Virus record (IMG/VR): IMGVR_UViG_2675903330_000003
Source: a virus
Taxonomy: Duplodnaviria > Heunggongvirae > Uroviricota > Caudoviricetes
Strand: one strand, 5' to 3'
DNA: 12,610 nucleotides
Notes under the pieces: model-generated
Databases searched by the model: none
What the model saw: the letters and a program-made list of their open reading frames with translations, nothing else
What the model was told of the DNA's origin: nothing
Part shown: positions 1-12,610 of the stretch, in pieces
Position numbering within the stretch: the stretch's first letter is position 1
Layout of the letters: the number at the start of each line of letters is the position of its first letter
Made by a program: the position numbers and the translations under genes

Positions 1-405
1 ATGGATCAGGTCGTTGTTTTTCAAAAGATGTTTGAGCAAGTGAGAAAAGAGCAAAACTTCTCCTGGTTTTATTCAGAATTAAAACATCACCGTATTGCAC
101 ATTACATTTATTATCTGGCTACGGATAACATCAGAATTATTACTCACGATGATACGGTTTTGTTATTAAGAGGAACCAGGAACCTGTTAAAAGTTAGTAC
201 GACCAAGAACCCTGCTAAAATAAAAGAGGCCGCATTGCTTCATATTTGCGGAAAATCTACATTTCGGGAATACTGTTCAACACTGGCAGGTGCGGGCGTT
301 TTCCGGTGGGTTACTGATGTTAATCATAACAAACGCAGTTACTACGCCATTGATAATACGCTTTTATATATTGAAGATGTAGAAAATAATAAACCATTAA
401 TCTAG
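1..405 (+). CDS. ycgX: DUF1398-family protein (YcgX/YdfO/YbcV-like), 134 aa
   Basis: 134-aa ORF from the track. It aligns by eye along its length with the second DUF1398 copy at 8814..9224 ([29 protein letters not shown]). Size and position beside iraM and the icd 3' remnant match K-12 ycgX. The window starts at the ATG, so the upstream region is not visible. Confidence 0.8.
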   Translation: MDQVVVFQKMFEQVRKEQNFSWFYSELKHHRIAHYIYYLATDNIRIITHDDTVLLLRGTRNLLKVSTTKNPAKIKEAALLHICGKSTFREYCSTLAGAGVFRWVTDVNHNKRSYYAIDNTLLYIEDVENNKPLI

Positions 406-621
406 CTAAAGTTGGATACTTAAGAAATGCTTCATAATTCAGTAAGGCATTAGCATAATGGAAATAAAAGTGCAGAGACTATCTCTATGGATGATTAATA
501 CTGTCTTTTTATTGTCACCCATAAATAATCACCAGACTAATACTATCAACTTGATATTTGAAATGTGATCACTTGACTTTTGATACGTTATTTTATAACG
601 GTTAACATATTTATAAAAACA

Positions 622-642
622 ACGGCCGTGCCACACGTCCGT
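622..642 (-). terminator. Imperfect hairpin (9-bp stem with one mismatch) followed by a T-rich run on the minus strand; diverged copy of the icd terminator element at 1488..1508
   Basis: Seen in sequence: acggccgtg-cca-cacgtccgt, with T-rich sequence downstream on the minus strand. About 85% identical over ~46 bp to 1482..1527. Confidence 0.4.
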
Positions 643-1019
643 TTCAATACTTAACGCACATGTATTTTGGTTTAGTCATCATCCGGTTATATGTATTTTA
701 GCCAGGAACAGGTTAAATCATTCCTATATAACTCAAAAATTGAAACCTTATTCTCATGTCATGCTTATATTCATTATTATCGTTATATAAAAAGGCAACC
801 ATAATGTTTAGCAAATTGGCACAAAGTAGCATAAAGGCTATGTTTTAATTACAGGATGTTCAGTCATTTGAATGTATAACATTATAGCTAAACAAATCTA
901 AAACGAAGTCAATAATTTATTGCTTTCACAAAATCTCATTTTGTTTAACATCCATTGAGATTCCTTGCTTTAAATTTTATTTTATATAAGCCATCATTTT
1001 AATTAATTTATTTTTTTGA

Positions 1020-1029
1020 GGGGGGGGGG
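1020..1029. repeat. G10 homopolymer tract in the AT-rich region ~80 bp upstream of iraM
   Basis: Directly seen: gag followed by nine more G (1020..1029) inside otherwise very AT-rich DNA. Confidence 0.9.
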
Positions 1030-1046
1030 TAATATACTCATATGCA

Positions 1047-1063
1047 AAATCAAGAAATAAACA
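1047..1063 (-). promoter_or_regulatory. Candidate PhoP-box-like direct repeat (TGTTTA-N5-TGATTT on the minus strand) upstream of iraM
   Basis: Minus-strand reading gives TGTTTA tttct TGATTT: first half-site 6/6, second 4/6 to the (T/G)GTTTA consensus. iraM is known to be PhoP-regulated, but this site assignment is a weak pattern match only. Confidence 0.2.
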
Positions 1064-1106
1064 TCCTAATGAACCATATTAAATACCGTGGGATAAGACA
1101 TAACAA

Positions 1107-1430
1107 ATGAAGTGGATAGTAATTGACACGGTAATTCAACCTACATGTGGTATATCTTTTTCAGCCATATGGGGTAATATGAAAATGATCATCTGGTATC
1201 AATCTACTATATTTCTCCCTCCTGGCAGTATATTTACACCGGTTAAGTCTGGTATTATCCTTAAGGATAAAGAATATCCTATTACTATTTATCACATCGC
1301 ACCATTCAACAAGGATTTATGGAGTTTACTCAAAAGCAGTCAAGAGTGTCCTCCAGGAGAAAGCAAAATAACAAATAAATGTTTACATAATAGTTGCATT
1401 ATAAAAATATGCCCATATGGGCTCAAGTAA
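1107..1430 (+). CDS. iraM: Anti-adaptor protein IraM (RssB inhibitor stabilising RpoS), 107 aa
   Basis: 107-aa ORF in AT-rich DNA. Sequence ([15 protein letters not shown]...ICPYGLK) recognised from memory as IraM/YcgW; length and synteny (between the icd 3' remnant and ycgX) match E. coli K-12. Weak Shine-Dalgarno. Confidence 0.75.
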
Positions 1431-1487
1431 TGGGCTTCATATAAATATGCTCGATATGCTATTAATAATATCCACATAAATAAAACA

Positions 1488-1508
1488 ACGGGCGTGTTAT
1501 ACGCCCGT
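1488..1508 (-). terminator. Rho-independent terminator of icd (perfect 8-bp stem, 5-nt loop, T-rich tail on the minus strand)
   Basis: Seen in sequence: acgggcgt-gttat-acgcccgt, lying 26 bp downstream of the icd-fragment stop codon in the icd sense and followed on the minus strand by GTTGTTTTATTTAT. Confidence 0.6.
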
Positions 1509-1533
1509 TTCAATATTTAACACATGGAGAGAT

Positions 1534-1697
1534 TACATGTTTTCGATGATCGCTTCACCAAACTCTGAACATTTCAGCAGCTTAGCGCCTTCCATCAGAC
1601 GTTCGAAGTCATAAGTTACGGTCTTGGCATTGATTGCGCCTTCCATACCTTTAACAATCAGGTCAGCCGCTTCAGTCCAACCCATATGGCGCAGCAG
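1534..1697 (-). pseudogene. icdC: Displaced 3' end of isocitrate dehydrogenase gene (icdC-like remnant, last ~53 codons)
   Basis: Minus-strand translation ends [53 protein letters not shown], matching the Icd C-terminus as recalled. No start codon or upstream icd sequence; similarity stops near 1697. This is the expected footprint of phage integration into the icd 3' end. Confidence 0.85.
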
Positions 1698-2397
1698 TAT
1701 ATAAAAACCATGAATTCAAGTCATTGATATTTAACGATAAAAATTATTTTATTGTCTTTTTATTAGCCAAAATAAACTTTATTCAACCGTTTGATTTCAT
1801 TGACGTTCGTTTTTATTTTGGGGAAAGGTTTTCTCTACCATTTATATCCAAATTACAAGTCTACATTTTATTAACATCTCAATACATGTGAGGCCTTGCA
1901 GACCTTTGTGAGACCTTATGTGTCTCTGTTTTGTCCCAACTTATGTTAAGAGGCACATAATTAAAAATAAGATAACGATGCCGCCAAGCAGTGCAAAACC
2001 TTGTTTACTCCACGACTGTCTGCCCCATTATCTGCATACATAATTATCCTCCATAACTGAGATAAATGTCGGTTATGAGCGAACAACAGACGTTTAGTTT
2101 ATGATGGCTGTGTCTATACATTAAACATAACATCCATTACCGGCACCGCTTATTAATTGCTATCTGATATTGTCACTAAAAAAATAGGCATTCCCCGATA
2201 TAATAATCACAAAGAAGCTTTTGGTGCTGGCAATCGGTATACCTCATAGTGGACTGCGACTTTCCGGGCACGACAAGGATATATCAATGTATGAGCAGGA
2301 AAATTAGACCGTGGTGCGTCATATGATGACTAAGCACGGATAACAGCTACTTAATTGAAACTATTGATTATATTACAGCCAGTGCCTTATAGGATGG

Positions 2398-3519
2398 TTA
2401 GTCATCAACCGCGACTCCTGCACAATCATGGGCTATTGCCAGCAATTGTTTTTTAATTGCTTTAGCATCTACCGTCATATCTACTGTAGCAAAATGGATC
2501 TTATGTCCCTGAGTGACAACATACTCATTAAGCATATAGCCAACAGCTGGATGAAGTAGAAGACCAGCGGCATTGAGCGAAAGCGGATCCGTCTTGTTCT
2601 CCTGTGTTCTAAGGTAGGTATATAGCTGATAAATATAGCCATTACGTAGTGATTGCTCCCGATGCCAACCCTTTGTCAGAATCGAATTAAATTTGGTATC
2701 GATAATAATACGCCGCTGGGCAGTCTTGTGTTCCAGAATAATGTCTGACTTCATTGTCGGGAAAATCTCTGCACTACCTGCACTTTGATCGCTCAACGCC
2801 CATTTCAGCTCTTTCCCTGCAGAGACCTGCCAAGTTGTTTTGGCAAGGTGTACACGATATAAGCCAGCGATACCTTTTTCAAATAGTCTTCTCATCCAGT
2901 AAAGGTTATTTGAGGGCGCAGGTAAAAGATATTGGCCTTGATCTTCGGTCGGCATCAGCAGTTCAAAAGCTAATCGTGCGGCATCGACCATCGGTTTATC
3001 TGCGGCATCATGGCGTCCAAAACGCCACACTGAGGGTAATTCGCGGGGGGCAGGATATCCTCCATTTATCCCCTCACGGCGAAGTGATATTGCCATAAAA
3101 TGGCAATCTGCCGCCAAAGACGGTTTCACTATGATTGAGGCCAGACGTTCTAACGCACAGCGAACATAGCGATTTCGGGGGGTGTTGAGGGTTATGTCTT
3201 GAAAATGGCAGGCAACCTGTCCCCGTTCCAGCAGTTGATGACTGGCAGTATACAGTATGTCAATGCGCCCTCTCACCCGGTTCAGGGCCGCATGACAAGT
3301 TTGGTATCCCATATTTAAATTGCGACGTCGGCGCAGCGTAATCTCATGAAGGAGGATTGTCGCCACCAGGTCGGGGATTTCTGCTGGGTTATCTTCTACT
3401 GCGATCTGATTGCGCCCTAACTGGCGAAACAGATCTGAAGCGTACAGCATCAGCATCCAGATATTTCGCATGGGAATACGTGATGCTGTATGTTGCTCAC
3501 TCCCGGTTATTGTCGTCAT
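2398..3519 (-). CDS. McrC-family endonuclease subunit of a Type IV (modification-dependent) restriction system, 373 aa
   Basis: N-terminal RIPMRNIWMLMLYAS resembles E. coli McrC PVIPVRNIYYMLTYAW. C-terminal SDIILEHK...RRIIIDTKF...YIYQLYTYL...AGLLLHP parallels McrC TDITIRSSEKILIVDAKYY...NLYQLMNYL...GGLLIYP, including the PD-(D/E)xK-type D...DxK motif. ATGA start/stop overlap with the upstream McrB-like gene. Confidence 0.85.
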   Translation of the reverse strand: MTTITGSEQHTASRIPMRNIWMLMLYASDLFRQLGRNQIAVEDNPAEIPDLVATILLHEITLRRRRNLNMGYQTCHAALNRVRGRIDILYTASHQLLERGQVACHFQDITLNTPRNRYVRCALERLASIIVKPSLAADCHFMAISLRREGINGGYPAPRELPSVWRFGRHDAADKPMVDAARLAFELLMPTEDQGQYLLPAPSNNLYWMRRLFEKGIAGLYRVHLAKTTWQVSAGKELKWALSDQSAGSAEIFPTMKSDIILEHKTAQRRIIIDTKFNSILTKGWHREQSLRNGYIYQLYTYLRTQENKTDPLSLNAAGLLLHPAVGYMLNEYVVTQGHKIHFATVDMTVDAKAIKKQLLAIAHDCAGVAVDD

Positions 3520-5498
3520 TTTGCTAATAACACTTTTCTGGCTTCATCGACTTTATTTGGAGCATCGAACCAATATTCGGCGAGCAAAGGGCAGATCTCT
3601 GTATCAACGACTTGTTCATACCAAGCCTGGGCATCGTTGATTTTTTGGCCGATAGCTGGGGTGACATAGCTGTGACCGATACAAAACTGTGGTCCTAAGG
3701 TAACATCTTTTGCCAGCATATCGTTTAATACCGTCAGTCGAGATTTGATGAATGCTAACATGTCAAAATCAATTGCGTAATTATAATTTACCCAGTTTCT
3801 CCACGCGTCATTAAAAGCTGGCTTTAGATCGATAAACGCGAAACGACGGCGCAGCGCTAGGTCAAGTAGTGCGAGTGAGCGGTCTGCAATATTCATCGTA
3901 CCGATGATATATAGATTCTCAGGAATGTATATTTTTTCATCAGCATTTTTAGGATAGGAAAGAGATAATGCCTCAGTCGGCGTGCGTTTATCTGCTTCCA
4001 TCAACGTGAGTGTTTCACCGAAGATTTGCGCCGGATTGCCACGATTAATCTCTTCAATTATCACCACATATTTCGAGGTAGGATTATTGACTGCAGTTTT
4101 GATTGCATTTACAAAAGGTCCATCAATTAGCGTCAATTGCCCTTCTTTACCTGGACGCCAGCCTCGAATAAAGTCTTCGTAAGAGAGGTTCGGGTGAAAT
4201 TGCACCGCGCTAATACGCTCAGGTGCTTTTTCTCCCATCAAGCAGTACGCCAGACGTCGCGCTAACCAAGTTTTTCCAGTTCCGGGTGGTCCTTGTAATA
4301 TCAGGTTTTTCTTGTCGATCAGGCGCTGAAGTGTGAGTTGGATCTTAGCCTCTTCCAAGAAACAGCCATCCTGCACCAGATGACTGATGTCATAAGGAAC
4401 GTGGGTGAGTTTTGGCAACAGCGCACTCTCTTCGACAGTTTCCTCAGTTATCGTCTGGGATTCGTTTTTCTCAAAATTCAGGTATTCATAATTTCCGGAC
4501 TCGAGGGACTTTAACTCATCATCATTGCATAGTTTCTGTAGATAAAAGTAGATTGAGCTTGTAACAGTTTTGCTCTCAGGATGCTCTACCTTGAATACGT
4601 CCAAGTAGTTTTCTTCCAACTCCGAAGCAGTGAAATAAGGGCCATTTTTTTTCAGGCATAACGCCTTAATTTTATTCAGTAAAGAGGCTTTCCACGTTCT
4701 ATTTGCCACCTCATCTTTAGACTGGCTAAGATCTGTATTCCACGCTGATAAGGAAAGTTCTGGGAAAGAATGAACCGGATAGTTTGGTTGGGTAAAGACC
4801 TCGTTCAGCGCCCGCATAAGACTCAGGTAACTTTGTCCACTACAGCGACCTTTTGCCCCGTTTTTAATGATCTTAATGTTTAACACTGTCTGAATGTAAT
4901 ACTGCGACTGGCTATCTAAAGTGGGGTAGAACCAAGGACGGGTCCAGTACAACCCCATGGTGAGATTCCAACCGACATTCATTACTGTAGAAGCGATGTC
5001 ATATGCGGCAGTGAAGTCTGCAGAGTTAGTATTCTGGTTATCCGCAAAGATCATTGCCTGTGAGAACATTTCCCACAAGCATTCAATGTCATTAGGGTCG
5101 CGTGACTTTTCATAACCAAAGAACCAAGATTTTTGGTTATTCAACAGAGGGATTCCGGCAAAGGAGTCAGGAATCGGTTCGTTCACGCCCAACAAATTCG
5201 CTAGCTTGGCAGCAATAATTTTGCGATTGCTGTCGGTCAAGTTACGATTGAACAAGCCCATAGTAGTAAACGGACAAATGTCTTTTAAGGGAAAGATCTC
5301 TCCCATAATAGATTTGTCCTGCAGATGGGACATTCCTTCCACACCCGAGGCAATTAGATGAATACCTTTGACTAATTCATCTCTACGATTTCGCCAAGTC
5401 AGTAACGCGTTGGCAAAAGCCTCATAAAAACTAGCCCAAGCAAACTTGCCATCATGTTCTGCTGTATCCACGGGAACTCCATTATACTTGTTGAGCAA
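3516..5498 (-). CDS. McrB-family GTPase (AAA+) subunit with an extended ~380-aa N-terminal region, 660 aa as called
   Basis: C-terminal half contains LILQGPPGTGKTWLARRLAY...VQFHPNLSYEDFIRGWRP...LYIIGTMNIADRSLALLDLALRRRFAF...CIGHSYV...PLLAEYWFD, closely paralleling the E. coli McrB GTPase domain. The start is uncertain: the track start is TTG at 5498 with no SD, while an in-frame GTG at 5471 is preceded by GGAG at 5-nt spacing. Confidence 0.85.
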   Translation of the reverse strand: MLNKYNGVPVDTAEHDGKFAWASFYEAFANALLTWRNRRDELVKGIHLIASGVEGMSHLQDKSIMGEIFPLKDICPFTTMGLFNRNLTDSNRKIIAAKLANLLGVNEPIPDSFAGIPLLNNQKSWFFGYEKSRDPNDIECLWEMFSQAMIFADNQNTNSADFTAAYDIASTVMNVGWNLTMGLYWTRPWFYPTLDSQSQYYIQTVLNIKIIKNGAKGRCSGQSYLSLMRALNEVFTQPNYPVHSFPELSLSAWNTDLSQSKDEVANRTWKASLLNKIKALCLKKNGPYFTASELEENYLDVFKVEHPESKTVTSSIYFYLQKLCNDDELKSLESGNYEYLNFEKNESQTITEETVEESALLPKLTHVPYDISHLVQDGCFLEEAKIQLTLQRLIDKKNLILQGPPGTGKTWLARRLAYCLMGEKAPERISAVQFHPNLSYEDFIRGWRPGKEGQLTLIDGPFVNAIKTAVNNPTSKYVVIIEEINRGNPAQIFGETLTLMEADKRTPTEALSLSYPKNADEKIYIPENLYIIGTMNIADRSLALLDLALRRRFAFIDLKPAFNDAWRNWVNYNYAIDFDMLAFIKSRLTVLNDMLAKDVTLGPQFCIGHSYVTPAIGQKINDAQAWYEQVVDTEICPLLAEYWFDAPNKVDEARKVLLAK

Positions 5499-5831
5499 TG
5501 ATAATTTATCTGTGTGAGTTTTAACATATTACTATCAGTTATAGAAAAATTTAACTATCCGATACAGAGAGCGGAATGCTGAATTTGACCTGACTTGCTT
5601 CCAACCAATTAAAATCAACTTATTTATCAATTGGTTATTTTGGCACATGGCGGTCATCAAGGCAATATCGCGTTGTCATAAGGTGTCGAGGCTCGGAGGT
5701 TCAAATCCTCTCATACAAAAAATAAATAAAATTAATGACGGTTGGAAATTATTCAATACACTCTCGAAAGTACATCAGCCAACCGCAGCACGTTATTGCA
5801 TATAACGTTTCTGCGGCATATCACAAAACTA

Positions 5832-6416
5832 TTATTCCATAACAGGGATTGCAGGCCACTCAATATCAGGTGCAGTTGATGTATCAACACGATTCAGCAA
5901 CACCCGATACTTCTTCCAGGCTTCAAGCAACGAGGTTTCTTCCTCCGTTGCGATTTCCAGATCTGCAGCATCCTGAAGCGGGGCAATATGCTCACTGGCT
6001 ACCTGCATCAGGCTGTTTTTTGTTTCTTCCGCCTCCCGGATCCGGAACAGTTTTTCTGCTTCCGTATCCTTCACCCAGGCTGTGCCGTTCCACTTCTGAA
6101 ACTCCCCTTCCGGGGATAACCAGGTGATATTTTCCGGTAGAGGTCCGAGTTCAGAAATAAATAACGAGTCGCCGGAAGCCACGTCATAGACGGTTTTTCC
6201 CCGATGATCTTCAACGAGATGCCACGATGCCTCATCACTGTTGAAAACAGCCACGAAGCCTACCGGAATATCTGGCGGTGCAATATAGGTACTGTTTGCT
6301 GGCAGACCTGTATGAGGCGGAATATATGCGTCACCTTCACCAATAAATTCATTAGTTCCGGCCAGCAGATTATAAATTTTTATGGTCCGTGGTTGTTCAC
6401 TCATTCTGAATGCCAT
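5832..6416 (-). CDS. tfa: Tail fibre assembly protein (Tfa), 194 aa
   Basis: Sequence [24 protein letters not shown]...EWPAIPVME recognised as the lambdoid TfaQ/TfaR family. Its ATG shares one base with the stop of the upstream stf fragment (TAATG), the typical stf-tfa arrangement. Confidence 0.85.
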
Positions 6417-7368
6417 TATGCAAGCCTCACAATGTAGTTAAATGCGATGTTTTTGACGGTGTTTTCCGCGTTACCAGCAGCGTTAACGGTGATGGTGTGT
6501 CCATGTGAGCCAATCGCAACGGAGTGCGTATGAGCACCAATACCGACAGTATGTGCATGTGCGCCTGCGCTTGCAGCAGTGCCGGACAGCGAGTGGGTAT
6601 GAGCACCATCTGATGATGTCTTCCCTGCATTACGAGTCTGGCCACTACCGCTTGTTGTGCTCATAATCCCCGCGCTTGGATTTGAAATCGCGGTATAACC
6701 ATTAGGGAAAATGCTCGTGTTCGTGCCACCAAATGCACCGGAACTCTTGTGTTGGTGCGCGCCGGCACTATTTGCGGTCCCGCTAATACTATGGGTATGC
6801 GCCCCGGTGTTATTCGTGGATTTGGTTCCGTAATCAAACGACGATGTGGTTTTCGTCCCCAAATCCGTACTGGATGCGCTGGCGCTGTGGGTGTGCGATT
6901 TAATGCCGTCCTGTTCCTGAGATAATACGGCCCGACCACTGGCGGGCTTGCCCTTAATCGTCCAGCCACGCATATCAGGGATCACGCCTGACGGATAAGC
7001 AACTGCAAGTTTCGGGTATGCAGATTTGTCAAAAGTCTGCCCCTGCATCAGGGCATAACCAGACGGAACGGTATCTGATGGCCACGGGATTGGTGCACCG
7101 ACTGGATAAAACTCTGCAGGAGGATGAGCCGAGGTGTAAAGCTGCGCCCACGGCGACCAGTTTGCGTCGGTCGTATCCCGTCGTGAACGAATAAATGCCG
7201 GAGCATGAGCACCGCTTGTACCACTCCAGCCGATGAGTAACTCACCTTCGCCAACGGCTGTCATCCCTTTCAGGTGAATGATATTTCCATACGCTGTTGG
7301 ATATCCGTTGTTATACACCTCGTATAACTCAAGACCTGCTGCCCCCTGCGTATTGTCTGTCAGCGCGG
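6416..7368 (-). pseudogene. stf: 3' fragment of a side tail fibre gene (stf), C-terminal ~300+ aa with His-rich GAHTHS repeats
   Basis: Repeats ([44 protein letters not shown]) are typical of lambdoid Stf C-terminal domains. The frame is open upstream to ~7387 with no ATG; the track start at 7318 is a GTG. Directly abutted by the truncated terminase gene, so the N-terminal part is missing. Confidence 0.7.
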
Positions 7369-7614
7369 TTAACCGACACGGGCAGACTTCACCACATTCA
7401 CCTCACGGATGTAGTCGCTGCCCATCGCATTCATGATGGCCCGCTGAAAGGGCAGTGTTTCCCAGCGCCCTTCCTGGTATGCGGATTCTTTCGGGAGATA
7501 GTAATTAGCATCCGCCCATTCAACGGCGGTCTGTGGCTCCGGCCTGAACAGTGAGCGAAGCCCGGCGCGGACAAAATGCCGCAGCCTGTTAACCTGACTG
7601 TTCGATATATTCAC
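7369..7614 (-). pseudogene. Truncated terminase large subunit (lambda gpA N-terminal 81 codons only)
   Basis: [81 protein letters not shown] matches the lambda gpA N-terminus as recalled (full length ~641 aa). The frame ends at TAA 7369..7371, after which the sequence switches to stf. Start overlaps the 3' end of the Nu1 gene as in lambda. Confidence 0.85.
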
Positions 7615-8134
7615 TCAGCAACCCCGGTATCAGTTCATCCAGCGCGGCTGCTTTGTTCATGGCTTTGATGATATCCCGTTTCAGGAAATCAACATGTCGG
7701 TTTTCCAGTTCCGGAAAACGCCGCTGCACCGACAGGGGGATCCCGTCGAGAATACTGGCAATTTCACCTGCGATCCGCGACAGCACGAAAGTACAGAATG
7801 CGGTTTCCACCACTTCAGCGGAGTCTCTGGCATTTTTCAGCTCCTGTGCGTCGGCCTGCGCACGCGTAAGTCGATGGCGTTCGTACTCAATAGTCCCTGG
7901 CTGGAGATCTGTCTCGCTGGCCTGCCGCAGTTCTTCAACTTCCCGGCGCAGCTTTTCGTTCTCAATTTCAGCATCCCTTTCGGCATACCATTTTATGACG
8001 GCGGCAGAATCATAAAGCACCTCATTACCCTTGCCACCGCCTCGCAGAACGGGCATTCCCTGTTCCTGCCAGTTCTGAATGGTACGGATACTCGCACCGA
8101 AAATGTCAGCCAGCTGCTTTTTGTTGACTTCCAT
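7589..8134 (-). CDS. nohA: Terminase small subunit (lambda Nu1 homolog), 181 aa, apparently intact
   Basis: Full-length match to lambda Nu1 as recalled (MEVNKKQLADIFGASIRTIQNWQEQGMPVLRGGGKGNEVLYDSAAVIKWYAERD...SEYIEQSG), located immediately downstream of the cos site. Confidence 0.9.
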   Translation of the reverse strand: MEVNKKQLADIFGASIRTIQNWQEQGMPVLRGGGKGNEVLYDSAAVIKWYAERDAEIENEKLRREVEELRQASETDLQPGTIEYERHRLTRAQADAQELKNARDSAEVVETAFCTFVLSRIAGEIASILDGIPLSVQRRFPELENRHVDFLKRDIIKAMNKAAALDELIPGLLSEYIEQSG

Positions 8135-8522
8135 TGTTCATTCCACGGACAAAAACAGAGAAAGGAAACGACAAAGGCCAAAAAGCCCGCTTTCAGCACC
8201 TGTCGTTTCCTTTCTTTTCAGGGGGTATTTTAAATAAAAACATTAAGTTACGACGAAGAAGAACGGAAACACCTTAAACCGGAAAATTTTCATAAATAGC
8301 GAAAACCCGCGAGGTCGCCGCCCCGTAACCTGTCGGATCACCGGAAAGGACCCGTAAAGTGATAATGATTATCATCTACATATCACAACGTGCGTGGAGG
8401 CCATCAAACCACGTCAAATAATCAATTATGACGCAGGTATCGTATTAATTGATCTGCATCAACTTAACGTAAAAACAACTTCAGACAATACAAATCAGCG
8501 ACACTGAATACGGGGCAACCTC
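8135..8522 (-). other. Lambda-type cos region: cosB side 8135..8311, cosN 12-nt cohesive end 8312..8323 (minus-strand GGGCGGCGACCT), phage right-end/cosQ side 8324..8522
   Basis: Plus strand 8312..8323 is aggtcgccgccc, the reverse complement of the lambda cohesive end GGGCGGCGACCT. Flanking sequence on both sides matches the lambda left-end and right-end sequences as recalled. Confidence 0.8.
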
Positions 8523-8756
8523 ATGTCAACGAAGAACAAAACCCGCAGAACAACAACCCGCAACATCCGCTTTCCTAACCAAATGATTGAACAAATTAAC
8601 ATCGCTCTTGAGCAAAAAGGGTCCGGGAATTTCTCAGCCTGGGTCATTGAAGCCTGCCGCCGGAGACTGTGCTCAGAAAAAAGAGTTTCTTCTGAAGCAA
8701 ACAAAGAAAAGAGTGACATTACTGAATTGCTCAGAAAACAGGTCAGACCAGATTGA
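8523..8756 (+). CDS. Small prophage protein, 77 aa (YnfO-like by position and size), function unknown
   Basis: 77-aa ORF between cos and the DUF1398 gene, as ynfO in the K-12 Qin prophage; preferred over the antisense 88-aa ORF 8495..8761 on context. Weak SD; no experimental evidence here. Confidence 0.55.
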   Translation: MSTKNKTRRTTTRNIRFPNQMIEQINIALEQKGSGNFSAWVIEACRRRLCSEKRVSSEANKEKSDITELLRKQVRPD

Positions 8757-8813
8757 AGCAATTTAGATAATCGTGCAGACTACGCCCCCTCATATCACAT
8801 GGAAGGTTTATCT

Positions 8814-9224
8814 ATGGATCAGGTAGTCATTTTTAAACAAATATTTGATAAAGTTCGAAACGATTTAAACTATCAATGGTTTTATTCTGAGCTAAAACGT
8901 CACAATGTCTCACATTACATTTACTATTTAGCCACAGAGAATGTTCATATTGTATTAAAAAATGATAATACAGTGTTATTAAAGGGCCTAAAAAACATTG
9001 TGTCTGTCAAATTTTCAAAGGATAGGCATCTTATAGAAACGACCTCTAATAAGCTGAAATCCAGAGAGATCACATTTCAGGAATACAGAAGAAACCTTGC
9101 TAAAGCAGGAGTTTTTCGGTGGGTTACAAATATCCACGAACAAAAAAGATATTACTATACCTTTGATAATTCATTACTATTTACTGAAAGCATCCAGAAA
9201 ACTACACAGATCTTACCACGCTAA
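8814..9224 (+). CDS. ydfO: DUF1398-family protein (YdfO-like), 136 aa from the second ATG
   Basis: GGAAGG Shine-Dalgarno 7 nt upstream of the ATG at 8814; the track start at 8799 adds 5 residues. Paralog of the ORF at 1..405. Confidence 0.8.
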
Positions 9225-9375
9225 ACCATAACGTCCGGCTTCTCTCACTCCTGAGCCGGACTGCATTGGTTTAATAAAAACCATCAACAATTGTGATTTA
9301 GATATTCGGAACCATTCAAATATAACAAAACCCCGTAAAAACGAGGTTTATGGATAAATTTTATTATTGAATACA

Positions 9376-9552
9376 TCAGATTAAATTAATCTTGACATCA
9401 TAGCTTTCAAGACCCGTCATTTTTTCCCGTGCGGTAAACTGAATGCTGGTAACTTCTTTCCCGGTCTTTTTCTTAAGTTCAATAATTTTTTTTGTTATAT
9501 ATTCAGAAATATCTGCTTCTGCTTTTGTTTTTAAGTTTTCAATATTCATCAT
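9376..9552 (-). CDS. gnsB: GnsA/GnsB-family small protein, 58 aa (below the ORF-track size cutoff)
   Basis: Manual minus-strand translation gives MMNIENLKTKAEADISEYITKKIIELKKKTGKEVTSIQFTAREKMTGLESYDVKINLI*, matching the GnsA/GnsB family (...KEVSEIRFTAREKMTGLESYDVKIKIM as recalled). GAGGAA Shine-Dalgarno upstream; true start may be the second ATG at 9549. Confidence 0.7.
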   Translation of the reverse strand: MMNIENLKTKAEADISEYITKKIIELKKKTGKEVTSIQFTAREKMTGLESYDVKINLI

Positions 9553-9720
9553 TTCCTCTTTTAGTCTGTTATGACTTTCCAGTTACACAGTAAGTCGATT
9601 ATATGGTGCAAACGTGTAAAAGATAAGATGAAACATCGCAATAATCAACATACGATAGTCTAAATTTTACACAAACAGACAAAGAGAATTTTCCTGAATT
9701 ATCAATGCAATAGCATCAAA

Positions 9721-9951
9721 TCAACTCAAGAGCCTTATTGCTGCTTCCAGAATTTCTTCTGAAGTAACATGTCGATCCGCGGCTACATAAATGACTTTAT
9801 GATCTCCGGTCAGAGATGGAAACCCTGCGGCCATTACAGTAAGGTGTGTTTTTTCGCCATTTGGATATTCACGCATGATGGTGTTAACTCCAGTCATCGC
9901 TGGCACTACCACTGCTGGTTCAGAGTTAAAAAAAACTATGATTTTTTTCAT
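9721..9951 (-). CDS. Hypothetical small prophage protein, 76 aa (MKKIIVFFNSEPAVVVPAMTG...)
   Basis: The 90-aa track ORF starts at a TTG at 9993; the in-frame ATG at 9951 gives a 76-aa product. Sits between gnsB and cspI, where K-12 Qin has ynfN, but no sequence recognition is claimed. Confidence 0.45.
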   Translation of the reverse strand: MKKIIVFFNSEPAVVVPAMTGVNTIMREYPNGEKTHLTVMAAGFPSLTGDHKVIYVAADRHVTSEEILEAAIRLLS

Positions 9952-9995
9952 GATGTTACCGTAGTATGTGAGTATCCATCGAATAGACACCAAGC

Positions 9996-10016
9996 AAAAA
10001 AGCTCCCGAAGGAGCC
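9996..10016 (-). terminator. Hairpin with T-run; candidate (possibly bidirectional) intrinsic terminator downstream of cspI
   Basis: Seen: gctcc-cgaa-ggagc stem-loop at 10002..10015, followed on the minus strand by TTTTTT and on the plus strand by ttcattttcactttttt. Confidence 0.45.
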
Positions 10017-10222
10017 TTCATTTTCACTTTTTTAAATCCAACGACAGACGGCTGGCATTTAAGTATTGTGAAATATTATCAAATGTAATCATCATTGATT
10101 TACAAAAGATACATTTTGCCCCGAAAGGATTCATGTCAGAAACATCAAAAGATGATGTTCTATACTGGGAACCATGACAACACGGGCATCTAAAGTGAAT
10201 ATGGTTTGTAATATTGTCTACC

Positions 10223-10435
10223 TCAAAGCGCCACTACATGAACAGCGGCAGGACCTTTAGGTCCGTTCTCAATACCAAATTCAACTTCCTGATTCTCAGT
10301 TAATGTTTTGAAATCGTTGCTCTGAATTGCTGAGAAATGGACAAACACATCTTTGCTGCCATCTTTCGGCGTGATGAAACCAAAACCTTTTTCAGGGTTA
10401 AACCATTGCACTAAACCAGTCATTTTGTTAGACAT
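10223..10435 (-). CDS. cspI: Cold-shock protein, CspA family (CspI-like), 70 aa
   Basis: [70 protein letters not shown] carries the cold-shock domain RNP motifs (KGFGFI, VFVHF) and matches Qin-prophage CspI as recalled. Followed upstream by a long untranslated leader, typical of csp genes. Confidence 0.9.
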
Positions 10436-10797
10436 AATTATTACCTTTTGAAGAAATTAGCCCTTGGGCAGAATGGTCCGAAAAAAAATATCAGAGAGAA
10501 AAACCAACAAGGAAATCTCAAGAGGTACAAATAATAAAATTATAACAATGACTGCTTCAGATAAATTTGTAACAAACCAGAACACCATTAACGCATGATT
10601 AACCACCCATAGCAAGGATTACTTTTGTAAAGAAAAACACAGCAATGAAAGAATAGCTTTATTTATTAATAAAACGTGTCATTCTGATTAAGACCTTTTA
10701 TCTTACCCTTAAGATTTCAGGAATTTTGGCTCATGGAAGAGTCCTTTTTATTTAAATTTTACATTCCGCGATGTAAATGTTCCGATTTAATATTACC

Positions 10798-11825
<1,028 letters not shown>

Positions 11826-11888
11826 AGATATTTATGAACCGCCCCGGGAATCCTGGAGACTAAACTTCCTGAGAAAGAGGTAAACAGG

Positions 11889-12215
11889 ATGACTAAAAAT
11901 ACTCGTTTTTCCCCCGAAGTCCGTCAACGGGCAGTCCGTATGGTTCTGGAAAGTCAGGATGAATATGACTCACAGTGGGCGGCAATTTGTTCCATTGCCC
12001 CAAAGATTGGCTGTACGCCGGAGACTCTGCGTGTCTGGGTTCGCCAGCATGAGCGGGATACCGGGGGCGGTGATGGTGGGCTCACCAGCGCTGAACGTCA
12101 GCGTCTGAAAGAGCTGGAACGTGAAAATCGTGAACTGCGCCGCAGTAACGATATCCTTCGCCAGGCTTCCGCTTATTTTGCGAAGGCGGAGTTCGACCGC
12201 CTCTGGAAAAAATGA
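11889..12215 (+). CDS. IS3-family transposase OrfA (helix-turn-helix / leucine-zipper part), 108 aa
   Basis: [23 protein letters not shown]...[36 protein letters not shown]; ends in an A6 run (12207..12212) where the -1 frame orfB opens. Confidence 0.9.
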
Positions 12216-12610
12216 TGCCACTGCTGGATAAGCTGCGTGAGCAGTACGGGGTCGGACCGGTATGCAGCGAACTGCATATTGCCCCGTCAACGTATTACCA
12301 TTGTCAGCAACAGCGACATCATCCGGATAAACGCAGTGCCCGTGCGCAGCACGATGACTGGCTGAAGAGAGAGATACAGCGCGTATACGATGAAAATCAT
12401 CAGGTGTACGGTGTGCGTAAAGTCTGGCGTCAGTTGTTACGGGAAGGAATCAGGGTGGCCAGATGTACAGTGGCGCGCCTCATGGCGGTTATGGGACTTG
12501 CCGGTGTTCTCCGGGGTAAAAAGGTCCGTACGACCATCAGCCGGAAAGCCGTTGCCGCAGGCGACCGCGTAAACCGTCAGTTCGTGGCAGAACGACCTGA
12601 CCAGCTGTGG
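12212..12610 (+). CDS. IS3-family transposase OrfB (DDE catalytic part), N-terminal 133 codons, truncated by the window end
   Basis: The -1 frame relative to orfA is open from 12212 to the window end ([34 protein letters not shown]...VAERPDQLW), the typical IS3 OrfAB frameshift arrangement. Not in the ORF track because it has no stop in the window. Confidence 0.8.

Follow-up and report, generated by a model that had tools for sequence, protein, structure and literature searches.

The direct repeat around iraM at the icd locus of Escherichia coli is probably the scar of an eroded prophage

In most E. coli genomes iraM lies between two diverged copies of the icd terminator, here called A and B, and these copies probably mark both ends of a prophage, now eroded, that was once integrated in the 3′ end of icd, the site of e14 and phage 21. 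The window, i.e. the whole stretch of 12,610 nucleotides that was analyzed, carries at least two and possibly three stacked integration layers at icd. A preliminary description had proposed that iraM sits in the scar of an earlier integration at this site, and this interpretation is supported by single-copy empty sites in genomes without iraM and by the anatomy of haplotype D, a rare and deeply diverged E. coli type (19 genomes). The features of the window are as follows.

1..405, plus strand: ycgX (DUF1398), annotated; Pfam DUF1398 E = 1e-47
458..568, plus strand: ymgL, small ORF between ycgX and A, RefSeq annotation; Pfam YmgL E = 3e-29
565..607, plus strand: flank directly left of A, resembling e14-type attP integrase arm repeats (TTTTGATAA)
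616..662, plus strand: copy A, decayed icd terminator copy and putative outer scar, with a C.T stem mismatch (repeat search, alignment, fold)
663..1106, plus strand: annotated AT-rich region upstream of iraM, 26-33% G+C
804-848, plus strand: ymgK, annotated, within the region upstream of iraM
1020-1029, plus strand: G10 tract, within the same region
1042-1110, plus strand: upstream ORF of 22 codons, matching the N-terminus of the haplotype D ymgB-like gene
1107..1430, plus strand: iraM (anti-adaptor of RssB), annotated; the sole gene remaining between A and B
1482..1527, no strand assigned: copy B, hairpin at 1487-1509 with T-runs on both sides (terminator scan and folds)
1533..1696, minus strand: icdC-type pseudogene, the icd 3′ remnant that the current prophage displaced; annotation: partial dehydrogenase
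1697..12610, no strand assigned: outer part of the current prophage, with McrBC-like genes, a tail fibre and others (source genome map)

The repeat search identified a single direct-repeat family in the window, 616-658 versus 1482-1524, in which 36 of 43 nt are identical without gaps (84%) and the two copies start 866 nt apart. Gapped local alignment extended the pair to 616-662 and 1482-1527, with 39 identities over 45 aligned positions and one 2-nt gap, so that the previously reported direct repeat of about 46 bp and about 85% identity bracketing iraM was placed correctly. This alignment scored 53; in 200 dinucleotide shuffles the best match on the same strand reached 25.7 ± 2.6 (maximum 38). 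Exactly two places in the 12.6-kb window fit the hairpin pattern AACGG-N13-CCGTT, against 0.01 expected. Across 185,579 species genomes, scanned at one genome per species with a pattern too strict for the diverged terminators of other Escherichia, ACAACGG-N13-CCGTTTCAATA was found in E. coli (both A and B), in Shigella flexneri and in one Escherichia sp., with some 20 unrelated single matches elsewhere, which is about chance level for 18 specified bases. Those chance-level matches aside, the pattern is specific to the icd locus of Escherichia. Both copies are a G+C-rich inverted repeat followed by T-runs, and one explanation could be chance or convergence of two unrelated Rho-independent terminators. 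The probability of this is negligible, given an alignment score about 10 standard deviations over shuffles, similarity that extends through the non-hairpin tail, and a pattern confined to one locus; moreover the single copy at empty sites, described below, links the flank of A to the flank of B, which already refutes it. Pairwise alignment and comparison with the icd downstream region, both suggested in the preliminary description, showed A and B to share a common origin in the icd 3′ end and its terminator, as haplotype D shows (below). There was no transposase ORF and there were no terminal inverted repeats within 663-1481, and a 46-bp repeat is unlike the target-site duplication of a transposon or IS; integron-cassette, transposon and generic-terminator readings of the pair were considered and rejected. 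An Rfam search of positions 1-2400 at E ≤ 1 returned sub-threshold noise only.

Copy B is, as had been described, the terminator straight after the icd 3′ remnant, whose stop codon is 5 nt away. Its hairpin has a perfect G+C-rich stem of 9-10 bp with a T-run behind it on the icd strand, where the tail reads UUGUUUUAUUU, and it folds at -16.5 kcal/mol on the icd strand and -15.9 kcal/mol on the iraM strand (z about -3.5). With a stable G+C-rich hairpin directly before a U-run, B has the features of an intrinsic (Rho-independent) terminator and is predicted to act bidirectionally, as the common terminator of the convergent icd and iraM. Its hairpin sequence was invariant in 24 of 24 copies read, phage-borne copies included; B may have been retained intact because it still terminates icd plus the convergent iraM. 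Copy A as found in the window does not have the hairpin plus U-run of an intrinsic terminator: on the icd-sense strand the fold of lowest energy is not this hairpin, and shuffles do as well (z = -0.8), and on the plus strand the hairpin is broken by the mismatch (-10.5 kcal/mol, z = -1.7). There are four variants of A in E. coli (A1-A4), whose stem-disrupting changes differ and arose independently, and the reconstructed ancestor of A has a perfect stem (-16.8 kcal/mol). Copy A is thus decaying while copy B remains constant, and most of the 15% divergence between them is later decay of A rather than divergence at the time of insertion. No A-type terminators were found in phages, the phage collection containing B-type copies only, within phage-21-like attP; A-type copies among the IMG/VR matches were E. 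coli chromosomal flanks of predicted prophages.

Genomes without iraM provide a view of the locus with a single terminator. Among 5426 complete E. coli genomes the A-iraM-B arrangement is intact in 3863, and iraM is absent from 1037 (19%, about a fifth), CFT073 and ST131-type B2 strains among them. Each of these 1037 has exactly one terminator copy, B-like throughout, whose left neighbor is the ymgL flank, as for A, and whose right neighbor is icd, as for B; this junction was confirmed by direct reading of the sequence. A Citrobacter genome has the same empty arrangement of ycgX, one terminator and icd. The survey of iraM-less genomes that the preliminary description had called for therefore gave a single copy at the empty site in E. 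coli and Citrobacter, and no iraM-less genome with both copies was seen. Those iraM-less E. coli that could be identified to phylogroup were B2. The flanks of the empty sites differ by about 3% from those of iraM-positive genomes, and haplotype D differs by 19-21% from all of them, so the island is older than the split between D and the common type. IAI39, which we take to belong to phylogroup F, sister to B2, has iraM, and this favors loss in B2. The empty B2 site is probably a secondary deletion by recombination of A with B, and not an ancestral site that was never occupied. Comparison of the icd-rluE segment with the E. coli collection yielded no cryptic-clade outgroups, every match being at least 97.8% identical.

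An alternative explanation is that a small element carrying iraM inserted into the single native icd terminator rather than into icd, recombining with a terminator-like sequence of its own, in which case the empty sites would be ancestral. This would account for a repeat confined to the terminator, with no icd coding sequence beside A in the window or in any of the common haplotypes, and it is consistent with single-copy empty sites in both E. coli and Citrobacter and with the B-like identity of the single copy. It would not account for the A-position copy of haplotype D, which reaches the icd stop codon and last codons, as expected only if the duplicated unit had included icd. Known icd-site phages, moreover, cross over within icd (at window position 1696/1697) and not in the terminator, the empty-site flanks are nested among iraM-positive flanks relative to D, and IAI39 points to loss. 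Insertion into the terminator is therefore unlikely, and an eroded prophage in icd remains the preferred reading.

The absence of icd from A in the window was noted in the preliminary description, and it held: alignment of 663-1481 with full icd scored 20 versus a shuffle mean of 21.4, and no icd remnant was found on the icd strand right of A when both strands were searched under two scoring schemes. One stretch of 28 nt in iraM does match the icd sense strand (score 31 versus a shuffle maximum of 27) and was taken as chance. Left of B, no similarity to arm-type repeats was detected in the window. Since the window A has no icd remnant and there are no arms left of B, the case for integration into icd rests on haplotype D. 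Compared with the window, haplotype D is 98% identical in bluR, 89% in ycgX and 81% in iraM, and its interval between the copies is 6.3 kb. Its A-position copy is continued collinearly by icd sequence, namely the stop codon and the four codons before it, the icd tail comprising 13 exact bases, ACATATTCTTGAT, with 20/27 identity beyond TTAA. Of a full displaced icd remnant (about 165 bp, to the crossover) on the outer repeat, no trace was detected beside A in the window, and only haplotype D keeps the stop and four codons. From left to right, haplotype D has the A-position terminator with its icd stop codon and four codons, a ymgB/ariR-family gene, iraM, trkG with an Rz fragment (89.5% identity to Rac-like phages), part of an IS, an orphan ORF, e14-type integrase arm repeats adjoining the B-position terminator on its left with no int, that terminator, and icd. 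The window version is haplotype D minus three deletions. Positions 663..1106 have 70% homology to the DNA upstream of the D ymgB-like gene, and the start codon and N-terminal codons of that gene persist in the window as the upstream ORF at 1042-1110. The D gene order, with iraM left of the trkG-Rz fragment, was collinear with no single lambdoid phage examined, and two or more elements may have contributed to the D interval.

There was no int between A and B in the window, and no integrase or other core phage gene between them in any haplotype seen. This, together with the direct repeat as such, could suggest that the terminator was duplicated on the spot through slippage or unequal crossing-over, without a mobile element, followed by the arrival of an unrelated iraM between the copies. 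Such a history would require two independent events at one spot and would leave unexplained the icd stop on the outer copy, the phage trkG-Rz block and e14-type arms in D, and the phage-borne location of the IraM relatives examined; we regard it as very unlikely compared with descent from an integrated prophage.

Those relatives bear on the origin of the DNA between the repeats, which is AT-rich (26-34% G+C). In all, 34 IraM homologues were found. Genomic context was read for three of the more divergent ones (57-70% identity), and each of these belongs to a lambdoid prophage, with Q or stx2 on one side and nanS-p on the other. The homologue of an Stx2 phage, 65% identical, is likewise in a lambdoid prophage. 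Together with the trkG-Rz fragment of haplotype D, the location of the homologues examined points to a phage origin of the inter-repeat DNA. At the DNA level, homology of the window iraM to the phage copies is confined to about 1078-1442 and ends at the CDS, and no phage carrying the upstream DNA of 663-1077 was found in the phage collection or IMG/VR. A protein-based scan of IMG/VR with haplotype D IraM returned one locus, already known. A 105-aa ORF in an iraM-like position of a Rac-like phage was found not to be an IraM homologue.

The youngest integration layer at icd is the current prophage, a defective phage-21-type element of 17.5 kb whose attR junction is at 1696/1697; in genomes whose icd is intact, the match to the window stops at 1691-1696. 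The source genome has the order icd, a third terminator copy adjoining intact icd, int, xis, more prophage genes, mcrC, icd remnant and iraM. In phage 21 and relatives, an O157 prophage and the e14 type, too, a terminator copy separates int from the icd 3′ end, as it does in about 50 IMG/VR prophage ends that were read. The K-12 iraM has been located on the e14 prophage (Hryckowian et al. 2014, PMC4045071), and iraM abuts the prophage end in the window, as would be expected if it were part of the present e14-like prophage with A as its outer boundary. This is scarcely credible, because iraM lies outside the attR junction, past the displaced icd remnant, and because prophage-free strains with intact icd, e.g. 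4/2-1, have ycgX-A-iraM-B unchanged, which already refutes it. The published placement is thus corrected: iraM is outside e14-type elements and would lie instead in the older integration scar, and for that reason prophage-free strains retain it.

There may also be an older layer to the left. A ycgX homologue of 70% identity lies in an E. albertii lambdoid prophage, between Nu1 and lysis genes, and a Citrobacter homologue adjoins icd; ycgX, belonging to a family with phage-borne members, may be part of a still older integration. Two YcgX homologues, from Escherichia sp. E10V10 (77%, near fli genes) and from the E. albertii prophage (70%), were considered as outgroups for the junction and set aside as located elsewhere. 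The flank at 565..607 aligned to e14-type arms with local scores of 33-35 (shuffle mean 17-18, maximum 30-33), a score reached in 0-1 of 500 shuffles, and blastn joined this flank plus terminator to the e14-type arm plus terminator of strain WL297. This is suggestive, and the flank is possibly a relic of an older attL. A bolder extension, which we consider doubtful, is that most E. coli carry a three-layer accretion stack (ycgX-ymgL, arm relic and A; iraM and B; the current prophage) in which the stem changes of A were selected. The iraM gene, a core node of the K-12 RpoS network, would then be a domesticated phage moron predating E. coli diversification, and the four stem breaks in A would reflect not neutral decay but selection, acting repeatedly, against a terminator that separates ymgL from the iraM promoter region, retuning iraM expression lineage by lineage, along with the variable G8-G11 tract upstream of iraM.

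As we infer the order of events, a donor phage would have brought its own last 165 bp of icd plus terminator, as e14 and phage 21 do, and integration would have joined this phage-borne copy to icd, so that the resident copy and its icd remnant ended up on the opposite side of the prophage. Geometry is what suggests which of the two copies was phage-borne: B would derive from the phage-borne, icd-proximal unit, and A from the displaced unit, which would have lost its icd coding part and continues to decay. Deletions would then have stripped nearly the whole prophage, leaving 0.87 kb with iraM, a putative phage accessory (moron) gene taken into host RpoS control. A later phage-21-type prophage would have entered the same site, giving the stacked layers of the window, and recombination between the A and B repeats would permit deletion of iraM, most likely producing the single-copy empty site of phylogroup B2.

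This is a relic of an expected kind and no new mechanism is needed; what it offers is a piece of genome history and help in interpreting how strains differ in RpoS control. The direct-repeat pair, able to delete the gene, gives a simple structural reason for the known presence/absence polymorphism of iraM, and the locus suggests that the terminator of a housekeeping gene can come from a phage and then serve a captured phage gene as well. At this one attachment site the layered integrations can be followed through a graded series of intervals, from 6.3 kb through 0.87 kb to 0 kb.

Compared with known systems, the A/B pair resembles attL/attR of e14 and phage 21 (with the icdC pseudogene in K-12) in its target gene and in the duplication, on integration, of a phage-carried icd 3′ end plus terminator; B with the 164-nt remnant at 1533-1696 is exactly the icdC-type attR of the current prophage. 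Unlike those elements, the pair encloses only 0.87 kb without an integrase, A has neither the icd coding part nor the crossover region, and most E. coli genomes have the pair, with or without a prophage now at icd. The CIME-type remnants of the ICESt1/CIME literature are integrase-less elements flanked by att-derived repeats at the 3′ ends of tRNA or other genes. The icd locus is like CIME accretion in that successive integrations at one site are stacked with att-derived direct repeats between them, and the inner elements, their integrase lost, are reduced to cargo. It differs in that the icd crossover core (near window position 1696) is missing from A; the iraM interval is therefore not a cis-mobilizable element, would not be excisable through A and B by the integrase of an icd-site phage, and could be lost only via homologous or short-homology recombination. 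Lastly, IraM belongs to the same protein family as the IraM/IraL phage morons (iraL in the potB island of CFT073, the iraM-like gene beside stx2B in Stx2 phages), which, as here, are AT-rich single-gene modules in lambdoid prophage DNA. Unlike these morons, the iraM of the window would have outlived its prophage and come to have a terminator in common with a housekeeping gene, and its DNA homology to them ends at the CDS.

The window is the reverse strand of sequence from E. coli strain Z1323CEC0018 (NZ_CP148405.1), with the following features.

1-405, plus strand: ycgX
458-568, plus strand: ymgL
616-662, plus strand: copy A of the repeat
804-848, plus strand: ymgK
1107-1430, plus strand: iraM
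1482-1527: copy B of the repeat
1533-1696, minus strand: icd 3′ remnant
1697 onward, to 12610: outer part of a defective phage-21-type prophage of 17.5 kb (whole element, locus L094, 10549-28000)

In the source genome, intact icd adjoins the opposite prophage end (int, xis), with a third terminator copy beside it. The current prophage also carries an McrBC-like pair (mcrC, 2398-3471; AAA ATPase, 3516-5471), a gene for a DGQHR-domain protein, emrE, a serine recombinase gene and tail-fibre genes.

Copies A and B, put forward in the preliminary description as direct repeats of the icd terminator bracketing iraM, are related as proposed, with 36/43 positions identical without gaps, 39 of 45 aligned positions identical when one 2-nt gap is allowed, and an alignment score of 53 compared with 25.7 +/- 2.6 (maximum 38) for shuffles. 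The hairpin pattern AACGG-N13-CCGTT occurs at two places in the window, A and B, against an expectation of 0.01. The remainder of that description of the region was also borne out: copy B adjoins the icd remnant, with 5 nt between it and the stop codon, no icd coding similarity was found to the right of A in the window, and the interval between the copies is AT-rich, at 26-34% G+C. No integrase survives between the copies. Copy B has a perfect hairpin of 9-10 bp with T-runs on either side and predicted folding energies of -16.5 kcal/mol (icd strand) and -15.9 kcal/mol (iraM strand), z being about -3.5. The stop codon of iraM is 51 nt away from copy B, so that by sequence it is a predicted bidirectional terminator common to both genes. 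Copy A has a C.T mismatch in its stem and, by fold prediction, does not form the terminator hairpin on the icd-sense strand. A generic terminator motif was ruled out as the source of the similarity by a scan of one genome per species (185,579 species) with a relaxed pattern fitting both copies: matches were to E. coli (two copies 864 nt apart), Shigella flexneri and one Escherichia sp., and otherwise to about 20 unrelated single sites, about chance level for 18 specified bases.

Phage 21 and its relatives carry, in order, int, about 60 bp with TTTTGGGGA arm repeats (integrase arm-type repeats of attP), a B-type terminator and the last 165 bp of icd; an O157 prophage has the same arrangement, and the e14 type carries a terminator variant of its own, with TTTTGATAA arm repeats. 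Since icd-site phages and prophages carry a copy of the terminator, the repeated unit is a known attP component for the icd site; the literature already describes how e14 duplicates the 3′ end of icd. About 50 prophage icd ends from IMG/VR (loci L098-L177) fall into these two arm families, TTTTGATAA and TTTTGGGGA, and within each the phage-borne terminator matches the type of the host genus, either the E. coli type or a ACGGGAACC...GGCTCCCGTT type whose hairpin is also present in a Citrobacter genome. This correspondence with host genus implies that the segment would often be exchanged between phage and host.

The origin of the outer copy is most informatively read from haplotype D, a deeply diverged allele of 19 genomes with 98% identity to the window in bluR, 89% in ycgX and 81% in iraM. 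Its copy A reads ACAACGGGCGTGTTATATGCCCGTTCAATACTTAA, then TAGGTATAGCGTTAACATATTCTTGAT, the latter being collinear first with the terminator-icd spacer and then with the stop codon and final four codons of icd (20/27 identity, the last 13 bases exact). The outer copy thus goes back to a unit made up of terminator and icd sequence, as expected of an att scar, and this supports the earlier suggestion that both copies come from one icd-derived sequence. The main rival explanation, that a small element inserted into the terminator itself and that the empty state is ancestral, fits the window alone but is at odds with this icd tail. In strain WL297 (NZ_CP128613.1; L093, 19602-26600) the copies are separated by 6.3 kb. 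A ymgB/ariR-family gene and iraM come first, then trkG together with the 3′ part of Rz (a block 89.5% identical to Rac-like phages), the remains of an IS, an orphan ORF of 455 aa that has no Pfam match, and arm repeats of the e14 type, before a B-type terminator and icd. This gene order is collinear with no single lambdoid phage among those examined. The window version corresponds to haplotype D after three deletions: one of about 230 nt that takes in the icd tail, one of about 430 nt that removes the body of the ymgB-like gene, and one of about 4.9 kb from trkG through the arm repeats. One D sub-variant (L090, with L091 and L092 as further D loci) has lost ymgL and the copy at the A position and kept iraM.

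Genomes without iraM had been expected to carry a single copy, and this is what was found. Among 5426 complete E. coli genomes, 1037 (19%) have a contiguous single-copy empty junction, 3863 (71%) the intact A-iraM-B arrangement and 19 haplotype D, the remainder mostly being without the entire ycgX-iraM flank, as in O157:H7. In strain N1420, which is without iraM, the ymgL flank matches the left of A base for base into a single terminator, which continues to icd as on the right side of B. In a Citrobacter genome with conserved synteny, ycgX (75% nucleotide identity) is followed by an IS200 remnant, a single terminator and icd, an arrangement that shows what the site would have looked like before the island. 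No genome without iraM that keeps both copies was seen among those examined. Empty-site flanks, from ycgX to the terminator edge, are about 3% from the flanks of the common variants A1, A2 and A3, whereas the haplotype D flank is 19-21% from all of these, empty sites included; between D and the common type the island has diverged along with its flank, which makes the island older than the separation of the two. The empty-site strains that could be placed (ATCC 11775, ATCC 25922 and ST131) belong to phylogroup B2, and iraM is present in IAI39, of phylogroup F, sister to B2. Given the age of the island and its presence in IAI39, the B2 empty site is probably a secondary A-B deletion rather than a site never occupied, and the crossover would lie within the first 15 shared bases because the surviving copy is B-like.

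In O157:H7 (L004, ATCC 43888 and others) a prophage integrase directly adjoins the terminator and icd, and the ycgX-ymgL-iraM flank has no match anywhere in these genomes, the entire flank being missing from the lineage. Separately, E. coli GPEC1354 (L006, 2100-2830) has an IS200C copy ending ...ttttctgtgcac immediately left of the icd terminator, and the IS200 remnant of Citrobacter sp. (L088, 5620-6155) ends at the same position, ...ttttctgtgcac (compare L155, an IMG/VR prophage end). IS200 seems to have targeted the position beside the terminator hairpin more than once.

Four variants of copy A were distinguished outside haplotype D, each with the stem broken at a different place.

A1, the window, a region matched at 99.8% by a K-12-like genome: hairpin GGCCGTGCCACACGTCC
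A2, S. flexneri and many others: hairpin GGGTGTGCCATACGCCC
A3, one IMG/VR contig: hairpin GGGCGTGCCATACGTCC
A4, IAI39: CAATGG in the outer stem

Their inferred ancestor, with an unbroken stem (-16.8 kcal/mol), matches B apart from the loop (CC versus TT), one tail base and a 2-nt indel; copy A of haplotype D retains the B-type loop. The B hairpin is the same in 24/24 copies read, varying only in bases just past it. On these comparisons, most of the 15% divergence between A and B arose after duplication, in the copy no longer terminating icd.

An older layer may be present left of A, where about 40 nt (565-607) align with e14-type TTTTGATAA arm repeats at a score of 33-35, compared with a shuffle mean of 17-18 and maximum of 30-33. 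This is suggestive that the "native" ymgL/ycgX flank is itself a relic of an older e14-type attL, left by an icd-integrated element, in which case the window would hold three stacked layers.

Homologues of iraM number only 34 among 5.8 billion proteins, all named ones being from E. coli or E. albertii. Three divergent homologues (57-70% identity) whose loci were read lie in lambdoid prophages between Q (or stx2AB) and nanS-p, and a Stx2-phage copy of IraM, 65% identical, has the same position. Judged by these relatives, iraM is a phage-type gene. A YcgX homologue lies in an E. albertii prophage between Nu1 and lysis genes. Upstream of iraM, an unannotated 22-codon ORF (1042-1110, ATGCAAAATCAAGAA...AAATGA) has a stop overlapping the iraM start as ATGA; the ORF is what remains of the ymgB/ariR-family gene preceding iraM in haplotype D, namely its start and N-terminal codons, and translational coupling to iraM is possible. 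A G10 homopolymer at 1020-1029, about 80 nt upstream of the iraM start codon, is the counterpart of the Shine-Dalgarno region of the D ymgB-like gene; near-identical genomes have G8 (n=3), G9 (n=2), G10 (n=7), G11 (n=1) and one interrupted tract, and other haplotypes read GAAGGGG. The tract could be hypermutable and affect iraM expression. A 22/28 match between the coding strands of iraM (1218-1246) and icd (about nt 188-216), scoring 31 against a shuffle maximum of 27, is probably chance.

The single-copy empty sites, the icd tail of haplotype D and the phage DNA in its interval together support the original proposal that iraM sits in the scar of an earlier icd integration. The explanation that fits best is repeated integrase-mediated insertion into icd, which would push each previous terminator unit outward, and the older prophage would have been worn down by deletion to one useful moron, iraM; B may be kept because it is the predicted terminator of icd and iraM, with A left as a relic and deletion substrate. 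The published placement of iraM on the e14 prophage in K-12 (PMC4045071) conflicts with the finding that prophage-free strains retain A-iraM-B beside intact icd, and by sequence iraM sits beyond the e14-type attR junction. The searchable literature yielded no account of the two repeats flanking iraM, of the graded series of haplotypes or of copy A's decay. Earlier work had established the icd attachment site, icdC and the variable presence of iraM among strains; a phage-related origin has been proposed for the ycgX neighbourhood (PMC3509220). The A/B pair is an att scar with a prophage remnant at this well-studied site, and involves no new mechanism.

What the first reader, a model, noticed from the sequence alone, without database searches (positions are those of the whole stretch)
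2398..5498. McrBC-family Type IV restriction module in the prophage b-region slot beside the icd att remnant
Two translationally coupled genes (ATGA overlap) encode clear McrB and McrC homologs. They sit between the tail fibre assembly gene and the displaced icd 3' end, the same relative position where the K-12 e14 prophage carries mcrA. This suggests the tfa-to-att interval of icd-integrating lambdoid prophages is an exchangeable defence slot, with different modification-dependent nucleases in different strains.
Basis: partly seen in the sequence, partly recalled or inferred. Interest (0 to 1): 0.65.

Follow-up and report, generated by a model that had tools for sequence, protein, structure and literature searches.

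The report
Prophage-borne McrBC variant with unknown sensor
A phage-21-like prophage remnant next to the E. coli icd gene carries an intact two-gene McrBC-type restriction cassette; its DNA-sensing domain differs from the classical enzyme's and has never been characterised, and the slot it sits in is general phage cargo space rather than a dedicated defence slot.

Summary
Window 2398-3519(-) encodes a full-length McrC. Window 3516-5471(-) (RefSeq start GTG 5471, 651 aa) encodes a protein whose C-terminal half is a McrB-type AAA+ GTPase. The two genes overlap by ATGA and lie between tfa and the displaced icd 3' end, where K-12 e14 carries mcrA.

Two corrections follow.
- The "McrB" is not an EcoKMcrB equivalent. 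Its N-terminal 360 aa are Pfam DUF8425 plus a winged helix homologous to the DpnI C-terminal 6mA reader. DUF8425 has no significant match in the solved-structure or viral-model libraries. This is the "NTD-wH-NTPase + McrC" class listed but never characterised by Helbrecht et al. 2024. The DpnI methyl-pocket residues are replaced, and the hosts and a carrier prophage methylate adenine, so Gm6ATC is an unlikely target. Specificity is unknown.
- The slot is the b region of phage-21-type lambdoid prophages. It holds exchangeable cargo, not only defence: sitABCD (at least 739 genomes, and phage 21 itself), mcrA (330), this cassette (about 288-305 of 5426) and an ompT set.

The 3.2-kb cassette also occurs at 86-89% amino-acid identity in other Enterobacterales, in non-prophage islands, under purifying selection. 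This is a member of a known kind, moderately interesting.

The parts
3516..5471 (-). mcrB-like gene (651 aa from GTG 5471; a TTG at 5498 would add 9 aa): DUF8425 + winged helix + McrB-type AAA+ GTPase with lid
   Evidence: ORF. The RefSeq homologue is 1956 nt. The AAA+ half matches PDB 6hz4 McrB at 5e-76. The exact protein is in public databases as 'AAA family ATPase'.
4737..5471 (-). DUF8425 (PF28527) domain, aa 1-245; predicted DNA/modification sensor of unknown fold family
   Evidence: Homologues carry precomputed PF28527 = DUF8425. In the AF2 model, pLDDT is above 90 over most of residues 10-245. There is no significant PDB or BFVD structural match. Alignment A2 has 53 invariant columns.
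4452..4724 (-). winged-helix domain (aa ~250-340) homologous to the DpnI C-terminal 6mA-reading wH, with a remodelled recognition helix (SSIYFYLQKLCND)
3543..4367 (-). McrB-type AAA+ GTPase and lid (aa 369-643): Walker A G394-T401 (GPPGTGKT), Walker B E473-E474, NxxD N527-D530, arginines R541-R543
   Evidence: Residue-by-residue alignment to EcoKMcrB 6hz4_A. Pfam AAA_5 at 8e-27. NCBIfam McrB model positions 176-452 are matched.
2398..3519 (-). mcrC gene (373 aa); PD-(D/E)xK residues D259, D274, K276
   Evidence: Pfam PF10117 at 5e-21. NCBIfam McrC equivalog scores 356 bits against a cutoff of 338. Alignment to EcoKMcrC 6hz4_M puts the D...DxK residues in register.
3516..3519 (-). ATGA stop/start overlap (translational coupling)
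   Evidence: Read directly from the sequence. Conserved in L012-L016.
2366..5579 (-). mobile two-gene cassette as delimited by cross-genus DNA homology. It includes 108 bp upstream of the GTG start (candidate promoter/5'UTR, 5472-5579)
   Evidence: blastn against Buttiauxella, Citrobacter, Serratia, Erwinia and Lonsdalea loci gives 87-88% identity. Homology runs from window 5579 or 5570 down to 2337-2404.
1530..1697 (-). displaced icd 3' end (icdC-type pseudogene) = attR side of the prophage
   Evidence: The 50-aa ORF at 1533-1685 is. RefSeq marks a 168-nt pseudogene in L001 and L002.
1698..1951 (.). att-proximal phage DNA shared with phage 21 and other icd-integrating lambdoid phages and prophages
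   Evidence: Window 1533-1951 is 90.7% identical to phage 21 and up to 94% identical to phages 4A7, 1W and 3W. It is also shared with sit-type and ompT-type prophages.
1952..2365 (.). spacer found only in genomes that carry this cassette; contains a 26-aa ORF with a strong SD (1961-2041, -)
   Evidence: Only about 300 genomes match beyond window 1938-1951. The sequence was read.
5580..5831 (.). tfa-proximal non-coding b-region DNA: a degenerate tRNA-Pro-like relic (5641-5712, +) and a stretch (5695-5820) homologous to the lambda b region
   Evidence: Local alignment to proL is, and ARAGORN is negative. The stretch is 76% identical to lambda 24161-24287 and matches most E. coli genomes.
5832..6416 (-). 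tail fibre assembly gene (tfa), the last structural gene before the cargo slot
   Evidence: ORF. RefSeq annotates it as 'tail fiber assembly protein'.

Best explanation
This is a self-contained, horizontally mobile McrBC-family (Type IV, modification-dependent) restriction cassette. It is carried as b-region cargo of a phage-21-type lambdoid prophage integrated in icd.

**Inferred mechanism (by analogy with EcoKMcrBC).**
- The 651-aa subunit forms a GTP-hydrolysing AAA+ hexamer.
- Its N-terminal sensors (DUF8425 plus a DpnI-type winged helix) bind DNA that carries a foreign base modification.
- McrC inserts into the ring, stimulates GTPase-driven translocation, and cuts DNA with its PD-(D/E)xK site.

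**What is shown.**
- Family membership of both catalytic modules.
- Intact catalytic motifs.
- Operon structure.
- Purifying selection on every domain.
- Mobility of the cassette.
- Its location in the prophage cargo slot.

**What is inferred.**
- Defence function.
- GTP dependence.
- That the sensor reads a modification other than EcoKMcrB's RmC and other than Dam Gm6ATC.

The actual target is unknown.
For: **Catalytic modules.**
- McrC passes the NCBIfam equivalog cutoff, and its PD-(D/E)xK residues align with EcoKMcrC.
- The GTPase half is strongly similar to EcoKMcrB (about 60% identical residues by eye in the alignment) and keeps Walker A, Walker B, NxxD and the arginines.
- The ATGA coupling is conserved across genera.

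**Selection.** dN/dS is 0.08-0.2 for DUF8425, wH, AAA+ and mcrC in comparisons with six other genera.

**Mobility.**
- The cassette is present in 305 of 5426 E. coli genomes and is always chromosomal.
- In 288 of them it is contiguous with icdC.
- The same cassette sits in an ssrA island in Citrobacter, near tRNA-Arg in Serratia, and beside an Rhs gene in Erwinia.

**Sensor family.**
- DUF8425 is found fused to McrB GTPases with an adjacent McrC in distant phyla.
- The wH is homologous to DpnI's 6mA reader.
- Helbrecht et al. 2024 (PMC11037411) list this architecture as a putative Type IV system.

**Stand-alone status.** No methyltransferase gene adjoins the cassette.

**Arguments against Gm6ATC as the target.**
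- DpnI pocket residues E228, K229, R231, Q232, Q235 (PMC3424567) correspond here to S, S, Y, F, Q.
- E. coli is Dam+ (established knowledge).
- The intact carrier prophage is annotated with its own N6-adenine methyltransferase.
Against: - There are no functional data for this protein or for any member of the DUF8425 family. The one reported purification attempt of this class failed (PMC11037411).
- DUF8425 has no significant structural or sequence relative, so its role as a DNA or modification sensor rests on position and analogy only.
- No convincing sigma-70 promoter was found upstream on the coding strand.
- PADLOC-DB 2.0 assigns neither protein to a Type IV model, although it recognises McrA.
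- Some genomes carry disrupted copies: an IS3 insertion in ML35 and a split mcrC in strain 1943.
- In this window the surrounding prophage is a decayed remnant.
Confidence: 0.72

Rival explanations
1. It is a functional equivalent of EcoKMcrBC, restricting 5mC/5hmC (RmC) DNA. On this reading it is simply a second copy of the classical system on a prophage.
For: RefSeq names the small subunit '5-methylcytosine-specific restriction endonuclease system specificity protein McrC'. The GTPase half is strongly similar to EcoKMcrB, with about 60% identical residues by eye. The neighbouring cargo type, McrA, targets modified cytosine (PMC6182155, listed).
Against: In EcoKMcrB, specificity lies in the N-terminal DUF3578/ADAM domain (PMC3424535; PMC11090510). 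That domain is absent here. The NCBIfam McrB match covers only model positions 176-452 and scores 262 bits against a cutoff of 637. The N-terminus has no Pfam hit and belongs to DUF8425 plus wH instead.
Confidence: 0.12
2. It is a Dam-type 6mA-dependent (Gm6ATC) nuclease, like DpnI and the other characterised wH fusion endonucleases.
For: The wH domain is homologous to DpnI_C. Characterised wH fusions show Dam+-dependent toxicity and cleavage (PMC11037411).
Against: The cassette is stably carried, intact and under purifying selection in Dam+ Enterobacterales. It is also carried by a prophage annotated with its own N6-adenine methyltransferase. The DpnI pocket residues are replaced. Only about 10% of wH fusions keep the GATC/6mA motif (PMC11037411).
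Confidence: 0.04
3. It is an inactive or silent passenger: a leftover of a decaying prophage with no current function in this strain.
For: The prophage in the window is a remnant. A truncated stf abuts a nohD fragment, and an IS3 lies nearby. No clear promoter was found. Disrupted copies exist in some genomes.
Against: Both ORFs are intact here and in about 288 genomes at 99% identity or more. All catalytic motifs are kept. dN/dS is about 0.1 against copies in other genera. The 108 bp upstream travel with the cassette between genera.
Confidence: 0.08
4. DUF8425 is not a DNA-modification reader. Instead the system senses something else, such as RNA or a phage protein, as proposed for the CoCoNuT branch of McrBC systems.
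For: DUF8425 has no detectable relative among known DNA readers. The McrBC census shows branches predicted to target RNA (PMC11090510). Stand-alone DUF8425 genes exist.
Against: The wH partner domain is a double-stranded DNA reader in every characterised case (PMC11037411). McrC keeps a DNA-type PD-(D/E)xK site. The GTPase is of the EcoKMcrB type, and no coiled-coil or RNA-binding domain was detected.
Confidence: 0.04

Closest known systems
EcoKMcrBC (E. coli K-12 mcrB/mcrC, Type IV restriction; PDB 6hz4, 6ut6)
   Same: Two-gene operon with mcrB upstream. AAA+ GTPase with Walker A, Walker B, NxxD and lid (E = 5e-76). McrC with the same length and aligned PD-(D/E)xK residues. No cognate methyltransferase.
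   Different: EcoKMcrB's N-terminal 5mC-flipping DUF3578/ADAM domain is replaced by DUF8425 plus a DpnI-type wH, 360 aa in total. McrC shows only weak pairwise similarity to EcoKMcrC (phmmer 60 bits, E = 2.6e-15; roughly a quarter of residues identical by eye). The cassette lies in a prophage b region rather than in the hsd-mrr immigration control region.
'NTD-wH-NTPase + McrC-like' putative Type IV systems (Helbrecht et al. 2024, Front Microbiol, PMC11037411)
   Same: [quoted passage not shown]
   Different: That class was only listed, and purification failed. The authors' working hypothesis was 6mA sensing. Here the host is Dam+ and the wH recognition helix lacks the DpnI pocket residues. 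Here the NTD is identified as Pfam DUF8425, and the wH is optional within the family.
EcoKMcrA in the e14 prophage of K-12
   Same: A stand-alone modification-dependent nuclease occupying the last position before the displaced icd 3' end of an icd-integrated prophage. It is found at that junction in 330 genomes.
   Different: McrA is a single HNH protein with an unrelated fold and mechanism. e14 has a Mu/P2-type invertible tail-fibre segment (pinE) rather than lambda-type stf-tfa.
Phage 21 b region (sitABCD cargo)
   Same: The same integration module: an icd 3' copy plus about 260 bp of att-proximal DNA at 91% identity. The same slot between the side tail fibre genes and attP.
   Different: The cargo is an iron/manganese ABC transporter plus small unknown ORFs, not a nuclease.
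R.DpnI C-terminal winged helix (PDB 4esj)
   Different: DpnI residues E228, K229, R231, Q232, Q235 around the two 6mA methyl groups correspond here to S, S, Y, F, Q. Here the wH is fused to a GTPase motor rather than to a PD-(D/E)xK domain.

Membership tests
McrBC (GTP-dependent Type IV restriction) | McrB-type AAA+ GTPase with Walker A, Walker B, NxxD signature and arginine fingers | tested here: met
   Alignment to 6hz4_A at E = 5e-76 shows GPPGTGKT, IIEEINR, MNIADRS and LRRRF all present. NCBIfam McrB model positions 176-452 are matched.
McrBC (GTP-dependent Type IV restriction) | McrC partner with N-terminal DUF2357-type region and a PD-(D/E)xK nuclease | tested here: met
   Pfam PF10117 at 5e-21. 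NCBIfam McrC equivalog scores 356 bits against a cutoff of 338. D259, D274 and K276 align with the catalytic D...DxK of EcoKMcrC.
McrBC (GTP-dependent Type IV restriction) | Two-gene operon, mcrB upstream of mcrC, no adjacent cognate methyltransferase | tested here: met
   ATGA overlap. The flanking features are tfa and non-coding DNA.
McrBC (GTP-dependent Type IV restriction) | GTP-dependent cleavage of modified but not unmodified DNA | not testable with these tools
   This needs biochemistry or phage and plasmid challenge assays.
EcoKMcrB equivalog (5mC/5hmC-specific McrB) | N-terminal DUF3578/ADAM 5-methylcytosine-binding domain | tested here: not met
   NCBIfam McrB equivalog scores 262 bits against a cutoff of 637 and matches only the GTPase half. 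Residues 1-377 have no Pfam hit at E up to 10. Homologues carry DUF8425 instead.
NTD-wH-NTPase/McrC class (PMC11037411) | [quoted passage not shown] | tested here: met
   DUF8425. The wH is assigned by end-to-end homology to P0002 (49% identity), whose wH hits DpnI_C at 3e-14 and PDB 4esj at 8e-9. A direct Pfam hit on the window protein itself was not obtained.
NTD-wH-NTPase/McrC class (PMC11037411) | DpnI-type residues for 6mA/GATC recognition in the wH recognition helix | tested here: not met
   DpnI EKIRQQLQ corresponds to window SSIYFYLQ. Most distant homologues keep xRQxQILRD, while all seven Enterobacterales copies have F/Y-Y.
Phage-21-type icd-integrating lambdoid prophage, b-region cargo | Duplicated icd 3' end plus phage-21-like att-proximal DNA; cargo between the tail-fibre genes and att; intact relatives exist | tested here: met
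   Window 1533-1951 is 90.7% identical to phage 21. A complete prophage with int-xis next to icd and J-lom-stf-tfa-mcrB-mcrC-icdC is present in 027_SK3.
   Junction counts: sitABCD type 739 genomes, mcrA 330, this cassette 288. An ompT/acetyltransferase type occurs in O157. Phage 21 and phage 4A7 carry sitABCD. PADLOC gives no hit for the 256-aa hypothetical or the acetyltransferase; the HTH regulator matches only generic HTH/control-protein models and the hydrolase a candidate model (C3a206), so none is an established defence system.
HhH-GPD DNA glycosylase superfamily (considered for DUF8425) | HhH-GPD fold, or a profile match to EndoIII, MutY or OGG | tested here: inconclusive

The most novel reading that the evidence does not exclude
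DUF8425, alone or with its remodelled DpnI-type winged helix, is a new kind of modified-base reader. It would give this McrBC motor a specificity not covered by any characterised Type IV enzyme. One possibility is a hypermodified adenine or other phage-specific base that Dam+ hosts do not make. On this reading, the replacement of the 6mA pocket (R/Q to Y/F) in the Enterobacterales clade is an adaptation that lets a 6mA-reader lineage live in Dam+ cells.
Probability: 0.3. Interest if true: 0.7.

Novelty: new member of a known kind. Interest (0 to 1): 0.4.

Why it matters
**The sensor.** McrBC motors are known to swap sensor domains. This one pairs a conserved domain of unknown function (DUF8425, about 500 matching stretches among the GTDB species-representative genomes) with a winged helix from the 6mA-reader family. 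Yet it lives in Dam+ bacteria and on a phage that methylates adenine. That makes it a ready, genetically tractable case in E. coli for finding out what this uncharacterised Type IV class recognises, and how a reader domain changes specificity to avoid autoimmunity.

**Annotation.** PADLOC-DB 2.0 does not call it as Type IV, and RefSeq labels the large subunit only "AAA family ATPase". Defence censuses based on these resources may therefore miss it.

**The slot.** The result is a useful correction. The phage-21/e14 b region is a general cargo slot whose contents range from metal transport to restriction.

Tried and rejected
- **Single-sequence AF2 model of the N-terminus.** It was useless (pLDDT 41). 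It was repeated with a 68-sequence alignment and gave pLDDT 85.
- **Fold searches of that model.**
  - Foldseek against PDB: best E = 1.5.
  - Foldseek against BFVD: best E = 0.2.
  - The afdb50 library was unavailable.
- **HhH-GPD glycosylase idea for DUF8425.**
  - It was prompted by weak MutY/OGG hits and by a GVG...PTLD motif noticed by eye.
  - hhalign against E. coli Nth gave probability 0.3%, and the profile search against PDB sequences found nothing.
  - I keep it only as an unproven lead.
- **Phage collection.** The cassette and its N-terminus have no match among 50,697 phage records.
- **PADLOC.** No Type IV model hits either protein.
- **tRNA as an island att site.**
  - ARAGORN finds no tRNA in the window.
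  - The tRNA-Pro-like relic at 5641-5712 lies outside the cross-genus cassette and is absent from the other genera's loci.
  - It therefore does not mark the cassette boundary.
- **Promoter scan.** No convincing minus-strand promoter lies upstream of the operon.
- **Literature.** Full-text searches for the protein accessions, DUF8425 or PF28527 returned nothing.
- **Not done.**
  - Co-occurrence with the canonical mcrBC locus in the same genomes.
  - A full census of all cargo types.
  - A DefenseFinder run.


Full report
**1. What is in the sequence**

The window is E. coli chromosome in this order: ycgX (1-405, +), iraM (1107-1430, +), a 50-codon icd 3' remnant (1533-1685, -), and a 712-bp spacer. 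Next come two overlapping minus-strand genes (2398-3519 and 3516-5498), tfa (5832-6416), a truncated side tail fibre gene, a nohD fragment, lysis genes and an IS3.

The upstream stop and the downstream start overlap as ATGA at 3516-3519. RefSeq starts the large gene at the in-frame GTG 5471, which has a GGAG 5 nt upstream. This gives 651 aa, annotated "AAA family ATPase".

**2. Family assignment**

The 373-aa protein is a full-length McrC.
- Pfam PF10117 scores E = 5e-21.
- The NCBIfam McrC equivalog scores 356 bits against a cutoff of 338.
- Alignment to EcoKMcrC (6hz4_M) puts D259, D274 and K276 in register with the PD-(D/E)xK residues.

Residues 369-643 of the large protein align to the EcoKMcrB AAA+ GTPase at E = 5e-76. 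Walker A (GPPGTGKT), Walker B (EE), the NxxD signature (NIAD) and the RRR arginines are all present.

The NCBIfam McrB equivalog reaches only 262 bits against a cutoff of 637, because only model positions 176-452 match. The first 377 residues have no hit in the local Pfam copy, even at E up to 10.

**3. The N-terminal sensor**

A search with residues 1-360 found 270 relatives. Nearly all carry the precomputed Pfam family PF28527, which a later look-up names DUF8425. Most are fused to AAA_5 and McrB_lid and are followed by a McrC gene.

The relatives that cover the whole query also carry PF17726 (DpnI_C) between DUF8425 and the GTPase. Others carry Mrr_N there, or nothing.

The window protein is 49% identical over its entire N-terminus to P0002. 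P0002's winged helix hits DpnI_C at 3e-14 and PDB 4esj (R.DpnI) at 8e-9.

In the aligned recognition helix:
- DpnI reads EKIRQQLQILRD.
- Most distant homologues read xRQxQILRD.
- All seven Enterobacterales copies read S-x-(Y/S)-(F/Y)-Y-L-Q-x-L.
- The window reads SSIYFYLQKLCND.

The DpnI residues within 5 Å of the two 6mA methyl groups are E228, K229, R231, Q232 and Q235 (PMC3424567). They correspond here to S, S, Y, F and Q.

Weak recurring hits to HhH-GPD glycosylases were not backed by profile comparison.

**4. Literature**

- The McrBC census (PMC11090510) documents that McrB GTPases carry interchangeable N-terminal specificity domains.
- Helbrecht et al. 2024 (PMC11037411) list "NTD-wH-NTPase" proteins paired with McrC-like subunits as putative Type IV systems. 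They state that they could not purify one and did not study it.
- Their characterised wH fusions are Dam+-dependent and toxic in Dam+ E. coli. Only about 10% of wH fusions keep the 6mA/GATC motif.
- No paper in the library mentions the accessions or DUF8425.

**5. Is it functional and mobile?**

- The cassette occurs in 305 of 5426 complete E. coli genomes. It is always chromosomal and at least 99% identical.
- In 288 genomes it is contiguous with icdC.
- The exact proteins are widespread in public databases under generic names.
- The same two genes, with the same 4-nt overlap, occur at 86-89% amino-acid identity in Buttiauxella, Citrobacter, Serratia, Erwinia and Lonsdalea. They occur at 67-78% in Leclercia and Enterobacter.
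- DNA homology runs from about 100 bp upstream of the start (window 5570-5579) to about 0-60 bp past the mcrC stop (window 2337-2404). This defines a cassette of about 3.2 kb.
- In those genera no tail-fibre (tfa/stf) homologue lies within the 8-kb flanks. The cassette lies in an ssrA-linked island with YagK/DUF3987 genes, near tRNA-Arg, or beside an Rhs toxin.
- dN/dS is 0.08-0.2 for every domain, including the diverged wH.
- The cassette is absent from 50,697 phage records.

**6. The slot**

Window 1533-1951 is 90.7% identical to the phage 21 attP region and up to 94% identical to other sequenced lambdoid phages.

Strain 027_SK3 has a complete prophage. It runs from int-xis next to icd, through the lambda-like early, nin, lysis, head and tail genes, to J-lom-stf-tfa-mcrB-mcrC-icdC. 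This confirms the b-region position.

That prophage is also annotated with a phage N6-adenine methyltransferase.

Other cargos found at the same place:

| Cargo | Where seen | Genomes with the junction |
|---|---|---|
| pinE-mcrA | K-12 e14 and relatives | 330 |
| hypothetical gene + sitABCD | several E. coli genomes sampled here (including APEC BEN2908), phage 21, phage 4A7 | at least 739 |
| acetyltransferase-HTH-ompT-hydrolase | one O157:H7 strain | not counted |
| this cassette | window type | 288 |

Roughly a third of genomes have the icd site occupied. None of the non-nuclease cargo proteins matches an established defence system in PADLOC; the HTH regulator and the hydrolase hit only generic or candidate models. 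The slot is thus a general exchangeable cargo (moron) region, not a defence-specific one.

**7. Mechanism and confidence**

By analogy with EcoKMcrBC, I infer the following steps:
- a GTPase hexamer forms;
- its DUF8425/wH sensors bind DNA bearing a foreign modification;
- McrC stimulates translocation;
- McrC then cleaves.

Shown: family membership, motifs, operon structure, purifying selection, mobility and location. Inferred: defence role, GTP dependence and the nature of the target.

Gm6ATC is unlikely as the target, because the hosts are Dam+, the carrier phage has its own methyltransferase, and the pocket residues are replaced. EcoK-type RmC is unsupported, because the sensor is unrelated to EcoKMcrB's. 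Confidence in the overall explanation is 0.72.

**8. Verdict**

- It is a member of a known kind (McrBC family) in a catalogued but uncharacterised sub-architecture.
- Interest is moderate (0.4). This rests mainly on its value as a tractable E. coli entry point to the DUF8425-wH sensor, and on the 6mA-reader-in-a-Dam+-host puzzle.

Noticed in passing
window 5641-5712 (+): A degenerate tRNA-Pro (proL)-like sequence lies between tfa and the mcrB-like gene; it aligns to positions 2-67 of the 77-nt proL sequence I supplied from memory. ARAGORN does not call it. Its 3' part, together with window 5695-5820, is homologous to lambda b-region 24161-24287 (76%) and to sequences in most E. coli genomes.
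   Followed up: partly
window 1961-2041 (-): A 26-codon ORF (MYADNGADSRGVNKVLHCLAASLSYF) with a GGAGG Shine-Dalgarno 6 nt upstream. It lies in the 414-bp spacer that occurs only in genomes with this cassette.
   Followed up: no
window 2324-2336 / 2395-2407: A 13-nt inverted repeat (92% complementary, 58 nt apart) straddles the mcrC stop codon. This is exactly where cross-genus cassette homology ends. It could be a terminator or a recombination scar.
   Followed up: no
window 6416-8134 and 11889-12610: The prophage here is a deletion remnant. The 3' part of the side tail fibre gene abuts a nohD (small terminase) fragment, so all head and tail genes are gone. An IS3-family element sits next to the lysozyme gene.
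   Followed up: partly
window 5875-6000 (-): An Rfam IS009 (sRNA candidate) match of 131.6 bits lies inside the tfa coding region. It was cut off by the range searched.
   Followed up: no
window 1-405 and 8799-9224: Two DUF1398 paralogues are present: chromosomal ycgX and a prophage ydfO/ybcV-like gene. One lies outside and one inside the prophage.
   Followed up: no
L092 (E. coli 027_SK3 prophage) 13637-14164, 18499-19080 and 22049-23113: The intact carrier prophage also encodes a phage N6-adenine methyltransferase, a SieB superinfection-exclusion protein and a DGQHR-domain protein. It therefore carries several cargo genes related to defence or DNA modification.
   Followed up: no
L013 (Citrobacter freundii M-21) 2142-7254: Three large co-directional ORFs (736, 646 and 321 aa) lie directly upstream of the cassette in an ssrA-linked island. 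They have no Pfam hit, and PADLOC gives only marginal hits (ZorA/PbeC, E about 1e-4) for the 321-aa one. They may be an undescribed defence system.
   Followed up: partly
L096 3948-4703: A stand-alone 251-aa DUF8425 protein is encoded immediately upstream of a DUF8425-McrB/McrC pair in an uncultured bacterium. DUF8425 can therefore exist as a separate subunit.
   Followed up: no
L007 9676-10446 (-) and equivalents in L008, L009; a similar-sized ORF at the equivalent position in L094: A conserved 256-aa hypothetical protein (WP_000567449) occupies the icdC-proximal position in sitABCD-type prophages; phage 21 has a 252-aa hypothetical at the same position (homology not tested). WP_000567449 has no Pfam or PADLOC hit.
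   Followed up: partly

What the first reader, a model, noticed from the sequence alone, without database searches (positions are those of the whole stretch)
4350..5498. McrB homolog has a ~380-aa N-terminal region far longer than the E. coli McrB DNA-reader domain
The GTPase domain begins around residue 385 (LILQGPPGTGKT), whereas in E. coli McrB it begins around residue 190. The preceding region (Trp/Tyr-rich, e.g. GLYWTRPWFYPTLDSQSQYY) showed no resemblance I could see to the E. coli McrB N-terminal domain. In McrBC systems the N-terminal domain determines which DNA modification is recognised, so this is a candidate for an uncharacterised specificity, possibly two fused domains.
Basis: inference. 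Interest (0 to 1): 0.7.

Follow-up and report, generated by a model that had tools for sequence, protein, structure and literature searches.

The report
McrB with glycosylase-like and winged-helix sensors
This E. coli prophage carries a McrBC-type restriction system whose motor protein has swapped the usual methylcytosine reader for two other domains, a conserved helical domain that looks distantly like a DNA-repair glycosylase and a DpnI-type winged helix; the layout has been catalogued before, but nobody knows what DNA it attacks.

Summary
The ORF is a real 651-aa McrB homologue. It starts at GTG 5471, not TTG 5498. Its GTPase begins near residue 369, against about 176 in E. coli K-12 McrB, and nothing upstream resembles the K-12 reader domain.

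The N-terminal region is two domains plus an acidic linker.
- **D1 (residues 1-247):** an all-helical domain, listed in the newest Pfam as DUF8425. It is 50-60% identical across phyla and has about 2,500 representative clusters. Its best structural neighbours, for two independent models and two programs, are EndoIII/Ogg (HhH-GPD) DNA glycosylases. All scores are weak, and sequence profiles do not confirm the link.
- **D2 (residues ~255-330):** a DpnI-type winged helix. Its family profile hits only DpnI in the PDB (E=7.7e-12).

An intact McrC follows. The operon occupies the cargo slot where K-12 prophage e14 carries mcrA.

Both halves of this layout are already in the literature, untested: "NTD-wH-NTPase" (Helbrecht 2024) and "inactivated EndoIII sensor fused to a McrB-like GTPase" (Yee 2025).

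Most likely this is a Type IV restriction system that senses non-canonical or hypermodified phage DNA. Its specificity is unknown. I rate it a new member of a known kind, of moderate interest.

The parts
3516..5471 (-). mcrB-like gene: 651 aa, GTG start, stop codon included (RefSeq WP_000379040.1)
   Evidence: ORF. RefSeq annotation. GGAG ribosome-binding site 5 nt upstream. AAA_5 E=8e-27. McrB NF008457 E=6e-78.
5477..5480 (-). GGAG Shine-Dalgarno sequence, 5 nt before the GTG start
   Evidence: Read directly from the sequence.
4731..5471 (-). D1, residues 1-247: conserved all-helical domain (Pfam 38 PF28527 = DUF8425) with a remote EndoIII/Ogg (HhH-GPD) glycosylase-like fold; the proposed sensor of non-canonical bases
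4893..4979 (-). Most conserved D1 motif, NVGWNLTMGLYWTRPWFYPTLDSQSQYYI (residues 165-193): a possible helix-hairpin-helix, Gly/Pro loop and Asp signature. Asp186 is D/E in 270 of 284 sequences. Asn169 sits at the position of the catalytic Lys and is K in 38 of 284.
   Evidence: Helices 151-160, 169-177 and 187-196 flank the motif. Column counts. hhalign places D186 on MutY D138 and N169 on MutY S120, but without significance (P=0.043). The equivalence is an inference.
4482..4709 (-). D2, residues ~255-330: DpnI-type winged-helix domain (PF17726 DpnI_C), diverged in the E. coli clade
   Evidence: This copy scores E=0.013, 16.1 bits, below the cut-off of 23, over profile positions 2-69 of 70. 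Orthologous domains score 30.7-47.1 bits. The D2 family profile hits only the DpnI 4esj/4kyw winged helix, residues 186-256, at E=7.7e-12.
4368..4481 (-). Acidic, poorly conserved linker (residues 331-368)
   Evidence: Variable or gapped in the alignment of homologues. No family hit.
3519..4367 (-). McrB-type AAA+ GTPase and lid (residues 369-651)
   Evidence: 47% identity to K-12 McrB 178-457. The PDB profile hits 6hz4, 6ut6 and 7vsr McrB at E~1e-99. PF07728 and PF28529 McrB_lid.
4269..4292 (-). Walker A motif GPPGTGKT (residues 394-401)
3882..3893 (-). McrB GTPase signature NxxD, here NIAD (residues 527-530)
   Evidence: The motif is defined in Bell et al. 2024.
2398..3519 (-). mcrC gene: DUF2357 domain plus PD-(D/E)xK nuclease. 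The longest ORF starts at an ATG that overlaps the mcrB stop codon (ATGA). RefSeq starts it at the ATG at 3471 (357 aa).
   Evidence: PF10117 E=5e-21. NF007277 McrC equivalog, 356 bits against a cut-off of 338. 24% identity to K-12 McrC over its full length, with D...DxK conserved (SD...IDTK against TD...VDAK). ATGA overlap read.

Best explanation
[quoted passage not shown] The system is carried as cargo at the attR end of an e14-like prophage at icd.

**Domain layout.** The 651-aa McrB homologue has four parts:
- **D1 (residues 1-247, DUF8425).** A highly conserved all-helical domain. Its fold is most like the EndoIII/Ogg (HhH-GPD) DNA glycosylases. It is probably a repurposed glycosylase domain, with Asn at the position of the lyase Lys, that probes DNA for non-canonical or hypermodified bases. 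Yee et al. proposed the same role for the 'iEndoIII' sensor of END nucleases.
- **D2 (residues ~255-330).** A DpnI-type winged helix that binds double-stranded DNA. It either adds a second read-out or simply anchors the complex.
- **An acidic linker.**
- **The McrB GTPase and lid.**

**Proposed mechanism (inferred).** The sensors bind modified phage DNA. The GTPase hexamer recruits McrC and translocates using GTP hydrolysis. McrC's PD-(D/E)xK site then cuts the DNA.

**Shown and inferred.** The domain boundaries, the D2 family membership, the intact GTPase and McrC motifs, the genomic context and the distribution are shown. The glycosylase-like nature of D1, base sensing by D1, and the target modification are inferred.
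For: **GTPase and McrC are intact and McrBC-like**. No methyltransferase is adjacent, which fits a modification-dependent system.

**D1 behaves as a conserved, self-sufficient, modular DNA-facing domain.**
- It has 2,501 representative clusters.
- Among the 148 newly returned proteins in the list of 150 best matches, 42 are D1-AAA alone. About 50 are X-D1-AAA (X being an unnamed ~160-aa domain), about 17 carry tandem D1 copies, and others are D1-EVE-AAA or D1-winged helix-AAA.
- D1 also occurs without a GTPase, fused to FRG or EVE domains.

**D1's structural neighbours are HhH-GPD glycosylases, consistently but weakly.**
- Foldseek: the top 50 hits are exclusively HhH-GPD glycosylases (SsOgg 3fhg, Tm1821 3n0u, MjOgg 3knt, OGG1, MutY).
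- A second model, from a relative only 32% identical, puts Tm1821 Ogg, DrEndoIII-3 and hOGG1 at ranks 1-3, and also lists CacOgg, DrAlkA, NTHL1 and Mag1.

**Literature fits.** Yee et al. 2025 show that an inactivated EndoIII/Ogg domain senses hypermodified DNA in defence nucleases. They found this sensor fused to a McrB-like GTPase. The best HHpred templates for their END-Mag sensor are the same archaeal and Thermotoga Ogg structures.

**D2 is a DpnI-type winged helix**. Helbrecht et al. 2024 describe NTD-wH-NTPase plus McrC as putative Type IV systems.

**The genomic context is defensive.**
- The operon fills the slot where K-12 e14 carries mcrA.
- A relative lies beside a Type I R-M system in the SXT/R391 element R997.
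- The operon is present, nearly identical, in 305 of 5,426 complete E. coli genomes.
Against: **The glycosylase-fold assignment is not statistically secured.**
- HMM searches of D1 against Pfam (including HhH-GPD and OGG-like models) and against PDB sequences find nothing.
- hhalign against Nth, MutY, AlkA and an 81-sequence Nth family gives P=0.016-0.35.
- The hairpin glycine is poorly conserved (G167 in 140 of 284 sequences).

**I could not obtain an END nuclease sequence.** So I could not test directly whether D1 is the 'iEndoIII' domain of Yee et al. No PLD-fused D1 turned up.

Its unusually high conservation and its co-occurrence with known readers (EVE, winged helix) are also compatible with a non-reader role.

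**D2 raises a self-targeting problem.** A DpnI-like winged helix that read Dam sites would be self-toxic in E. coli. D2 therefore cannot work exactly like DpnI's domain here.
Confidence: 0.55

Rival explanations
1. D1 (DUF8425) is not a base reader. It is a conserved scaffold of this McrB subfamily, serving for example non-specific DNA clamping or loading, hexamer regulation or autoinhibition. Target specificity would lie in the variable accessory modules, which here means the DpnI-type winged helix D2.
For: - D1 is as conserved as the GTPase (48-60% against 55-65% identity). Readers caught in an arms race usually vary more.
- The slots before and after D1 hold changing modules: X, EVE, an HTH_24 winged helix, the DpnI_C winged helix, and unassigned stretches of 100-500 aa.
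- The fold evidence for a glycosylase-like D1 is weak.
Against: - About 30% of the listed family members are D1-AAA with no other N-terminal module. D1 can therefore be the only DNA-facing domain.
- D1 occurs in tandem copies, and it occurs away from any GTPase, fused to FRG or EVE. Both patterns are typical of a sensor module.
- Broad, modification-agnostic sensing, as reported for iEndoIII, would also explain the high conservation.
Confidence: 0.25
2. D1 is an active monofunctional DNA glycosylase. It would excise a modified phage base, and the resulting abasic sites or the enzyme-DNA complex would then trigger or complement McrBC cleavage.
For: - The acidic residue at the position inferred to match the catalytic Asp is retained in 270 of 284 D1 sequences. 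A Lys occupies the lyase-Lys position in 38 of 284.
- Active glycosylases are proven antiphage effectors (Brig1 and Brig3).
Against: - The residue equivalence rests on a non-significant alignment.
- The related END sensors lack the catalytic residues and act only as sensors.
- In HhH-GPD proteins the Asp also caps a helix, so its conservation may be structural (my own knowledge).
- A dedicated nuclease, McrC, is already present and intact.
Confidence: 0.1
3. The system is an adenine-methylation-dependent (6mA) McrBC. [quoted passage not shown]
For: - D2 belongs to the DpnI_C family.
- Several winged-helix fusion nucleases are toxic in Dam+ cells.
Against: - The host is E. coli, which is Dam+ (my own knowledge), and 305 genomes keep the operon intact. 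Reading G6mATC would be suicidal.
- Only about 10% of winged-helix fusions keep the 6mA/GATC motif.
- The E. coli D2 recognition helix differs from the family consensus (PESKT..YFYLQKL against PNNNT..RQLQIL) and from DpnI (KNNHIKEKIRQQLQIL). It also scores below the Pfam cut-off.
Confidence: 0.08
4. The long N-terminus is an annotation artefact and the true start lies near the GTPase.
For: The only point in favour is that the first in-frame ATG lies at residue 47 of the 651-aa protein, far downstream of the non-ATG start.
Against: The N-terminal 245 residues are conserved at 48-60% identity across phyla and in 2,501 clusters. The domain folds confidently (pLDDT 93.6). A GGAG precedes the GTG at 5471.
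Confidence: 0.01

Closest known systems
E. coli K-12 McrBC (EcoKMcrBC), Type IV restriction
   Same: - Two-gene operon with mcrB followed by mcrC.
- GTPase 47% identical, with Walker A and NxxD motifs, and a lid domain.
- McrC 24% identical over its full length, with D...DxK conserved.
   Different: - The N-terminal 368 aa have no similarity to the 5mC-flipping DUF3578/ADAM domain.
- The location is a prophage cargo slot, not the immigration control region.
'NTD-wH-NTPase' plus McrC-like putative Type IV systems (Helbrecht et al. 2024, PMC11037411)
   Same: [quoted passage not shown]
   Different: That paper gives no accession I could match, so identity of their NTD with D1 is not verified. 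Their class is uncharacterised: one purification attempt failed.
END nucleases and their 'iEndoIII' sensor (Yee et al. 2025 preprint, PMC12191111)
   Same: - A sensor domain with an EndoIII/Ogg-like fold, used to detect hypermodified phage DNA.
- The authors report this sensor also fused to a McrB-like GTPase.
- The same PDB neighbours appear (3FHG, MjOgg, TmOgg, DrEndoIII).
   Different: - END enzymes carry PLD or NucS-like nucleases in a single chain. This system has a GTPase motor plus a separate McrC.
- Homology between D1 and END sensors was not tested here, because no END sequence was available.
[quoted passage not shown]
R.DpnI C-terminal winged-helix domain (PDB 4esj/4kyw; PF17726)
   Same: The D2 family profile matches DpnI residues 186-256 at E=7.7e-12. 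Orthologues pass the Pfam cut-off.
   Different: In DpnI the domain reads fully methylated G6mATC next to a PD-(D/E)xK domain. Here it sits between DUF8425 and a GTPase, in a Dam+ host, with a diverged recognition helix.
McrB homologues with other solved readers (T. gammatolerans YTH, S. marinus PUA-like, H. pylori LlaJI.R1 B3-like)
   Same: The same principle applies: a conserved GTPase with a swapped N-terminal DNA-binding module (plus my own knowledge).
   Different: Those readers are beta-rich folds (my own knowledge). D1 is all-helical, and no PUA, EVE or YTH model matches.

Membership tests
McrBC Type IV restriction system | AAA+ GTPase with Walker A, Walker B and the NxxD signature | tested here: met
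   GPPGTGKT at 394, VVIIEEINR at 468-476, NIAD at 527. NF008457 E=6e-78. 47% identity to K-12 McrB. PDB McrB hits at E~1e-99.
McrBC Type IV restriction system | Adjacent McrC with a DUF2357 domain and a PD-(D/E)xK nuclease | tested here: met
   PF10117. NF007277 at 356 bits against a cut-off of 338. D...DxK aligned with K-12 McrC. The start codon overlaps the mcrB stop codon.
McrBC Type IV restriction system | GTP-dependent cleavage of modified DNA only | not testable with these tools
   This needs biochemistry or phage assays. The lack of an adjacent methyltransferase is consistent with it.
EcoKMcrB N-terminal reader (DUF3578/ADAM) | Sequence or fold similarity to the 5mC-flipping domain | tested here: not met
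   No Pfam hit. No BLASTP alignment in the N-terminus. D1 is all-helical.
PUA-superfamily readers (EVE, YTH, SRA, ASCH) | Beta-barrel PUA-like fold, or a match to a family model | tested here: not met
   No hits at E<=10. D1 has 10 helices and only two short strands. D2 is a winged helix. Some relatives do carry EVE in the same slot.
DpnI_C winged helix (PF17726) | Match to the family model or to the DpnI winged helix | tested here: met
   The window copy alone is below the cut-off (16.1 against 23 bits). Orthologues score 30.7-47.1 bits. The D2 profile hits the DpnI winged helix at E=7.7e-12 as the only significant PDB match.
DpnI_C winged helix (PF17726) | Residues that form the 6mA methyl pocket and read GATC | not tested
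   The residue list is only in a figure I could not read. The recognition helix differs from both DpnI and the family consensus.
HhH-GPD DNA glycosylase superfamily / 'iEndoIII' sensor | Fold similarity to EndoIII, Ogg or MutY | tested here: inconclusive
HhH-GPD DNA glycosylase superfamily / 'iEndoIII' sensor | Sequence-profile similarity (PF00730, PF21790, or hhalign) | tested here: not met
   No Pfam or PDB HMM hit. hhalign P=0.016-0.35 with the limited templates available. Full HHpred could not be run.
HhH-GPD DNA glycosylase superfamily / 'iEndoIII' sensor | Helix-hairpin-helix with a GhG hairpin, a Gly/Pro loop, and Asp about 18-20 residues after the Lys position | tested here: inconclusive
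   Helix-loop-helix at 151-177, then P179 and D186 at the start of helix 187-196. D/E in 270 of 284 sequences. The Lys position is N in 219 and K in 38. The hairpin Gly is present in only 140 of 284. The register comes from a non-significant alignment.
END nucleases (Yee et al. 2025) | PLD or NucS-like nuclease fused in one chain to the sensor | tested here: not met
   No PLD or NucS domain. The effector here is the GTPase plus a separate McrC. The system may work like an END nuclease at the sensing step, but it is not a member.

The most novel reading that the evidence does not exclude
D1 (DUF8425) is not merely an inactivated sensor. It would be a glycosylase-derived domain that still uses its conserved Asp, either to excise or to trap a hypermodified base. 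It would act together with the diverged DpnI-type winged helix as a two-key read-out that licenses the McrBC motor-nuclease. That would make this a restriction system coupling base-excision chemistry, or base trapping, to GTP-driven cleavage, with a broad, modification-agnostic target range in E. coli.
Probability: 0.12. Interest if true: 0.75.

Novelty: new member of a known kind. Interest (0 to 1): 0.45.

Why it matters
**Practical relevance.** McrBC-family systems decide which modified phage and plasmid DNA a strain accepts. This variant sits in about 5.6% of complete E. coli genomes (305 of 5,426). Close relatives occur in Salmonella, Citrobacter, Enterobacter and Pectobacterium. It could therefore affect phage therapy and cloning with natural isolates, yet its target is unknown.

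**Wider reach.** Its first domain belongs to a very large family (about 2,500 clusters at 50% identity) that Pfam still calls a DUF. If D1 is confirmed as a glycosylase-derived sensor, two separate literature observations would turn out to describe one class: the NTD-wH-NTPase fusions and the iEndoIII-McrB fusions. That would give a function to the DUF, in a genetically tractable host.

**Ecology.** The operon replaces mcrA in the same prophage slot. This illustrates that e14-type prophages exchange Type IV restriction cargo.

Tried and rejected
**Family searches on D1.** Pfam, NCBIfam and PADLOC scans of D1, relaxed to E<=10, gave no relevant hit. I tried the window copy, 23 relatives and 5 distant relatives.

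**D1 profile against PDB sequences.** Only chance hits to choline sulfatase. My first attempt used an alignment that still contained the GTPase, so it returned only AAA+ proteins.

**Profile-profile comparison with known glycosylases.** I ran hhalign of D1 against E. coli Nth, AlkA and MutY fetched from K-12. I also ran it against an 81-sequence Nth alignment built from a genome-contig scan. None was significant. The scan returned only 71-95% identical Nth orthologues, so the template profile was shallow.

**Unavailable library.** The afdb50 Foldseek library was not on the machine.

**Attempts to link D1 directly to END nucleases.**
- No supplementary sequences are held for the preprint.
- tblastn of two D1 types against plasmids found only McrB and FRG fusions.
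- A protein search with the FRG-type D1 found only DUF8425 with FRG or EVE.

**Other negatives.**
- The supplements of Helbrecht et al. do not list WP_000379040.
- The CoCoNuT census of McrBC systems mentions neither glycosylase nor winged-helix modules.
- The ~160-aa X domain found upstream of D1 in most relatives has no remnant in this window and no Pfam match.
- The locus has no match among deposited phage genomes.
- The promoter and terminator scan around the operon was at chance level for promoters and gave nothing usable.
- No tRNA or Rfam family lies in the upstream intergenic region.

**Rejected ideas.**
- An artefactual N-terminus, rejected on conservation.
- A PUA, EVE, YTH or SRA fold, rejected on secondary structure.
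- My early by-eye claim of a canonical GVG hairpin: the second Gly is present in only about half of the family.
Full report

Yes. The window has a minus-strand ORF at 3516..5498, 660 codons from a TTG. The same DNA is found at 99% identity or better in 305 of 5,426 complete E. coli genomes, always on the chromosome. RefSeq annotates it as WP_000379040.1, 'AAA family ATPase', 651 aa. That places the start at the GTG at 5471. A GGAG lies 5 nt upstream of this GTG, and most homologues start there.

In 651-aa numbering, Walker A GPPGTGKT is at 394 and the McrB signature NxxD is NIAD at 527. NCBIfam aligns residues 369-645 to E. coli McrB 176-452 (E=6e-78). BLASTP gives 47% identity over 371-650 against K-12 McrB 178-457, and nothing aligns in the first 370 residues. 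The N-terminal region is therefore about 368 aa, twice that of K-12 McrB, and unrelated to it.

It is not an ORF-calling artefact. Residues 1-245 are 48-60% identical to proteins from Pseudomonadota, Desulfobacterota, Planctomycetota and many MAGs.

**2. Anatomy**

BLAST against 120 homologues splits the N-terminus into two parts.

*D1 (residues 1-247).*
- D1 is present in all homologues.
- The local Pfam, NCBIfam and PADLOC copies have no model for it.
- The precomputed annotation from a newer Pfam calls it PF28527, whose name is DUF8425.
- A D1-only profile finds 2,501 representative clusters at E<=1e-3 and 964 at E<=1e-30.

*D2 (residues ~255-330).*
- D2 is present only in a subset: Enterobacterales, Psychrobacter and some MAGs.
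- The window copy gives a sub-threshold DpnI_C hit covering the whole model (E=0.013, 16.1 bits against a cut-off of 23).
- The orthologous domains of relatives score 30.7-47.1 bits.
- A profile of 14 D2 sequences finds one significant PDB match: the C-terminal winged helix of R.DpnI (4esj/4kyw residues 186-256, E=7.7e-12).

*The rest of the protein.* Residues 331-368 form a variable acidic linker. The GTPase and lid follow (PF07728 and PF28529 McrB_lid).

*McrC.*
- The next gene is mcrC (PF10117; NF007277 above its equivalog cut-off).
- It is 24% identical to K-12 McrC over its full length, with the D...DxK catalytic residues aligned.
- Its longest ORF starts at an ATG that overlaps the mcrB stop codon (ATGA). 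This suggests translational coupling.

**3. What is D1?**

AlphaFold2 with a 73-sequence alignment gives a confident all-helical model (pLDDT 93.6, pTM 0.91, ten helices).

Against solved structures nothing is strong, but the pattern is consistent.

| Search | Result |
|---|---|
| Foldseek, window D1 model | Top 50 hits are all HhH-GPD DNA glycosylases (SsOgg 3fhg E=0.13, Tm1821 3n0u, MjOgg 3knt, OGG1, MutY); TM-scores 0.2-0.39 |

The most conserved D1 motif is (G)VGWNLTxGLYWxRPWxFPTLDxxSQxYI. In the model it lies on a helix-loop-helix (151-177) followed by a Pro-rich loop. An acidic residue (D186) sits at the start of the next helix. This layout recalls the helix-hairpin-helix, Gly/Pro loop and Asp signature of HhH-GPD enzymes.

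Across 284 D1 sequences:
- position 186 is D or E in 270;
- position 169, where bifunctional glycosylases have the lyase Lys, is N in 219 and K in 38;
- the hairpin Gly (167) is present in only 140.

The best hhalign alignment to MutY is collinear over 177 columns. It puts D186 on MutY D138 and N169 on S120, but P is only 0.043.

Every sequence-based test failed to reach significance:
- Pfam, including the HhH-GPD and OGG-like models;
- the D1 profile against PDB sequences;
- hhalign against Nth, AlkA, MutY and an Nth-family profile.

I therefore treat 'EndoIII/Ogg-like fold' as the best-supported hypothesis, at roughly 60%. It is not established.

**4. Literature**

Two papers bear directly on this protein.

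*Helbrecht et al. 2024 (PMC11037411).* They surveyed DpnI-like winged-helix fusions. [quoted passage not shown] These were not characterised; one purification attempt failed. They also note that only about 10% of winged-helix fusions keep the 6mA/GATC motif.

*Yee et al. 2025 (bioRxiv, PMC12191111).*
- They show that a catalytically inactive EndoIII/Ogg1-like domain ('iEndoIII') is the sensor that lets END nucleases restrict phages with many different hypermodified bases.
- In a reciprocal search they found this sensor fused to a NucS-like nuclease and to 'the McrB-like GTPase'.
- The best HHpred templates for their END-Mag sensor are SsOgg 3FHG, MjOgg and TmOgg. For END-PaCF1 they are DrEndoIII and hOGG1.
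- These are the same structures that top my searches.

I could not obtain an END sequence, so I could not test homology with D1 directly. The correspondence is circumstantial but specific.

The CoCoNuT census of McrBC systems does not discuss this module.

**5. Architecture and context in relatives**

Among the 148 newly returned proteins in the list of 150 best D1 matches, the layouts are as follows. X is an unnamed ~160-aa beta-rich domain with no Pfam match.

| Layout | Count or note |
|---|---|
| X-D1-AAA | about 50 |
| D1-AAA | 42 |
| Tandem D1 (two or three copies) before the AAA, or alone | about 17 |
| D1-X-AAA | 3 |
| X-D1-D2-AAA | 2, plus one truncated |
| 100-500 unassigned residues between D1 and the GTPase | many |

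In one protein the slot between D1 and the GTPase holds an EVE domain (39.8 bits). In others an HTH_24 winged helix precedes D1.

D1 also occurs without a GTPase. It is fused to an FRG domain on Bacteroidales plasmids and to EVE in metagenomic proteins.

Relatives sit in defence contexts:
- next to a Type I R-M system in the SXT/R391 element R997;
- near BREX genes on a Deinococcus plasmid;
- with McrC in Clostridium, and in Deinococcus radiodurans MP1;
- with an unannotated gene of McrC-like size downstream in Rhodococcus.

In Enterobacter hormaechei the two genes form an island between housekeeping genes.

In this window the operon lies between the prophage tail-fibre assembly gene and the partial icd copy. 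That partial copy marks attR in K-12. K-12 prophage e14 carries pinE and mcrA in exactly this slot.

**6. How it most likely works**

*Shown:*
- an intact McrB-type GTPase with its lid;
- an intact McrC nuclease;
- no adjacent methyltransferase;
- two N-terminal domains, one of them a DpnI-family DNA-binding winged helix.

*Inferred:*
- D1 probes DNA for non-canonical bases in the manner of a glycosylase-derived sensor.
- D2 adds double-stranded-DNA affinity or a second read-out.
- Engagement licenses GTP-driven translocation by the hexamer-McrC complex, followed by double-strand cleavage of modified phage DNA.

*On D2 and Dam.*
- E. coli is Dam+ (my own knowledge), and the operon is intact in hundreds of genomes. 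D2 therefore cannot trigger cleavage at G6mATC on its own.
- Its recognition helix has diverged. It reads PESKT..YFYLQKL, against PNNNT..RQLQIL in distant relatives and KNNHIKEKIRQQLQIL in DpnI.
- Whether this divergence is an adaptation to the Dam+ host is speculation.

*On D1's conservation.* Its very high conservation fits either broad, modification-agnostic sensing, as reported for iEndoIII, or a non-reader scaffold role. That scaffold role is the main rival explanation.

**7. Novelty and verdict**

The region is not an unknown architecture, however:
- Pfam now labels it DUF8425 - DpnI_C - AAA_5 - McrB_lid.
- Both halves have been noted in the literature.

What remains open is its function:
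- no member has been characterised;
- D1 is formally a DUF;
- the target modification is unknown.

Linking the 'NTD' of Helbrecht et al. with the 'iEndoIII-McrB' class of Yee et al. is, as far as I could find, not stated anywhere. My evidence for that link is suggestive only.

I rate this a new member of a known kind: McrBC systems with swapped sensor modules. Interest is moderate, raised somewhat by its frequency in E. coli and by how easily it could be tested.

Noticed in passing
window 2398-5471, compared with L005 (K-12 e14) 15686-17578: The McrB-like/McrC operon fills the cargo slot between the tail-fibre genes and the partial icd copy at attR. In K-12 e14 this slot holds pinE and mcrA. 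Two unrelated Type IV restriction systems are thus alternative cargo at the same end of prophages integrated at icd.
   Followed up: partly
L001 5993-8608 (strain FORC 064), and hit H1 (strain ML35): In FORC 064 an IS66-family element (ISCro1) sits between the icd fragment and mcrC; it is absent from the window. In ML35 an IS3-family transposase is annotated within the matched locus alongside a 'McrB family protein' and a 'hypothetical protein', and the match is split into two pieces. This suggests the IS interrupts the mcrB-like gene.
   Followed up: no
window 3516-3519: The mcrB stop codon and the first ATG of the mcrC ORF overlap (ATGA), which suggests translational coupling. RefSeq instead starts McrC 16 codons downstream, at 3471.
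   Followed up: partly
window ~5650-5712, minus strand: The AT-rich 333-bp spacer upstream of mcrB contains GAGGATTTGAACCTCCGAGCC. By eye this looks like the reverse complement of a tRNA T-arm and 3' half, possibly an old attachment-site remnant. ARAGORN and Rfam find no tRNA there.
   Followed up: partly
window 6416-8134, minus strand: A tail-fibre gene (Collar and Phage_fiber repeats) lies only about 270 bp from a lambda Nu1 terminase small-subunit gene. The prophage therefore appears to be a rearranged or deleted remnant. No complete E. coli genome in the collection covers 80% or more of the window in one piece.
   Followed up: no
P0025, P0022, P0081 and others, residues 1-160; L007 5527-7725: Most relatives carry an extra ~160-aa N-terminal beta-rich domain ('X', for example CWFVGA...IAIKSSYTRK...VMAIKAIG). 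It has no Pfam match. It can sit either before D1 or between D1 and the GTPase, so it behaves like a mobile reader module. It is absent from the window, with no remnant upstream.
   Followed up: partly
L006 4998-6482 (Parabacteroides plasmid); P0272, P0282, P0308: DUF8425 also occurs without any GTPase. It is fused to an FRG domain in Bacteroidales plasmids and to EVE in metagenomic proteins. It also occurs as two or three tandem copies in front of McrB GTPases (for example P0123, P0125).
   Followed up: partly
L008 3968-6883 (D. radiodurans plasmid MP1): The D1-like region of the Deinococcus 'McrB family protein' starts about 100 codons upstream of the annotated start codon. The deposited start is therefore probably too far downstream.
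   Followed up: no
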